Positions 1 to 64,000 of a DNA stretch of 64,000 bases are shown here, in pieces. Every line of letters starts with the position of its first letter. Positions within the stretch are counted from its first letter, which is position 1. The notes beneath the pieces were generated by a model. It saw only the letters and a list, made by a program, of their open reading frames with translations. It was not told the DNA's origin and made no database searches. Position numbers and translations under genes: made by a program. This stretch comes from an uncultured Verrucomicrobiae bacterium (GTDB lineage Bacteria; Verrucomicrobiota; Verrucomicrobiia; Opitutales; JABDGR01): assembly GCA_963765205.1 (NCBI GenBank), contig CAVXVB010000011.1, positions 96,001 to 160,000 of the forward strand, given 5' to 3'.

Positions 1-2758
1 CCAGCCCCATCCCGGAGAACAAGCCCGCAAAACTTTGGCGCATGGTTTCGATCTGGCCCGAAAGCGTCACGGTGATCGCCTGCGACGGATCGGGGCGGTC
101 TTGGGCGATGACTTGATCAATGGCGTCGGCGGCGCTTTTCAAGTCGCGTCCCTGCACGTCGGCGTTCACGTCAAAAACCTGGCGAATGTTCAATTGCGAC
201 ATGACCATGGGCACCTTGCCCCGGCTGAATTGGGCCACATTCATAAGCAACTGGCCCTGCTTGTCGTTTTCGGTGGCCAGCGGCAACGTCCACAAATCCT
301 GCATCTCGCTGATATGGTAGGTCGGCGTCTGAACTACCAGGGGGTAGCTAACGCTATTGCGCGGGTTAAGCCAGAAATCTGGTGCAGTTTGCGCGCTCGA
401 ATTGAGCGCCACCAACAAACTATTGGCCGCGCTTTGCTGGTTGAGGCCCACTTGTTGGGCCATCGTTCGATCCACGTCAACTTTGACGGAAGGCGCGTCG
501 GGCACCTGGAACACGTGAGCATCCACCACTCCGGGAACATGATGAAGGTCTTTTGCCAGCTTGCTCGCGAGCGCGTAGTCCGCGTCGCTATCCGGCCCGG
601 AAACACGAATGTCAATCGGCGCGGGTTGCCCGAAATTCAAGACTTGATTGACGATGTCGGCGGGCTGAAAAAAGAATTGCAGTTCGGGAAATTGCTTGGG
701 CAGTTCGTTGCGCAAATCGGCGACGTGCTGGGCCGTGGGCGTGTGTTTTTTGTTTAAGGAAATGAGAATCTCCCCATCCATTGGCCCCACGGTGGCGGAA
801 TCGCTCAAGGCAATGTTGATGCCGCTGTAGGGCAGGCCGATGTTGTCGAGCATCACGTCAACTTGATTATTGCCGACAATTTTGCGGATGGCCGTCTCGA
901 CTTGCGCGAAATACGCCTGCGTCTGTTCCAGCCGGGTTCCGGGCGGGGCACGAACATGGAGACGCATTTGGCCGGCGTCCACGGCGGGAAAGAAATCCAT
1001 GCCAAGTCGGGGGAACAAGCAAAGCGAGGCCACCATCAGAATCAAAAAGAATAGGGCCGTCGGCCAGGGGGCGGAAGCGGCCCACGCGACCGTGTTGCGG
1101 TAAGCATCACGGAAGGCATGGAACCCGCGGTCAAAGGCGCGATGGATCGTGGAAACCGGATTGAATCGGCGCGTGACGGGTTCGGCGGTGCCCTTTTTGT
1201 GCCCATGATGCATGATGTGTGAACGCATCAAGTATTTGAAGAGCACCGGCACAAGCGTGAAAGAAAGCAGCAGGCTGGCGAGGAGGGATATGCAAACCGA
1301 AAGCGACATCGGCGAGAACAAATACTTGGCTGTCCCTTGCAACAAAAAGACCGGCACGAATACAATGCAGATCGCCAGCGTGGAAAGCAGGGTCGGGATG
1401 CCGATTTCCGTGACGCCCTCGATGATGCAATGTTCGAGCGTGTCCACCTTGCCATGCGGGTGCTTGGGGTTTTCGATGATTGTGTCGGGTAGATCGTCAA
1501 GTTTTCGGCGCATACCCAAATGTCGTTCGATGTTTTCAATGACGACGGTGCCATTATCCACCAAAATGCCCACGGCCAGGGCGAAGCCGCCCAAGGTCAT
1601 CGTGTTGAGAGTCTGCCCGTCGCAATACAAAACAAGTAACGCCGTGATAATGGAAAGGGGAATCGAGGCCAGGATGATCAAGGTGAGCCGGCCATTGCCC
1701 AGAAAGAGCAGGATCATCATGGCGGTCAGCGCCGCCGCCATCGTACCGCCCATAATCACGCTGCTCAAAGCCGCCTTGACGAAAATGGATTGATCAAAGA
1801 TCGGTTTGATGTCCACTCCCGCCGGCAGCAAGCGGCGAATATCCGGCAACGCAGCCTTGATGCCATCAATCACCGCCAGCGTGGAACTGTTGCCGGTTTT
1901 GCGGATCATCATGAGGCCGCCGGGCTGCCCGTTTTGCGAGACATAGTTGGTCTGTATTTGGTAGCCGTCATGCACATGCGCCACGTCGGAAACGAAAACC
2001 GTTTTGCCGTTGATCTCCTTGACCGGAAAATTGTTGATGTCTTGGATGACATCCGGGCTGTTGTTCATCGCCACCGCGTAATCCTTAACCCCCAGTTTTA
2101 CATCGCCGGAAGGCAAAATTACATTTTGGCGCTGCAAGGCGTCGCTGACATCTGAGGGGGAAAGACCGCGCGATTGCAACGCCTGCTGGTCAAGGTCCAC
2201 CATGATAACGCGCGGCTTGCCACCATACGGGTAGGGGATGGACGCCCCGCGCACGACGGCCAAATCCGGCCGGATAATGTTTTGCCCCAGGTCATTGAGT
2301 CGCGTATCGGTCAGGGAATTGCTGGAAAGGCTCAATTGGATGATCGGCACGTCGGTTGCGCCGTAACGCAAAACCAGCGGCGGGGTGATGTTGCGCGGCA
2401 TATACTTGAGCACGGTCAGGGCGCTGCTGGCCAATTGGGATACTGCTCGGCTCACGTCCGCGCCTTCATGCAGGTAAACTTTGATGACGCCGACGCCTTG
2501 ATAACTTGTCGCTTCAATGCGCTCAATGTCATCCACCAACGACGCCAGTTGCCGCTCATGCAGGGCCACAATCCGATTCTGGATTTCCTCGGCACTCATG
2601 CCGCTGTAAGTCCAAACCACGCTGACCACCGGGATGTTGATCTCGGGGAAAATGTCCGTGGGCATCCGTGTGGCCGATCCCAAGCCCAGCAGGCACACCA
2701 GAACCAACAGTGCGATCACTGTGTAAGGCCGCTTGAGCGCGAATTTGACGATGGCCAT
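1..2758 (-). CDS. RND efflux transporter permease subunit (AcrB/AcrD/AcrF family), 3' end runs off the window
   Basis: Not in the ORF track. Read manually from ATG at 2758: MAIVKFALKRPYT...PTDIFPEINIPVVSVVWTYSGMSAEEI...NTMTLGGFALAVGILVDNGTVVIENIERH, typical RND motifs. Confidence 0.92.
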   Translation of the reverse strand, partial: MAIVKFALKRPYTVIALLVLVCLLGLGSATRMPTDIFPEINIPVVSVVWTYSGMSAEEIQNRIVALHERQLASLVDDIERIEATSYQGVGVIKVYLHEGADVSRAVSQLASSALTVLKYMPRNITPPLVLRYGATDVPIIQLSLSSNSLTDTRLNDLGQNIIRPDLAVVRGASIPYPYGGKPRVIMVDLDQQALQSRGLSPSDVSDALQRQNVILPSGDVKLGVKDYAVAMNNSPDVIQDINNFPVKEINGKTVFVSDVAHVHDGYQIQTNYVSQNGQPGGLMMIRKTGNSSTLAVIDGIKAALPDIRRLLPAGVDIKPIFDQSIFVKAALSSVIMGGTMAAALTAMMILLFLGNGRLTLIILASIPLSIITALLVLYCDGQTLNTMTLGGFALAVGILVDNGTVVIENIERHLGMRRKLDDLPDTIIENPKHPHGKVDTLEHCIIEGVTEIGIPTLLSTLAICIVFVPVFLLQGTAKYLFSPMSLSVCISLLASLLLSFTLVPVLFKYLMRSHIMHHGHKKGTAEPVTRRFNPVSTIHRAFDRGFHAFRDAYRNTVAWAASAPWPTALFFLILMVASLCLFPRLGMDFFPAVDAGQMRLHVRAPPGTRLEQTQAYFAQVETAIRKIVGNNQVDVMLDNIGLPYSGINIALSDSATVGPMDGEILISLNKKHTPTAQHVADLRNELPKQFPELQFFFQPADIVNQVLNFGQPAPIDIRVSGPDSDADYALASKLAKDLHHVPGVVDAHVFQVPDAPSVKVDVDRTMAQQVGLNQQSAANSLLVALNSSAQTAPDFWLNPRNSVSYPLVVQTPTYHISEMQDLWTLPLATENDKQGQLLMNVAQFSRGKVPMVMSQLNIRQVFDVNADVQGRDLKSAADAIDQVIAQDRPDPSQAITVTLSGQIETMRQSFAGLFSGMGL

Positions 2759-3088
2759 AAAAACAAAGCGTCAAAGTTTTTACCGAATAATTCGTGGATG
2801 CTCGGGAAAATCATTTGGGGCAGCAACTCTTCTGCTGACCGCAAAATTTGCCAATAGTTGCTTACCACCGTTATTTCTTTACGCAAAGATGACAAGCAAG
2901 AATCTATTAAGTTCTATAAGCAAGGTCGCTTAACATAAAGCGAAATAGCCTAAATTAAAGCCCCTAATCTTGACAGGATTACATGTGTATTCGCCATAAA
3001 AAAACTCCCTATATAGTCTCTATTCCCTACGGTAATCGCCCCCATCGTTTCGCTCTGCGGAAGCATTAAGTTGGGTTCTTGACTCAAA

Positions 3089-3132
3089 AAGAAACCTTAA
3101 CGTAACATTGCGGACATAAATGCGTAACCTAG
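3089..3132 (+). promoter_or_regulatory. Pho-box-like tandem 11-bp direct repeats upstream of porin 1
   Basis: Units AAGAAACCTTA/ACGTAACATTG/CGGACATAAAT/GCGTAACCTAG with 11-bp period. 3111-3128 CGGACATAAATGCGTAAC resembles the PhoB box pattern CTGTCATA(A/T)A(A/T)CTGT(C/A)AY. Confidence 0.45.
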
Positions 3133-3189
3133 TTCAGTTAAAAGGTGCCGACGCGGGTCAACCTCCCGCTACCTAAGCAACTACAAAAC

Positions 3190-4707
3190 ATGAACTACAA
3201 CCTGCTCAAAACGCTCAGTGTGCTCACTGGGTGCGCCCTGTTCGGTGTTCTCACCGCCCAGGCCCAAGACAAAGCCACGCTCGACCTCCTGGTTAAAAAG
3301 GGGGTCATTAGCCAATCCGACGCGGATTCCATCGCGAAGACATCCGGAACGCCGATCGTCGCGACGAAGTCTTCCACCGTGCAAAAAATCCAACTCGAAG
3401 GCATGATCCAGTTCGATTACAATGATCTTACTGCAAGCGACGACACTAAAAACGCCAATCCGGTGGCCACCAACCAAATGTATTTCCGCCGCGTGATGAT
3501 GGGTGCCAAAGTGGATTTGGGCAATGATTGGGGTGGTGAAATTATGATGGACTTTGCCGCGGGCCAAATCGCCGACCAGCCGAAATCCGGCCTCTCTCCG
3601 CAAGCGTATCCCACAACCGCCTCTACCGTCGGTGGCCAGCAAGGGATCCAATACATTTCCCAGGATATGTTCGATAAAATTGCCATCACCAAACAGATTC
3701 CAGGCTATGGCCAGTTCGAGGCCGGGTATGACAAAACAAATTGGGTCCAGGAAGAGATGACTCCCACGTCGCAGTTGCCCGCCATAGAACGCTCCATCGC
3801 CACCCGTTACTTTGATGAGTATTATGGCTCGCAAACCGCGTATCGCCTGGCTTTTGGCCAGCGCCGCACCGGTTTGTTTTGGAATGGCACTGCTGATGGC
3901 ATTCCGGGGCTATACTATAGCGCGGCCCTCACCGACGGCATTCAAAGCCAGATCAACTTCACCAACGTGGGCGGCCTTGACAAAATCGGCGCTTGGACCG
4001 GTGCAGGGTTTAAGGGCAAGAATGACGACATGGGCCTGACCTACGACTTCGGCCTAAACCTCGGCTATTCCGGTGACGGCAACAGCCAAAACACGATCAA
4101 AAGTTCCGCGACCATATATTCGCCGTACACGGGATTGGCTGCTCCGGTCAACCAGACCGCCCAGTCGAATGATACCTATGGCTACAATCCCTACATCAAA
4201 GTGGCGGTGGGGAATTTCAGCCTGCTCGCGGAATTCTTCCAATCCCGGTTCGAAAATGGCCGTAGCACGATTCCCTACACCTCCACCCTTCTGACTGCCC
4301 AGGGGATCGACAGCGCAGCATGGCCCTACGGCATCAATATCATTCCCGTTTACAAGATCACCCCAGACTTAGATATTGACCTACGTCTGAGCTACCTGGA
4401 CACCAACGGTCGCGGCACCGACCAAAACGGTGTCATGTGGAACGCTCCCAATGATGTGGCCGGATCGATTAATGCGAACACGGGCTTGGTCACGGCCGGC
4501 CAATATGGCCCGCTGTTTGATAATGCCAAATCCATCTATCTCGGTTTCAATTGGGCGCTCAGCCCCGGGGTACGGTTTAGCGCCGGCGTCGAGCGCGTCT
4601 GGTTTAACGGCCGGCAGACTTACACCGCGACCAATGGCACGTCGGACTTCGATGGTCCCGGCACCGTCGCGAATAACATTCGCGCGCAACTCACGGTCTC
4701 CTGGTAA
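3190..4707 (+). CDS. Outer-membrane porin, OprO/OprP-like (porin 1)
   Basis: Signal peptide ending AQA-Q, N-terminal LDLLVKKG helix, FRRVMMGAK and LPAIERS motifs, amphipathic strands, C-terminal Trp. Start moved to ATG 3190. Confidence 0.75.
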   Translation: MNYNLLKTLSVLTGCALFGVLTAQAQDKATLDLLVKKGVISQSDADSIAKTSGTPIVATKSSTVQKIQLEGMIQFDYNDLTASDDTKNANPVATNQMYFRRVMMGAKVDLGNDWGGEIMMDFAAGQIADQPKSGLSPQAYPTTASTVGGQQGIQYISQDMFDKIAITKQIPGYGQFEAGYDKTNWVQEEMTPTSQLPAIERSIATRYFDEYYGSQTAYRLAFGQRRTGLFWNGTADGIPGLYYSAALTDGIQSQINFTNVGGLDKIGAWTGAGFKGKNDDMGLTYDFGLNLGYSGDGNSQNTIKSSATIYSPYTGLAAPVNQTAQSNDTYGYNPYIKVAVGNFSLLAEFFQSRFENGRSTIPYTSTLLTAQGIDSAAWPYGINIIPVYKITPDLDIDLRLSYLDTNGRGTDQNGVMWNAPNDVAGSINANTGLVTAGQYGPLFDNAKSIYLGFNWALSPGVRFSAGVERVWFNGRQTYTATNGTSDFDGPGTVANNIRAQLTVSW

Positions 4708-4758
4708 GCGGATTGCGCTAAAAAACGCAAACGTAGTTTTGTTTTGTTGACTGGTTTG

Positions 4759-4797
4759 GGCCGCCCGGTGGCATTTGCCGCCGGGCGGCCTTTTTAT
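4759..4797 (+). terminator. Rho-independent terminator after porin 1
   Basis: GGCCGCCCGGTGGCA-TT-TGCCGCCGGGCGGCC followed by TTTTTATT. Confidence 0.85.
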
Positions 4798-4889
4798 TTC
4801 TACTCGCCACGCCCGCTGTCATGAGGTCGCCGAGCAACATGGATGGGCGCAGCGATTTTACGCTCTTCTAAAAATGTGAAAATTATCGC

Positions 4890-4966
4890 TTGACGCCAAA
4901 GCAATCCTAATTATTTTAATCTATAGAGAATCAATAAGCTATAACTCTATATAAATTAAGGAGATT
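4890..4966 (+). promoter_or_regulatory. Sigma70-type promoter with two Rrf2 (CymR/IscR)-like boxes
   Basis: TTGACG (4890)-N16-TATTTT. Downstream boxes CTATAG-N7-ATAAGC (4921-4939) and CTCTAT-N7-AAGGAG (4945-4963). Confidence 0.45.
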
Positions 4967-4994
4967 AGATTCACAACCTCAATTCCAGAATGCC

Positions 4995-5231
4995 ATGCCA
5001 ACCAACACCAAACAGTCATCGTTAGTCGAGGCCATCCCCGACTGGATGGAACTCGTCTGTCGCCGGGCCGAAAGCCTGCGTGAAGGAAGAATCGCGCTTA
5101 GAGTGGAAGCCCGCCAGGTCACGGAAATTGCGTGTGAGGAAAAAACGAACATGTTTGTCTCTTCCTCGTTGGCAGATTGCGCTGAAGATAGCTACGAACA
5201 ATCGGTTTCCAGCCCATTGGTCAAGTCATAG
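4995..5231 (+). CDS. YezD/DUF2292 (OscA-like) small protein, divergent
   Basis: PDWMELVCRRAESLREGRIALRVEARQVTEIACEEKT matches the DUF2292 pattern W...V.SL..G.V.I.V....V..I...EK. The family is usually upstream of sulfur-uptake genes. Confidence 0.6.
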   Translation: MPTNTKQSSLVEAIPDWMELVCRRAESLREGRIALRVEARQVTEIACEEKTNMFVSSSLADCAEDSYEQSVSSPLVKS

Positions 5232-5289
5232 ACCGCTCGGTGTAAAAATGAAAACCACGATCCAATCGTCCTAAAATTTTGCCTTTAAA

Positions 5290-5326
5290 CTATATCTATT
5301 TAATGAACTCTATCTTTATATAAATA
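5290..5326 (+). promoter_or_regulatory. Further Rrf2-like box(es) upstream of porin 2
   Basis: CTATAT-N7-ATGAAC (5290-5308) and CTCTAT (5308) in an AT-rich patch, with the same half-site as 4921-4963. Confidence 0.35.
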
Positions 5327-5391
5327 AACGTATTTAACAACTCACTCTTTCACCCAATTCCGCCCTTTGAACTTTAGCCCAACTTTAATTT

Positions 5392-5463
5392 CCGACCGGT
5401 CCACCGGCGGATTCAACCAACCCACGCTCAAAACCATATCCAGCCTGACCGATCGATCGGAAG
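5392..5463 (+). promoter_or_regulatory. Twin 19-nt hairpin motif in the porin 2 leader
   Basis: CCGACCGGTCCACCGGCGG (5392-5410) and CTGACCGATCGATCGGAAG (5445-5463): same length, shared CYGA-CCGR-TCNA-YCGG pattern, compensatory G-C/A-T stem change. Confidence 0.55.
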
Positions 5464-5489
5464 CTGGAACCCGCACAACAAGACCCGTC

Positions 5490-6875
5490 ATGAACTCATC
5501 AACTAAACTGAATAGGTTCAGTTTCATTCGCGCTGTGACCAGCGTTGCCGGGATAGCGGCAACGTTGTTGCTCGCCTCCGCCAATCCCGCCCGCGCGCAG
5601 GATGAGGCGACGCTTGATCTCTTGGTCAAGAAGGGCCTGATTAGTCAGTCCGACGCCGATTCGGTGGCAAAATCGTCCGCTGCCGTCGTCGTCGCCAAAA
5701 ATCCTGATGTCCAAAAAATCAAGCTGCAAGGCATGATACAGTTCCAATACGACTGGGTCACGACCAAGGACAAGGCACCCAACTCCTCCGATCCGCCCGC
5801 TACTAATCAATTCGAGTTGCGCCACGTTTATCTTGGCGCGCAAGTGGACCTGGGCAACGGCTGGGGCGGGGAAATCCAGACGGACTTCGCCGCCACGGGC
5901 GCGACCCAAATGTCCGCCGCGCCGCAATCGCAAAACACCCAGAACTCCATCGAAAAGGCCATCATCACCAAAAAGGTGGATGGTTATGGGCTGGCGACCC
6001 TCGGCTTCCAAAAGACGCAGTTTTCCCAGGAAGAAAATACGCTGACTTCCGAAATTCTTCCGGTGGAACGTTCCATCGCGACCAATTACTTCACCCGCCC
6101 CTACGGCGGCCCGACGACCGGACGCCTCGGTTTTGGCAACCGCCTGGCGGGCGTTTATTGGGACGGCGTTCTGCCTGGCAATGGATTCTATTATGGGGGA
6201 GCGCTCACGACGGATATTGAGACCGCCGCCAGTCTGGGCGGCCCGGCCACGGGTGCTCCTTCCTATAATGAATTCGGTTATTGGGCCCATGCGGGCTACC
6301 AAGGCAAGCTTGATGACTTGGCCTACAAGGCCGGCCTCAATTTCGGCTACGCCGGAGACGCCAACAGCACGCCTGCTGCCGGAGCCATACCCGCCCAAAC
6401 CAACTCCATCTGGGGCTACAACCCGTATGTAAGTCTGTCCTATGATCACTTCGCGCTCACGGCGGAGTTTTTGCAAGCCGTCGTCGGAAACGGCCGGGCC
6501 GGTGCCGGAGGCAAAACGAGTGACGCCGCCCCTTACGGCTTGGTGATCACCCCTTCCTACAAAATCAACGATCAGTGGGAACTGGTGACACGGTTTAGCG
6601 AGTTGTCCACCAATGGGCGCGGCGCTACCATTAGCCAGCAAGAATGGAGCGGCGGGAATATAATTAATGCCGCCGGCACCTTCACCAATGACTTCGACAA
6701 TGTTTGGTCGGCCTATCTAGGCGTCAACTGGTATATCGTCGGCAACAGTGTCAAGTTGTCGGCGGGCTACGAGTATGCCCGATTTAGTGATCGGCAAACG
6801 GTGGCGAACGGCCCCTTCAACGGCGCTCCTGCTGAAGTGAGTTCCTTTCGCATGCGTTTGCAGTTTCTGTTTTGA
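5490..6875 (+). CDS. Outer-membrane porin, OprO/OprP-like (porin 2), paralogue of porin 1
   Basis: AQDEATLDLLVKKGLISQSDADSVAK vs AQDKATLDLLVKKGVISQSDADSIAK, ILPVERSIATNYF, C-terminal Phe. Start at ATG 5490. Confidence 0.78.
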   Translation: MNSSTKLNRFSFIRAVTSVAGIAATLLLASANPARAQDEATLDLLVKKGLISQSDADSVAKSSAAVVVAKNPDVQKIKLQGMIQFQYDWVTTKDKAPNSSDPPATNQFELRHVYLGAQVDLGNGWGGEIQTDFAATGATQMSAAPQSQNTQNSIEKAIITKKVDGYGLATLGFQKTQFSQEENTLTSEILPVERSIATNYFTRPYGGPTTGRLGFGNRLAGVYWDGVLPGNGFYYGGALTTDIETAASLGGPATGAPSYNEFGYWAHAGYQGKLDDLAYKAGLNFGYAGDANSTPAAGAIPAQTNSIWGYNPYVSLSYDHFALTAEFLQAVVGNGRAGAGGKTSDAAPYGLVITPSYKINDQWELVTRFSELSTNGRGATISQQEWSGGNIINAAGTFTNDFDNVWSAYLGVNWYIVGNSVKLSAGYEYARFSDRQTVANGPFNGAPAEVSSFRMRLQFLF

Positions 6876-6974
6876 GGGGCGCGGGCCGCGCAACCCAACG
6901 GAGGCGCAGTTTCCTTGCGGCCCCCTCAAATGAATCGGGGGGGCCGCATCGGCTCCCATAGCCCCATGTAACAT

Positions 6975-7004
6975 TTTCGATATATTTACTTGAATATATC
7001 GAAA
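6975..7004. promoter_or_regulatory. ModE-like operator palindrome
   Basis: Perfect 12-bp inverted repeat TTTCGATATATT-N6-AATATATCGAAA. Core CGATATAT-N8-ATATATCG fits the ModE consensus CGNTATAT-N8-ATATANCG. Confidence 0.7.
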
Positions 7005-7029
7005 CTTTCGCTTGTTCTGGCGGGCGACC

Positions 7030-8007
7030 ATGAAAAACCACCCCTGTTCCTCTCGTTCGCTCTCCGGCGCTGGCGCCACGCTCCCGCGCCCGCCTGTCGC
7101 GGTCAGCCGCCGCTCGCTCGTCCCGGCCACGGTGGCCAAAGTTGCCTCGGTGTTGGTTCTCGTCCTGGCGGCGACCCGCCCCGTCCACGCGCAAAGCGCT
7201 CCCGCCGCCAGCCTGTCCAACCTGACTTTATCCAACTTTTTCAGTGAAGGCTGGGATCAGCCGGATGTCAAACGGCCCAATCCGGGCGGCGCGCCGGATA
7301 TGGCGTTGCTGCGCGTGCAGACTAATTTTCTGGAGCAGGAATTCCGCACCGACTTCTATTCGCAACAGGACTTGAATAGTGCAAAAAACCGCACCATCAA
7401 TTTCGCCGATGCCTTGATAGCTTACGGCATAAACCGGCGCTTCATGGTCTCGGTGACCTCCAATTACGAATGGCTCAACTCCCGGATACCCAACAATGAC
7501 ACCGACGCCGCCAGTGTTGCCATCGCCGGAAGGTTTCAATTGATTGACATCCCTGGGTCGTCTTACGCCCTCAACGTGAAAGTCACTTCCCCGGCCAAAG
7601 ACATTGGCAACGATCTCTCCACGGTCACCTATTCGCTGGCCGGTTGGGAGGATTTGACGCCCTACGGATTGAGCCGGATGGGCCTCTACTTCGATGTCCT
7701 GGGAGATAATTACGTCGGCCCCCATACCATCGGTGCCAAGACAACCGACACTGCCTACGACGTATCCCTCGCCAAAACCTGGACGGAACCCAATGGCACG
7801 CTCCAAAACTTTACTACCTTCTTGGAACTTTATGGCACAACCAATCTGAGCGGAGGCGAAAGCGGCCAGACTGTGGTTACCCTGACTCCCGGCATTCGCA
7901 CCGGCATCGGTCATAATCAGGTGCTCATGTTCGGCGTGGACTTGCCGGTGAGCCACCCGCGCCCCTATAATTGGACGCCCAGACTCACTTACATCATCAA
8001 TTTTTAG
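7030..8007 (+). CDS. Exported outer-membrane beta-barrel protein, unrelated to porins 1 and 2
   Basis: Signal peptide ending VHA-Q, alternating hydrophobic strands, C-terminal LTYIINF. Confidence 0.65.
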   Translation: MKNHPCSSRSLSGAGATLPRPPVAVSRRSLVPATVAKVASVLVLVLAATRPVHAQSAPAASLSNLTLSNFFSEGWDQPDVKRPNPGGAPDMALLRVQTNFLEQEFRTDFYSQQDLNSAKNRTINFADALIAYGINRRFMVSVTSNYEWLNSRIPNNDTDAASVAIAGRFQLIDIPGSSYALNVKVTSPAKDIGNDLSTVTYSLAGWEDLTPYGLSRMGLYFDVLGDNYVGPHTIGAKTTDTAYDVSLAKTWTEPNGTLQNFTTFLELYGTTNLSGGESGQTVVTLTPGIRTGIGHNQVLMFGVDLPVSHPRPYNWTPRLTYIINF

Positions 8008-8077
8008 CGCGTGCATTGTGAAGGCCTAGACGGTCTGCGTCCTTTGCCATGAATGAGATCGTAACGAATCAAGCCCA

Positions 8078-8455
8078 TTGGGTCATTTCCAAATGGGTGA
8101 AGATTCCCATGCGTCCGGGAAGGCCAATGCCCGCTTGCGGCCATTTGTCCAGCACCCGCTCCTGGTTGTGCCGCTCTTTTCCGACAGTAATTATAGTTAT
8201 CCCAGCGGCCATGCCACCCGCTCGGAGTTGGAAGCGCGGATCCTGGGCACCCTGTTTCCCGCGCAAGCAGAGGCCTTGCTCAATCGCGCCCGGCAAATTG
8301 CGGATAGCCGGGTGGTCGCCGGGGTTCATTATGCCAGTGACACCGAAGCGGGCTTGACCCTGGGCGACCTGCTGTTTGCCGAACTGAAAGCGACCGACAA
8401 ATTCAAGCAGGACCTTTCGGCAGCGGCGGCACTGGATATTACAGCGCCAAAATGA
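8078..8455 (+). pseudogene. 5'-truncated PAP2/class A acid phosphatase
   Basis: RLRPF, SYPSGH and SRVVAGVHYASD motifs are present. Signal peptide and N-terminal half are missing; only a TTG start. Confidence 0.7.
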
Positions 8456-8639
8456 GCGACCGCTTCAGGTGTCGGACGGCACGGGTGGGTGCCCCTTTTT
8501 ACTTACAGTCGCCCCGCTCCCCGCTCGTCCTCCACTGATTATCCGCCGACGTAAAGAGGCGCGGAGGTCCAGGCGGATCGCATCCTGATTTTGCGTTTTG
8601 ATGTTGCCCGCGCGCGCCGGGCGAATTGCTATCTCAGGC

Positions 8640-10736
8640 ATGTCCTTGTTTCGTGAAGCTGGGCCTGCGGCCGCACGCGCCGCCCCGGCCGGCCCGCTGG
8701 TGGACGGTTCCACGCAATTCCTCGCCATCACGCTCCCGCCGCGGGACAGCGTGGCTTACGCCTCGCTCCTGGACTTGGTCAAGGGCGCGGGTTTTCAACT
8801 CGAGCCCTTGAACCGCAAATGGTGGCTGCGCGACCGGCATCGCGTGCTCGAGTTTCTCGCGCGCCACCTCCCTGATTTGCGTGGCCGGCACCGCGCGCAA
8901 TTCACCCCCGGCTTTCAGCACCGCACCGCGCAACTGCAATTCGCGAAATTGACGGCGGACACCAACGGGCGCGACGGCACCTTCGAAGTCGGCCTCGAAT
9001 TGCACGCACCCGGCGCGGAGGAAGCGGCCTTGCGCGCCGCCCTCGCCCGCGGCCAGGCCTATATCGAGACCCCGCGCGGCCTGGTGCTAATCAGCCCCGA
9101 TACCGCCCGGCGGCTGGCCGCCGCCCAGCAGGCCCTCGGCGGCCCGGCGGCGGGCGCTGCACCCCTGGCCCGGTTCCGGCGCACCATGACCGCGGCGGAA
9201 TTACCCGCCGTCGAATCACTGCTCGAATCGCTCGCCGTTCCGTTTGAAACATCGGCCACCTGGAAGTCCCGCAGCGAGGCCCTGCGCAAACTCGACCGGC
9301 TGGAGCCGGCGCCGCTGCCTCCGGCGCTCGCCCGGCGGCTGCGCGAATACCAACGCGTCGGCGTGGCGTGGCTCTGGCATCTCTGGAAAAACCAGCTCGG
9401 CGGCGTCCTCGCCGACGAAATGGGCCTCGGCAAAACCGCGCAGGCGCTCGCGCTGCTCCATTGTGTCCACCATCCCAATACCCTGGGCGGATTGCCCAAC
9501 GCGCCCTCTCTGGTCGTGGCGCCCGCCGGCCTGCTTGGCAACTGGCGGCGCGAAGCCGCCACCTGGGCACCCGCGCTGCGCGCCTTCACCCATCATGGCG
9601 CGGAACGTTTGACCGGTCCGGAACAGACCTCATCCTACGACGTAATCTTCACTTCCTATGCGACGCTCGCGCGCGACGCCGCCCTTTTCACTTCGGTCGC
9701 CTGGGCGGCCGTCATTGCGGACGAAGCCCAGCACGTAAAGAACCGCCGCACCCACGCCGCGCGCGCGTTGCGGGCCTTGCGCGCTCGTTCGCGTTTCGCG
9801 CTCACCGGCACTCCGCTGGAAAACAGTTTCGACGACTTGCGCTCGCTCTTCGATTTCATCCTCCCTGGTTATCTTGGGTCCTCCGGCGCCGCGCGCGTGG
9901 CGCCCGCTGCTGCCGATCGGGCCGCGGATGACGCCGCCTTGCGCCGCCGCGCCGCGCCCTACGTCCTCCGCCGCACCAAGGCGCTGGTCGCGCCCGAATT
10001 GCCTCCGAAAATCGAACAAACTATTTTCTGCGAACTCGAGCCGCGGCAGGCGCAGCTCTATGCCCAAGTGCGCGAACGCGCGCGCGCGGCTTTTTTCCAG
10101 CTCGCCATGGGCAATGCGTCCGATGGCCGCCTGCGACTGGCTGCCTTCGAGGAATTGCTCCGCCTCCGCCAGGCCTGCGCCGACCCGCGCCTGCTCGATC
10201 CTGAATGCGGGGCGGACGATTCCGCCAAGCTGCGCGCCCTGCGCGAATTGCTTGACGAGGCGGTGGATGGCGGCCATCGCGCGCTGGTTTTTTCCCAGTT
10301 TGTGTCCGTTCTGGATTTGATCGAGCCGGCGCTCGCCGAAGCCGGCCTGCCCTGCCTGCGGCTCGACGGCTCGACGCCGCCGCGCGACCGCCTCGCCATC
10401 TGCGACCGCTTCAACGCCGACCCGGCGCTTCCTGTCCTGCTCATCTCCCTCAAAGCCGGCGGCACCGGCCTGAATTTGACCGGCGCGGACACAGTCATCC
10501 ATTTCGACCCCTGGTGGAATCCCGCGGTCGAAGCCCAGGCCACCGATCGCGCGCACCGCCTCGGCCAAACCCGCACGGTCACAAGCTACAAACTCATCGC
10601 CGCCGGCACCGTTGAAGAGCGCGTGCTCGCCCTGCAACAATCCAAGGCCGGCTTGCTGGCGGACTTTTTCGAGGAAAGCGGCGCGGCGTTCGAGAAAATT
10701 TCCCTGGCCGACGTCCGGCAACTGCTCGAGGAGTAG
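8640..10736 (+). CDS. SNF2-family DEAD/DEAH-box helicase/ATPase
   Basis: LADEMGLGKT, DEAQ, LTGTPLEN, SLKAGGTGLNL, DPWWNPAVEAQATDRAHRLGQ. Confidence 0.93.
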   Translation: MSLFREAGPAAARAAPAGPLVDGSTQFLAITLPPRDSVAYASLLDLVKGAGFQLEPLNRKWWLRDRHRVLEFLARHLPDLRGRHRAQFTPGFQHRTAQLQFAKLTADTNGRDGTFEVGLELHAPGAEEAALRAALARGQAYIETPRGLVLISPDTARRLAAAQQALGGPAAGAAPLARFRRTMTAAELPAVESLLESLAVPFETSATWKSRSEALRKLDRLEPAPLPPALARRLREYQRVGVAWLWHLWKNQLGGVLADEMGLGKTAQALALLHCVHHPNTLGGLPNAPSLVVAPAGLLGNWRREAATWAPALRAFTHHGAERLTGPEQTSSYDVIFTSYATLARDAALFTSVAWAAVIADEAQHVKNRRTHAARALRALRARSRFALTGTPLENSFDDLRSLFDFILPGYLGSSGAARVAPAAADRAADDAALRRRAAPYVLRRTKALVAPELPPKIEQTIFCELEPRQAQLYAQVRERARAAFFQLAMGNASDGRLRLAAFEELLRLRQACADPRLLDPECGADDSAKLRALRELLDEAVDGGHRALVFSQFVSVLDLIEPALAEAGLPCLRLDGSTPPRDRLAICDRFNADPALPVLLISLKAGGTGLNLTGADTVIHFDPWWNPAVEAQATDRAHRLGQTRTVTSYKLIAAGTVEERVLALQQSKAGLLADFFEESGAAFEKISLADVRQLLEE

Positions 10737-10793
10737 GTGGAGTATTGTTCCGCCGCAATGATCATCCCTGGCGGCCACGCCTGCGGGATAGTT

Positions 10794-10931
10794 AAGGATG
10801 GAGGATGAGGGATGAAAGATGAATCCAGAGAGACCAACCCGATTCACACGTAGCCGCCGTTTGTTTTTAGAAAGAAAAATCAGCATGCAGCACTGTCTCG
10901 TTTCATCTTTCATCCCTCCTCCTTCATCCTT
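10794..10931. repeat. Intergenic element with inverted 7-mer arms (RRRGATG)n...(CATCYYY)n
   Basis: Left arm AAGGATG GAGGATG AGGGATG AAAGATG AA; right arm TT CATCTTT CATCCCT CCTCCTT CATCCTT; 28/30 complementary. Confidence 0.9.
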
Positions 10932-11015
10932 TTCCCAGCCGTTGCTTTTCCTGTTCAAGCTTCCCATTCCCGCCTCTACCTCCTACCTTCTATCTCCTAC
11001 TCCTGCCCTCCTCTC

Positions 11016-13622
11016 GTGCCCACTTGGTTCCCCAAACGAAAACGCTGGCGTCTGCTGGGAATTTACCTGGCGCTACTCGCCCTGTCGCATGTCTGGCAGT
11101 GGCTCGTGCCGCCCCGCGGCCAACCGCAGCCCGGCCAGGGAGCCGTGCCGGTGCATGTCTATGACCAGGCGGGCAATGCGACGCTGGTGCCCATGTATTA
11201 CCTGGAATTGGTCCCCCCGGGCAAGCCCGACGCCCCGGTGCTCGTCCTGATCCATGGCAGCCTGCTCAGCGCGCACGGACGCGACCAACTGGTCAACGCC
11301 CTGGCGCCCGATTATCATTTGCTCGTGCCGGATTTGCCTGGCTTCGGCGCTTCCGTCGGGTCGGATTTGCCGGACTATTCACTCGACAACTATGCCGAGC
11401 AACTGACGGAGCTGCTTGACGCCCTGCATATTGACCGCGCGAATTTCGCCGGCTATGGCATGGGTGGCGCGGTGGCCCTCACGGTGGCCGATACGGCGCC
11501 TGAGCGGGTCCAATCGCTGATCCTAATTGATTCGGCGGGCACGACCGAATTCGAATGGCTGGGCGATCCGCGCCTCAATAAGGCCATCTACGGCGCCCAA
11601 CTCGGCCTCTACAACACCGCCCGCGTGCTGGTGCCGCATTTCGGCCTGCTCGACACCGGCCCGTTCAACCTCGCCTCCGCGCGCATTTACTGGGACGCCA
11701 AACAGGAGCATCTGCGCGACATGCTCTGGAAATATGCCGGGCCGATGCTGATTCTCCATGCGCAGGACGACTTCGTGGACACCCTCCAATCGGCCCAGGA
11801 AAATAGCCGCCTGGTGCCCCAGAGCACGCTCGTCACCTATCCCGGCGGCCATTGGGCGGGCTTGCGCCATCCCGACTTGATTGTGCCTGCCCTGCACCAA
11901 TTTGTGGACGCCGCCGACCACGGACTCGCCCCCATCAAAGCATACGCCACTAAAGCGCGTTTGGTTGCCTCCCATCGTCCGGTCGAAATTACCGGGCCGA
12001 CCAGCCGCACCTACGAGGCGCTGCTCCTGTTTATCCTAGCCGTGCTAACCTTGTTTGGCGAAGACCTCACCTGCATCAGCGCCGGCTTGCTCGTCGCGCA
12101 AGGCGTCTTGGGCTATTGGGCGGTGGTGGGCTCCTGCCTGTCCGCCATCCTGGCCGGCAACCTGATGTATTACGTCGTGGGCTGGCGCTATGGGGCGCCG
12201 GCGCTCAAGCATCCGTTGTTTTCCTGGGCCATCAAAGAGAGCGACTTGCAACGCATGACGGCGCTCTACCGCCAGCGCGGCACCTGGATCGTATTTGTTT
12301 CGCGCTTTGTGCCGGCGAGCCGCCTGCCCGTCTTCATGAGCGCCGGCATTTTGCGCTTTTCATTTTGGCGGATGCTCACGGCGCTCGTGATCTCCAACCT
12401 GCTTTTTACGCCACTGTTTATCTGGACGTCCTCGTTGTTTGGCCAGCAGATGTTAAAGATGGCCGAGCATTATGAAAGGGCCGCGCTGCTCGTGGTGGTG
12501 GTGACGGTGCTCCTGCTGCTGGCGGCGTTGCACATCGTGCAGCCGCTGTGCACCTGGCGCGGGCGGCGGTTGTGGCGCGCGGGCTGGCGGCAGATGATGC
12601 GCTGGGAATTTTGGCCGGCCTGGCAGGTGCAGGCCCCGCTGCTGCCGGCCTTGTGGCGACTGGCGCGCCAGCACCACGGCGCCCTCGTTTTTACCTGTGC
12701 GAATCCCGGCCTGCCCTCCGGCGGGTTTGTCGGGGTGCCGAAGAGTGTCTATTTGCGCGCGCTGGCCGGCGCGGGCGTAGCGCTCCCGCGTTGGACACTG
12801 CTGCCCCCCGCCTCGGTGGATTCCCCCATCAAGGCCGATCTGCGGGCCACGGATCTTGATGCCTGGATGGCCCAGCAAGGCCTGGCGTGGCCGGTCGTGC
12901 TCAAGCGCGACGTGGGCGGCCTGGGCCGCGGTGTGCGGGTTTGCCGCCAACACGAGGAGGCGAAGCGCTTTTTTCGCGAGAACCTCGGCGCGGTCGTCGC
13001 CCAGGAATTTGTGCCCGGCGTCGAGTTTTCCATCTGGTTCGCGCGCGACCCCGGCGCGCCCGCCGCCCGCGTGCTGGCGGTGGCCGAAGCGCGGTTTCCC
13101 TCCGTCACGGGCGACGGCCGGAGCGCGCTGGACCGGCTGATCCTGGCCGACGACCGGGCCTTGTGCAGCGCGCGCATTTTTTTCACCAAGTTTGCCGCGC
13201 GCCTGGCCGACATTCCCCCGGCGGGCGAAGTGATTGTGCTCTCGGAAGTGGCGCAACCCGGTGACGGTGCCTACGCGCTCGACGCCACCGCCGACCTCTC
13301 CACCCCCGCCCTCGCTGTAGTGGCGGACGCATTCAGCCGGGCGGTCGGCGGATTTCATTTCGGCCGGGTCACCGTGCGCGCGCCGGCGCGGGAGGAGGTG
13401 CGCGCGGGGAGAAATTTGCGCGTCATCAGCGCGGCGGGCGTCAAGGCCGCCGGCTCCGCCATCCGCGATCCGCGGAGCACAATGGCCATTGCCCACCGGC
13501 AAACCATCCGGCAATGGGAGAGTTGTTTCGCCATCGGCGCAGTCCAGCGTGCGCAAGGCGCCCAGCCGCCGCCCTGGCGCACCGTTCTGCGCGATTGTGT
13601 CCGGGCGCGCATTGGCGGGTAG
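11016..13622 (+). CDS. Fusion of alpha/beta-hydrolase fold, DedA/VTT membrane domain and ATP-grasp-like domain
   Basis: VLIHG, PDLPGFG, GYGMGG. DedA: GEDLTCISAGLL, SRFVPASRLP. ATP-grasp: WEFWP, FTCANP, PVVLKRDVGGLGRGV, AQEFVPGVEF. GTG start. Confidence 0.8.
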   Translation: MPTWFPKRKRWRLLGIYLALLALSHVWQWLVPPRGQPQPGQGAVPVHVYDQAGNATLVPMYYLELVPPGKPDAPVLVLIHGSLLSAHGRDQLVNALAPDYHLLVPDLPGFGASVGSDLPDYSLDNYAEQLTELLDALHIDRANFAGYGMGGAVALTVADTAPERVQSLILIDSAGTTEFEWLGDPRLNKAIYGAQLGLYNTARVLVPHFGLLDTGPFNLASARIYWDAKQEHLRDMLWKYAGPMLILHAQDDFVDTLQSAQENSRLVPQSTLVTYPGGHWAGLRHPDLIVPALHQFVDAADHGLAPIKAYATKARLVASHRPVEITGPTSRTYEALLLFILAVLTLFGEDLTCISAGLLVAQGVLGYWAVVGSCLSAILAGNLMYYVVGWRYGAPALKHPLFSWAIKESDLQRMTALYRQRGTWIVFVSRFVPASRLPVFMSAGILRFSFWRMLTALVISNLLFTPLFIWTSSLFGQQMLKMAEHYERAALLVVVVTVLLLLAALHIVQPLCTWRGRRLWRAGWRQMMRWEFWPAWQVQAPLLPALWRLARQHHGALVFTCANPGLPSGGFVGVPKSVYLRALAGAGVALPRWTLLPPASVDSPIKADLRATDLDAWMAQQGLAWPVVLKRDVGGLGRGVRVCRQHEEAKRFFRENLGAVVAQEFVPGVEFSIWFARDPGAPAARVLAVAEARFPSVTGDGRSALDRLILADDRALCSARIFFTKFAARLADIPPAGEVIVLSEVAQPGDGAYALDATADLSTPALAVVADAFSRAVGGFHFGRVTVRAPAREEVRAGRNLRVISAAGVKAAGSAIRDPRSTMAIAHRQTIRQWESCFAIGAVQRAQGAQPPPWRTVLRDCVRARIGG

Positions 13623-13631
13623 GAAATATAT

Positions 13632-13874
13632 TTCTGAATGCTGAGTGCTGAATTCTGAATGAAGAATTCCGCCTGCTGACTCCCTTCTGATACCACTACT
13701 CAATCGCTTATGGACTATATGGACTGGATGGACCGTAGGGAACGGCTTCAACAGAAGTCCAAAAGCGTCATGGAATTGGCATGACGCAATGGGTCTCCAT
13801 TAAACTTTAGGGTCCATGGCCGGTTTGAGCCCAATAATTTTCCGCCATCAGCATTCAGAATTCAGCATTCAGAA
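13632..13874. repeat. Element with inverted 7-mer arms (TKCTGAR)n...(TTCAGMA)n
   Basis: TTCTGAA TGCTGAG TGCTGAA TTCTGAA ... TTCAGAA TTCAGCA TTCAGAA. Confidence 0.85.
13693..13783 (+). repeat. ~90-bp direct repeat, copy 1
   Basis: Manual alignment to 15205-15294: 11 mismatches and 1 gap over 91 nt. Confidence 0.9.
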
Positions 13875-13887
13875 TTCATCACCCCCC

Positions 13888-15147
13888 ATGCGCCCTCTTT
13901 CCATCCTCTTTGCCCCTTTCGGCAGCGAGGGCGACGTGCGGCCCGTCCTCTGGCTGGCGGGCGGCCTCGCCGCGCGCGGCCACCGAATTTCGTTCATTAT
14001 CACACCTTATTATAAAAACCTTGTCGAGTCGCGCGGCTGGCGCGCGCTGGACGTGGGCACGGCGGAGGCATTTGCGGCCACTTTGCGTGACCCGCGCCTG
14101 TGGGCGCCGCGCCGCGGTTCCGAGCTGGTGCTGGACCACATGGTCGAAGCACTGCCGCGCTATGCGGATGTGCTAACCCGTACTCAAACCTCGTTTGATT
14201 TGGTCATCGGCACCACACTGGCCACCGGCGCCTTCACCTGGGCGGAGCAAAACCGCATTCCGCGCCTGATGCTGCACCTGCAGCCCTTGTGCTTGCGCAG
14301 CCTGGAGGACTGCCCGCTGTTTTTGGAGGAGCTGGAGTGGCTGGATCGCGCGCCCAAGCTGGCGCGGCGGACGCTGTTCTGGCTGACCGACCAGGTCCTC
14401 GCGCGAAAAATGTTTCCGGCGATTAACGCCCATCGCGCGCGCCTGGGCCTGCCGCCCTTGCGCCGGATTGACGATGACCTTTGGCACGGCGCGGACGGCG
14501 TGGCCGCGCTGTTTCCCGATTGGTTCGCCGCGCCGCAGCCGGACTGGCCGCGCCATCTCCGCCAATTTGGTTTTCCGCGCGAAGCCGCTTCCGAGTCGCC
14601 GCCGCCGCTGCCGCCGGAGTTGGAAAGTTTTCTTGCCGCCGGCCCGCCGCCGATTTTGTGGACGCATGGGTCGGCCAATCTGGACACCCAAAAATTCGCC
14701 GCCATCGCGCGGGAAGCCACCGCGAATCTCGGCGCGCGCGGCGTCCTCGTTGGCCCGGCCACGGAGGAAGTTCCGGCGACGGACAATTTTTTGCCTGTGC
14801 GGCCATGGCCTTTCGCCCAGATTTTTTCCCGCTGCGGCGCGGTGGTGCATCATGGCGGCATCGGCACCTCGGCGCAGGCGCTGGCCGCCGGGGTCCCGCA
14901 ACTCATCGTCCCGCGCGCGCACGACCAGCCCGACAATGCCCGCCGGCTCGAACGCCTCGGCGTGGGCGCGCGCTTGCGCTATGATAAATTAACCGCGCCC
15001 GCCGCCGTGCAAAAATTGCGGGCGCTGCTGTCATCTCCCACGACGCGCGCGGCCTGTGCGCAATGGCGGGAAAAAATTCTCGTCCCAAATTTTCTCCCCG
15101 CGCTCTGTGATTGGGCGGAGGAGATGGCTGCGAGGAAAGTGCCTTAG
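13888..15147 (+). CDS. Family 1 glycosyltransferase (RhlB/MGT-like)
   Basis: GSEGDVRP, HHGGIGT, AGVPQLIVPRAHDQPDNARRL. Confidence 0.9.
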   Translation: MRPLSILFAPFGSEGDVRPVLWLAGGLAARGHRISFIITPYYKNLVESRGWRALDVGTAEAFAATLRDPRLWAPRRGSELVLDHMVEALPRYADVLTRTQTSFDLVIGTTLATGAFTWAEQNRIPRLMLHLQPLCLRSLEDCPLFLEELEWLDRAPKLARRTLFWLTDQVLARKMFPAINAHRARLGLPPLRRIDDDLWHGADGVAALFPDWFAAPQPDWPRHLRQFGFPREAASESPPPLPPELESFLAAGPPPILWTHGSANLDTQKFAAIAREATANLGARGVLVGPATEEVPATDNFLPVRPWPFAQIFSRCGAVVHHGGIGTSAQALAAGVPQLIVPRAHDQPDNARRLERLGVGARLRYDKLTAPAAVQKLRALLSSPTTRAACAQWREKILVPNFLPALCDWAEEMAARKVP

Positions 15148-15204
15148 TGCTTAGTTTTCCAGTGCTTGGTGATTTGCTTTTTTCGTGTGCGGCTTTTCTG
15201 TGTG

Positions 15205-15294
15205 CCACTTCTCAATCGTTGATGACTATATGGACTGTATGAACCGTATGGAACGGCTTCGACTGAAATCCAGAAGCGTGATGGAATTGGCATG
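15205..15294 (+). repeat. ~90-bp direct repeat, copy 2
   Basis: See copy 1; its 3' end carries the MITE target AATTGGCAT. Confidence 0.9.
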
Positions 15295-15351
15295 GGCGCA
15301 TCTCGGTTTTTGGACAGTGATTTTGCCTCGCGAAGCGAGGCTCCGAACTTA

Positions 15352-16233
15352 GAGCTTATCCGTAAATAAAAGTTGTTCGTCTGCAAACAATAAGCGCGCT
15401 GGCGAGACAGAGCAAGGCTTCGTGGGAGGCGGCGGTTTTCTCAAACCGCACGAGGAGTTTGCGGTAGCGGTTGAGCCAGGAAGCGGTGCGTTCCACCACC
15501 CAGCGACGGGCTTGGCCGGTGGATCGGCGCGGGGCTGGTTTGGCTCCGCGGGCAGGCACATGCGGACGGTAGCCGTATTGGCGCATGGTGCGCAGGCCCG
15601 GTTTCCCCCAGTAACCCTTGTCGGCACACAAATGGGCCGTGCGCCGGTCGTGGCGCTGGCGCAACGTGCGGCGCACCAGCGTCACGTCGTGTTCATTGGC
15701 CCCGGCGACGATGAGCGACAGCGGGACGCCACGGGCGTCCACCAGCACGCTGCGCTTGCTCCCATTTTTTTCCCCGGTCGGTGGGGTTGGCTCCCACCGC
15801 TTCGCGCGCCAGAGGGGCCTTGACCAGGGAGCCATCGATGCTTTGCCACCGCCACGCGATGCCCTCCAATTCATCGTAGTCGGCCAGACCGGCCCGCCAC
15901 AACGCCTCGAAGAATCCGGCGGCGTGCCACTGCTGAAAGTATTTGTGCACGGAACTGGCGCTGCCATACCGGGCCTTGGACAGCGCTTTCCACTGGCAAC
16001 CCGTGCGCAGCACGTAAACCACCGCCTCGAAGATGCGTCGAGGCGCGAGGGCCTTGCGGCCCGCGCCTGCGGCGCGACGGTAGCGCCCGCCCGCCTTCCG
16101 GCCGGCGCGCGCGGGAACCAAAGGCTCGACTTTGGCCCAGAATTCATCAGAGATTTCCCAGGAGGATAGTCGCGGCATCCCCGCAGTTTATCCCGCCGCC
16201 TTCTCAACGCAATCCTTATTTACGGATAAGCTC
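15352..16233 (-). mobile_element. IS5-family insertion sequence, 882 bp
   Basis: 18-bp perfect IRs GAGCTTATCCGTAAATAA / TTATTTACGGATAAGCTC; TTA duplicated at 15349-15351 and 16234-16236. Confidence 0.95.
15356..16178 (-). CDS. IS5-family transposase split over two frames, probable programmed -1 frameshift
   Basis: orfA has YVLRTGCQW and SIDGSLVKAP; orfB has GSKRSVLVD, ADKGY and RWVVERTASWL. The frames join at an A7 run (15765-15771). Confidence 0.9.
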
Positions 16234-16394
16234 TTAGTCGTGGACTGAAGTCCACGGCTAATTTCGAGTTGTCACTCCGTGACTGCATAAAAACTGAGAT
16301 GCGCCCAATTGGCATTACTCCCGCCAGAAACATTCGACAAACTTCGGAACATCCACTAAACACTACTACACTAAGCACTAGAAACTCCACCCCC

Positions 16395-17678
16395 ATGTCC
16401 GCCTACCCGGCCACTTTGCCCGCCAGCGGCGCGTATGCGCCGTTGATGACGACCTACCGGCCGCCGTCGGTGCGGCGCACGGATTGGATCAATCCCCTGG
16501 TCCTGCTGGTGCTGGCGACGATGGGCGTTTTTTTCATTAAGTCTGCACAGGCACATGACCCGAACGGCACGCAATGGCTGCACCAGCTGGTCTGGTTGGT
16601 GCTCGGTGCGGCCCTCTATATCGCCATTGCCGCGTTTGATTATCACTTGTGGATGAAATACGCCTGGCTGGTGTATCTTGGCAGCATTGTGCTTCTTTTG
16701 CTATTGTGGACGCCGTTAGGTGACGCCGGCTCGGAGCGGACCCACGCGCGGCGCTGGCTGGGAATCGGTTCGTATACCATTCAGCCTTCGGAGTTTGCAA
16801 AAGTTGGTGCGATCGTCATGCTGTCCTTTTATCTGGATAAATGGAAGCTAGGCGGTTTGCGCGCTTCCCTCGCGATGCTCGGCAAACTCGCCGTCATTGT
16901 GGGCGTGCCTATGGTCTTGATTTTTTTGCAGCCGGACTTAGGCTCTAGTCTGGCCTTGTGCCCCACGGTGTTCGCCCTCCTATATGTTTCCAATTTATCG
17001 GCACGATTTTTCGTGACGGTCTTTTTGCTGTTTTTGGCGGGGGCCTTCGTCTTGGGCACGGACATCAAACACTACGAAAATTTTTTGCAAGCGAACCACT
17101 ACACCCCGCAGGACGACCACGGCCAGCATGAAACCGGCAAATATGAAAAACTGTCGTGGCTGCCGCTGAAAGATTACCAGCGCGACCGCATCGCGTCCTT
17201 TTTGGACCCCGAGGCGGTGGGCCCGTTGGGCATTGGGGTGACGTGGAACCAGAAGCAGTCGCTCATTGCGGTGGGGACGGGCGGTTTGACGGGCAAGGGT
17301 TACGAACAAGGCACCCAGGCCCGCCTCGGCTACCTCCCCTCCAAAGTGGCGACGAGTGATTTTATTATGGCCGTCTTCCTTGAGGAGACGGGTTTTGTCG
17401 GCGGCCTGGCCGTGATCGGCCTATACGCCATCCTGTTGGGCAACACTTTGCGCATCGCCTGGCTCGCGCGCGACCGGTTTGGACAACTGTTGTGCGTGGG
17501 CGTGGCGGTGCTGTTTATGGTGCATGTGTTTGTGAACATCGGGATGGTGCAGGGGCTGGTGCCGGTCAAAGGCATTCCACTGCCGCTGTTCAGCTACGGA
17601 GGTTCCTTCGTGCTGGGCTGCTGCATTCTCATGGGTTTGGTGCAAAGCGTTTACCGTCACTGCCGCGAGGCCGTCTGA
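16395..17678 (+). CDS. rodA: Rod shape-determining SEDS protein RodA
   Basis: ARRWL, IQPSEFAK, QPDLGS, QSLIAVGTGG, KGIPLPLFSYGGS. Confidence 0.88.
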   Translation: MSAYPATLPASGAYAPLMTTYRPPSVRRTDWINPLVLLVLATMGVFFIKSAQAHDPNGTQWLHQLVWLVLGAALYIAIAAFDYHLWMKYAWLVYLGSIVLLLLLWTPLGDAGSERTHARRWLGIGSYTIQPSEFAKVGAIVMLSFYLDKWKLGGLRASLAMLGKLAVIVGVPMVLIFLQPDLGSSLALCPTVFALLYVSNLSARFFVTVFLLFLAGAFVLGTDIKHYENFLQANHYTPQDDHGQHETGKYEKLSWLPLKDYQRDRIASFLDPEAVGPLGIGVTWNQKQSLIAVGTGGLTGKGYEQGTQARLGYLPSKVATSDFIMAVFLEETGFVGGLAVIGLYAILLGNTLRIAWLARDRFGQLLCVGVAVLFMVHVFVNIGMVQGLVPVKGIPLPLFSYGGSFVLGCCILMGLVQSVYRHCREAV

Positions 17679-17734
17679 CATTATAATGCCGCGAGCCAAC
17701 CCTCCCCTCCTGATTTTCAACCAACCCATTCACC

Positions 17735-19552
17735 ATGCCAGAACACGATGCCCCCCACCCCGCGGATGCCGCGGACGAACTTTACGAAGGTCATGAATCC
17801 GCCGATGCCCCCGCGCGCGAGCGCCCGGCCCCGGCCAGCACCGGGCTGTCGCCCGAGGACCAGATGCGCCAGCGCCCGGACGAACCGGACCCGGAGCTGA
17901 TCCCCACTGGCGAACTGCGCGACGAGGCCCGCCTGCGCGCCAAAAAATCCCGCCCGCTGCTCAAACGCATCATTGATACTTTTCGCGGCGAGGAAAACCG
18001 CGCCTACCGCGAGCTGATCATCAACGCTGAGCCGCTCGAAAAGCGCGTTGCGCTGCTGGTGGACGGCGTGCTCGAAAAATATGAAGTCGAGCGCAAGGGC
18101 GAAAACCGCCTCGTCAGCGCCGTCTTCAAAGGCCGCATCCAGAACCTCGAAGCCGGCCTCAAAGCTGCGTTCGTGGACATCGGCCTGCCCAAAAACGCCT
18201 TCCTGCATTATTGGGACATTCTCCCCGCCGCCAACGACAGCGCCGTCGAAATCGTCCGCGAAAACCAGTCCGAGGAACAACGCCGCCGCGCGGAGAAAAT
18301 CTCGCTCAAGGACATCCCGCGCCTTTACCCAATCGGCACCGACATCGTGGTGCAGATCACCAAGACGCAAATCGGCACCAAAGGCCCGCGCACGACGACC
18401 AACATCGCCCTGCCCGGCCGCTTCGTCGTGCTCATGCCCTTCTCGGGCGGCTGCGGCATCTCGCGCAAAATCGAGGACCGCCGCGAGCGCGAACGCCTCA
18501 AAAAAGTGCTGCGCGACCTGCAGATTCCCGAAGGCATGGGTGTCATCATCCGCACCGCCGGCGAAGGCAAGAAGACGCGCTACTTTGTGCGCGACTTGTA
18601 TATGCTGCTCAAGTGCTGGGAGGAGATGCAGGAAAAGATGAAGTCCCCCAAGCCCGTCATGCTCTACCAGGAGCCGGACATCATCGAGCGCACCATCCGC
18701 GACTTCCTGACCGAGGACATTGACCGCGTGCTGGTGGACAACGACAAGGACTACGAGCTGATGCTCAAGCTGGTCGGCGAAATCTCGAAGAACTCGATGA
18801 AGAAAATCCAGCGCTACCGCGAAAGCGTGCCCATCTTCGAGCGCTACAACATTGAGCGGCAAATCGAACAGACCTTCCAACGCCGCGTGCCGCTGCCCAG
18901 CGGCGGCGAAATCGTCATCGAGGAGACCGAGGCGCTCGTGGCCATTGACGTGAACACGGGCGGCCATAAAGGCTCGAAGGACGCGGGCAACTTTATCACC
19001 CAGGCGAATCTCGAGGCCGCGAGCGAGGCCGCGCGGCAAATCCGCCTGCGCAACATCGGCGGCCTGATCATCCTGGACTTCATTGACATGAAGCGCCCGC
19101 GCGACCGGCAGGCCGTGTATAACCGGATGCGCGAGGAAATGGAAAAGGACAAGGCCAAGAGCCACGTCCTGCCCATCTCGGCCCTTGGCATCATGCAGAT
19201 GTCCCGCCAGCGCCACGAGCAGTCCATGACCTCGGGCATTTACACCGGCTGCCCGTATTGCCACGGGCGCGGCATCGTGAAAAGCCCGCGCTCGATGAGC
19301 GTCGAGATTCAGCGGCGCCTGCTCTCGCATGTGCGCCGGCTGCGCACCCGTTCCGAAAACCAGGGCCGCGAGCTGCGCTTCCGCATCCTCCTGCACCCGG
19401 CCAATCTCGAGCGCCTGCGCACGGAGGACGAACAACACCTGCTCGACTTCGAGCAGGCCTACCACGTCAACCTCGCCTTCCGCGCCGACCCCTCCTACCA
19501 CGTCGAAAACTTCAAGCTGCTCGACGCGGACACGGGGGCGGAGTTGCGGTGA
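17735..19552 (+). CDS. Rne/Rng family ribonuclease
   Basis: [59 protein letters not shown]. Confidence 0.95.
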
Positions 19553-19582
19553 AACCGCGAATTCGCCTGCCCCAGCCGATAC

Positions 19583-19617
19583 TTGACAAACGATAAAACG
19601 TCACGTAACGTTTTATC
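19583..19617 (+). promoter_or_regulatory. Sigma70 promoter with palindromic operator, predicted leaderless transcript
   Basis: TTGACA (19583)-N17-TAACGT. IR GATAAAACGT-CACGTA-ACGTTTTATC (19592-19617) abuts ATG 19618. Confidence 0.8.
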
Positions 19618-20169
19618 ATGGCGGGGATATCGCGTGACTTGATTATGCGGGCGTTGCGGCGGCTGGGCGAACTCGCCCTCGCCGAGGGCTTGACGCTGGA
19701 GTTGTGCCTCTACGGCGGCACCGCCCTCATGCTGGCTTATGGCAACCGCGCCGCGACCCGGGACGTGGATGCTTCCATAAATCCACGCGAACACGGAATG
19801 CGCCTGGCAAAAATCGTTGCCGTCGAGCTGGGCCTCCCGGATGACTGGCTCAATGACCAGATGAAGGTCTTTTTTGCACCCATCGGCGCCCGGCGCGCGC
19901 TGCCTTTGGACATACCCGGACTAAAGCTGTATATTGCAACCGCCAGTTATTTGCTGGCGCTTAAAGCCCTCGCCTGCCGCCTGCCCAATCCGCGCCGCCG
20001 GGGCGACTTGGAGGATTTGAAATTTCTCATCCACAAAATGGAAATCACCTCGCTGGACGAAATCCAGCGCCACATTGACCGATTCTATCCCGACGACGTG
20101 CCGACGCCGGCCCAACAGGAAATCATGAAAGGCATTATTGAGGAGGTGGCCCGTGAACGTAAAAAATGA
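19618..20169 (+). CDS. Nucleotidyltransferase-fold protein (DUF6036-like), putative toxin
   Basis: LYGGTALML...TRDVD, LPDDWLND, YLLALKALACR, DLEDLKFL. Confidence 0.75.
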   Translation: MAGISRDLIMRALRRLGELALAEGLTLELCLYGGTALMLAYGNRAATRDVDASINPREHGMRLAKIVAVELGLPDDWLNDQMKVFFAPIGARRALPLDIPGLKLYIATASYLLALKALACRLPNPRRRGDLEDLKFLIHKMEITSLDEIQRHIDRFYPDDVPTPAQQEIMKGIIEEVARERKK

Positions 20170-20713
20170 ATATCGCTATCGTCCCCGGTTTAAACCGGAA
20201 AAAGACCGCGAGCACCGCCGCCCCTACACCTTAAAGGAAGCGGCGGAGTGGTCCCGCACGCCGGATGAGTTCGGCTTGAACACGGGCGATTGGGAACATG
20301 AAATCACCCGACGGATAACCAGCCGCCCCGAGCTGGCTGCGCGCCTGGCGGAAGCGCCGCCACTCCTCGCCGGAAAATTCCCCGAGGGCGATGTTTACGA
20401 CGCCTACATGGCCGCGCTCGCGGAATGGCTCTCCGACCGCAATCACATCCCGCGGCCGGAATGGGTGTATGACAAACGCCGCATGGCGCGCGAGCCGTGG
20501 TTTTCGACGCCGACCTACGCGACCCTGCTCGTGCATACGCCCGCTTCGTTCAAGCAACGCAACATCTTCACCATTCCCGAACCGCTCTTCCGCCCGCGCG
20601 CGGGCCGGCCCAAGGCGCCGGAGTGGGAGAAGCGCGAGAAGGCCGCGCTACGCCAGAAGCGCTACCGCGACCGCGTCAAGGCGCTCCTTAAAAAAGCGCG
20701 CGCTAAAAAATAG
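20153..20713 (+). CDS. Partner protein of the nucleotidyltransferase, putative antitoxin with basic C-terminal helix
   Basis: Overlapping GTG start, DAYMAALAEWL...PEWV...PWF...TPASFKQRNIF, tail GRPK...AALRQKRYRDR. Confidence 0.65.
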   Translation: MNVKNEYRYRPRFKPEKDREHRRPYTLKEAAEWSRTPDEFGLNTGDWEHEITRRITSRPELAARLAEAPPLLAGKFPEGDVYDAYMAALAEWLSDRNHIPRPEWVYDKRRMAREPWFSTPTYATLLVHTPASFKQRNIFTIPEPLFRPRAGRPKAPEWEKREKAALRQKRYRDRVKALLKKARAKK

Positions 20714-20797
20714 CGACGTTTGGCCGTCGGCGCGGTTTAATCGGTCATCCCGTCCCCCCCGCCGCCTTCGTCCTTCCGTTGCCCGTCTGCTTTCGTC

Positions 20798-21703
20798 ATG
20801 CTTGCCCCGATTATGAAAGCCCCGGAAGAGATTGCGGTCAAAGGCGCCGAGGCCGGGGGCATCGCCGGCTTGTTCATCGGCGTGGCCAACGCGGTCTGGA
20901 CCTGGCAGCTAAACGGCGCGGGCTGGATCACCCTGATCGAGGTGGCACTGCAGGTCGTGCTCTGGACGTTTGCCGGCGTGCTGCTCGGCGGCGGGGTGGC
21001 GTGGCTCGTCCTGTGGATGGCCGGGCGCAAATTTGGCGCGGGCGCGGCAACGGGCGCGAACCCGGGCGCCGACCTTGTTTTATTCAAATCGAATTCCTTG
21101 CGCTGTCTCGAAGCCGAGACGCATAAAAGCTACCTCGAGATCACCGGCCATGTGGCCGCCGTGGACGTGCATCTGGACGCCGCCGAGCAGGAATTTGCCG
21201 AAGGCGCCTTTGCCCCGTTTTGGGACGAGGTCGAGCACGCCGCCAACGAACTCGCGGCCTATAAAAACGAAGTCGAGCACCTGCGCCGCAGCGTCCACGC
21301 CTATCAGGACGAGGCCGTTGATCTGGAAAAAATCACCGGCGCGGCCCCCGAGCTGAATTTCCCGCGCGACCAACTGCCCGACGCCCGCCCCGCCGCTGCG
21401 CGCTTCGCCGCCATCGTGCGCAAGGCGCAGACGAATTTCCAGTTCGCGGTGATCTTCGAGCAACGCAAAACGAACCACCTGCTCCATTCCGGCTTCGGCA
21501 CGCTCGGCGCGGCCATCCACACCCTCGGCGAATCCATCAACCACTCCCTCGACACGCTCACCCAGACGCTCAGCACCAAGTCCATTGGCTGGTCGCCGAA
21601 AAAGGCCCTCGAGCGCCAGTTCATGAAAAATTCCGCCGACCCCCAGCAAGAGCAAGCGGACCGCATTGAACGCATTCACCATCACGGCAAGCCGGGGCTT
21701 TGA
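20798..21703 (+). CDS. Hypothetical membrane protein with helical C-terminal domain
   Basis: Two N-terminal hydrophobic segments; codon usage like core genes. Confidence 0.65.
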   Translation: MLAPIMKAPEEIAVKGAEAGGIAGLFIGVANAVWTWQLNGAGWITLIEVALQVVLWTFAGVLLGGGVAWLVLWMAGRKFGAGAATGANPGADLVLFKSNSLRCLEAETHKSYLEITGHVAAVDVHLDAAEQEFAEGAFAPFWDEVEHAANELAAYKNEVEHLRRSVHAYQDEAVDLEKITGAAPELNFPRDQLPDARPAAARFAAIVRKAQTNFQFAVIFEQRKTNHLLHSGFGTLGAAIHTLGESINHSLDTLTQTLSTKSIGWSPKKALERQFMKNSADPQQEQADRIERIHHHGKPGL

Positions 21704-21803
21704 CTAAACCGCAGGCTTGCCCCGGGGCGGCCGGGTGTTTAGCAAGTAACCCAGCACTAGGAACTAGAACACCAAGAACTAGCGCACCAGAAAACTTCCC
21801 CCC

Positions 21804-22856
21804 ATGCCCCATCGCGTCCTCATCCTCGGCGTCAACGGTTTCATCGGCAACAGCCTCACCTGGCACATCCTCAACACCCACGACTGGGAGGTGTATGGCA
21901 TGGACATGGCGGCGAACAAGCTGGAGCACTGCATGGAGCACCCGCGCTTCAAGTTCTTCGAGGGCGACATCACGATCAACAAGGAGTGGATCGAATACCA
22001 CGTCCGCAAGTGCGACACGGTGGTGCCCCTCGTCGCCATCGCCACGCCCGCGCTCTACGTCAAGGACCCCATCCGCGTTTACGAACTGGATTTCGAGGCC
22101 AACATCGAGATCGTGCGCAAATGCGTCAAGCACCGCAAGCGCCTCGTGTTCCCCTCGACCTCTGAGCTTTACGGCATGTGCCCGGACAAGGAATTCGACG
22201 AATACACCAGCAACCTCGTCCTCGGCCCGATTCCCAAGCAGCGGTGGATTTATTCGTGCATCAAGCAGCTCCTTGACCGCGTCATCTACGCCTACGGCGA
22301 GACGGTGGGGCTGGACTACACGCTCTTCCGCCCCTTCAATTTCGTAGGCCCCAAACTCGACGACATCAACGAGCCGAAGGAAGGCTCCTCGCGCGTCGTC
22401 ACGCAATTCCTGCACAACGTGATTCACGGCCGGCCCATCAAGCTCGTGGACGGCGGCCACCAGCGGCGCTCTTTCACCTTCATTGACGACGGTGTGGACG
22501 CCATCACGCGCATGATCGAAAACAAAAACGGCTGCGCCTCGAAGAAAATCTTCAACGTCGGCAACCCGAAAATGGATTTCTCCGTGCGCGAACTCGCGGA
22601 AATGCTCCTCGACCTCATCGCCAAATACCCCGGCTACAAGGACGTGAAGAAACGCATCAAACTCGAGGAAGTCACCAGTTCCGAATATTACGGCGCGGCC
22701 TACCAGGACGTGACGCACCGCGTGCCCTCCGTCAAGGAAGCCGAAAAGCATCTCGGCTGGAAACCGACGACGGACCTGCGCACGGCGCTCAAGCTCACGC
22801 TCGACTACCATCTGCTGCACAAGGACTACGAATTGAACAAAATGCAGACTCGGTGA
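21804..22856 (+). CDS. UDP-glucuronate oxidase/decarboxylase (stand-alone ArnA C-terminal domain)
   Basis: VLILGVNGFIG, PLVAIATP, FPSTSE, RWIY...KQLLDRVI, FRPFN, GSSRVVTQ, LVDGG.QRRSF. Confidence 0.9.
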   Translation: MPHRVLILGVNGFIGNSLTWHILNTHDWEVYGMDMAANKLEHCMEHPRFKFFEGDITINKEWIEYHVRKCDTVVPLVAIATPALYVKDPIRVYELDFEANIEIVRKCVKHRKRLVFPSTSELYGMCPDKEFDEYTSNLVLGPIPKQRWIYSCIKQLLDRVIYAYGETVGLDYTLFRPFNFVGPKLDDINEPKEGSSRVVTQFLHNVIHGRPIKLVDGGHQRRSFTFIDDGVDAITRMIENKNGCASKKIFNVGNPKMDFSVRELAEMLLDLIAKYPGYKDVKKRIKLEEVTSSEYYGAAYQDVTHRVPSVKEAEKHLGWKPTTDLRTALKLTLDYHLLHKDYELNKMQTR

Positions 22857-22865
22857 GTGGCCTGC

Positions 22866-24623
22866 TCAATTCGTCAGTTCCGCCGACAAGTCGAAGTGCT
22901 CGAAGGCGTGGCCGAGGATATAAATTGCGGTGGCGCCCTCAATGGCCAGCACGGCGGCCCCGGCCAGCGCGCCGAGCGGCACGGCCACGGTCGGGCCGAC
23001 CACCAGGCCGACGAGAAAAAATACCAGCCAAAAGATCAGCCCCGCGGGCAACACGGCCACGAACAGGACCACCATCTGGCCGAAGACCAGGATGATGTTT
23101 TGCCCGAAGTTCTCGATGCCGCGCGGCGCGTTCTTGTCGAACCGCACCCAACTCGGCATCACCAGCGCCACGGCGTTCGGGATGATGAGCATGACCAGGT
23201 CAACCGCCGGGGCGACGAGGGCGGCGGCCAGCGCAAGGCTCACGCGCAAGCCCAGCGGAACCCCCGCCCCGGCCGGCCCGCCACCCTGAGTGAGCAGGCT
23301 GGCGGCCCCCAGGATGAGCAGCCATTGCCCCACCGTTAAAATGACCACGGGCGCGAGCAGCTCGCCGAGCACCACTTGCCAGCCGGGCAGCGGGTAGAGT
23401 TTGAGTTGGTCCATGAGGCGGATGTCCATGCGAAAATCCATGCGCAACAAATTTTGCCCGATGAACATGCTCACCATAAACAACATCAAGCAGAGCACTC
23501 CGGCGAATTGCGCCGCGTTGGCGTTGCCCCGCCCTGGGTGCAGCATCGTGACAACGACGAAGCCAATTAATCCCAGGCGCAGCAGCATTCGCGGGGAAAA
23601 GAAGCTCCCGGCCAGGATCAAATTCTTCCACAAAAACGCCACCGACGGCAGGCCGAGGGGGGCGAGCGGGAAGGGCGCGCGCCGCGCTTTGGTCGGCGTC
23701 AGGCCGCGGCCGCGCCACTCCCGCATGGCCGCGATGCGCGTCGCCAGTGTTTGCGAGTAAGCCAACGACGCCTCCTCGAACGCGACATCCGCGCGCATCA
23801 CGAGGATATAGTGCAGCGCCAGGATCGCCAGCGCCGGGCCAAACGCGAGGAGGAAGGACCCGGCGTCCGGCGCGAAATAGGGCCGCACCACCAGCCGGAA
23901 GGGGTAAAGCAGATACGGCGTGACGCCGGCGGAAAGGATGGTCCGCATCCAGGCTACCACCTCGGTGAAGCTGGCATTATCCGGCGGCGGGCCGGGCCAG
24001 CTCCGCCAACTTGTCACAACCACCGCGCCCAGCGCCACCGCGAGGCCGGTCAAAATTATCGCGCGCCGCTTCCAGTTGGTGATGCCGCGGTCGAACAGCA
24101 TCGAGCGCGCGAACGAGGCCGCGATCAGGTTCAAATTCAACGTCGAGAGGATGACCCACCAGCCCAGCACGGAAATCCAGACGTGGCCGCCGTAACGCCA
24201 GCGGCCCAAAATGAGGGTGAGGAACAGCGTGGAAAACAAAATGCCAAGCTGCGAGCGCACCAGCTTGTAGTGGATCAGCCCGCGGCGGGTGATCGGTGCG
24301 GGAAACAAAAAAGCCACCTCCGCCTCGGAAAACGCCAAGGCCGCGCGCTCGTTGGGCAGCAGCCAGCCCAGCAGCATGAAGCCCAGCAGGAACACCGCGG
24401 CGACGGACTCCAACCCCGCGGCCAGCGCCGAGCCGGCCAGCAGCGAATTCGCGGGGTCGGCGCGAACCGAACCCAGAAAAACGATCCAGGAGAAATAAAA
24501 CACGAAATACGCCCCGCCAATGATGGCGCCAATCAAGTATTTCGGATGCTTGAGCCGCCCCAGCCGCGCGCGCAGGCGGTTGCGGATCGAGTTAATTTGC
24601 AGGTAGAACAGCGCGGAAATCAT
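22866..24623 (-). CDS. Putative ABC exporter permease
   Basis: Many TM segments, FSEAEVAFLFPAP; overlaps the ABC ATPase by 4 nt. Confidence 0.8.
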   Translation of the reverse strand: MISALFYLQINSIRNRLRARLGRLKHPKYLIGAIIGGAYFVFYFSWIVFLGSVRADPANSLLAGSALAAGLESVAAVFLLGFMLLGWLLPNERAALAFSEAEVAFLFPAPITRRGLIHYKLVRSQLGILFSTLFLTLILGRWRYGGHVWISVLGWWVILSTLNLNLIAASFARSMLFDRGITNWKRRAIILTGLAVALGAVVVTSWRSWPGPPPDNASFTEVVAWMRTILSAGVTPYLLYPFRLVVRPYFAPDAGSFLLAFGPALAILALHYILVMRADVAFEEASLAYSQTLATRIAAMREWRGRGLTPTKARRAPFPLAPLGLPSVAFLWKNLILAGSFFSPRMLLRLGLIGFVVVTMLHPGRGNANAAQFAGVLCLMLFMVSMFIGQNLLRMDFRMDIRLMDQLKLYPLPGWQVVLGELLAPVVILTVGQWLLILGAASLLTQGGGPAGAGVPLGLRVSLALAAALVAPAVDLVMLIIPNAVALVMPSWVRFDKNAPRGIENFGQNIILVFGQMVVLFVAVLPAGLIFWLVFFLVGLVVGPTVAVPLGALAGAAVLAIEGATAIYILGHAFEHFDLSAELTN

Positions 24624-25405
24624 GAGGGGAGGATGGGCGGTGGCACCACGGGCGGATTTTCGGAACCGCCGGGCGGCGGCGCGGGCGCGTCGCCGGTGGC
24701 GCTGAAAAAGATGTCCTCCAGATTCGCGTCCGGCTGCGTGGCGAAGCGCCGGGTGATTTCCGCCATCGAGCCGTGCGCTACCATCTGGCCGGCTTTGAGA
24801 ATGAGGATGTGCGTGCAGATTTCCTCGACGAGGTGCAGCAGGTGCGAACTTAAAATGACAGCGCCACCCTCGCGCGCGCGCTGGGTGATGGAGGCCTTCA
24901 TCTTGCGGATGCCCAGCGGGTCGAGGCCGGTGAGCGGCTCGTCAAAATACATGGCCTTGGGCGAATGGAGCAGGCCACAGGCGATGGCGAGTTTTTGCTT
25001 CATCCCGCGCGAGAGTTCGGCGGGCAGGGCGTCGCGCTTGTCCGTCAATTCCAGCTCGGCCAGCAGCGCCTCGCCGCGCGGCGCGTAATCGGCGACTTGG
25101 TAAATCCGCGCGATGAACACCAGGTGCTGCCAGACGGTCAGGTAATCGAACAGCCGCGGTTCGTCCGGAAAAAACGCCAGTTGCGCCTTTGCGCCAATCG
25201 GGTTTTGCGCGAGGTCGCACCCGTTGATCACGATGCTGCCGCGCGTCGGCGGGATCAGGCCGGCGAGGCAGCGCAGCGTAGTCGTCTTGCCCGCGCCGTT
25301 GGGGCCGACCAACCCCATCACTTCGCCGGCACGCACAGTGAACGACAAGCCGTTGACGGCCACAAAGGCGCCGTAGAGTTTGGTGAGGCCGGCGATTTCA
25401 ATCAT
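24620..25405 (-). CDS. ABC transporter ATP-binding protein
   Basis: GPNGAGKTT, LSRGMKQK, DEPLTGLD, SSH. Confidence 0.95.
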   Translation of the reverse strand: MIEIAGLTKLYGAFVAVNGLSFTVRAGEVMGLVGPNGAGKTTTLRCLAGLIPPTRGSIVINGCDLAQNPIGAKAQLAFFPDEPRLFDYLTVWQHLVFIARIYQVADYAPRGEALLAELELTDKRDALPAELSRGMKQKLAIACGLLHSPKAMYFDEPLTGLDPLGIRKMKASITQRAREGGAVILSSHLLHLVEEICTHILILKAGQMVAHGSMAEITRRFATQPDANLEDIFFSATGDAPAPPPGGSENPPVVPPPILPS

Positions 25406-25432
25406 AGGGTGAAAAAATAGGGAGGGCGGCGC

Positions 25433-26707
25433 TCAATTGGAGGGCGGCGCCGGCTTCGGTGGCGCGGGCAGGCTTTGTGCGCCGAGAAAAGGCGAGAATG
25501 AGCCCGCCTCCGGGGTCTGCATGGGCGGGGGGGCGGGTTCGGGCGCGGAAGTGGGCGCGGGTGGCTTCGGCAGCGCGGGTAGGGGCGTAGCCGTCGGCGT
25601 CGGCACCGGGCTGTCCGTCTGCGCTGTCACTGTCGGTGACTGGTGCGGCTGCGGGCGGTAAACTGGCGCGGCGCTCAAGCCCGGCGGCAGCGGTGGCGCG
25701 TCCGGCTCAACCGGCGCGCGGACGAGCGCGGGGGGCGCAACGGGACCGGAATCACCGGCGATCGAATAGTGGATAGCCTGCTCCAGACTCACGGCAAAGG
25801 TCACATCTGTTTCCGTCATGCCGGCCATGATGTCGCCCGACTGGCCCTGATGGTCCACCAGGACGCTTTGCTTCAAATCATATTGGCCCGGCCCGGGCTT
25901 CAGCGGCGCCGTTACCGTCAGCTTGAAACTCACCAAGGAAGGCCGCGCGTGGATGCTGGGCAGAAAAGGCGGTTTCACATCGCCCAGGGTATATTCGCTA
26001 TGGACGATGCCGCGCGGGGCGCCCGAACTGTCGGAAATCACCTTGAGAAACGACACGCCACCCGCCACCCCACGCACTCCCGGAAACAGGTCGGCCAGAT
26101 CCGAATTCAGCATGGCCTTTTCATTGACCGGCCATTCCGCGCCGGCAGCCACCGGGTTGGGCGGCCCGAGCCAATCGTTGCTCGTGCTGCGTTCGTCCCC
26201 CATCGGAATGAGGACGCTCAGCCGGGCCGCAAGTTGCGCGCTGGGTGCCTGGCCATTGATGGCGAACGCGATTTGCCCGTCCTTTTGCTTCCGCGCGCCA
26301 ATGATGGAGGCGGCGGGAATGAGTTCCTGCACATGGCCGGCATTGTCCACCACGACACAACGCGTGACGAGGAACTCCGCTTCACGCAACGAACCGTTTT
26401 TGAAGACTTCCCGCGCCAGCGCCAGATCGGCCGAAAACCGGACGACAAAGTCGTCCTGGGCATTTTCCACATCGTCGTTGCGCAAATCGGGGCCGCTCGC
26501 CTGCACCCGGCGGTTGGCCTTGTCCACGCGCATCAAGCTCTGGTAGGTGGCGTTCGCGCTATAGCTGAAGACCTGCCCGGCGGTGAATTGGGGACCCAAT
26601 TGCGGGCGGTATTTTTCACCCGCGGGCGCATTGTCCGCCGCGGCCAGCAGCCCTGCGGCGGCGAACGCGGCGCAGGCGAGAATCACTCCGGGGCGCAATC
26701 GGTGCAT
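25433..26707 (-). CDS. Exported hypothetical protein with Pro-rich tail
   Basis: Signal peptide; shares P.F..GQ.FS and GP..PVA.G..WPV motifs with the neighbouring gene. Confidence 0.65.
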   Translation of the reverse strand: MHRLRPGVILACAAFAAAGLLAAADNAPAGEKYRPQLGPQFTAGQVFSYSANATYQSLMRVDKANRRVQASGPDLRNDDVENAQDDFVVRFSADLALAREVFKNGSLREAEFLVTRCVVVDNAGHVQELIPAASIIGARKQKDGQIAFAINGQAPSAQLAARLSVLIPMGDERSTSNDWLGPPNPVAAGAEWPVNEKAMLNSDLADLFPGVRGVAGGVSFLKVISDSSGAPRGIVHSEYTLGDVKPPFLPSIHARPSLVSFKLTVTAPLKPGPGQYDLKQSVLVDHQGQSGDIMAGMTETDVTFAVSLEQAIHYSIAGDSGPVAPPALVRAPVEPDAPPLPPGLSAAPVYRPQPHQSPTVTAQTDSPVPTPTATPLPALPKPPAPTSAPEPAPPPMQTPEAGSFSPFLGAQSLPAPPKPAPPSN

Positions 26708-26780
26708 GGGCGGGGTGGGGCATTCTGCCCACTGGCCGTCATTTTGGAAAGGCTAAACCAACTCCTTCCCCGGCGCGCGC

Positions 26781-27707
26781 CTAAAGATAGGTAACGACCG
26801 AAGTCTTTTTCTGTTCGCCGCTGGTCGATATCTTCAGTTGAACGCCCTGCTGGTCGCCATGGGCATCCAGCTTTATCGTCATGCTGGTGCTTTCCTTGTC
26901 GGTGCCTTTGGGGACGGCGGGTATGGTGCCGTCAATTTGCATCGCGCCGCTGGAAGAATCAATCGTCATCGTCACGCCCGGGGGCAGGGGCGGCTTGACT
27001 CCATCCAATTTGACCTGGCCGGAAACCGTGATGACCTGGCTGTCACCCGTGCCGGTGAGACCGTCCAGCTTCATGGTGCCGTTGATGGCCGCGACATCAC
27101 CAATCTCTTCCTTGAAGGAGGCAATCAAAGCCGCCGAATCCACCGGCCAGGTATCGCCGATGGCCACGGGCGCCTTTGGCCCAAACAAGGTTTGGTCAGT
27201 GTGTTTTTCGTCGCCCAGGTCAAAAACATCGCGCAAAACTTTTGCAATGCCGACATCGGCGGGCTGGTCGTTGACCGTGACGCTGGCGTCGGTGCCGGTT
27301 TTTGCCACCACGATTTTGGCGCCCGCTGCCGGCAGGTTGGGCAGGGCGGTCTTGTCGTTCGTGGCCGTGATGCTCTTGAGCGTGAGGGCGATTTTCTGGG
27401 GGCTGCCATTGGGATACACCGCCAGGATTTCGCCATCCGCCTCGATGTGCGCCGACATCTCCGTGTTCTGGTTCTGGTCTTGGGGCGTGGGCATGCCGGG
27501 AATGGTGATCGCAATTTTGGTTTGCTCGGAATGGGACAAATCCGTGACCACGGAAAATTTCTGGCCCACTTTGAATGCCGGGCTTAAAGCAATCGTATAG
27601 GTCTTCGGGGTGGCGGGAGCGGCGGGTTCGTTGCTCTTCGAACAACCCACCAGCGCCGTCAAAGCCAGCACGGAGGTGAGGGTGGAAAGGCGGAAGGGTA
27701 GCGACAT
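26781..27707 (-). CDS. Hypothetical lipoprotein, paralogue of 25433-26707
   Basis: Lipobox LVGC; motifs PAFKVGQKFS and GPKAPVAIGDTWPVD. Confidence 0.72.
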   Translation of the reverse strand: MSLPFRLSTLTSVLALTALVGCSKSNEPAAPATPKTYTIALSPAFKVGQKFSVVTDLSHSEQTKIAITIPGMPTPQDQNQNTEMSAHIEADGEILAVYPNGSPQKIALTLKSITATNDKTALPNLPAAGAKIVVAKTGTDASVTVNDQPADVGIAKVLRDVFDLGDEKHTDQTLFGPKAPVAIGDTWPVDSAALIASFKEEIGDVAAINGTMKLDGLTGTGDSQVITVSGQVKLDGVKPPLPPGVTMTIDSSSGAMQIDGTIPAVPKGTDKESTSMTIKLDAHGDQQGVQLKISTSGEQKKTSVVTYL

Positions 27708-27815
27708 GGGGAACGAAGGCTGAGACCACCCCCCCGCCACTGTCAACCCCATACTATCCTATCTCCCCGTCCCGTCCCCTCCGGGAGGCTTCCCCTCGCT
27801 GTCCAACATTCCATT

Positions 27816-28991
27816 TTACGCGCCGGCGGGCAGCGCCAGCGCCTGCGCATGGATGTAATCAAGATGCGCCCGCGCGGCCTGTAATTCTTCCGCGATTTGG
27901 CGGCGCCATTCGGACAGGGTCTCGCGGGTCACGTCCATTTTCCCGCGCGCGGCCACCTGCAATTCGGCGATGCGCTCGGAGAGCCGCTTTGAAATCTGCT
28001 GCACCGCTTCAATGGAATGGGCGACCAGTTCGCGGGCCTGCACGGACATCGGCGTCGAGATCTTTTCCAGGTGCGTGTCAATCTGGTAACGCGCCTCGGT
28101 CAATTCCGCGAGGAGGATGCGCGAGGCGGGCACGCGCCGCAGGTCGCTGGTCAGGCCGAGTTTGCTGAGGGTCCAAATCGTCCACTTGGTCGGGTCGAAC
28201 TGCCAGAACTTCACGCCGTTGCGGTAGTCGTGCTGGAACTCGTGGTGGAAATTGTGGTAGCCTTCGCCGAAGGTCACGAGGGCGACGAGGCCGCTGTCGC
28301 GCGCGCTGCACTTGGTCGAATAAGGCCGGCGGCCGACGCAGTGGCAGACGGAGTTGATGCAAAAGGTGCTGTGTTGCACACAGACGATGCGCAGCACGCC
28401 GCCAATCAGAAAACCGCCCAGCGCCTGAATGCCGACTTCCGCAGCCGTGCCGTAGTGGAACCAGCCATAGAGCGCGCCGAGCAGCGTGGGCAGGCCGAAG
28501 CCAACCACAACGCCGATCAGGTTCGTCCAACGATGCTGCCAGAGGACGAGTTTGTCCTTCCACAAATCCGGAATGTTGTCCTGGGGCGGCTCGGGGCGCA
28601 GCTTGAACATCATCCAGCCCATGTGGGCATACCAGAAACCCTTGGTGATGTCGTAGGGGTCTTCGTCCTCGTCCACATGCTTGTGGTGGTTGCGGTGGTC
28701 GCTGACCCAGTCAATCGCGGAGTTCTCGAAGGAGGCCGAGCCAAAAATCAGCACCAAAAGCCGGATGGGCATTTTGGCTTTGAAACTCAGGTGCGCAAAC
28801 AACCGATGGTAGCCAAAGGTGATGGACAGGCCCGTCGCAATGTAAAACGCAAAGAAGAGGCCGACCAGAAACCAATTCAGGCCGAAGTGCCAGATATACC
28901 ACGGAACCGCGGTGACGGCGATGGCCAGGGTGACAATCAGGAAGGTGCTGGTTACCCAGATGACCCGGTCGAAAGGGATACGTTTGAACAT
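27816..28991 (-). CDS. Delta-9 acyl-lipid/acyl-CoA fatty acid desaturase
   Basis: His boxes HRLFAH, HRNHH, GEGYHNFHH; DPTKW. Confidence 0.93.
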   Translation of the reverse strand: MFKRIPFDRVIWVTSTFLIVTLAIAVTAVPWYIWHFGLNWFLVGLFFAFYIATGLSITFGYHRLFAHLSFKAKMPIRLLVLIFGSASFENSAIDWVSDHRNHHKHVDEDEDPYDITKGFWYAHMGWMMFKLRPEPPQDNIPDLWKDKLVLWQHRWTNLIGVVVGFGLPTLLGALYGWFHYGTAAEVGIQALGGFLIGGVLRIVCVQHSTFCINSVCHCVGRRPYSTKCSARDSGLVALVTFGEGYHNFHHEFQHDYRNGVKFWQFDPTKWTIWTLSKLGLTSDLRRVPASRILLAELTEARYQIDTHLEKISTPMSVQARELVAHSIEAVQQISKRLSERIAELQVAARGKMDVTRETLSEWRRQIAEELQAARAHLDYIHAQALALPAGA

Positions 28992-29325
28992 AAGAAGGGA
29001 AGGGGGGTGCCTTGAATTATCGGCAGGTTGGGTCGCAGGATAATTTCCGGACGAGTCTTTTTTGGCGGATTGCAACCCAAAGGCAAGCGCCGAAAACACG
29101 AATTTCTTGAGCAAGACAGATTTCAGCGCTGCTTGCAATGCTTATTACCCGAGGTCATTTTGCCCCCGCTCCAAATTCCAGCGGGAGGCACTTTGCGACG
29201 GCGGTTTTTGGCCCGCCCGGCCAAATTTGCCGCTTTGCGGGAGAAAGAATTAAAAACTTTAATTTCAAACATCTCATTACTGATTAACGACTTATTGATT
29301 TATGAACAAATTCCCCCGGCATTTT

Positions 29326-29350
29326 TGAACGAAACGGTCTCGACGGCGTC
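29326..29350 (+). promoter_or_regulatory. ECF-sigma-like promoter
   Basis: TGAAC-N16-CGTC, matching the common ECF AAC/CGT architecture. Confidence 0.4.
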
Positions 29351-29356
29351 TCTCTC

Positions 29357-29467
29357 TTTAGAACGCGGTTGGCTTACTTAGTCCGATTGCGATCTGGTTT
29401 CAGTTCAGTTTGTGGTTCGATTTAGGTTCAGGCACGGCCCCTCGTCTGAGGGGCCGTGTTTGTTTTT
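29357..29467 (+). ncRNA. Candidate ~110-nt small RNA
   Basis: ORF-less GU-rich stretch between the ECF-like promoter and a strong terminator that has no upstream + strand CDS to terminate. Confidence 0.4.
29431..29467 (+). terminator. Rho-independent terminator
   Basis: GGCACGGCCCCTC-GTCT-GAGGGGCCGTGTT followed by TGTTTTT. Confidence 0.85.
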
Positions 29468-29477
29468 AGGGGTAAAG

Positions 29478-29612
29478 GAATGGAAGATGGAAAAAGGAAA
29501 ATGGAAAAAGCCAGACCCTGTGAAGCGGCAGAAGTAGGTGTTTGGACGCATAACGTCTTGATTTTGAGGGCTTGGTTCGTGTTTTCCCTCTTCCATTTTC
29601 CATCTTCCATTC
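29478..29612. repeat. Element with inverted 7-mer arms (TGGAARA)n...(TYTTCCA)n
   Basis: Four units per arm, ~70-bp unique spacer. Confidence 0.9.
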
Positions 29613-29625
29613 ATTAGACTGCGCC

Positions 29626-30384
29626 ATGCTCCGCGTGTTCCATCCCGGTCCCTGGCCCGCCGTGGGCGGGGAAATCCTCCTCGCCGCCGCCGAATCCAGC
29701 CACCTCGTCCGTGTCCGCCGGGCGCGGGCGGGTGAAATCGTGGAAGTGCTTGATGGCCGGGGCGGCGTGGCGACGGGCGCGTTGCTGGGCGAGGATGCCA
29801 AGGCCGCGCGCGTGCGCGTGGATAAGATCACGCGCCAGCTTGCGCCTGTGTCGCGCGTGCTCGCGGTCGGCCTGCCCAAGGGCGACGGGTTGGTCGAAAT
29901 CATCCGCCAGGCGACGGAACTCGGCGCGACGGCCGTGCAGCCCCTGTTCACCGCCCGCAGCGAAGTCCGCCTCGCCGAGCAGGACCGCGCCGCCCGCAAA
30001 CTCGACCGCTGGCGCGCCGCGGCCCTCGAAGCCGGCAAGCAATCCGGCAACCCCTGGCAGCCCGTCATCCACGCCCCAGTGGAATTGGGAAAGTGGCTCG
30101 CCGCTTTACCTTCCGCCGCTCCGTCTAGTAGCCCGCAGGAAATTCGCCTCGTCGCCGCACTGACCCCCGACGCCAAACCCTTGCGGGAGCTATCTCCCCT
30201 TTGTCCCTCTGTCCCTTTGTCCCTCTGTCCCTTCACAATCGCCGTCGGCCCCGAAGGCGACTTCACCCCCGCCGAATACGCCGCCTTCCAAGCCGCCGGC
30301 TTCCAAGCCGTGAGACTGCCCGGCCACGTCCTCCGCGTCGAAACGGCTTGCGTTGTTGCGCTTGCGCTGTTGAATGGCCAATAA
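29626..30384 (+). CDS. rsmE: 16S rRNA m3U1498 methyltransferase
   Basis: HLVRVRR, ATELG, EAGKQSG, VGPEGDF, VLRVETA. Confidence 0.92.
   Translation: MLRVFHPGPWPAVGGEILLAAAESSHLVRVRRARAGEIVEVLDGRGGVATGALLGEDAKAARVRVDKITRQLAPVSRVLAVGLPKGDGLVEIIRQATELGATAVQPLFTARSEVRLAEQDRAARKLDRWRAAALEAGKQSGNPWQPVIHAPVELGKWLAALPSAAPSSSPQEIRLVAALTPDAKPLRELSPLCPSVPLSLCPFTIAVGPEGDFTPAEYAAFQAAGFQAVRLPGHVLRVETACVVALALLNGQ
30193..30232 (+). repeat. 8-mer repeat arm (YTGTCCCT)n lying in frame inside rsmE
   Basis: TCTCCCCT TTGTCCCT CTGTCCCT TTGTCCCT CTGTCCCT encodes SPLCPSVPLSLCP; same unit as the 45091 and 59609 arms. Confidence 0.88.
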
Positions 30385-30398
30385 GTAACTAAAAGCCA

Positions 30399-31415
30399 AT
30401 GGATTACGAAGCCTGTCCAGTTTGTTTTAGCCCGAGTCAAATCCGCGTTATAGGAGATGCGGAAGCGGTTAGTTGCTTCAGATGCGGAAATTTCGAGATA
30501 GATGGTACAGCGAAGGCAATGTTGCCAGACCAAATAGATACTCCTATAAAACGATCAATGGGTTCGAGTTATATGTATGGCGCCCAAGGAATGAAGATAT
30601 CGCGAGACGAAATAATATTTTTAAAGACGGTGACTCGTCCGCCAATTTCTCAAAGAGCAAGGCGGTTATTATCTTGTCTTGCAAAAGCTTGCCCCAACAT
30701 TGGCCAAAGCATGCAGATTCACAGCAGTTCGGTCGCCACAATTCTCGATGTAATCTTTAAACATGGCTTGGGGCCTTATGACCTTTCGAGGGGTGAACCT
30801 GTTAGGAGTTTTTTGCAAGACCCACATTTTTTTCTGCCTTTGCTTGCATCTTCTTACTCACCGGGACCCGATGAGTTAGTATATATTTTGGGCCACTATC
30901 TTAGCGACACACTCGGCTATCTTGGAAAACATGGAGTGTTCAATTATGCAATAACTGGCAAGGGCTGGGAGTTCCTCCAGGAATCACCGAAGGCGGCGGA
31001 CAGCAGTGAGGCTTTTGTCGCGATGAGTTTTGGCCCTGATCTTTTGCCGTTCTATATTCAAGTAATTGAAAAGGGTGTTAGGGAAGCAGGCTACAATCCG
31101 GTGCGTTTAGACAGAACAGAAACCATTAATCGAATTGATGATGAAATTATCGCTTCAATTCGAAGAGCAAAATTTGTTGTCGCTGATTTTACGGAACAAA
31201 AGGCCGGGGCTTACTTTGAAGCAGGTTATGCCCTCGGACTTGGCTTAAAAGTTGTTTGGATGTGCAGCGAAAAGGACAAGAAAAACGTGCATTTCGATAC
31301 CAGACAGTTCAACATGATCTTTTGGGAGGACGACAAGTTTGAGGAAGCAAAACGTATGCTCAAGAACCGTATCGAGGCTAATTTTGGACATGGTGCCATA
31401 AAGGCAGACACATAA
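30399..31415 (+). CDS. Zn-ribbon plus nucleoside 2-deoxyribosyltransferase/TIR-like domain protein
   Basis: CPVC...CFRC; C-terminal AFVAMSF...IDDEI...FVVADFT...YFEAGYALG...HFD. Visibly AT-rich relative to neighbours. Confidence 0.7.
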   Translation: MDYEACPVCFSPSQIRVIGDAEAVSCFRCGNFEIDGTAKAMLPDQIDTPIKRSMGSSYMYGAQGMKISRDEIIFLKTVTRPPISQRARRLLSCLAKACPNIGQSMQIHSSSVATILDVIFKHGLGPYDLSRGEPVRSFLQDPHFFLPLLASSYSPGPDELVYILGHYLSDTLGYLGKHGVFNYAITGKGWEFLQESPKAADSSEAFVAMSFGPDLLPFYIQVIEKGVREAGYNPVRLDRTETINRIDDEIIASIRRAKFVVADFTEQKAGAYFEAGYALGLGLKVVWMCSEKDKKNVHFDTRQFNMIFWEDDKFEEAKRMLKNRIEANFGHGAIKADT

Positions 31416-31460
31416 TTATTATGCGAAATCTGCTGACGGAAATTCCAGGGCGTGACTGGA

Positions 31461-32252
31461 TTATTTTTTTGTCGCAGCAGTGATACTCTTTAAATTTGAA
31501 ACGACGTATAGTTTTGAGCCTTCGAGATTTTTATTTTGGATGCTAGAAACGTGTGATAATTTCGAGCGTTTCCCCCAGCTTTTCAGTATGGCATTCGCCA
31601 TTAAAGCATCCGGGACATTTTGTTTTTTTATTGCCATGCCTATCCCAAAAAACGTCTCCTCCAGCATCAGGCACAAACAGTGGTAGATGGGCAGATGGAA
31701 TTCCTGAATTTTAAAGGTTTCCTTTTCGGGGGCGCGGATGCAGGCGTCGCATTTGGCCAATAATTTGCCGCCGGTGGCGCCGGTGAGGCCGATGATTTTC
31801 ATGCCGCGCGCCTTCGCCGCATCGGCGGCGTGGAGGACGTTGGCGGAGTTGCCGGAGGTGGTGAGGGCCAGCAGGGCGTCGCCCGGACGGCCGAGGCCCC
31901 AGGTGAGTTGCGCGTAAACATACTTCGGGTCGCAATCGTTGCCGAAGGCGGAGACGAGGGCCGTCAGTTGCGGGAGCGGGATGGCGGGGAGCGCGCCTTG
32001 CAGGTTTTTCGCCAGGTCGCCGCCGAGTTGCGCGGCGTCGGCGGCGGGGAGGGTGCGCGCGTGGCCAAAGCCTTTCAAGAGTTCGCCGGCGATGTGGTCG
32101 GAGTCGGCCGCGCTGCCGCCGTTGCCGCAGAGCAGCAATTTCCCGCCTGCGCGAAAAGTCTGCTCAAGCAGGCCATAGGCGGCGGCGATGTCCGGCGCGC
32201 AAACGGAGAGCGGCGGGTAGCGGGTGAGGAGGGTCTGCAAGCGATGGTGCAT
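31461..32252 (-). CDS. gmhA: Phosphoheptose isomerase (SIS domain); true stop probably at 31640
   Basis: CGNGGSAADSDHIAGEL, GND, TSGNSANV, IQEFHL. Reads on past LEETFFG into AT-rich sequence. Confidence 0.85.
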   Translation of the reverse strand: MHHRLQTLLTRYPPLSVCAPDIAAAYGLLEQTFRAGGKLLLCGNGGSAADSDHIAGELLKGFGHARTLPAADAAQLGGDLAKNLQGALPAIPLPQLTALVSAFGNDCDPKYVYAQLTWGLGRPGDALLALTTSGNSANVLHAADAAKARGMKIIGLTGATGGKLLAKCDACIRAPEKETFKIQEFHLPIYHCLCLMLEETFFGIGMAIKKQNVPDALMANAILKSWGKRSKLSHVSSIQNKNLEGSKLYVVSNLKSITAATKK

Positions 32253-32259
32253 CTCGGGA

Positions 32260-32393
32260 AAGGATGAGGGATGAAGGATGAAAGAAAACAAAGGCGGAAA
32301 AGCGAAGAAGGACGTTTTGGAATTTTTGGTTTTATTGTTCAAATTACTGGAACAGTGGCTTGATTCATCCTTCATCCCTCATCCTTCATCCTT
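32260..32393. repeat. Element with inverted 7-mer arms (ARGGATG)n...(CATCCYT)n
   Basis: Right arm overlaps the guaB stop codon; left arm ends 8 nt from the gmhA start. Confidence 0.9.
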
Positions 32394-33984
32394 AGGCTTT
32401 GCTCGCTTTCACTTCAATCACGTCGTGGGGAGCGGCTTCCTTCATGCCGGCGGCGGTGACGCGCGCGAAGCGGGCGTTTTCGCGCAGTTCGGCGAGGTTG
32501 CGCGCGCCGAGGTAGCCGAGGCCGCTTTGCAGGCCGCCGAGCAGCGGCGCGAGCACGGCGTCGAGCGTGCCGGCGATTTCCTTGAGCGCCTCGATGCCTT
32601 CGGCGGCGATTTTTTGCGGGCGCCCGCCGCTGGGGCCGGATTTCTCGTGGCCGTAGCGCGCGGCGGAGCCGGCCTTCATCGCGCTGAGGCTGCCCATGCC
32701 GCGGTATTGCTTGTAAAACTTGCCGTCAATTTCGATGATTTCGCCCGGCGCCTCGCGGCAGCCGGCGAGCAGCCCGCCGAGGATCACCGCGTCGGAGAGG
32801 GTAAGCGCCTTGACGATGTCGCCGCTCTTGGTGATGCCACCGTCGGCGATGAGGCGCACGCCGCGCCGCTGCGCCTCCTGCGCGGCCACGTAGAGGGCGG
32901 TCAGTTGCGGAATGCCCACGCCTGCGACGATGCGCGTGGTGCATATCGAGCCGGGGCCCTGGCCGATCTTGATCGCGTCCGCCCCCGCTTCGGCGAGAAA
33001 CGCGACGCCCGCGCCGCTGGTGACGTTGCCGGCGATGAGGGTGAGGTCTTTGAATTCCGCGCGCAAGAGCCGCACGCACTGGCCGACGCCGGCGGTGTGC
33101 CCGTGCGCGGTGGAAATCGCCAGCGCATCCGCCCCGGCTTGCACGAGCGCGCCGGCTTGCTTGAGCATTTGGTCGCGGTCGAGTTCCCCCGTGGGCGTGC
33201 GCGGGGCGGAGAGCGCCGCGCCGCACACGAGGCGGAACTTCGCGTCGCGCGCGGGGCGGACGTTGGCGCGGGCCTCCTCGGTGATGCGCTCGATGTCACT
33301 CAGGGTGAACAGGCCGCGCAGGCGGTCGCGGTCGTCCACGACGAGGAGTTTGTGGATGCCAAGATGTTCGGTGAAAAATTTGTCAGCGGCGGCGATGGGA
33401 TTTTTGCCGAGGTCTTTTTCCTTGAGCGTGTAAACCTCGGCGCGGGGCGTCATCGCCTCGGCGACTTTTTTCGCGCGGTAGCGTTCTTTGACGACGCGGC
33501 CCGAGAGCAGGCCGACGAGCACGCCCTTTTCGTCCACGACCGGGAAGGTGCGGAAGGAGAAGCGTTTTTCGTCCACGCGCCGCAGCACGTCCTCGATGGT
33601 TTGGTTGGGCGAGACCTGGATGGGGTCGCGGATGAGGCCGTGGACGTGATACTTCACGCGCTCGACCTCGCGCACCTGCTCCTCCGGGCTGAGGTTGTAA
33701 TGGATGAGGCCGAGACCGCCGTTGAGGGCGAGGCCGATGGCCATGGCCGATTCGGTCACGGTGTCCATGTCCGCCGAAATGATCGGCATGGAAAGGTGGA
33801 GAGCCTCGCTGAGCGAAGTGTCGAGGCGCGTGTCGCGCGGGAGGACTTCGGAGTAGAGCGTGGCGAGCGTGACGTCGTCATACGTCAGCGCGGTCGGGGC
33901 CTGGCCCGGGAAGAATTCCGCGGCGGATTGATAGAAGCGGGCGTCGTCGCCGGCTGCGGTTTTTTTTGGGGGGGAAGCGCTCAT
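32392..33984 (-). CDS. guaB: IMP dehydrogenase
   Basis: [18 protein letters not shown] pair, [20 protein letters not shown]. Confidence 0.95.
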
Positions 33985-34069
33985 GGGCAGAAGAGATGCG
34001 TTTCCCAGAGTCAATTAACGCCGGAATGGCGGAGAGGCAACTTCATTTTTTGGATTTGGGCATGGTCGC

Positions 34070-34100
34070 TTGACAAATTTCCGTTAACATGTATGTTAAC
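34070..34100 (+). promoter_or_regulatory. Promoter and operator of the relE-xre TA module
   Basis: TTGACA (34070)-N16-TATGTT; perfect IR GTTAACAT-GT-ATGTTAAC (34083-34100). Confidence 0.8.
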
Positions 34101-34106
34101 AGAAGC

Positions 34107-34483
34107 TTGAAACTCCACACTGTTGTTTTCTATGCCACGACCGATGACCGCAGGCCCGTCGAGGAGTGGCTGGACAGCCTTGATGACGCCCGGGCGGAAG
34201 CCGTCGCCATGGGCATCAAGTTTTTCGAGGAGTATCCCAATCCCATCGTTCCCGCGAAATTCTTCGAAAAAGTCGCCGGAACGCACCTCTGGGAAATCAA
34301 ATGTCATTACGGCAAGGAACAATACCGGCTTTTGGCCTTCATGGAAGGTAATTCAATCATCATTGCCACCCATGGATTTTCCAAAAAACCTGGAAAATCC
34401 CGCGCCGTGAGGTGCAAGTGGCGGAAGCCCGGCGCCAAGAACATCTTCATCGAAAAAAACAACCAACAGGGATCACCTTATGA
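34107..34483 (+). CDS. RelE/ParE-family (Gp49/HigB-like) toxin, frameshifted at an A6 run
   Basis: PVEEWL, LWEIK, YRLL.F, THGF.KK. Adding one A at 34383-34388 gives KKTWKIPRREVQVAEARR and an ATGA overlap with the antitoxin. Confidence 0.85.
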
Positions 34484-34818
34484 GCGACATCGAAAAATAT
34501 ATCCGTAAACGCCAGGCCCGCAATCCGAGGGCCTGGGCTGACTTTGACGCCAAATACCGGCAATATGCCTTTGGTCTGCTGCTGGCGGAACATCGGCTAA
34601 AGGCGGGATTAACGCTTTCGGTGCTCGCCAAGCGAATGAAAATGCAGAAATCCGCGCTTTCTCGCCTGGAAAATCACGGCGAGGATATGCGGCTTTCCAC
34701 CATTGCCCGCTACGTTAATGCGACCGGGCGTCCGCTGGCGTTTAAAATCTATCCGGGTGAAGGAGGGACGGCGAAAGGCGTGGGCAAATCTGCGTCTCTG
34801 CAATTGGAGAGCGCTTGA
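34480..34818 (+). CDS. XRE-family HTH antitoxin (HigA-like)
   Basis: RLKAGLTLSVLAKRM..QKSALSRLEN...RLSTI. Confidence 0.88.
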   Translation: MSDIEKYIRKRQARNPRAWADFDAKYRQYAFGLLLAEHRLKAGLTLSVLAKRMKMQKSALSRLENHGEDMRLSTIARYVNATGRPLAFKIYPGEGGTAKGVGKSASLQLESA

Positions 34819-34831
34819 GTATTGTTTTTGG

Positions 34832-36554
34832 TCATTCCACCCACGGCTCGACCAGCGAAAAAGTGCCAACGTCGAACAGGCCGAGGTCGCTGAGCTTGAG
34901 GCGGGGGATGACGAGCAGCGCGAGGAAGGACAGGCACATATACGGCGCCTGCAAATTGCAGCCGTGGGCGCGCGCCTGGCTGGATAATTTTTGATACGCA
35001 GCGCCGGTCGGTACGCGCGTCGTCGGTGCTCATCAGGCCGGCGATGGGCAGCGGCAGGACTTGGGCTATGTCACCTGCGGCGAAACTCAGGCCGCCGCCG
35101 TGCTCGATCACGAGGTTGACGGCGCGCGCCAAGTCCTCGTCATTCGCGCCGACGGCCACGATGTTATGCGAGTCGTGCGCAACGCTCGAAGCCAGCGCCC
35201 CGCTCTTCAGTCCAAAATTGCGCACCAGCGTCACCGCGGGCGGCGCGTCGGCGTAGCGGTTGACGACGGTGAGTTTGAGCAAATCGCGCGCGGGGTCGCA
35301 GAGCACATAGCCCGCGGGCGACAGCGTGGGGTGCTCGCGCACTTCGCCGGTGACGATCTGGCCGTCAATGGCTTCAATCACCCGCATCCGGCTACCCGCC
35401 ACGACCAGCTCGCGGGTGACGGGCTGCCCGTCAATCGCCACCGTGGCCCGCACCCGCTTGCCCGGCTCGGCGTGGAGCGCGAATTGCGCCGGCTTTTTCG
35501 GCCGGGCGTTGAACACATTCAGCGGCTTCACGGGCACGCGCGCGACGAGCAATTCGCCGTTATGGGCGACGAGGCGGCCGTTGACCCAGGTGCGCTGCGC
35601 TTTGAATTCAACGAGGTTGTTCAACTCAATCAAGTCCGCCGGGTGGCCGGGTTGCAGGAGGCCCACGGGCAGGCCGTAATGGCGCACGGGATTGAGCGTC
35701 GCGGCGCGCAGCGCGTCCATCGCGGGCACCCCCTTGGCGACGGCGCGGCGCACGAGCGCGTCAATTTGCGATACCAGCAGATCGTCCGGGTGCTTGTCAT
35801 CGCTGCACAGGCCGCAGCAGTCGGGCGATTCGAGCAGCAGCGGCCAGAGCGCCTCGAAGTTGCGCGCGGCGGAGCCTTCGCGGATCCACACCATCATGCC
35901 GAGGGCGGCGCGCTGGCGGGCTTCTTCGAGCGTGGTGCATTCGTGGTCGGTCTCGATGCCGGCGGCGGCGTATTTTTTCAAGTCCTCGCCGAGCACGCCC
36001 GGCGAATGGCCGTCAATGTGCTTGCCGCGTTTTTTGGCCTCGGCGAGGATGGCGCGCATCACCGGGTCGCCGAAGATGACGGCGGGAAAATTCATCACCT
36101 CGGCCAGGTAGAGCACCTCGGGCAGGTCGAGCAGCTCGCCGACTTCGCGCGGGCCGAAGCGCGCGCCGGCGGTTTCAAAATTCGTCGCCGGCACGCAGGA
36201 CGGCGCGCCAAAAAAGATTTTGCAGGCCGCGCGCTTCGCCTCGGCAATCATCCAGTGGACACCGGGCAGGCCGAGGACATTGGCGATTTCGTGCGGGTCG
36301 CTGACGGTGGCGACGGTTCCGTGCGTCACGGCCACGCGGGCGAATTCGCTCGGCGGGAGCATCGAGCTTTCGACGTGGACGTGGGCGTCCACAAATCCGG
36401 GCGCAAACCACGGCGCACCGGGCCGCGGTGGGCCTTCTTCGATGACGCGCGCAATGCGCCCGTCGGTAATTTTCACCAGGCCGGCAAACATTTTCCGGGC
36501 GACGACATCCACGACGTTGCCGGAGAGAATCTGTGCAGGTGGTTCGCTTGCCAT
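34832..36554 (-). CDS. ade: Adenine deaminase, one frameshift near 35010
   Basis: DAHVHVESSM, SDPHEIANV, EVMNFP, DGH, TDHE, SDD, VAHDSHN. Alternate frame supplies APYMCLSFLALLVIPRLKLSDLGLFD. Confidence 0.92.
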
Positions 36555-36609
36555 ATCCACCAGCGTGCGGGCCGGAGGCGCGCGTGCAAGCGTTTTTAGG
36601 AGGGGAACC

Positions 36610-36690
36610 TGGAGTGTGAAGGGTGGAGTGTGAAGTTGAAACCCCAAAGGCTGTCACCGCCAAATTCCACACTTCACGCTTCACACTTCA
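36610..36690. repeat. Element with inverted 7-mer arms (TGRAGTG)n...(CACTTCA)n
   Basis: Four units per arm; ends 3 nt from the ferredoxin stop. Confidence 0.85.
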
Positions 36691-36693
36691 CGT

Positions 36694-36933
36694 TTACGCC
36701 CCGTCGCCATCCGAGCCGATGGCCTCGACCGGGCAGCCTTCGAGGGCTTCCATGCACTTGTCAATGTCCTCCTGGGTTTCGGGCTGTTTGTAGACGTAGG
36801 AGTAGCCGCCGTCGTCGCTGCGCTTGAAGAAATCGGGCGCGGTTTCGCGGCAGAGGTCGCAGTCAATGCACTGCTGGTCCACGTAGAATTTGCCGATGAT
36901 GTTGTCGGCCCATTTGTCCTTGAGGTCGGCCAT
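36694..36933 (-). CDS. Single-cluster ferredoxin
   Basis: YVDQQCIDCDLC...CPVEAIG. Confidence 0.93.
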   Translation of the reverse strand: MADLKDKWADNIIGKFYVDQQCIDCDLCRETAPDFFKRSDDGGYSYVYKQPETQEDIDKCMEALEGCPVEAIGSDGDGA

Positions 36934-37038
36934 GAGGGAGGGAAAAGAGAAAGGATCGCCAATTTGGGCGGCGAGGTCAAGCTTGGGAAGGCGAAACGAG
37001 GCGAACTAATGGCGGTCAGCAGAGGACTTATAACGCGG

Positions 37039-37404
37039 CTATTTCGCCTGCGGCGGGCGGGGCGTCGCGGAGTCGCGATGGAATTTGTGGATGGCGCGGT
37101 GGAATATCGGCGCGAGCACAACGCCGAACGAAGTAAGGAACAACGCGCCGCTAAACAGCGCGTAGCAGCCGGCGAAAATTTTGCCGCCGGTGGTCTGCAG
37201 CGTCGCCACCGGCCCCATGCCGGACAAAATCATCGAGGCGTTGAGAAAGGAGTCCACGAGGCCCATCCCTTCAAAGTGGTGGTAGCCCGCCATGCCGATG
37301 GCCAGGCAGACGGACAGGATGCCCAGCGCGACGGCCCCATGCCGCAGGAGCCGCCGGATAAAGTCCGAGCGCGACAGCAGAGGGTCATGGCGGCGTTCAT
37401 ACAT
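37039..37404 (-). CDS. Small two-TM membrane protein with ion-channel pore-like segment
   Basis: TM-GY..FE...VDSFLNASMILSGMGP...GKIF-TM. Confidence 0.6.
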   Translation of the reverse strand: MYERRHDPLLSRSDFIRRLLRHGAVALGILSVCLAIGMAGYHHFEGMGLVDSFLNASMILSGMGPVATLQTTGGKIFAGCYALFSGALFLTSFGVVLAPIFHRAIHKFHRDSATPRPPQAK

Positions 37405-37539
37405 GGGTAGGGGAGAGAATGGGAAGTAGTGGAAGAATGAGAAGGATGGGAAGTATGTGGAGTGGGGCGAGGTGAGGCAAGCCGGAGCGCGGGCTGCAGC
37501 ACCGCGCTACGAGAAGAGGGCGCGGATTTGCCGGCCTTG

Positions 37540-37947
37540 CTACCAATTCTCCGGGCGCTGGCGGGTTTGCTTGATGCCGGCGCGGTGTTTCTTGGATTCG
37601 ATCATGCGGACTTTTTGCCCGCGGGATTTTTGGCGGCGGCGGCGGCGTTCGGCCTCGCGCTCGTCGCGCGCGGCGGCGGCGGCGGATGCGCGGCGGTGGG
37701 TGAGCTTGGCGCACAAGTCCGCCCAGGCCTGCACGCGGTTCCAGATCTGCGAGCGCCCATCCTGGCAGCGCGCCTCGACGCCGGTCGGCCCATGGCGCAG
37801 CCAGACGGTGGAGGAGGTCTTGTTGATTTTCTGCCCGCCCGGCCCGGTGCCGCGCACGAAGCGCTCCTCGACATCCTCGGGCCGGACGCCCAGGGCAATG
37901 AGCCGCTGGCGCAAGGCGGGGTCGAGGATGTCGGGGAAGGGGGGCAT
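37540..37947 (-). CDS. Peptide chain release factor-like protein (ArfB/RF-1 domain)
   Basis: GPGGQKINKT, H.PTG, RSQ..NR, basic C-terminal tail. Confidence 0.88.
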   Translation of the reverse strand: MPPFPDILDPALRQRLIALGVRPEDVEERFVRGTGPGGQKINKTSSTVWLRHGPTGVEARCQDGRSQIWNRVQAWADLCAKLTHRRASAAAAARDEREAERRRRRQKSRGQKVRMIESKKHRAGIKQTRQRPENW

Positions 37948-37964
37948 AATTTCCTTGCTGGAAA

Positions 37965-39162
37965 TTAAGGCACAATCTTTACAAAAATCCGTTTCCCCGC
38001 TTGGAAGATGTATTCTTTTTCTGGAGGGCCAGGCTTGTGAAACGGGTCATGGATTTTCTCTCCATTGAGCTTAACTGCGCCCTGCTTGAACAGTCGTTGG
38101 ATTTCTTTTTTGCTTTCAAACTCGTGGGTAGCAAAAAGGATATCGGTTACGGTGGGTACGCTCGTTTGCCCAGGCGGAGCATAGTTAAGAGAATTAAATG
38201 GAAAGGTTTTAATCTGGTCTGGAATTTCATGTCGCGCGAAGACTTTTTCGAATTGGTCGAGTTCGTGTTGGCTTGCGGCCGCGCCGTGGAATTTGGCGAC
38301 GAGGGCGACGGCGAGGGTTTTTTTCGCGGCCATGGGGTGGCTGGCTTGGCGCTCTTTGATGGCTTCGTCGCTTTCTTCGAGGAGGAGGCGGTAGTAGTCC
38401 CACATGACCGGGTCGGAGATGGACATGATTTTGCCGAACATTTCCTTGGGCGGGTCGTTGAAGGCGATGTAGTTGTCCTGGCTTTTGGACATTTTTTTCA
38501 CGCCGTCGAGGCCGACGAGCAGGGGCAGGCAAATGACGATTTGCTCGGGCTGGCCGGCGTCCTTTTGCAGCACGCGGCCGACGAGGTTGTTGAACAACTG
38601 GTCGCTGCCGCCGAGTTCGAACGTCGGATTTGATCATCACGGAGTCGTGGCCCTGGATGAGGGGATAGAGGAATTCGACGATGGAAATGGGCGTGTTCTC
38701 GGCGTGGCGTTTCGAGAAGTCGTCGCGTTCGAGCATCCGGGCGACGGTCATTTTGCGGGAGAGATTCAGCATGTCGCCGAGGGACATCTGGGCGAACCAC
38801 TCGCTGTTGAAGCGCACCTCGGTTTTCGCGCGGTCGAGGATTTTGAAGGCCTGTTTGAGGTAGGTTGTCGCGTTGGTTTTGACTTCGGCCTCGGTCAGCA
38901 CCGGGCGGGTCGAGGAACGGCCGGAGGGGTCGCCGATCATGGCGGTGAAGTCGCCGATGATGAGCACGGCCTGGTGGCCGAGGTCCTGGAACTGGCGCAG
39001 CTTGTTAAAGACGACGAGGTGCCCGAAGGTGAGGTCGGGCCGCGTGGGGTCCACGCCGAGTTTGACGCGCAGGGGCCGGTTGGCGCGCAGGCGTTCGCGC
39101 AATTCATCGGGGCTGATGAAGTGCTCGGTGTTGCGCTGAAGGGCGGCGAGGTCGTCGGGCAT
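37965..39162 (-). CDS. tyrS: Tyrosine--tRNA ligase, one frameshift near 38620
   Basis: [38 protein letters not shown], (DVELGGSDQ after correction), KMSKS, C-terminal S4 domain. Confidence 0.95.
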
Positions 39163-39212
39163 GAGGGCAACAGCATGAAAGCTGGAAAAGGAAAATGGAA
39201 GAAAGATAGCAA

Positions 39213-39590
39213 TTAGGAAAGTGGAGCTTGCTTGCGTCGTATCCTCAAGATTAAGACCCCGATCCTTGCTCCAACCACAAGCCCGATTGGGCCGGCCACG
39301 ACAATCAAAGTCGGGAAGTCCGCACCAGCCCAGGCCATCACAAGTATCTTGAGAAACAAGATATAGAGGGCGATGGGGGTGGCTAAAACAAATACAGGCC
39401 AGATTTTGTTGGCGATTATCCCCATTACGATTCCTGTAATTACACCGCTGCATCCCAACATGAGGATAATTTGGTATGAGTAATAACTTAACCAATCAGG
39501 TCCGGTGAACGGCCCGAACAAAAAAGTAAACACTTTCACCAAAATTGGAAAAAGGAAAAATCCGACCAAAATGGCAAAGAAACCACGCAT
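39213..39590 (-). CDS. Hypothetical four-TM membrane protein, AT-rich
   Basis: Four hydrophobic segments. Confidence 0.55.
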
Positions 39591-39643
39591 GGCATTGTTG
39601 AATGATTGTCATAGCATCGGGATTTGGGGTGCGCCGATCAAGG

Positions 39644-40066
39644 TCATTTTTCCCCAGCAAACTCCCGGAATGAAGCCACGCGCCCGACCCCGTCAACTTT
39701 TAACCCGCGCAAGCGCTGGTCGTGCGTGAGGAACCAATCGGAAGCGATGGCGGAAGCGCAGGCGAGTTGAATCGCATCCGGCGGGCGCAGGCGTGGGTGC
39801 CGGGCGCGCAATGCGGCAAAACGGACGGCGGCGTCTTCGTTGAAGGGCACGACCTCAATGCTGCGAAAGGCCTCGCGATAGCGCGCCGCCTGGGCCGCGC
39901 GTCCCTGCCGCAGGGGATGCACCAGGATTTCGCCGACGGTCAGCGTGGAAGTGGCCCAGCGGCAATCCAGCGCTTTCATGCGGGCGCGGGCTTCGTGAAC
40001 GGCTTCCGTCCAAGGGCCATCCTCCCAGAGATAAATGAACAGATTGGTGTCCCAGAATACGTGCAT
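39644..40066 (-). CDS. vapC: PIN-domain toxin (VapC family)
   Basis: VFWDTNLFIY, TVGEIL, DAIQLACA, FLTHD. Confidence 0.88.
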   Translation of the reverse strand: MHVFWDTNLFIYLWEDGPWTEAVHEARARMKALDCRWATSTLTVGEILVHPLRQGRAAQAARYREAFRSIEVVPFNEDAAVRFAALRARHPRLRPPDAIQLACASAIASDWFLTHDQRLRGLKVDGVGRVASFREFAGEK

Positions 40067-40087
40067 GGGAGTGGGGCCGTGGCGGCG

Positions 40088-40327
40088 TTATTTCCAATCC
40101 TGGCGCAGGTGGTTAACGTATTTGTCCGGCTGCACGCCTTTCCATTCGCCGCGCCCCACATTGTCGAGCGACGCCGGCACCGGGCGGACAGCGGGCATCC
40201 TGGCTGGGCCAGCCATTATTTGATGGAGACCGCGCTCAATCAAATCGCGCAAGGTGGTCTCGCTTTCGATGGCCAATTTTTTTGCTTCCTTGACCAAAGC
40301 ATCGGGGAGTTCGACAGTAGTTTTCAT
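40088..40327 (-). CDS. vapB: VapB-type RHH antitoxin
   Basis: MKTTVELPDAL..EAK..A......LRDLIERGL, directly upstream of the PIN gene. Confidence 0.85.
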   Translation of the reverse strand: MKTTVELPDALVKEAKKLAIESETTLRDLIERGLHQIMAGPARMPAVRPVPASLDNVGRGEWKGVQPDKYVNHLRQDWK

Positions 40328-40362
40328 ACAGCTAACTGTATTCCCGTATTTATGGGTGTCAA
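40326..40362 (-). promoter_or_regulatory. vapBC promoter and operator, predicted leaderless
   Basis: TTGACA (40362-40357)-N16-TACAGT, 7 nt before ATG; IR ATACAG-N4-CTGTAT (40326-40341). Confidence 0.7.
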
Positions 40363-40406
40363 ACGCAAAAACGTCCGTTGTAAGCCGTTTTGCACTGCTG
40401 CGCGGC

Positions 40407-41411
40407 TCACGCCTCGAGCACCACGCGGTAGCGCATTTTGCCGGTGCGGACGCGGTCTAGGGCGGCGTGGATGTCCTTCATCGGGAATTTTTCGATTTGG
40501 GCGTGGACGCCGCGGCGCGCGGCGAAGGCGAACATCGTGGCGATTTCCGCCGGACTGCCGGTGCGGCCGCCGCTGATGGATTTTTCCTGCGCGATGAGTT
40601 GAAAAGCCGAAAGTTTGAGGTCGGATGCCGGCACCCCGACGATGACGAGCTTGCCCGCGGGGCGGAGCGCGGCGAGGTAATCGCCCCAGGGCAAATCCGC
40701 CGGGACGGTGTTGAGGATGAAGTCGAAGCGGCCCGCGGCTTTTTTCAATTCGTCGGTGCCGCGCGTGGCGATAAAGTGCGCCGCGCCGAAGCCGCGCGCC
40801 TCCTCGTCCTTGTCGTGCGTGCTGGAGATGGCCGTGACCTCGCAGCCCATTTGGGCGAGAAACTGCACGGCCAGGTGGCCCAGGCCGCCGATGCCAACGA
40901 CGGCGGCGCGCGTGTTGGCCGTGACGCCGTGGTGGAGCATGGGCGTGAAAACGGTGGTGCCGGCGCAGAGCAGCGGCGCGGCCTGCGCGGAGTCCAGCCC
41001 CGCGGGCAGGGGGATGGCGAAATTGGCGTCGGTGCGCACGCGTTCGGCAAAGCCGCCGTGGTGGGCGACAATGGTGTCGCGCTCCTTGGCGCAAAACGTC
41101 TCGCGCCCGACGCGGCAGAATTCGCACTCGCCGCAGGAGCCGCATTGCCAGCCGACGCCGACGCGCTGGCCGAGGGCCAGCCCGCGCACCTCCGCGCCGA
41201 GGGCGGCGACGGTGCCGACGACCTCGTGGCCGGGGACGAGCGGGAAGGCGGCGAAATGCCAGTCGTTGTCAATCATGGCCTGGTCGCTGTGGCAGATGCC
41301 GCAGTGGGTGACCTTGACTTCGACTTCCCGCGCGCCGAGCGGGCCGGGTTCGTAGGAGAACGGTTCGAGACGCCCCTTGGGCGCCTTGGCGGCATAGGCT
41401 TGGATGGGCAT
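40407..41411 (-). CDS. Zn-dependent NAD(P) alcohol dehydrogenase (cinnamyl ADH/Ahr-like)
   Basis: CGICHSD, GHEVVG, CGECEFC, APLLCAG, GIGGLGH. Confidence 0.93.
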   Translation of the reverse strand: MPIQAYAAKAPKGRLEPFSYEPGPLGAREVEVKVTHCGICHSDQAMIDNDWHFAAFPLVPGHEVVGTVAALGAEVRGLALGQRVGVGWQCGSCGECEFCRVGRETFCAKERDTIVAHHGGFAERVRTDANFAIPLPAGLDSAQAAPLLCAGTTVFTPMLHHGVTANTRAAVVGIGGLGHLAVQFLAQMGCEVTAISSTHDKDEEARGFGAAHFIATRGTDELKKAAGRFDFILNTVPADLPWGDYLAALRPAGKLVIVGVPASDLKLSAFQLIAQEKSISGGRTGSPAEIATMFAFAARRGVHAQIEKFPMKDIHAALDRVRTGKMRYRVVLEA

Positions 41412-41587
41412 GGGGGGAGGATAAATGGAAAAAGGAAGATGGAAAATGGAAAAAGATGAAAATTGCGCACACGAGCCACCATCTTTCCCCTTGCGGCGGG
41501 GCGTTTGAGGAGTATCTTGGATAGTTCACTCCCGGCGTCCGCCCAACCTGCAACGGGCAACCTTTCAACCCGCAACCCATCTCCATC

Positions 41588-42061
41588 ATGGCCCTCTCAC
41601 CCGGCACCAAGGCTCCGGCCTTTTCGCTCAAGACCAAAACCGCCGACGGCCTCAAGGACGTCGCCCTGGCCGACACGGTCGGCAAAAAGCAAACCGTGCT
41701 GCTGTTTTTCCCGCTGGTTTACACGAGCGTGTGCACGGCGGAAATGTGCAGCGTGAGCCAGGACCTCGCGTCCTTCAACGGCCTCAACGCGGCGGTTTAC
41801 GCGATTAGTGTGGACAGCCCGTTCGCGCAGGAAGCCTGGGCCAAGGCGAACAACATCACGTTCCCGATTTTGTCCGACTTCAACAAGGAGGTCGCGAAGG
41901 CCTATGACGTGCTTTATGCCGACCTGCTCGGCTTCAAGGGCGTGGCGAAGCGGTCGGCGTTCGTGATCGGCGTGGACGGCGTGATCAAATACGCCTCGTC
42001 GAGCGATGATCCGAAAGTGCTGCCGGACTTTGGCGCGATTCAAGCGGCGCTGAAATCATAA
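41588..42061 (+). CDS. Peroxiredoxin (AhpC/TSA family)
   Basis: FFPLVYTSVCTAEMC, ISVDSPF, LSDFN, KRSAFVI. Confidence 0.9.
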   Translation: MALSPGTKAPAFSLKTKTADGLKDVALADTVGKKQTVLLFFPLVYTSVCTAEMCSVSQDLASFNGLNAAVYAISVDSPFAQEAWAKANNITFPILSDFNKEVAKAYDVLYADLLGFKGVAKRSAFVIGVDGVIKYASSSDDPKVLPDFGAIQAALKS

Positions 42062-42171
42062 ATGGAAAATGGAAGATGGAAAATGGAAGAAACGCCGCCA
42101 ATTGAACGCCGCGGAGCGAACGCCAGAAACTGATTTGGCATTTTTCCATCTTCCATTTTCCATCTTCCATT
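42061..42171. repeat. Element with inverted 7-mer arms (TGGAARA)4...(TYTTCCA)4
   Basis: Begins at the peroxiredoxin stop codon and ends 10 nt before the acnA start. Confidence 0.9.
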
Positions 42172-42181
42172 CTTTCAATTT

Positions 42182-44929
42182 ATGCCCATCCCCTTTAACA
42201 CCCAAATGCCCTTTACCGCGCCGGATGGCCGGTCGGGGTTCATTGCGTCGCTGCCGGCGCTCGAAGCGGCCGGCCTCGGCAAAATTTCGCGCCTGCCGGT
42301 CTCGATCCGCATCGTGCTCGAGTCGGTGTTGCGCAACTGCGACGGCCTGCGCATCAATGAGAGCGACGTGCGCGCGCTGGCGGCGTGGAACGCGGCGAAG
42401 CCCGCCGACACGGAGATTCCCTTCGTCGTCTCGCGCATCGTGTTGCAGGACTTCACGGGTGTGCCGCTGCTGGTGGACCTGGCGGCGATGCGCGACGCCG
42501 TGGCCAAGCTCAACCGCGACGCGGGCCTGATCGAGCCGCTGGTGCCGGTGGATTTGGTGGTGGATCACTCGGTGCAGGTGGACCGCGCGGGCACGCCGGC
42601 GTCGTTCCTGCAAAATTTGCAAATCGAGTTCGAGCGCAACCGCGAACGCTACGAATTCCTCAAATGGGGCCAGCAGGCGTTCGAGACGTTCAGCGTCGTG
42701 CCGCCGGCCATCGGGATCGTCCACCAGGTGAATCTGGAATACCTCGCGAAGGTCGTCTTCGCGCGCGAGACCAACGGCATGACGTGGTTCTTCCCCGATT
42801 CGCTGGTGGGCACGGACTCGCACACGACGATGATCAACGGCCTGGGCGTGGTCGGCTGGGGCGTGGGCGGCATCGAGGCGGAGGCCGGAATGCTCGGCCA
42901 GCCGGTTTATTTCCAGACGCCGGAAGTCATCGGCGTCCACCTCTCCGGCGCGCTGCGCGAGGGCGTGACGGCGACGGACTTGACGCTGCGTGTGACCGAA
43001 TTGCTGCGCAAGGAGAAGGTCGTCGGCAAATTCGTGGAATTTTACGGCGAAGGCGCGCGGAAGCTGACTGTGGCCGACCGCGCGACGATTGCGAACATGG
43101 CGCCCGAATACGGCGCGACGATGGGCTTCTTCGGCCTCGACGACCAATCGCTGGAGTATTTGCGCGCCACCGGGCGGCCGGCGGCGCACGTCGCGCTCGT
43201 CAAGGCGTATTGCCAGGCGCAGGGCCTGTGGGGCATTCCGCGCCGAGGCGAGGTGGACTACACGAAGTCGCTCGAACTGGACCTTGGCAGCATTGTGCCC
43301 TGCGTCGCCGGGCCGAAGCGCCCGCAGGACCGCATTGATTTGCCCAATTTGAAAAACCGCTTCATCGAACTTTTCCAAAAGGATGTGAAGGACGGCGGCT
43401 ACGGCAAACTCGCCAGCGACCTGCCGCACCACACCCCGGAGGCTTGCCTCGCGGTGGAGGCCGAGCGCGCGGAAGGCGGCGGCGTCGCGCTGGCGGAGGA
43501 GGCGGCGGAAGTGGACCACGGCTCGGTGCTCATCGCCGCCATCACGAGTTGCACGAACACGTCGAAACCCCTCGGTTATGGTCGCCGCGGGCCTCGTCGC
43601 TAAAAAGGCGGTCGAGAAAGGCCTGAGCGTGCCGGCGTATGTCAAAACCAGCCTCGCGCCCGGTTCGCGCGTCGTCACGGATTACCTCGAAGCCACCGGC
43701 CTGCAAACTTATCTGGACCAGCTCGGCTTCAACCTGGTCGGCTACGGCTGCACGACCTGCATTGGCAACAGCGGGCCGCTTGAGCCGGCCATCGAGTCGG
43801 CCATCAAGGAAGGCGACCTCATCACCGCGAGCGTGCTGTCGGGCAACCGCAATTTCGAGGCGCGCGTGCACGGCTCGATCAAGGCGAACTTTTTGATGTC
43901 GCCCCCGCTGGTCGTCGCGTTTGCGCTGGCGGGCCGCGTGGACATTGACCTCGACCACGAGTCGCTCGGCACCGGGAAGGACGGGACGCCCGTTTACCTG
44001 CGCGACCTCTGGCCCACACTGACGGAAATCCAGGACAACGTGACGCGCGGGCTGCAGCCGGAAATGTTTGCGCGCAAATACGGCACGCTCAAGGACGCCA
44101 ACCCCGAGTGGAACGCCATCAAGGTCACCGGCGGCGAGCGCTATGCCTGGGACGCAAAGTCCACCTACATCCAGTTGCCGCCGTTTTTCGAGAAATTCTC
44201 GCTCACGCCGGGACCATTACCCCACTCGCGAATTTGCGCCCGCTGGCGATCCTCGGCGACTCGGTGACCACCGACCATATTTCCCCGGCCGGCTCCTTCA
44301 AGGCCGACACGCCGGCGGGCAAGTTTCTCATCGAACACTGCGTGAAGCCGGCCGATTTCAATTCCTACGGTTCGCGCCGCGGCAACGACCGGGTGATGAC
44401 GCGCGGGACCTTCGCCAATGTGCGCATCAAAAACGCGATGGCCGGCGGCAAGGAAGGCGGCTTCACCCGCCTGGAACCGGCGGGCAAAGTCATGCCGATT
44501 TACGACGCGTGCCAGGCCTATGCGAAATCCGGAACCGGGCTGATTATTTTCGCGGGCGCGGATTACGGCATGGGCAGCTCGCGCGACTGGGCGGCAAAAG
44601 GCACGGCGCTGCTCGGCGTCAAGGCCGTCGTCGCCAAATCCTTCGAGCGCATCCACCGCAGCAACCTGCTCGGGATGGGGGTGCTCCCGCTTGAATTCAC
44701 GGGCGGCCAAAACGCCGAAGCGTTGGGCCTCGACGGCAGCGAAGTCTTTTCCCTTGCCGGCCTCGGTGAGGATTTGAAGCCCAAGCAAATGCTCGAACTC
44801 GTCATCCGCCGCACCAACGGCCGCGAGGACAAGGCCACGCTACAGGTGCGCATAGATACACTCATTGAGGTCGAATACTACCGCCATGGGGGGATCTTGC
44901 CGTATGTGCTGAGGCAGTTGTTGAAATAG
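42182..44929 (+). CDS. acnA: Aconitate hydratase A, two compensating frameshifts (~43566 and ~44212)
   Basis: [30 protein letters not shown](NP), [38 protein letters not shown]. Confidence 0.95.
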
Positions 44930-44931
44930 CC

Positions 44932-45122
44932 AAGGGACAGAGGGCGGGCCACAAAGAGGTTTCCACAACTTTACAACCTTCATTCTCGTCATTATCCTCT
45001 TCATTTGTTTCATTTCATTCCCTAGTCGCCTTGGTCCTCCCCGCTCTATCCGCTCATTGCCTGAGTGCCACTGCTTCTCTGTCGCCTCAGTGCCTTTGTC
45101 CCTCTGTCCCTTTGCCCCTCCG
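44932..45122. repeat. Degenerate element with inverted 8-mer arms (AGGGACAR)...(YTGTCCCT)
   Basis: Short left arm right after the acnA stop; right arm 45091-45122. Confidence 0.65.
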
Positions 45123-45189
45123 CTTCACCCCCCATTTTCCTTGCCTGCCCCCGCCCCTTATCTGCTAGAATCCTCCTTCCCCGCCCACC

Positions 45190-45720
45190 ATGGCCACTGA
45201 AGCAACCGCACCCATCTTCCTCGTCCACACCAACGGCGACCCGATTGTGTTGACCATCGTCGGCCGGGCCAGCTACCTGAATTGCGCGCCCGTGTCGCAG
45301 TTCTTCCAGAAGCTGCTCAAGCAGGGCCGCCGGCGGTTTGTCCTTGATTTCACGCGTTGTACCGGGATGGACTCGACCTTCCTCGGCCTGATTGCCGGGG
45401 CCGCGATGGAAGCCGCCAAGGCCCAGCCCCCCGGCGTCATCAGCATGATGGGCCTCAGCCCGCGCAACCTCGAACTCGTCCGCAACCTGGGCCTTCACCG
45501 CCTGATGTGCGTGGACTGCGGGGACTACCCGATGAATTTCTCGCCCGACCAGGCCCGCGCCCTCATCACCCCCGACCAGCAGGAACTGGCCAACGCCCGC
45601 ATGATCCTCCAGGCCCACGAAAACCTCATCGCCGCCGACACGGCCAACCTCAGCAAATTCCAGGACGTGCTGGCCTTTTTGAAAAGCCAGACGGAAAAGG
45701 AAATGGTCGCCGGGAAGTGA
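45190..45720 (+). CDS. STAS-domain protein (anti-sigma factor antagonist)
   Basis: VLDFTRCTGMDSTFLG. Confidence 0.85.
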   Translation: MATEATAPIFLVHTNGDPIVLTIVGRASYLNCAPVSQFFQKLLKQGRRRFVLDFTRCTGMDSTFLGLIAGAAMEAAKAQPPGVISMMGLSPRNLELVRNLGLHRLMCVDCGDYPMNFSPDQARALITPDQQELANARMILQAHENLIAADTANLSKFQDVLAFLKSQTEKEMVAGK

Positions 45721-45727
45721 GGGGGGA

Positions 45728-46645
45728 TTACGGCGCGGGCGGGATTAACTTCCGGCGGATGGCTGGGTCGTCCTTCACGCGTTCAAACAAAAAACTCAAT
45801 TCGGGTGGCACCGCATTGCCAATAACCCGCCTGCTTGAAAATACGTCCACCTCCTTTGTCGCCTCCCCCGTCTTTACGTTTTCAATAGTGAGATAAGTGG
45901 TATCGGTGGAAGTCTCGCCATTAAATATGGTGTCGGGTCTGCCGTCTACGTCCCGGAAGCCAATCAGCATCCGCGTGTCCTTTTGCAGCCAAGGGTATTG
46001 GGTCGTCAAGTCGTGTATCATGATGTCGGCGCGCTCTTGACCAATCGCGGCCGTGAGACTGCTGGAAAGCCAGGGCTGCAGGGAGGCCACGTCGTCGCTA
46101 TCGAGGGGCGGGATGGCATAATAGGAGAATCGCCCGGCCATGCCGGCATTTTTTTGGTCCAATTTCGCACGGTCAGCCGCATCCTCTTCCGGGATTTCCT
46201 GCACCGTGGCGCGAAAGTGCCCTTCGATGTGATCTTGCAATTGAGAAAATATGTTTTGCACCTGGCCGGCTTCCTCACTGGTCAGCCCCAACCAGCCGAT
46301 GGCGTTGCTACTGAGATTCAAGACCCATGGTCCCGTGTCATTGCCCGAATTCGTGTTGGATCCTGATATTTTGATGTTCATGGCTTTAATGGCATCCAAG
46401 CGCACCGGGATATATTTTGCACCATCTTTCGGCTCACTTGCGAGCGGTTGAGCTTGGGCGGCTTGCGCGTCGCGCAATTCAGAACTCAACCGGTTTACCG
46501 ATGATTGGAGTGAAGCGTTCTTTTTGGTCAATACGGCTTGCAGTGTTTCCGCCGCATGAACTCGTCGTGATTGCAGGGTGATGATGGCCACATCCAACCC
46601 TAGCACCAAGGCCGTAAAGGCCATAATTTTAATTTTCCGATTCAT
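45728..46645 (-). CDS. Membrane-anchored hypothetical protein, paralogous to the C-terminal extension of the adjacent ECF sigma factor
   Basis: YIPVRLDAI...LGLTSEEAGQVQN...AIGQERADI vs YIPVNLDAI...LGLTPAEAHQVQN...AVGPDRAQI. Confidence 0.7.
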   Translation of the reverse strand: MNRKIKIMAFTALVLGLDVAIITLQSRRVHAAETLQAVLTKKNASLQSSVNRLSSELRDAQAAQAQPLASEPKDGAKYIPVRLDAIKAMNIKISGSNTNSGNDTGPWVLNLSSNAIGWLGLTSEEAGQVQNIFSQLQDHIEGHFRATVQEIPEEDAADRAKLDQKNAGMAGRFSYYAIPPLDSDDVASLQPWLSSSLTAAIGQERADIMIHDLTTQYPWLQKDTRMLIGFRDVDGRPDTIFNGETSTDTTYLTIENVKTGEATKEVDVFSSRRVIGNAVPPELSFLFERVKDDPAIRRKLIPPAP

Positions 46646-46670
46646 TGAAAGCGAAGATTCTTTGAGGCGT

Positions 46671-48500
46671 TTACGGCTCGTAAGTGACCGGGCCTTGGCC
46701 GGGAACGTTTATCGAAAGTGAGGTGTCGCCTTGGTGAAAGACCAAGCTATCGTAGTTCTCACCCGCAACTGGCGTGAGCGGCTTAAGTAATAATAAGCCG
46801 GATGCGGTGAGGAGTTGACGATATCCCACCTCGGTGACGTTGTTCACTCCCAGATAAAGCCTCGCCCTTAAGAAAATTTGGCGGAGATTTCCCTGCACCA
46901 ACAATTTTTGGGGCGTCATGGTTGGGTCTGGCGGCCGGACATTTGCGCGCGCGGACTTGAGCAAGTCCGCCCAATCGTCCGGGTAGAGATCGCGGGTGTC
47001 TTTGGTTCCGCTGGAACCTCCGGAACCATACGTGTCCACCCAGGAACTGCGCGCGACGCCTTTGTCGTCCACGTAGTCAGAAATGATGATTATGCGCAGC
47101 ACGCCGGGTTTGAGCCACAATGGGTTGGCGGCGGTGGTGGTCATGTGGGGAAAATCGTCCATGCTCTTGTCGAGGATGATCTGGGCACGATCTGGACCAA
47201 CTGCTTTGGTCATGCTCCCGAGATACCATTGTTGCAGGTCGGACAATTCGTCATCAGTCATGGCGCGGATTTCATAGGCGGAAAGCGTGCCGGGGTTGGC
47301 ACCCAGCACTGGTTGAATAATAGGCGCGCCTGGGGAAAAATACGCGGGCAACTCAGATGGGTCCACCTGTTTGAGATTGGCATGCTCGTAGTCCGACACG
47401 CGTTTGTGCAATTCATCCAGAACATTTTGGACCTGGTGGGCTTCGGCGGGGGTCAGCCCCAAGAGTGCCGCGGCCTGGTCGTTAAGAGTAAACTGATCGT
47501 TAAGAGTAAACGAGTTGGATTTGGTAATGTTGAACACTTTGTTCCGGATCGCGTCGAGGTTGACCGGAATGTAATCGGCGTCACCAGCGGGTGTTTTGGC
47601 CACGGCGTTTTCCAGCGCATGGCCTCTGGTGGCGTCCTTGAGGTCAACCTTCAATTGGATGAGTGATTTTTCGAGGGCGAGGTTTCGCTCCGCAAGCGCG
47701 GCATTCTGCGCCTCCAGTTGGGATATCTGCCGCGAAGTCACCGTAATTGGAATTGCCGCAAGCATGATTACAACTGCCGCCGCAATGGCAGCATTGGTTT
47801 TGGTGGTCATGGTAATGCCTTTCATAAAACCTGTTGCCACGCCGGTGTGCGTGGCGTTGGCGAGTGCCGCGTTGCCCAGGCTGGCTGCAAGGCCGGCGGG
47901 GGCGGCTTGCACGGAATGGGTGGAGATGGCTCCGGCGAGAAGGGCGGTGGAGAGGGTCACGCCGCGGCGCGAGAGACGAACCCGCAGTTTTTCCAGGGCG
48001 CGGTCTACGCGCTTGCGCGCCAGAACCTCGCTCCAGCCGAGTTCCGCGGCGACTTCTCGGTGGGTCTTGCCTTGGAAAAAGCGCAGGAGCACGGCCTCGC
48101 GGTCCTGCGCGCCGAGGCAGCCCACGGCTTCGTCGAGCGTGGACTGCAAGGGCAGCCAGTCCATTTCCGTGGGCGCGGGATGGTCGTTGGTCATCATGGT
48201 GGCAGCCTCCTTTTCGCGGGCGCGCCGCTGGCGTTCCCCGCGCACGGCGGCGCTGGCGGCGTAACGCGTCGTCGTGTGCAACCAGCCGAGCAGATTCTCA
48301 CGCCCGGCGAGCGACCCCGCCTTGCGCGCGAGGGTGGTGAAAACGGTCTGGGCCACGTCCTGGGCCAGGGGCGCGTCGCCCGCGACCAGCCGCAGGGCGG
48401 CGGAATAGACCAGGTCGGTGTGGCGGCGCACGACCTCGGCAAAGGCGGCCTGGCGGCCGGCTTCCGCATACTGGCGCAGCAATTCGCGGTCGGATTCCAT
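46671..48500 (-). CDS. ECF sigma-70 factor with TM segment and long C-terminal extension
   Basis: SDRELLRQY, AQDVAQTVF..LARKA, REAVLLRFFQG, RVDRALEKLR, followed by a TM helix and ~350 aa. Confidence 0.9.
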   Translation of the reverse strand: MESDRELLRQYAEAGRQAAFAEVVRRHTDLVYSAALRLVAGDAPLAQDVAQTVFTTLARKAGSLAGRENLLGWLHTTTRYAASAAVRGERQRRAREKEAATMMTNDHPAPTEMDWLPLQSTLDEAVGCLGAQDREAVLLRFFQGKTHREVAAELGWSEVLARKRVDRALEKLRVRLSRRGVTLSTALLAGAISTHSVQAAPAGLAASLGNAALANATHTGVATGFMKGITMTTKTNAAIAAAVVIMLAAIPITVTSRQISQLEAQNAALAERNLALEKSLIQLKVDLKDATRGHALENAVAKTPAGDADYIPVNLDAIRNKVFNITKSNSFTLNDQFTLNDQAAALLGLTPAEAHQVQNVLDELHKRVSDYEHANLKQVDPSELPAYFSPGAPIIQPVLGANPGTLSAYEIRAMTDDELSDLQQWYLGSMTKAVGPDRAQIILDKSMDDFPHMTTTAANPLWLKPGVLRIIIISDYVDDKGVARSSWVDTYGSGGSSGTKDTRDLYPDDWADLLKSARANVRPPDPTMTPQKLLVQGNLRQIFLRARLYLGVNNVTEVGYRQLLTASGLLLLKPLTPVAGENYDSLVFHQGDTSLSINVPGQGPVTYEP

Positions 48501-48611
48501 GCGGGTTCAGTAGATAGCGTCCACCCAATCCGGGATGTGACAAGGAAAATAGGGGAAAGGGGGCGCGGTTTGCTAAATGGAGTGTGGGATGGCCCGGAGT
48601 GAAGAGGGAGG

Positions 48612-48709
48612 AACCGCAGATTACGCAGATTTTACAGATTTATAAGCTTGGAATCCAATCTGTGTCACTCCCACAGCAAGCGGCTGGGTGATCTGCGTAA
48701 TCTGTGGTT
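48612..48709. repeat. Element with inverted 9-mer arms (ACGCAGATT type)
   Basis: AACCGCAGATTACGCAGAT ... ATCTGCGTAATCTGTGGTT. Confidence 0.88.
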
Positions 48710-48774
48710 TTAATCTTTATCTCCAGTCAAAACTTATTAAAATAATAAATTTATGCAAATAACAAATTATTTTG

Positions 48775-48808
48775 TTGACAAAATCGGGTAAGTGGCTACT
48801 ATTCAAAC
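48775..48808 (+). promoter_or_regulatory. Sigma70 promoter, predicted leaderless
   Basis: TTGACA (48775)-N16-TACTAT, 6 nt before ATG 48809; AT-rich upstream tract. Confidence 0.65.
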
Positions 48809-49078
48809 ATGTCCCATGAATTTCTGACTTCGCTTCATTCGCAGGTCATCGGCGTTTCTGAGGAAAAGCGAGGCGCGAAGCCTGTAGAAAAGCCGTTCAA
48901 TGAGAAGATGAAGCCCGCCGATGCGGTAGCGGAAGACGACCGGCACCGCACGATCGGGGTTTCGATGCCGCCAAATTTGCGGCAGCGGGCGGCGGAACGG
49001 GCGGCGGCGGTCGGGTTGTCGTTCAGCCGCTATGTGCAATGGTGCATCGAGGCGGAATTGGATGGGGTCCACTCTTGA
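48809..49078 (+). CDS. Small ribbon-helix-helix-like DNA-binding protein
   Basis: TIGVSMPPNLRQRAAERAAAVGLSFSRYVQWCIEAEL. Confidence 0.65.
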   Translation: MSHEFLTSLHSQVIGVSEEKRGAKPVEKPFNEKMKPADAVAEDDRHRTIGVSMPPNLRQRAAERAAAVGLSFSRYVQWCIEAELDGVHS

Positions 49079-49325
49079 GGCACGATTCAACAAGACCTCG
49101 ACTTGAAACTGTTGAGGAATTCCCAGGGGCATAGGGTAAAATCCTTGCGATAAATAGGGTCAATTGCCTATTAACGTTCATTTATTGCCGGGTGTGATTC
49201 ACAATATTTGTTTTACAATTTCACCAGAAAAATAATTGCAAACCGGATGAATGAATCATTTATAAGAGCAGCCTCCGCCGGATTGGCGGTTTGGCTTTTT
49301 CATATCCGACCCTCCTCTTTACCGC

Positions 49326-49700
49326 ATGAACCTCCAGACCAAGTTGCGATCCATCAACCAGGCGGGGCACCGCCTCAAAAAGCTGAAACGGCGCCTGCTC
49401 GTCGAGGTGGACAAGGAGAAAGCGCTGGCCGTGAAGCTGGAAAAGCTAGTGAAGGAAATCGGCCTGCCGCCGCGCGACCTGGTGTTCACGCTGGTGGATA
49501 AATACAAAGTACGGCTGGCCGGGCGGCGCAAGGGCCAGCGCCGCCGCCGCAAGCGCACCAGGATCACCCCGGAATTGTGCGCCGCGGTGAAAAAGCGGGT
49601 GAAGGGCGGCGTCTCGATGAACCGCGCCTCGCAGGAATTCGGCCTGAGCTACGCGGTCGTGATCAAGATGATCCGCGGGCATTATGATAAAAAAGGATAA
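49326..49700 (+). CDS. Small basic DNA-binding protein (coiled-coil, basic linker, HTH)
   Basis: RRKRTRITPEL...GVSMNRASQEFGLSYAVV. Confidence 0.7.
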   Translation: MNLQTKLRSINQAGHRLKKLKRRLLVEVDKEKALAVKLEKLVKEIGLPPRDLVFTLVDKYKVRLAGRRKGQRRRRKRTRITPELCAAVKKRVKGGVSMNRASQEFGLSYAVVIKMIRGHYDKKG

Positions 49701-49705
49701 AACGT

Positions 49706-49828
49706 TTACCGCGAAGGCGCGAAGAGCGCCAAGGGGGTTTTTTGGCAGAATTAACGGAATCGCTCCCGGCCCTTCGGGCCTGGGTGAACAAAACTCTTTC
49801 TTCGCGCTCTTGGCGTCTTCGCGGTGAA
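49706..49828. repeat. Element with inverted 9-mer arms (CGCGAAGNN type)
   Basis: TTACCGCGAAGGCGCGAAGAGCGCCAAG ... CTTCGCGCTCTTGGCGTCTTCGCGGTGAA, between two convergent stop codons. Confidence 0.88.
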
Positions 49829-52714
49829 TTATAATTTCCCCCGGTGGGCGAGGTCTTGGATGAGTTTGACGGCGAGGCCGGTCCAGCCGGTTTGGTGGCT
49901 GGCGCCGCAGCCGCGGCCAGTGTCGCCGTGGAAGTATTCGTAGAACAAAATCAAATCCTTGAAGTTGGGGTCGGTGGCGTAGCGGGCGTCGTCGCCGTGG
50001 CAGGGGCGGCGACCGGCGGCGTCGGGGAGGTAGAGGCTGACGAGGCGGCGGCCGATTTCGTCGGCGGCGTCGCCCAGGGTAACGTGTCGGCCCGAGCCGG
50101 TGGGGCATTCGACGATCAAGCCGTCGCCGTAGAAATAATCATAGCGTTGAAGCGCTTCAATGAGCAGGTAATTGACTGGGAACCAGACCGGCCCGCGCCA
50201 GTTCGAGTTGCCGCCGAAGAGGCTGGTGGTGCTTTCGCCAGGGCAATAATCCACCTGGTAGGATTGGTGGTCGAAGTTGATGAGGGCGGGGTGCCCGGCG
50301 TGATATTTGGAAAGGCTGCGCAGGCCGTGCGGCGAAAGGAATTCGTTTTCGTCAAAAATGTATTTGAGGACGCGCTCGAGACGCTCGCGCGAGGGAATGG
50401 CGAGGAGCATTTTGCCCGAGCGCGCACCGCCTTTTTCCATGCAGGAAATGTGCTGGCGCAAATCGGCGCGGTGGTCGAGAAACCAGCGCAGGCGCTTGCC
50501 GAACTGCGGCAGCCGCGCGATGACCTCCTCATCGAGCACTTCGGCCGCCAGCAGGGGAATCAGCCCGACCATTGAGCGGATGGGCAGGCGCACCGTGGCG
50601 CCGTCGAAGGAAATCTGGTCGTGATAAAAACCCGCGTCGTTGTCCCAGAGGCCGGTGCCACCAAGGTTGTTCATGGCGTCGGCGATGGTCACGTAGTGCT
50701 CGAAAAATTTCGAGGCGACGCCCTCGTAGGCATCATCATAGCCCGCGAGTTCGAGCGCCATCGAGAGCATGGTGCCGCAGTAAAAGGCCATCCACGCCGT
50801 GCCATCGGCCTGTTCCAGGTGGCCGCCGCCGGGGAACACCTGGTTGCGGTCAAAGGCGCCGATGTTGTCCATGCCCAAGAAGCCGCCGCCGAAAACGTTG
50901 TTGCCCTCGGGGTCCTTGCGGTTGACCCACCAGGTGAAGTTGATGAGCAGCTTATGGAAGGCCTGGGCGAGGAAGTTGAGGTCGCGCTGGCCGCGCCCAG
51001 CGGTCATTTTATAAACGCGCCAGCAGGCCCAGGCGTGAACGGGCGGGTTCACGTCGTCGAAGGAAAATTCATAGGCGGGAATTTTCCCGCTCGGATGCAT
51101 ATACCATTCGCGCAACAGCAGGAGGAGTTGCTCCTTGGTGAACTGTGGGTCAATCGTTGAGAACGGAATCATGTGGAACGCGAGGTCCCACGCCGCATAC
51201 CAGGGGTATTCCCATTTGTCGGGCATCGAGATGATGTCGCGGTTGTATAAATGCGTCCAGTTGCGGTTGCGACCGGTGAGGCGCTTGGCGGGGGGCTTGG
51301 GCTGCGACGGGTCGCCATCGAGCCAGTCGCGCACGGAGTAGTGGTAAAATTGTTTGCTCCAGAGCAGGCCCGCCACGCCCTGGCGCATGATTTGCAGGTG
51401 CTGGTCGTCCATCGCGCCGGAGGAACGGCGCAGAATGTGGTAAAACTCATTCATCTCCGATTCGCGGTCGGCGATGGTTTCCTCGAAGGCGGGGCCGAAC
51501 ATTTGCGCAGGCGCCTCGCGCTGGCTCGCCAGGCGCAGGCGGAGCGTCACCTCGCCGCCGGCGGGAATATCGAGGACATACCAGGCCGCGGCCCTCGTGC
51601 CGGTTTTGAGCGGGTTCACCGCGTCCTCGCGGTCGTGGACAACGCGCTCATGAAAAGCGTCCTTGACGAACGTCGTGTATTGCGGGATGCCGAAGAGTCG
51701 TTGCGAGTTCGTCTCATTTTCCGTGAAAATCCATTCGGGCGGCCGCTGGCCGGGCGTGGTATCGGCGGCGAAGAGGAACGGTTCCAGTTCCTGGTGTTCG
51801 GCGCGCACCAGGCCATCGCCGGTGAGGGCCAGGCTCGGCTTGAGCGTGCAGCCCTCGTAGCGGCAGCCCCAGGCCCAGGTGTTGCGGAACCACACGCTGG
51901 GCAGCACATGCAACCGCGCGGCGTCGGGGCCGCGGTTGGCGAGGCGCAGGCGGATCAGTGTGTCATTCGGCCCGGCCTTGGCGAAAACGGCGAAGACATC
52001 GAAGTAACGGTTCTGGTCGAAGACGCCGGTGTCGGTGATTTCGAGTTCGCGGTCGTTCACGCCGCGGGCACGGTTTTCGGCAACGAGGCGCGCGTAGGGA
52101 AATTCCGCCTGCGGGTATTTGTAAAGTGCGCGCGCGAAGGAATGCGTCGGCGTCGAGTCGAGGTAGTAATACAATTCCTTCACGTCCTCGCCGTGGTTGC
52201 CCTCGGTGTTGGTCAGGCCGAAGAGGCGCTCCTTGAGGATCGGGTCCTTTTCGTTCCAGAGCGCGACGCCGAAGCACAGGCGGCACTCGCGGTCCGTCCA
52301 GCCCAGCAGGCCATCCTCGCCCCAACGGTAGGCGCGGCTGCGGGCGTGGTCGTGTGGGAAATATTCCCAGCAGGCGCCGTTGGCCGAATAGTCCTCGCGG
52401 ACGGTGGCCCACTGGCGCTCGGCGAGATACGGCCCCCAGCGCTTCCAATTGGCTTTGCGGGCGGCGTCGGCGGCGAGGCGCTGGCCTTCGGCGGTGTGGG
52501 CGGAATCATCCACAGCGGCCGGGCCACGGGCGGGCGCGGGCGTGATTTTGGCGAAATGCGTGCCGGCCTTCGGACGGCGGGCGGGCGGCGGCGGCGCGCC
52601 GACCTGCGATTCATCCGCCGCATGCACGAGCCGCGCCGGCAAAAAGATGCTGACCGGCTGGGGTCCGGCGGGCTTGGCGGACGGACTGGGGGCGGGTTTC
52701 GTTTTGCGAGGCAT
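49829..52714 (-). CDS. MGH1/GH63-like glycoside hydrolase (glucosidase)
   Basis: WGPYL.ERQW.TVREDYS, MPDKWEYPWYAAWDLAFH, NSNWRGPVW, GASHQTGWT. Confidence 0.9.
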   Translation of the reverse strand: MPRKTKPAPSPSAKPAGPQPVSIFLPARLVHAADESQVGAPPPPARRPKAGTHFAKITPAPARGPAAVDDSAHTAEGQRLAADAARKANWKRWGPYLAERQWATVREDYSANGACWEYFPHDHARSRAYRWGEDGLLGWTDRECRLCFGVALWNEKDPILKERLFGLTNTEGNHGEDVKELYYYLDSTPTHSFARALYKYPQAEFPYARLVAENRARGVNDRELEITDTGVFDQNRYFDVFAVFAKAGPNDTLIRLRLANRGPDAARLHVLPSVWFRNTWAWGCRYEGCTLKPSLALTGDGLVRAEHQELEPFLFAADTTPGQRPPEWIFTENETNSQRLFGIPQYTTFVKDAFHERVVHDREDAVNPLKTGTRAAAWYVLDIPAGGEVTLRLRLASQREAPAQMFGPAFEETIADRESEMNEFYHILRRSSGAMDDQHLQIMRQGVAGLLWSKQFYHYSVRDWLDGDPSQPKPPAKRLTGRNRNWTHLYNRDIISMPDKWEYPWYAAWDLAFHMIPFSTIDPQFTKEQLLLLLREWYMHPSGKIPAYEFSFDDVNPPVHAWACWRVYKMTAGRGQRDLNFLAQAFHKLLINFTWWVNRKDPEGNNVFGGGFLGMDNIGAFDRNQVFPGGGHLEQADGTAWMAFYCGTMLSMALELAGYDDAYEGVASKFFEHYVTIADAMNNLGGTGLWDNDAGFYHDQISFDGATVRLPIRSMVGLIPLLAAEVLDEEVIARLPQFGKRLRWFLDHRADLRQHISCMEKGGARSGKMLLAIPSRERLERVLKYIFDENEFLSPHGLRSLSKYHAGHPALINFDHQSYQVDYCPGESTTSLFGGNSNWRGPVWFPVNYLLIEALQRYDYFYGDGLIVECPTGSGRHVTLGDAADEIGRRLVSLYLPDAAGRRPCHGDDARYATDPNFKDLILFYEYFHGDTGRGCGASHQTGWTGLAVKLIQDLAHRGKL

Positions 52715-52829
52715 GGGGAAAATATAAACGCGGAATGCGGAACGCGGAAATGAAAATCGGTGGTGTTGTGCAAGCTTGCGCTGTTGGCGGGTTTGGCTAG
52801 TTTGACCTACTTTACCCCCGCGCACCCCC

Positions 52830-54806
52830 ATGAACAACCCCCTCGGCCTTTGGTTTCCGAAAACGGCCTTATGGCGTAGCGCTGTTGGCGCCTTGCTAAC
52901 CGTCAGCACCGCCTTGGCTCAAACCGCCCCACTGGCGGCCGCGCCCAGCACCCCGCTGGTGACCAGCATCGTGCCCGATGGCAAAGTTCACAAATTCGAG
53001 GCGCGCGACCACCAGTTTTTTATTGATGGCGACCCGACCATGATTATTGCCGGCGAAATGCACTTCGGGCGTGTGCAGCCGGAGGATTGGGACACGCGCA
53101 TCAAGCAGGCCAAAGCCATGGGCCTGAACACGATCAGCTTTTATCTCTTTTGGAACCAGGTCGAGGAAAAGGAGGGCCAGTTCACCTTCACCGGGATGAC
53201 GGACGTGCGCCGCGTGCTCAAACTTTGCCAGGACAACGGCATGTGGTGCATCCTGCGGCCCGGCCCGTATTGCTGCGCCGAGATTGAATACGGCGGCCTG
53301 CCCGCCTGGACGCTGAAATACCCCGGGGTGAAAATCCGCGCCGCCGACCCGAAATTCCTTGATTGGTGCAAGCGCTACATTAGCGAAGTTTACAAACAAG
53401 TCGCTGATTTTCAGGTCACCCACGGCGGCCCGTTGCTGATGGTGCAGTTGGACAATGAATACGGCGTGACCAGCCCCCCAAACAACGATTACCTCGTGGC
53501 CCTCGACAAGATATTCAAGGACGTGGGCTTCGACGTGCAGCTTTTTACCTGCAACCCGACGCAAGGAAAAGAATGGGCCGATCCGGGATTCCGCATCCCC
53601 GGCGTGATGGCGTGCCGTAATGGCCTGAACAGTGACCGCATGTATAACCAGAGCGCCGCCGCCATCGGCGACTACCCGGTCTTTGTCCCCGAGGTTTACC
53701 CGGCGTGGTTCCTCGGCTGGGGCGACGGCGTCACCAAGGAATACCATGACAAAGCCCAAATTCCCGCGATTGTGAATTGGACATCCTACCTGCTCGACCA
53801 CCACTATTCCTTTAATTATTACGTGTTCTTTGGCGGCACGAATTTCGGCTTCGACAACGGCGCCCTCTTTTTCGATTCGGTGCAAACCAGCTACGACTAC
53901 AGCGCGCCGATTGACGAGGCCGGCCGCACGACGCCGAAATACTACGCCCTGCGCGATTTGCTGACCCAGCGCCTGGGCCGGACCCCGCCCGCGCCGCCGC
54001 CGGAACCGGCGGTCATCACCATCCCCGCCATCAAGTTCACGGAAAACGAGCCGTTGCTCGCCACGCTGCCCGCCCGGCCCACGCTCACCGCCGAGCAGCC
54101 TGTTTCGATGGAAAATCTCAATCAGGCCTACGGCTTTGTGGATTACCGCAAGCAATTCCCCAACGGCGTCAAGGGCACGCTCGAACTCAAAGACGCGATG
54201 GACTACACCATCATCATGGTGAACGGCAAAACCGTCGGCAAAGCCTTTCGCGGCTACGGCCCGGATAGCAACAAGGTGGTGCTAAATGAGTCCGGCCCAG
54301 TGACGCTCGATCTGCTGGTTTATAATTTGGGTCGCATCAGCGTGGTTACGAGCGACCGCACCCAGCAATATGCGAGCAAAGGTCTGTTGGGCGGCGCCAC
54401 GCTCGACGGCCAGAGTCTCATGGGCTGGGCCATGTATTCGCTACCCTATGCGACAGGACCGGATCAGTTCACCGCCTCCGCCACGCCGTCGTCCGGCCCC
54501 GCCTTTTACCATGCTACGTTTACCCTCGAAGAAGTCGGCGGTACGTTTTTGGATTTGCGCAATTGGAGCTTTGGCGTGGTCTGGGTCAATGGCCACAACC
54601 TCGGCCGGTTTTCGGACCGCGGGCCGGTGCGCTCGCTGTTCGTGCCGCAATATTGGCTGAAGCAGGGGCAGAACGACATCGTCGTTCTCGAACTGCACGA
54701 CTCCCCGCAAAATCCAACCATCACCGGCGGGACCGCTTTGATTCAGGAGGTGGCGGCCAAGCCGTTTGCGGTGAAACTCAGCGCTGACCCGACCGCCGCG
54801 AAGTGA
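52830..54806 (+). CDS. Exported GH35 beta-galactosidase-family protein
   Basis: GEMHFGR, KAMGLNTI, LRPGPY..AE, QLDNEYG, GGTNFGF, TSYDYSAPIDEAG. Confidence 0.92.
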   Translation: MNNPLGLWFPKTALWRSAVGALLTVSTALAQTAPLAAAPSTPLVTSIVPDGKVHKFEARDHQFFIDGDPTMIIAGEMHFGRVQPEDWDTRIKQAKAMGLNTISFYLFWNQVEEKEGQFTFTGMTDVRRVLKLCQDNGMWCILRPGPYCCAEIEYGGLPAWTLKYPGVKIRAADPKFLDWCKRYISEVYKQVADFQVTHGGPLLMVQLDNEYGVTSPPNNDYLVALDKIFKDVGFDVQLFTCNPTQGKEWADPGFRIPGVMACRNGLNSDRMYNQSAAAIGDYPVFVPEVYPAWFLGWGDGVTKEYHDKAQIPAIVNWTSYLLDHHYSFNYYVFFGGTNFGFDNGALFFDSVQTSYDYSAPIDEAGRTTPKYYALRDLLTQRLGRTPPAPPPEPAVITIPAIKFTENEPLLATLPARPTLTAEQPVSMENLNQAYGFVDYRKQFPNGVKGTLELKDAMDYTIIMVNGKTVGKAFRGYGPDSNKVVLNESGPVTLDLLVYNLGRISVVTSDRTQQYASKGLLGGATLDGQSLMGWAMYSLPYATGPDQFTASATPSSGPAFYHATFTLEEVGGTFLDLRNWSFGVVWVNGHNLGRFSDRGPVRSLFVPQYWLKQGQNDIVVLELHDSPQNPTITGGTALIQEVAAKPFAVKLSADPTAAK

Positions 54807-54839
54807 GCCTACGCCGCCTGCTTTTGCCCTCCCGCGCCC

Positions 54840-56009
54840 ATGCGTATCACCGCCATCCGCGAAAAGACGGCTCGCATCGCCTCGCCGATGGCGAACGCCT
54901 ACATTGATTTCTCGAAAATGACGTGTTCGGTCGTCGCGGTCATCACCGACGTGGTGCGCGACGGGCGGCCCGTAGTGGGGTATGGCTTCAACTCGAACGG
55001 CCGCTACGGCCAAGGCGCGCTGATGTGCGAACGCTTCATCCCGCGCATTTTGGAGGCCGATCCCGCATCCTTGATTGACGAAGCGCACGACAACCTCGAC
55101 CCGCACAAAATCTGGGCGCGGATGATGATTAATGAAAAGCCCGGCGGCCACGGCGAACGTTCCGTCGCCGTGGGCACGCTGGACATGGCGGTGTGGGATG
55201 CCGTGGCGAAAATTGCCGGGCAGCCGCTGTTCCGCCTGCTAGCGGAGCGTTACGGCCAGGGCGCGGCTGCCGACCCGAGGGTTTTTGTGTACGCCGCCGG
55301 CGGCTATTATTATCCGGGCAAGGACCTCGCCGGCCTGCGCGCGGAGATGCGCGGCTATCTTGACCGCGGCTACAACGTGGTGAAAATGAAAATCGGCGGC
55401 GCACCGCTGGAGGACGACCGCCGGCGCCTCGAGGCCGTGCTCGCCGAACTCGCCCCCGGCCAAAAACTCGCCGTGGACGCCAACGGGCGCTTCGGTTTAC
55501 CCACGGCGATAAAATATGGCGAGATGCTTTTGCCTTACGATTTGTTCTGGTATGAGGAAGCGGGCGACCCGCTCGATTACGCGCTCCAAGCCGAACTGGC
55601 GCGGCACTATGCGAAGCCGCTGGCGACGGGCGAAAACCTTTTTTCCATGGCCGACGCGCGCAACCTCATCCGCTATGGCGGCATGCGGCCCGACCGCGAC
55701 TGGCTGCAATTCGACTGCGCGCTGAGCTACGGGCTGGTCGAATATCTGCGCACGCTGCAAATGCTGCACGAGCATGGCTGGTCGCCACGACGCTGCATTC
55801 CGCACGGCGGGCACCAGATGTCGCTGAACATCGCGGCGGGCCTCGGCCTCGGCGGCAACGAAAACTACCCCGACCTGTTCCAGCCCTACGGCGGGTTTCC
55901 TGATGGAGTCGAGGTCGTCAACGGCCACGTCACGCTGCCCGAATTGCCCGGTCTCGGCTTCGAGGGCAAAGCTGCGCTCTACCGGGAACTGAAGGTGCTG
56001 AGCGATTGA
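54840..56009 (+). CDS. tarD: Mandelate racemase-family enzyme, D(-)-tartrate dehydratase-like
   Basis: NAYIDFSKMT, GYGFNSNGRYGQ, NEKPGGHGERS, VKMKIGG, VDANG, WYEE, ATGEN, PHGGH. Confidence 0.8.
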   Translation: MRITAIREKTARIASPMANAYIDFSKMTCSVVAVITDVVRDGRPVVGYGFNSNGRYGQGALMCERFIPRILEADPASLIDEAHDNLDPHKIWARMMINEKPGGHGERSVAVGTLDMAVWDAVAKIAGQPLFRLLAERYGQGAAADPRVFVYAAGGYYYPGKDLAGLRAEMRGYLDRGYNVVKMKIGGAPLEDDRRRLEAVLAELAPGQKLAVDANGRFGLPTAIKYGEMLLPYDLFWYEEAGDPLDYALQAELARHYAKPLATGENLFSMADARNLIRYGGMRPDRDWLQFDCALSYGLVEYLRTLQMLHEHGWSPRRCIPHGGHQMSLNIAAGLGLGGNENYPDLFQPYGGFPDGVEVVNGHVTLPELPGLGFEGKAALYRELKVLSD

Positions 56010-56030
56010 TTGCCGCCCGGGCGGCCCGCC

Positions 56031-57281
56031 ATGACTACGCCAAAACCAGCTGTGCGCGGCGGCCTTTTCCGGCATCTTTATGCGCAGGTGCTGGCGGCCG
56101 TGGTCTTTGGCGTGTGCATCGGGCATTTTTATCCGGCCTATGGCGTGGCCTTGCAGCCGCTGGGCAGCGGTTTTATCCAGGTTGTGCGGTGGTTGCTGCC
56201 GCCGGTGGTTTTTTGCACGATTGTGACCGGCATTGCGCGGATGGAAAATCTGCCGCAGGCGGGGCGCATCGGGCTGAAGGCGCTGGTCTATTTCGAGGTT
56301 GTTTCGACGCTCGCGCTCGTCATCGGACTGGTGGTGGTCAACGTGCTGCGGCCGGGCGCGGGCATGAATGTGAACCTGGAAAAATTGGGCGCGCAATTGC
56401 CCGCGGCGTATGCTGTCCACGCTTCGCCCACGGCGGGCACGGGCGCGGCCCTGGCGCGCAGCCCGATGCTGCAAGTCATTGCCGCGGCGGTTTTAGTCGG
56501 TGTTGTCTTGTCGCTTTTGCGAGCGCGGGGTCGGGGGCTGTTCCGGCTGGTGGACGCCGCGGCGCACGCGCTTTTTTTCGCGGTCCGGTTGGTCATGCGT
56601 TTGGCACCGTTGGGCGCATTGGGCGGGGTGGCGTTCACAGTGGGCGAGTATGGGTTGGGCAGTTTAGGCCCGCTCGCACGACTGATGCTGGCCTTGTATA
56701 TTACCTGCCTCTTGTTTGTGTTCGGCGTACTCGGTTTTGTTATGCGGCTGTGCGGGGTGGGCCTCGGGAAGCTGTTGCGTTATATCCGCGCGGAAATCCT
56801 CATCGTTTTTGCGACGGTGAGCACCGAGGCCGTGCTGCCGCAGTTGATGGTCAAGTTTGAAGACCTTGGCTGCGCAAAACCGGTGGTCGGCCTGGTGCTG
56901 CCGGCGGGCTACACGTTTAACCCCGACGGCACGGCGATTTATTTGACGATGGCCGCCGTGTTCATCGCCCAGGCCACCAACACGCCGTTGACGCTGGGCG
57001 ACCAGCTCCTGGTGCTCGGGGTGGCGCTGCTGACCTCGAAAGGCACGGCGGGCGTGGCGGGCGCGGGCTTCATCGCACTGGCGGCAACGCTTGCTTCGCT
57101 CGGCAAAATCCCGGTGGCGGGGCTGGTGCTGCTGCTTGGGGTGGATCGTTTCATGAATGAGGCGCGCGCCGTTACGAATCTGATCGGCAACAGTGTGGCC
57201 ACCATTGCGGTGGCGGTTTGGGAAAAATCCTTCGACCGCGCGCGCGCCGAAAAAATACTCAATCGCACAGCCGATGATTAA
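56031..57281 (+). CDS. dctA: C4-dicarboxylate:cation symporter (DctA-like)
   Basis: LYAQVL, PVVFCTIVTGIA, VVGLVLPAGYTFN.DGT, TSKG.AGV.GAGF, GVDRFM.EARA.TN. Confidence 0.85.
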   Translation: MTTPKPAVRGGLFRHLYAQVLAAVVFGVCIGHFYPAYGVALQPLGSGFIQVVRWLLPPVVFCTIVTGIARMENLPQAGRIGLKALVYFEVVSTLALVIGLVVVNVLRPGAGMNVNLEKLGAQLPAAYAVHASPTAGTGAALARSPMLQVIAAAVLVGVVLSLLRARGRGLFRLVDAAAHALFFAVRLVMRLAPLGALGGVAFTVGEYGLGSLGPLARLMLALYITCLLFVFGVLGFVMRLCGVGLGKLLRYIRAEILIVFATVSTEAVLPQLMVKFEDLGCAKPVVGLVLPAGYTFNPDGTAIYLTMAAVFIAQATNTPLTLGDQLLVLGVALLTSKGTAGVAGAGFIALAATLASLGKIPVAGLVLLLGVDRFMNEARAVTNLIGNSVATIAVAVWEKSFDRARAEKILNRTADD

Positions 57282-57284
57282 CGG

Positions 57285-57914
57285 TTATTGGGCTGGGGCG
57301 GGGGCATTCACCGGGTGATCTGTCTCGCCTCCAGGAAGGCTCCCTGGCATGCCGGGGGCATTCACCGGGTAGCTGTCCGAAATTTTTGCCCCTTCGGTGA
57401 TCCACTGCTTGATCATGGCGATGTCGTCCGCCGTGGGCTGATCCTCGGTGGCGGGCGGCATATGGTTGCGGCCAGTGCTGGAGATATTGGTGTAAAGGAT
57501 GCTGTTGGCCGGATCGCCAGGAGTCACCCGCATCAGGATGCCGGTCTTGGTGTCATAACGGGTTCGCCCGGACTGGCGCCGCGGGCCGTGGCACTGGAAG
57601 CAGTAGGTGGCAAAGAAAGGCTGCACCTGTTTGTCAAAATCAACGGGCGCTGGTTGTCCATTGGCTTGTATCGTAATCGGGGCGGGATCGCTCGTGGCGG
57701 GGTTGGCCGGCATCCCGGCGGAAATGGGCGGGAGGCTGGCCGCCAGCGTTGGGTTCGCCGTCAGTGGCGCTGACGGGAGCGGCGCCATCGGTGCAGCCGC
57801 GGTAGTCGAGGTGGCACGGGCCGCTGGAGAGGGACCGGAATTCGTGGCGCACGCGGCAAGGGTGAGGGCCAGCGTTCCGGCGAAAAGCGAAGAACCAAGT
57901 GAATAGGCTTTCAT
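57285..57914 (-). CDS. Lipoprotein with Planctomycete-type cytochrome c domain
   Basis: Lipobox LAAC; VDF...VQP.F..YCFQCHG, PGDP..S, MPP, WI.EGA. Confidence 0.82.
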   Translation of the reverse strand: MKAYSLGSSLFAGTLALTLAACATNSGPSPAARATSTTAAAPMAPLPSAPLTANPTLAASLPPISAGMPANPATSDPAPITIQANGQPAPVDFDKQVQPFFATYCFQCHGPRRQSGRTRYDTKTGILMRVTPGDPANSILYTNISSTGRNHMPPATEDQPTADDIAMIKQWITEGAKISDSYPVNAPGMPGSLPGGETDHPVNAPAPAQ

Positions 57915-58080
57915 GGGTGAGGAAAATTAAGGGCAGGCTAACTAACGATACATTATCCAATGATTACGGATTGAACAGTCAATTATTGGATGGCCCAAAA
58001 ACGTGTCTTTGGCCCGGCGAAAAATAGCTCAACTCCGCGCTTTGCTCGCGCCCGACAACTCTATTATATTGCCGACGCTC

Positions 58081-59505
58081 ATGGAATCCATCGCCAATGT
58101 TCTGGCCTCGCGCTACGCCTCCGGGGCCATGCGCGCCATCTGGTCGCCGCGCGGCCGCATTTTGCTCGAACGCGAATTCTGGATTGCGGTGCTCAAGGCC
58201 CAGCGCGACCTTGGCCTGCCCATTCCGCCGGAAGCCATCGCCGCCTACGAGCGCGTCAAAGAACAGATTGACCTCGACTCCATCCGCCGGCGCGAGCGCA
58301 CCCTGCGCCACGACGTGAAAGCGCGCATTGACGAATTCTGCGCCCTCGCCGGCTTCGAGCACATCCACAAAGGGCTGACCTCGCGTGACCTGACGGAGAG
58401 CGTCGAGGCGCTGCAAATTTACCGGGGGCTGGAACTGGCGCGGCTGAAGGCCGTGGCCGCGCTCGTCGCCCTGAGCCGCCGGGCCGGCGAAAACAAAAAC
58501 GTGGTGCTGGCCGCGCGCACACACAACGCCGCGGCGCAATTGACCACGGTGGGCAAGCGCCTGGCGATGTTTGGCGAAGAGCTGCTGCTCGCGCTTGAGG
58601 CCCTGGACCAGTTGATCGAGCGTTTTCCCGTGCGCGGCTTGAAAGGCGCAGTCGGGACCCAGCTCGACCAGTTGACGCTGTTTCGCGGTGACATGGGCAA
58701 AGTCATTGAACTCGAGGTGCGCGTGCTGACCCACCTGGGCATCCGGCGCACGCTGATGGCGCCCGGCCAGGTTTACCCGCGCAGCCTCGATTTCGCCGTC
58801 ATCAGCGCGCTTTACCAACTCGGCGCCGGCCCGGCGAGTTTTGCCAAGACGCTGCGCTTGATGGCCGGCAGCGAATTGGCGGGCGAAGGCTTTGCGCCCG
58901 GGCAGGTCGGTTCCTCGGCCATGCCCCACAAAATGAACGCGCGCAGTTGCGAGCGGCTCAACGGCCTGCACGTGGTGCTGCGCGGCTACGTGACGATGGC
59001 CGAAGGGCTGGCGGGCGACCAATGGAACGAAGGCGACGTGTCGTGCTCGGTCGTGCGGCGCGTCATGCTGCCCGATGCTTTTTTCGCCCTCGATGGCTTG
59101 TTGGAAACGATGCTGACCATCCTCGCGCACATGGAAATCAACGCCACAGTGATTGAGCGCGAAGTGCGCCGCTACCTGCCGTTCCTGGCCACCACCACGA
59201 TTTTGATGGAAGCCGTCAAGACCGGCGTGGGCCGCGAGACGGCGCACGAAATCATCAAGGAACACGCGGTTGCCGCCGGGCGCAGCCTGCGTGCGGGCAA
59301 GACCCTCGAAAACGACCTCTTTCAGCGCCTGGCCGCCGACCCGCGGCTGGGGCTGGATGCCACGACGCTCGAACGCATCGCGCGCGACACCCGCATCCAT
59401 CCCGGCGCGGCGGCCGCACAGGTGGACTGGCTCCTGCGCACGGTGCTGCCTTGGTGCGAACGCTTCCCCGCCGCCGCCGATTTGAAGCCCGAGCCGATTT
59501 TGTGA
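58081..59505 (+). CDS. purB: Adenylosuccinate lyase
   Basis: LASRYAS, RHDVKA, HKGLTSRD, ARTH, GSSAMPHKMN. Confidence 0.93.
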   Translation: MESIANVLASRYASGAMRAIWSPRGRILLEREFWIAVLKAQRDLGLPIPPEAIAAYERVKEQIDLDSIRRRERTLRHDVKARIDEFCALAGFEHIHKGLTSRDLTESVEALQIYRGLELARLKAVAALVALSRRAGENKNVVLAARTHNAAAQLTTVGKRLAMFGEELLLALEALDQLIERFPVRGLKGAVGTQLDQLTLFRGDMGKVIELEVRVLTHLGIRRTLMAPGQVYPRSLDFAVISALYQLGAGPASFAKTLRLMAGSELAGEGFAPGQVGSSAMPHKMNARSCERLNGLHVVLRGYVTMAEGLAGDQWNEGDVSCSVVRRVMLPDAFFALDGLLETMLTILAHMEINATVIEREVRRYLPFLATTTILMEAVKTGVGRETAHEIIKEHAVAAGRSLRAGKTLENDLFQRLAADPRLGLDATTLERIARDTRIHPGAAAAQVDWLLRTVLPWCERFPAAADLKPEPIL

Positions 59506-59510
59506 AACAC

Positions 59511-59650
59511 AAGGGGCAGAGGGGCAGAGGGACAGAGGGACAAAGGGACAAAGGCAATGGAAGAAATATGCCGCACACCGGGTTAATTATTCGCAAAAAT
59601 TCCTCATTCCTTTGTCCCTCTGTGCCTTTGTCCCTTTGCCCCTCCGCTTT
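59511..59650. repeat. Element with inverted 8-mer arms (AGGGRCAR)n...(YTGTCCCT)n
   Basis: Five left units after the purB stop; right arm 59609-59650. Confidence 0.9.
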
Positions 59651-59709
59651 TAGGTTGCCAAGCTCCCGGCGGGTCTCCACATTTGACCTTTCACCCTATT
59701 TACCGACCC

Positions 59710-60969
59710 ATGGCCGAAGAACTCACTGGAAACCTCCTTGTCGCCCAACACGGCAGCCTGACGGCTGCCCTCAACGCCAGCGTGGCGGGCGTTGTTACCG
59801 AAGCGCTCAACCACGGCGAAATCGAGGAAATCTATGGCGCCCTGCGGGGCGTGCAGGGTCTGCTCCAGGAGGAGATTATAGATTTGGCTGAAGAGTCGCA
59901 GCAGACCATTCGCGGCCTGCGCCACACCCCCGGCGCGGCGCTGGGCACCACCCGCTACCAAGTGACTAAGGAACAGGATATCGAGCGCCTGGTGCAGGTC
60001 TGCGAAGCCCACAATGTGCGATATTTTCTGAATGTCGGCGATCTGGAGGCGATGGCGGTCGCCGCCAAGGTGCATGACATGGCGGTCGCCAGAGGCTATG
60101 CCTTGCGGGTCATCGGCATTCCCAAATCCTTTGCCAATACCCTCGGGGTGACGGACCATTGCCCCGGCTATGGCAGCGCAGCCAAGTTTGTCGCCACTGT
60201 GGTGCGCGAATTGACGATCGAGCACGAGAGCGCCAGCAACCACGATTTTGTTTCCATCCTCGAAGTCGGCGGGCGCAACTCCGGCTGGATTGCCGCGAGC
60301 GCGGCGCTCGCCAAACGCAAGAACCAACTCGACGATCCACCGCATCTGCTCGTGCTGCCGGAGGTGCCCTTCAATCCCGAGCGCTTCACTGAAGCCGTCC
60401 AGGCCACGCTCAAGCGCCAGCGCTTCTGCCTCGTGGTCGTTGGCGAAGGCATTGTGGACACGAACGGCAATTATGTCGGCGCGGGCAACGCCAAGGACGC
60501 CTATGGGCAACCCACCTTCGGCCACGCGGGCGAGTATTTGCGCTTGTTGCTGGAACAGCAACTCGGCGTGCGCGCGCGGGCGGCCAAGCTCGGCCTCCTC
60601 CAGCGCGTGGCGGCCCACTGCGGCTCGCAGACGGACAACGACGAAGCCTACGCCTGCGGCCAGGCGGCCGTGCGCGCGGCGGTCAACGGCGAATCCGGCA
60701 AGATGGTCATCCTCCTGCGCGGCGACGGCGACCATTACACCTGCGAAACTGGTTTGGCGAATTTCGCGGATGTCACCACTGGCCCGAAGCCCTTCCCGCC
60801 GACTTGGATCAACGACGACGGCCTGAGCCTGAACTTCCAATATACCAAGTATGCGCAGCCGCTCATCCAAGGCGAAGTGAAGACGCCCTTCGAGAACGGC
60901 GTGCCCAAGTTCGTCTCCCTGATCCGCTCGCAAGTGGCGCGCCGACTCGAGAGCTATGTCCTCGAGTAA
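59710..60969 (+). CDS. Phosphofructokinase-family (PfkA/PPi-PFK fold) protein with degenerate active site
   Basis: PFK scaffold (TPGAALGT.RY, TDHCPGYGSAAK, LPEVPF, VVVGEG), but with QHGSL, GDLEA, PKSFANT and EVGGR where GGP, GGNDS, PKTIDND and EVMGR are expected. Confidence 0.85.
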   Translation: MAEELTGNLLVAQHGSLTAALNASVAGVVTEALNHGEIEEIYGALRGVQGLLQEEIIDLAEESQQTIRGLRHTPGAALGTTRYQVTKEQDIERLVQVCEAHNVRYFLNVGDLEAMAVAAKVHDMAVARGYALRVIGIPKSFANTLGVTDHCPGYGSAAKFVATVVRELTIEHESASNHDFVSILEVGGRNSGWIAASAALAKRKNQLDDPPHLLVLPEVPFNPERFTEAVQATLKRQRFCLVVVGEGIVDTNGNYVGAGNAKDAYGQPTFGHAGEYLRLLLEQQLGVRARAAKLGLLQRVAAHCGSQTDNDEAYACGQAAVRAAVNGESGKMVILLRGDGDHYTCETGLANFADVTTGPKPFPPTWINDDGLSLNFQYTKYAQPLIQGEVKTPFENGVPKFVSLIRSQVARRLESYVLE

Positions 60970-61029
60970 ATTTCTCCTCGCGAATTTCACGGGATGAAAA
61001 AATCTGTGGTATCCGGGGGGCGGAGGAGG

Positions 61030-62251
61030 TTAGGGGTGGGCGGTGGAGTTTATGCCCGGCCCGATCAAATCGCGCAACGTGACGGCGGCATGAAACTCCC
61101 GGCCGTCGCGCTCAAGGGTCAAATCGTATTGAGTGCCGGCGGGTTTCTGCCAGAAATAGACAGTGGCAGGACTGGCTCCGCGCGCGCGCCAGCCCGTGAC
61201 GTTTTGATCCCCAATGCGCCGCAGCACGTCGCCGTCCCGGATGCCGGCTTCATACGCTGGTGTGCCGGGCAGCACATGCGCGATCAGCGGGTTGCTGTTC
61301 AAGTCCTTGGGCAGGAAAACGGCGCCGAGACGGTTGTGGTTGTAGGCTTGCGCGGGGGAGGGATCGGGGCGCGCGTAGATGACGCCCCAGCGGCCATCCA
61401 CGATCAAGTTCAACCGGCTCAGGCCATACAGGCCGACAGTGGCGGCAAAGGCTTCATCGCGCATGACCATTTTTTCCTCGGAAATGCTGCCGCTGATGGG
61501 AACGTTGGTGAGTTTCAACGGACCGAGGTCGAATTCATCCGCCCAGCAGACCTCCCTGATATCGAGGCCCTCGCTCGGTGAATAATAACCGACCACGGTG
61601 GCGGGTGCCTGCGGGTGCGCTGCGCGCCAGGCACGCCATTGCGCGGGCGCCAGGGTCACGCCGCCCTGGTCGCCCGTGTCCACCAGGACGTCCTCGATCG
61701 CGGCCGCCGGTGTCTTTGATGGTAAAACCCAAAACCGCATTTCCCTTCGCAATCGGGAGTGCGTTCCATGAATTCATGTCCGCAGGCAGTGCGGAGATGA
61801 ACTCGACCCGCTGTTGATTCACCGCGAAGGAAAGCAGGCTGTCGCGCAGCCATTGCCAGGCCAGCAAGCCGTCCTCATCGGGCGTCACACCGGCGGGAAC
61901 ATCGAGAACGAGGAACTGACCTTGGAAATCGGCCCCGAGCAGTTGAATACGGCAAGGCTCGGTCAGGCCGCCTGTAACGGTGCCCGGAGGGGCTTTTTCC
62001 GCAGGAGGCGGCTCGGACACCTGGAGACCTAGCCCTTGCGCGACCGGGCGAAAGAGCACGCTGGTCTCCGAGCCGGTATCGAACACCAGGTCCACCGGAT
62101 GCCCGTTCACTTGGGCGGTCACGCGCAGGCGGTTTTCAGCAACCTGCAAATTGTTGCCCGTGACGACGAAGTGCGGGCTGGTCTGGCAACCACCGAGGGC
62201 GAAGGCCAGAACGGGCCCCAGCAAGATCCGGCACACGGTGGAACGGGTCAT
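61030..62251 (-). CDS. Lipoprotein with tandem retropepsin-like aspartyl protease domains plus PDZ, one frameshift near 61700
   Basis: Lipobox LGGC; LVFDTGS in one frame; VLVDTGD and PDZ (V.PGTPAYEAGIRDGDVL) in the next frame. Confidence 0.8.
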
Positions 62252-62282
62252 TCTGGCACTGAAAGGATTATTACCCCGGTCT

Positions 62283-63290
62283 TCAAGCCAGGATGCTGAT
62301 TTTTCCTGACGGAGTTTTGCTGAAGGCGTGGACTTGTTTTTGGTCCGGGTCAAAATGGCGGACGATGATGCGCTGCTGGTTCATTTGCAGGTGCGTGAAG
62401 CCATAGACTTTGGCGGAGTAGGGGCCGCGCTCCGGGTGTTGAATGTCATAGAGGTCGGCGCCGCCCGCGCCGGAGCCAACGAACGAGGTTGGATGGTTGG
62501 CGAATTCCAAGTGCTGCAAATCATGGTCATGGCCGAAGAAGTAAAACTGCACCTGGTGTTTTTTGAAGATCGGCTCCCAGTCGGCGATGAGCTCGGCGTC
62601 GTCGCCGTGGTGGCCGTTGCTGTAGAGGGGGTGGTGGCCCATGACGATGAGGTAGGGCGTGGTGCGCGGCTTTTTCAACTCGGCCACCAGCCATTTTAGT
62701 TGCGTGGCTTTTTCCTCCGCCGTGAGGGAGGCGACGGAGTTGTGGTAATCGCTGTCGAGCATCAGTAGCGTGGCGAGGGGCTTTTTCTCGGGCAAGTCGA
62801 GGCGATACCATTTTGCGGGCAGGGTCCAGCGGGTGCCCGGCTGGGCTTTGGCGTAGGCCAGCTCGGCCTTCAATTTGTCCACCGGTTAATCGTCGTAATC
62901 ATGGTTGCCGAGGATGGCCCAGCACGGGCCGGGAAACGCGGCGGCGGGATAAATGTTTTCAAAGTCGTTTTGCCAACGCGGGCAGCCGGTCCCGCCTTTG
63001 AACGGGCCGTAAAAATTGTCCCCGAGCAGAAAAAGGCCATCGGGTTTGAGCTTCTGGGCGGCGGCATAGCCCTGCATCCCTTTGGCAACCGCCAGCTGGT
63101 TGACCCGGGTCTTGTCGTAGCCCCAGTCGCCAATCATCAGGTAATGGAGATCATCGGCGGCCAAGTCCGCAGGCGCGGGTGGGGCGTCCGCGCCCAGCCC
63201 GCGCGCCCGCGTGCCGGCGGCCAAGGCCGCGCTATAAAAAAACGATTGCTTGAGGAAACGGCGACGGGTGATGGGCGCGGAAAGGCTCAT
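62283..63290 (-). CDS. Tat-exported metallophosphoesterase (purple acid phosphatase type), interrupted by in-frame TAA at 62886-62888
   Basis: TRRRFLK, GDWG, GDNFY, GNHDY, GHHP, GHDH. Both ORF-track pieces are in the same frame. Confidence 0.85.
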
Positions 63291-63434
63291 GGGGCAAAAG
63301 GAATAAGACCCTACTTTAAGCGCGTCTCGCCGGAAAGAAAAATCGAATCTGCGGTCGTTGCGGAAATGTCACCTGGGGTGCGGTTCCGCTTGCCTGGCCA
63401 ATTCAGCTTTGGCGGTGGGTGGTCTTCTCTATTA

Positions 63435-64000
63435 TTAATGGTGCCGGCCTCTGGAGAGCCAGAAGAACACCAGACCCATGAGGATCCAAGCCACGACCGT
63501 GCCGATGATGATCGGTGCCATGCGCCGCGCGCCACTCCAGGGCTGCGGCGCGCGCAGGCGTTCGAAGCGGTTGGTCATCACGACGGACTCGTAGTTTTCC
63601 AATTCCCGCCGCATTTCGCCGGCGTTGGCGTAGCGCTTGGCGGGGTCGCGCTCCAGCGCGTGGAGGATGATTTCCTCCAGCACGGGCGTGAGCTGGTGGT
63701 TGAGTTTGCGCGGTGCCTCGGGGTCGCCGGTGACGCGCGCATTCATGACCACATAGGGGCTTTCGCCCTGGAAGGGCGTCGAGCCGGTGACCATTTCATA
63801 AAGGATCGCGCCGAAACTGTAGATGTCGCTGCGATGGTCGCCGCGCTTGCCTTTGACCTGCTCGGGCGACATATAGTCGGGCGTGCCCATGACTGGGGAG
63901 AAACCTACAAAAGTCAGCCGCCGCGCGCCTTCCGCCCGCGCGATGCCGAAGTCCATCAGGCGGATGCTGCCGTCGCGGCAGAGCATGACGTTGTGGGGCT
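63435..64000 (-). CDS. Ser/Thr protein kinase with C-terminal TM helix, 5' end outside the window
   Basis: DFGIAR, GTPDYMSPEQ, SDIYSFG..LYEM.TG. Confidence 0.93.
   Translation of the reverse strand, partial: PHNVMLCRDGSIRLMDFGIARAEGARRLTFVGFSPVMGTPDYMSPEQVKGKRGDHRSDIYSFGAILYEMVTGSTPFQGESPYVVMNARVTGDPEAPRKLNHQLTPVLEEIILHALERDPAKRYANAGEMRRELENYESVVMTNRFERLRAPQPWSGARRMAPIIIGTVVAWILMGLVFFWLSRGRHH

Follow-up and report, generated by a model that had tools for sequence, protein, structure and literature searches.

A conserved bulged-A RNA hairpin between yezD/DUF2292 and sulfur-uptake genes, and an apparently rewired copy ahead of a Verrucomicrobiae porin

Does a YezD-like microprotein act on a pair of small RNA hairpins and thereby govern the porin gene that follows them? 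The question is raised by a locus in a 64,000-nucleotide stretch of DNA (the window) from an uncultured Verrucomicrobiae bacterium, the genome of which (G000; 4.02 Mb, 12 contigs) is 92% complete. From the letters alone, an earlier, sequence-only reading had proposed that two bulged hairpins in a porin leader are bound by the product of a DUF2292-like open reading frame (ORF) upstream and form a sulfur switch. All features of the locus lie on the plus strand. An intrinsic-terminator-like hairpin at the end of porin 1 (4758..4799; 15 pairs, 13 of them G-C, and a T-run) parts that gene from a unit with a promoter-like site (4890..4917; a consensus match only, its TTGAC box equally placed in same-family relatives), an operator-like copy A (4929..4960), a 78-aa ORF (4995..5231), an operator-like copy B (5298..5329), the two hairpins (5392..5410 and 5439..5468) and porin 2 (5490..6875; Porin_O_P, E 1.2e-15), whose ATG at 5490 stands 29 nt past the second stem. 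The two porin genes (3190-4707 and 5490-6875) are tandem Porin_O_P paralogues, 47% identical and the sole two found by tblastn in G000. Porin 2 is the equivalent of the porin encoded ahead of sbp-cysTWA in relatives, with 49–60% identity to five of them as compared with 51–75% among those relatives themselves. Elsewhere in the window, overlapping reverse-strand frames (15356-16207) resemble what we take to be a frameshifted IS5-type transposase.

The twin elements are present as described. The pattern given by the sequence-only reading has two exact matches, 5392-5407 and 5445-5460, with an offset of 53 nt. Where the first copy has G-C (5399/5404) as the innermost pair of its stem, the second has A-U (5452/5457), a compensatory difference in a structure that is conserved in relatives. 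Hairpin 1 has a lower stem of three pairs, one bulged A (at 5395), an upper stem of four pairs and a 4-nt loop; hairpin 2 (core 5445-5463) also has a 4-nt loop, lies behind a 34-nt linker and gains a 6-bp basal stem (5439-5444/5463-5468). There is no third match to the pattern anywhere in the 4.02 Mb of G000, which proves little given that the pattern was derived from these two copies. Both hairpins form in the minimum free energy structure, with a weak folding signal (z = -1.74; 7 of 200 shuffles are equally good), and their main support is conservation in relatives rather than folding. Hairpin 1 scores 28.5 bits with a hairpin model whose training set includes this copy, and at 28 of 29 nt it is identical to its counterpart in a genus-mate (G004; E 3.2e-6), the top match of the 661-nt region within the family. 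The A-U innermost pair of hairpin 2 is unique among 45 alignment rows. Given the conservation of the one and the compensatory pair of the other, the window RNA seems to be still under selection. A search of the 64-kb window against Rfam 15 returns no family at gathering score, and at E 10 a single chance match (E 1.2) that lies off the hairpins.

The window pair belongs to a hairpin family whose consensus has a lower stem of two or three pairs, an invariant single-A bulge, an upper stem of four pairs and a loop that varies, being 4 nt long in 52 of 72 cases and 4–8 nt overall. Two C-G pairs are invariant, and these and the bulged A are conserved beyond what pairing alone explains. Enrichment downstream of DUF2292 genes in several phyla, as suggested by the sequence-only reading, is borne out. 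At 53 Verrucomicrobiota DUF2292 loci (30 of the 32 matches from sampled genomes plus 23 further loci), a hairpin finder written after inspection of these same loci detects at least one hairpin near the stop codon in 46 and two in 26, at a median spacing of 54 nt; same-length controls yield 1/53 upstream, 5/53 in coding sequence and 1/53 on the opposite strand. Out of sample, a model built from Verrucomicrobiota only finds a match no more than 250 nt downstream in 35 of 80 GTDB loci, these being the best 80 of 541 confirmed DUF2292 loci, and 43 of 49 model matches fall within 3% of the bases searched. By groups assigned from record titles, the 35 comprise Gammaproteobacteria (12/21), Alphaproteobacteria (6/8), Betaproteobacteria (4/9), Planctomycetota (4/5), Verrucomicrobiota (3/8), Bacillota (1/22) and others (5/7). 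The loci are phylogenetically related, so that these counts overstate independence. The remaining 45 of the 80 have no match within 250 nt; the link between YezD and the hairpin is not obligate. Among Bacillota yezD loci (Paenibacillus, Cohnella and Butyrivibrio; L092-L163), hairpins were seen at other positions, in L157 and L163 upstream of the gene and in L128 and L140 at 1.3 kb past it; a terminator accompanies three of these copies.

Covariation, too, is found as the sequence-only reading had expected. Because alignment A5 had been selected for upper-stem pairing, we ran a test that fixes the outer anchors only (125 loci, eight near-duplicates removed): both free positions pair in 73 of 78 matches as compared with 7 of 42 in flanking DNA, a result matched by none of 5,000 permutations. 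The lower pair, which was unselected, is C-G in 19, U-A in 17 and U-G in 7 of 45 rows. A reading of the motif as a DNA palindrome was rejected, as the G-U pairs, the variable loops and the strand bias favour RNA. What emerges is a conserved cis-acting RNA hairpin, often paired at a distance of about 54 nt, that lies between yezD/DUF2292 and sulfur-uptake genes and has no Rfam match; the sulfur context that had been proposed is likewise present, as sulfate-uptake genes stand at the relatives' loci. The literature searched, which did not extend to the supplementary motif tables of PMC11109978 and PMC5737381 or to subscription papers, holds no description of the hairpin or of an RNA-binding role for YezD.

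Across 150 genomes of the order, matches at E 1e-3 occur in 22 of 30 DUF2292-positive genomes, a largely circular figure, and in 2 of 120 DUF2292-negative ones, and 12 of the 13 best matches inspected in negative genomes sit inside long open frames. In one negative genome a T-run comes after a full motif, which then looks like a plain terminator (L224; G042:C24:4005-4034). A wide regulon in the order was considered and found little support, given that only 2 of 13 secondary matches in DUF2292-positive genomes precede a gene start, one ahead of an SBP gene (L220) and one ahead of a TonB-dependent receptor gene (L206). These scans bear on an explanation in which the hairpins have nothing to do with YezD: they would stabilize the mRNA, position the ribosome or serve another factor or a metabolite, with yezD merely residing in the same sulfur operons. 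The many yezD loci that have no hairpins fit this explanation, as does the persistence of the window hairpins without a canonical YezD, and the distance from the last hairpin to the start codon, 22–37 nt in 56 of 76 loci, would suit a structural role. However, convincing copies are rare in DUF2292-negative genomes, the two C-G pairs and the bulged A are conserved on top of pairing, as in a recognition site, and the native sulfate operon of G000 has lost yezD and the hairpins together. We consider independence from YezD unlikely.

How a hairpin tied to YezD could work is suggested by what its 3′ arm is computed to do when the hairpin is open: it may pair downstream instead, either in a start-codon-hiding helix about 30 nt away or in an intrinsic terminator. 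In 38 of 64 loci (76 minus 12 with a distance outside 18–60 nt), the start region becomes at least 1 kcal/mol cheaper to open once the motif is forced to form, as compared with 18.9% of 768 spacer shuffles. The gain exceeds that of all 12 own shuffles in 26 of the 64, where 4.9 would be expected, and it stays below 1 kcal/mol in 26 of the 64, with an energy model that may miss a real switch. In five loci (L128, L140, L157, L095 and L090) the 3′ side of the hairpin is the 5′ arm of a terminator-like stem. Control of antitermination or translation, as suggested from the sequence, has computed support in many relatives, in which a start helix or a terminator competes with the hairpin; at the window locus the suggestion is not supported, with no terminator between the ORF and porin 2 and a computed gain of 0.0 kcal/mol.

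The canonical YezD protein is modelled as a helix (13-24) and two strands (28-35 and 38-46) at a pLDDT of 80. Structure prediction also supports a homodimer, formed through strand 1 and the helix: the pair scores 0.52 and the best control 0.02, a mark that, for calibration, 20 of the 30 solved homodimers and 1 of the 23 single chains attained, and the runs share at least 88% of contacts at a pLDDT of at least 73. No solved relative was found by sequence, no usable Atlas match was obtained, and fold searches with canonical YezD yielded nothing by Foldseek at E 0.001 and a top Z of 2.4 otherwise, which has no bearing on whether the fold is new. From its basic and aromatic residues we infer that the conserved face of YezD may bind RNA. 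In the mechanism that we propose, an Rrf2-type repressor would leave the promoter first and the leader switch would act afterwards; a YezD homodimer would then use its conserved surface (F/Y, H, Q, K-x-R) to bind the hairpin and keep it folded, and the downstream genes would be on. The hairpin element is probably an on-switch for sulfur-uptake genes. That it is a real, uncatalogued regulatory RNA for which YezD is a plausible protein partner is the family-wide model that we favour, on balance, as somewhat likely.

The window ORF fits this model less simply. The sequence-only reading took it for a DUF2292-like gene and named a missing DUF2292 match as evidence against its proposal. At the level of family membership its view is not upheld: the ORF has no match to PF10055 (22-bit gathering cut-off) and none to the NCBIfam OscA model (NF033785, cut-off 85 bits), with which two relatives score 31–33 bits. 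The homology itself stands. The ORF matches 8 of 9 same-family genomes at 31–41% identity, and in the seven matched genomes sampled for PF10055 the best matches are DUF2292 proteins above the cut-off. Aligned by HHalign with a 52-row DUF2292 alignment it reaches 97.6% (E 4e-12), and the 52-row profile, run over six frames of G000, finds the ORF only (E 2.2e-7; next E 1.1). By such profile comparison the ORF is clearly homologous to, and derived from, DUF2292, and it is the sole YezD-like gene of the 92%-complete, 12-contig assembly, in which no canonical YezD is found in any of the six frames. The conserved surface did not survive. G31, I45 and E49 are retained among the near-invariant DUF2292 columns, whereas H38, D39, G40, Q44 and R52 are altered. 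Part of the change at 40-41 goes back to the same-family YezD type; all seven YezD proteins of the family examined (L035-L037, L039, L041-L043) have HD[QH]Q for the HDG[KR] turn, a step toward the variant. Structure models give the variant and canonical YezD the same helix and beta-hairpin elements, the variant's alignment having included canonical rows, which biases its model toward the canonical fold.

Is the ORF then simply decaying? Compared with seven orthologues its pN is 0.38, against 0.075 among the orthologues, the extra changes are spread over all three codon positions, and GC3 is 0.59 as compared with 0.81–0.95; rrf2 in G000, by contrast, evolves normally. These values would fit a pseudogene in a relic block. 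We dropped the reading of a lone pseudogene once a variant subfamily of 10 clusters emerged, four of which turned up after profile construction. All ten are open frames of 76–84 aa with a core identity of 35–89%, common derived residues and an intact hydrophobic pattern, in protein databases that contain open frames only, so that broken copies would be invisible. None carries a precomputed Pfam domain, and of the other variant proteins compared with PF10055, P0122, P0124, P0125 and P0126 have no match and P0127 reaches 11.9 bits. Nine of 11 aliphatic positions are hydrophobic in 10/10 variants, F/Y30, H38, Q44 and R52 are retained in 0/10, and acidic residues are fixed at position 30 (E/D) and position 48 (E), both in 10/10. 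As judged from these residues, the pattern is that of a folded protein freed from constraint on one face, and the window variant, which keeps the helix and beta-hairpin core and has a longer tail, probably still folds but lacks the conserved family surface. A decaying pseudogene is very unlikely. Searches for sister genes gave nothing above 62 bits in 400 genomes of the order or above 48 bits in 400 of the class, only two unrelated weak matches in a metagenome scan and none confirmed in viral scans.

The genomic setting points to a block that has moved. In relatives, the gene order is rrf2, promoter and operator, yezD, two hairpins, porin, sbp and cysTWA. The native sulfate operon of G000 (C9:595883-600411; L060) consists of rrf2, an operator fused to the sbp start, cysT, cysW and cysA; it is without yezD, hairpins and porin, the block that the window carries downstream of a paralogous porin. 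Scored with an operator matrix built on seven relatives, the native site comes top in G000 (47.8), followed by copy A in the window (31.5; rank 2 among 8.04 million positions) and copy B (30.1), with the next site at 23.8. As the second- and third-ranked scores both fall in the window and copy B is alignable to copy A, the operator has been duplicated; copy B sits past the ORF and ahead of the hairpins. The operators are presumably bound by Rrf2, judging from site conservation and the adjoining rrf2 genes in relatives. The gap from the stop codon to hairpin 1 is about 165 nt and contains copy B, as compared with 10–43 nt in 26 twin-hairpin relatives. At its start, a stretch colinear with G004 (5228..5285) may be a decayed remnant of hairpin 1 and spacer from an older copy of the unit; against three of seven relatives it does better than 296 or more of 300 shuffles, against three it is not significant, the hairpin model gives no match there, and we regard it as suggestive only. 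A yezD 5′ stub behind copy B was considered and rejected as not significant in most relatives. The hairpin model has no match ahead of porin 1. Upstream of that gene, at 2961-2975, the 3′ end of the native operator has a 13-nt match on the reverse strand that coincides in part with a perfect TTGACA box; the site is absent from the top 25 of the full operator matrix. In the native operon, a shift of one base near 597050 interrupts sbp. The shift may be an indel of the assembly, other C9 genes being split too, and on that ground we rejected a reading of sbp as a pseudogene. In four relatives, a gene of about 280 aa lies between sbp and cysT (L050:9568-10410, with counterparts in L052, L053 and L054); it has no Pfam match at E 0.001 and no match in G000.

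What do the hairpins do at the window locus? There is no terminator-like site from 5231 to 5490 and no competing helix, and forming the motif alters the cost of opening the porin 2 start by 0.0 kcal/mol. With neither in place, porin 2 is probably open by default, a switch stuck on. Four genus-mates with canonical-type YezD (G001-G004) have gains of likewise only 0.0–0.3, and the missing competing helix is thus a genus trait that predates the variant rather than its consequence; this weakens the idea that the change of the ORF locked hairpin 2 on. Our reading is that the window holds a displaced, rewired copy in which the ORF would be maintained as a variant without the family surface, hairpin 2 would fold unaided and leave porin 2 translatable, and control of porin 2 would be mainly transcriptional, through the two operator copies. 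The model of the sequence-only reading, by contrast, would have the variant bind the hairpins with a retuned surface and gate porin 2. G000 has no YezD-like gene other than the variant, which stands ahead of the conserved hairpins in the same orientation and retains R32, R36, R40 and K50 with a core net charge of 0. However, other variants have core charges down to -7 and vary at these basic positions, the RNA shows no matching change, no alternative fold or terminator is there to be gated, and an operator copy intervenes between the ORF and the hairpins. We judge gating of porin 2 by the variant to be distinctly unlikely.

The window hairpins are conserved though no canonical YezD is found, and a strict model of YezD as their ligand does not account for this unless the gene lies in the unassembled 8%. 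If it did, the variant could be a natural antagonist that pairs with canonical YezD by its retained core, is blind to RNA and damps the switch. The core is indeed retained and the surface lost in 10/10 variants, which have gained the fixed acidic E/D30 and E48, and the hairpins look as though their ligand remained. Against this, the six frames of the assembly hold no canonical copy, yezD is gone from the native site, genomic context among the 10 clusters is known for the window copy alone, and the model of the canonical dimer places F27, the counterpart of E30 of the variant, in its interface, so that a dimer with the variant is hypothetical. An antagonist is, in our estimate, rather unlikely.

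Taken together, a family-wide on-switch with YezD as partner and a rewired window copy with a surface-remodelled variant form a combined reading to which we give an even chance. A bolder version, in which DUF2292/YezD proteins are unrecognised dimeric RNA-binding microproteins that activate sulfur uptake through the bulged-A hairpin, by antitermination or start-codon release, and the window encodes an RNA-blind acidic paralogue, dominant-negative or with a new partner, is doubtful. The analysis gives the DUF2292/YezD/OscA family of small proteins, which has long lacked an assigned role, a concrete candidate function that can be tested cheaply, together with a 19-nt candidate target that is missing from Rfam. 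By retaining the fold without four conserved residues of the surface, the variant subfamily hints at which face probably binds RNA, and it offers a natural control, either a ready negative control or possibly an antagonist. G000 also exemplifies how protein gene, hairpins and porin can leave a sulfate operon as one block.

Several known systems resemble parts of this arrangement. In BglG/SacY/LicT antitermination, the RAT hairpin overlaps an intrinsic terminator and the proteins carry a CAT domain. Some copies of the YezD-linked family, in other genomes, likewise overlap the 5′ arm of an intrinsic terminator; the window locus is without one between 5231 and 5490, and YezD is a stand-alone small domain with no CAT-domain match. 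For CsrA, the window GGA lies in the 3′ arm and not the loop, and no PF02599 protein is found in the 92%-complete G000, with matches in 3 of 14 control genomes. ANTAR proteins are proposed to grip two small hairpins as a dimer, so that a competing structure is excluded, and their target has 6-nt loops with A1 and G4 and a linker of 5–12 nt (PMC3369931). The pairing of small hairpins with a dimeric protein that is proposed to bar a competing structure is common to both; unlike the ANTAR target, the window hairpins have 4-nt loops and a 34-nt linker, our family conserves its stem and bulge, and YezD is no relative of the ANTAR protein. A search for ANTAR proteins gave no match in G000 and none in the control genomes either. 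The pan motif consists of simple bulged-A hairpins, mostly in tandem and read as the site of a dimeric protein, with two bulged A residues and a position upstream of pantothenate genes (PMC2864571); the YezD-linked hairpin differs from it in its single invariant bulged A, its porin and sulfate ABC context and its lack of an Rfam match. Closest is the DUF2292/YezD/OscA family itself (PF10055; NF033785). The window protein falls under both cut-offs and is without the conserved surface, and it shares with the family a homologous core and a family placement ahead of sulfate-uptake genes, in line with oscA, which is reported to be co-transcribed with a sulfate-binding-protein gene and linked to chromate resistance (PMC3596284).

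Follow-up and report, generated by a model that had tools for sequence, protein, structure and literature searches.

Non-catalytic modules of phosphofructokinase (PFK) are already known from eukaryotes. The plant PFP alpha subunit is a PFK homologue described as non-catalytic, and it is paired with a paralogous catalytic subunit. In the regulatory C-terminal half of eukaryotic PFK, by the account given in PMC12203962, the active site has turned into a fructose-bisphosphate site. The same account names Asp127 as the general base of PFK, gives GGDD and PKTIDXD as the signatures of pyrophosphate (PPi) use and binding, and places the Lys of PKTIDXD next to the 1-phosphate of bound fructose-1,6-bisphosphate (FBP). 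In Bacillus subtilis and Staphylococcus aureus, PFK is described as moonlighting in the RNA degradosome, where it is bound to RNase Y (PMC5289998). Within the order Opitutales, a PPi-dependent PFK (PPi-PFK) has been reported in small-genome members, in a section that carries no comment on a second, altered copy (PMC12306168), and for one isolate of the order, Table S3 of PMC13274419 gives proteomic values for a protein of 420 aa annotated as 6-phosphofructokinase.

We analyzed a stretch of 64,000 nucleotides from an uncultured Opitutales bacterium (the window), in which an ORF at 59710-60969 on the plus strand (ATG at 59710, TAA at 60969) encodes a 419-aa PFK without a stop or frameshift. The product scores 429.9 bits against the NCBIfam model PRK14072 (NF010675), for which the curated cut-off is 273. 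Among solved structures, the nearest to it are two PPi-PFKs, 3K2Q from Marinobacter and 3HNO from Nitrosospira. An AlphaFold model (pLDDT 89.3) predicts the two-Rossmann PFK fold, with a TM score of 0.89 and an rmsd of 1.9 to 3HNO. Four active-site motifs have the canonical forms QSGGP, GGNDS, PKT[IV]DND, and MGR in Opitutales, and all four are canonical in 168 of 231 aligned relatives (duplicates included). As the initial annotation had described, all four are changed here within an intact, full-length ORF. The donor-binding loop QSGGP is replaced by QHGSL (residues 13-17, 59746..59760), whose His and Ser occur, within our family sample, in genus g1 only; GGNDS is replaced by GDLEA (residues 110-114, 60037..60051); PKTIDND is replaced by PKSFANT (residues 138-144, 60121..60141), with the equivalents of Asp127 and Asp129 gone and the Lys and Asn retained; and MGR is replaced by GGR (residues 187-189, 60268..60276), with the Arg retained. 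Each of these lies on the plus strand.

Ala142 of the protein aligns with E. coli Asp128 in the file numbering of PDB 1PFK, which we take to correspond to Asp127 when, as is customary, the initiator Met is not counted. Hence the general base expected of an active PPi-PFK (EC 2.7.1.90) is an Ala in this protein. The GGDD-type motif, which is GGND in the PRK14072 subfamily, reads GDLE and has lost the PPi-signature Asp, and in PKTIDXD the Lys is kept (K139, invariant in 30 family sequences) with the Thr and both Asp gone. The Gly111 to Asp change (G111D), which recurs in 10 of 16 degenerate lineages, would place an acid in the donor-phosphate site. Judged from sequence, the 419-aa protein is a PRK14072 member by descent, and its motifs would not identify it as an active PPi-PFK; it is predicted to be catalytically dead, and PFK activity has very probably been lost in genus g1. 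The broader statement that every catalytic motif had been rewritten applies to the four motifs but does not extend to the whole active site, in which R82, K139, N143, R189, E246, R290, and R299 are intact. R82 (the Arg72 equivalent, 59953..59955, plus strand) is invariant across 30 family sequences, and the retained sugar-phosphate residues E246, D263, G266, R290, Q298, and R299 are encoded within 60445..60606 on the same strand. Contigs from public runs match 60024-60174 and 59874-60093 with no differences and 60205-61100 with one, although these runs do not count as independent support, since they may be the source study. Promoter and terminator scans gave results at chance level.

The genome has one other PFK, a PRK06555 enzyme with intact motifs and about 22% identity to the 419-aa protein. 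A Pfam PFK search of the family genomes recovered these same two genes and no third. A canonical paralogue of the same subfamily, which had been expected elsewhere in the genome, was found neither here nor in 10 family genomes with the Pfam PFK model (one of the 10 is 50% complete and gave no match). The GC3 of the PFK gene is 0.80, versus 0.83 for purB and 0.86 for the intact PRK06555 gene. The purB gene (adenylosuccinate lyase; 58003..59505, plus strand, start codon uncertain) is a conserved upstream neighbour, located upstream of the PRK14072 gene at 88 of 144 Opitutales loci (duplicates included). Because the gene lies behind purB, as many canonical copies do, it is a positional orthologue. 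We conclude that the gene at 59710-60969 is the single-copy orthologue and not a spare paralogue.

We also noted several features around the gene. Between purB and the PFK gene are inverted arrays of an 8-bp unit (59511-59556 and 59609-59644), and this unit has about 100 blastn matches genome-wide, including long tandem arrays on contig C7. Two adjoining ORFs on the minus strand (62283-63290) both match a calcineurin-like phosphoesterase and look like one split gene, and overlapping aspartyl-protease and PDZ ORFs at 61030-62353 look split as well.

The closest matches to the 419-aa protein are labelled Opitutales. A clade at 78-98% identity is followed by a gap, and then by canonical copies at about 60%. 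The same substitutions recur across this clade: where the motif is covered, all 32 database proteins and all 8 other family genomes carry GGR and have lost the Asp129 equivalent. Asp127 is also gone in 23 of the 32 proteins and in 6 of 9 family genomes. Basal family members (9 of the 32 database proteins and 3 of the 9 genomes) retain Asp127 and QSGG, and on the tree the loss within the family was therefore stepwise. The gene is under purifying selection, with a dN/dS of 0.06-0.19 over 21 family genome pairs, versus 0.05-0.17 for the intact PRK06555 gene over 20 of the same pairs (Nei-Gojobori method, with high dS; one of the 21 PRK06555 pairs was saturated). In the 0.8-0.9 Mb genomes of the largest genus of a small-genome family, whose copies have lost about 12 of 13 key residues, dN/dS was 0.05-0.10 over 15 pairs. 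These two checks, a clade with shared substitutions and purifying selection, both favour the pseudoenzyme reading of the initial annotation, which we regard as likely.

The changes within the family are unevenly placed. On a 30-sequence family tree, with a mean of 1.6 changes per site, we counted 40 changes at 11 donor, Mg, and base positions versus 1 at 11 sugar-phosphate positions, and 5 at 19 positions of an acidic patch (see below); the three sets were picked after viewing the alignments, and their resampling values (0.004, 0.003, and 0.001) are descriptive. A neofunctionalised enzyme, with an active site rebuilt for another substrate or donor, would fit some of these data: R82, K139, R189, E246, and R299 are invariant in the family, G187 is fixed, H14 is fixed in full-length g1-type sequences, basal members retain Asp127, and milder copies in Opitutaceae retain most catalytic residues. 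However, positions 112, 113, 141, 142, and 144 underwent 5-8 changes each and are relaxed, not fixed for a new chemistry, and other lineages have lost 10-13 of the 13 key residues in differing ways and retained the gene. We consider this explanation improbable.

We surveyed the distribution of both genes in 301 Opitutales genomes of at least 85% completeness. The PRK14072 gene is present in 295 of them, nearly always as a single copy, and 0.7-1.0 Mb genomes are among those that have it; a sample of the phylum yielded it in just 69 of 121 genomes. In the family of 0.7-1.0 Mb genomes, all 17 carry the gene at 30-35% identity (in one, it is split over two contigs). PRK06555 is present in 223 of the 301 genomes, and 58 of the 78 negatives were derived by elimination. 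Both genes occur in 221 genomes, PRK14072 only in 74, PRK06555 only in 2, and neither in 4. The 2 of 223 PRK06555 holders in which the PRK14072 gene is missing are both 87-89% complete.

The 13 key residues were read in 176 genomes, 4 of them outside the PRK06555 panel. All 63 copies from genomes without PRK06555 were canonical and none was degenerate (one copy is partial, and 63 of the 74 such genomes are covered). Among 109 copies from genomes with PRK06555, 52 were canonical, 1 had one change, and 56 had two or more, up to 13; this group was enriched on purpose for low scorers, and 56 of 109, from a non-random sample, is no frequency. When we tested degeneration against PRK06555 in phylogenetically paired comparisons, no outcome ran counter to the association, and the informative pairs were too few for significance.

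Degenerate copies were found in 18 of the 38 families examined. With the motif columns removed and six long-branch families left out, a tree of 114 rows requires at least 7 state changes; in four families, canonical and degenerate copies are intermingled on its starred branches. AU tests reject joining the family of g1 with the Opitutaceae G111D group (p 0.0004), with genus g81 (p 0.0002), and with the f16 copies (p 0.00008); they do not reject a shared origin with genus g13 (p 0.55) or with the f13 degenerate pair (p 0.28). On the evidence of these trees, active-site loss has at least four separate origins. This repeated, order-wide pattern goes beyond what a single sequence could have shown in the initial annotation. 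The milder Opitutaceae G111D copies keep most catalytic residues, and 5 of 5 tested co-occur with PRK06555. They may be active, and are consistent with an early stage in this loss series. Two contigs of one Ca. Didemnitutus record set (L055 and L066) each have a G111D copy, by duplication or from a mixed bin. In family f19 (L114, L288, and L289; genomes of 0.8-1.4 Mb), a PRK14072 copy on a long branch has GGNGS, with an ATP-type Gly, and PRK06555 is found alongside; a switch of phosphate donor instead of a loss is possible there.

What the degenerate copies retain is a patch near the N terminus. On average, each of the 13 active-site positions survives in 2.9 of 16 strongly degenerate lineages, each of the 176 well-conserved positions in 10.5, and each of the 18 patch positions in 14.5. 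The patch comprises G7 N8, EALN, IEE.Y, and DLA.ESQQ..R (residues 7-8, 31-42, and 58-68). The first half of its acidic part (EALNH..IEEIY; residues 31-42, 59800..59835, plus strand) is conserved, and the second half (DLAEESQQ..R; residues 58-68, 59881..59913, plus strand) aligns with residues 52-59 of E. coli PFK in file numbering, which we take to be the effector-site face. The patch was defined from the same alignments, and its statistics are descriptive. In 100 canonical representatives that do not have the patch, many of these positions are free to vary, and Q64 falls outside the three commonest residues at its site. We took a census of 135 full-length representatives of 50% clusters plus 2 references, a clustering that favours divergent sequences. 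At least 11 patch matches were found in 23 degenerate and 3 canonical sequences, and the remainder comprised 105 canonical sequences and 6 that carry at least three changes. Limisphaerales, the sister order, have a sister gene with a related acidic patch, and the best 80 of 154 matches there are all canonical. Degenerate PFKs with a Limisphaerales-like patch were seen in P0137, P0226, P0248, and L427, and the pattern may reach beyond Opitutales.

The protein is also predicted to form a homodimer. The two-copy model scored 0.86, versus 0.00 for the best of 3 controls, with runs that agree in at least 90% of contacts and a pLDDT of at least 88. Among proteins solved as one-chain pairs, 20 of 30 attain this homodimer mark, as against 1 of 23 solved as single chains; the pass may reflect likeness to the solved 3K2Q and 3HNO. 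Predicted dimer contacts are kept by 10.0 of the 16 degenerate lineages on average. The named predicted interface (residues 73-83, 159-177, 290-306, and 383-401) excludes the patch, with unnamed residues uncertain; a two-copy model cannot show a tetramer contact.

The initial annotation had suggested, as one of two options, a regulatory subunit comparable to plant PFP alpha, which in this genome would mean a hetero-oligomer with the intact PRK06555 PPi-PFK. Indeed, all 56 degenerate copies in the genomes tested co-occur with PRK06555, and the motifs of the second PFK are intact in all 8 family genomes that have one. The need for one active PFK explains this co-occurrence more simply, however, and the proposal did not hold up on other counts: the same-subfamily canonical copy is lacking, the two PFKs are about 22% identical, and the patch is conserved equally in 62 genomes without PRK06555 and in 52 with it, on which ground we rejected the patch as a PRK06555 interface. 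We therefore regard a hetero-oligomer as unlikely.

Slow decay of a redundant, functionless gene is largely refuted and less credible still. It would account for degeneration being seen solely beside a second PFK, and for the raised dN/dS in genus g13 (0.14-0.32), but purifying selection on the gene equals that on the active PFK, loss is concentrated in the active site, and the gene persists in every genome of the 0.7-1.0 Mb family and in all but two PRK06555 holders. The source genome is incomplete (92%), but a sequencing or assembly artefact is refuted, as the substitutions are common to dozens of independent assemblies in a stepwise pattern.

We propose that the single-copy PRK14072 PPi-PFK of Opitutales has two jobs: (i) catalysis, the phosphorylation of fructose-6-phosphate (F6P), which would be transferable to the distant PRK06555 PPi-PFK; and (ii) a non-catalytic job, which would need no catalysis and would retain the gene. 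Where PRK06555 exists, the donor, Mg, and base residues would decay, and in this genome PRK06555 would carry the flux. For the second job, the folded dimer would present its acidic N-terminal patch to something conserved order-wide. We put the probability that the protein is a pseudoenzyme kept for such an order-wide non-catalytic job at roughly 70%. This proposal connects the motif loss, single copy, selection, co-occurrence, and patch conservation that we observed with a predicted fold and dimer; from these we infer the loss of activity, and also a binding role for the patch, which we consider probable.

In the family of g1, the protein may well bind FBP or F6P without turnover, and it may couple that binding to the second job. 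FBP binding without turnover is plausible there: the acidic base has been lost, constraint persists on the basic residues that contact the 1- and 6-phosphates, the Lys that PMC12203962 sets beside the 1-phosphate is kept, and by a weak alignment the regulatory half of yeast PFK lacks the same two Asp. As the order-wide job it is excluded, however, because R82 and K139 persist in just 2 of the 16 degenerate lineages. The earlier suggestion of a metabolite sensor thus remains plausible within this family, where the sugar-phosphate residues are nearly invariant, but it does not carry over to the other lineages, which lost those residues. As to the ligand of the patch, the odds are about even that it is another cell component. 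A second dimer of the same protein, giving a scaffold, is a doubtful candidate, and so is the basic helix at the N terminus of RNase E/G, which would give a degradosome-like complex.

We searched for partners among neighbouring genes and among scaffold nucleases. PurB was rejected: among the 45 strongly degenerate loci that have sufficient flank, its gene is upstream in just 9, and 5 of 5 small genomes gave no match over the cut-off. No shared neighbour of degenerate copies was found among 92 ORFs scanned. PNPase lies near degenerate loci twice, and RNase PH and RNase III once each, which may be chance. In one 1.3 Mb genome (G028; L116:821-2945), the genes that adjoin the degenerate PFK include one for an AAA ATPase and one resembling a type III secretion stator gene. 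RNase Y was likewise rejected: a search of 4 small Opitutales genomes keeping the PFK gene found it in none (it was present in 1 of 5 genomes). RNase E/G was present in 5 of 5 and 38 of 41 genomes, and also in 10 of 10 other Verrucomicrobiota genomes checked. Of the scaffold nucleases, only RNase E/G appears to fit the distribution of the PFK gene, which we treat as a lead and not as a result.

In the window, the candidate RNase E/G gene (17735..19552, plus strand) is unlinked to the PFK gene, and its product has an N-terminal extension with a basic and an amphipathic helix. In Opitutales, the basic helix of this extension comes ahead of the amphipathic helix; a simple pattern captures it in 28 of 32 untruncated copies, and by eye the remaining 4 are similar. 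In three Limisphaerales-type copies the extension is long and of another kind. After one further locus had been dropped because of faulty parsing, five other Verrucomicrobiota copies appear to begin at the amphipathic helix, which is common to all Verrucomicrobiota copies checked and may target the membrane. The extension and the PFK patch correlate only loosely, across two orders, and RNA or membrane could equally be what the basic helix binds. Yeast PFK reportedly binds RNA (PMC12980061). In its fullest form, our proposal would give the PFK of Opitutales a structural place, close to indispensable, in a conserved complex, which may be an RNase E/G degradosome with docking via the basic helix of the nuclease; a moonlighting enzyme would have become a pseudoenzyme many times and by degrees, with the family of g1 still reading FBP. 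We offer this fuller version tentatively, as a possibility we do not favour.

Whatever the patch binds, catalysis appears to have been dropped and the gene kept several times, and the surviving surface points at a second job. A handful of residues thereby opens a hidden moonlighting function to direct testing, and the copies with 1 to 13 lost active-site residues form a natural series for studying the origin of a pseudoenzyme. Degenerate genes are annotated as 6-phosphofructokinase, and metabolic reconstructions of Opitutales may therefore credit the wrong gene.

The 419-aa protein shares with PRK14072 (NF010675) PPi-PFKs its length, its fold (TM 0.88-0.89), an HMM score over the cut-off, and the purB-side position of canonical Opitutales copies. 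It differs from them in that the base, the Asp129 equivalent, the PPi-signature Asp, and the Met are gone, and in its acidic patch, which is unconserved in other PRK14072 members. Like the degradosome PFK of B. subtilis and S. aureus, it is a bacterial PFK with a non-catalytic protein-binding role, putative in this case; unlike that protein, which is an active ATP-PFK on RNase Y, it is predicted to be inactive. In the second half of the yeast PFK beta subunit, PATLSNNV aligns to PKSFANTL, with the same two Asp gone (3O8O chain B 512-582; weak local score). The eukaryotic regulatory half is fused in tandem to a catalytic half, whereas the Opitutales protein is a single 419-aa module, and no fused or longer form scored among 770 longer candidates in one weak search of 735-2095-residue proteins. 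P0175 has a PPi-PFK fused to adenylate kinase. Plant PFP alpha has a close catalytic paralogue, whereas here there is only the 22%-identical PRK06555 copy. In the open-access literature searched, a scope that leaves subscription papers outside, we found no report of a stand-alone bacterial non-catalytic PFK or of the Opitutales pattern. More broadly, the active site of this core gene has been lost again and again, and yet the gene is almost never missing. By analogy, the 419-aa PFK would work most like the non-catalytic PFK modules of eukaryotes, yet it has no close catalytic copy as a fusion or pairing partner.
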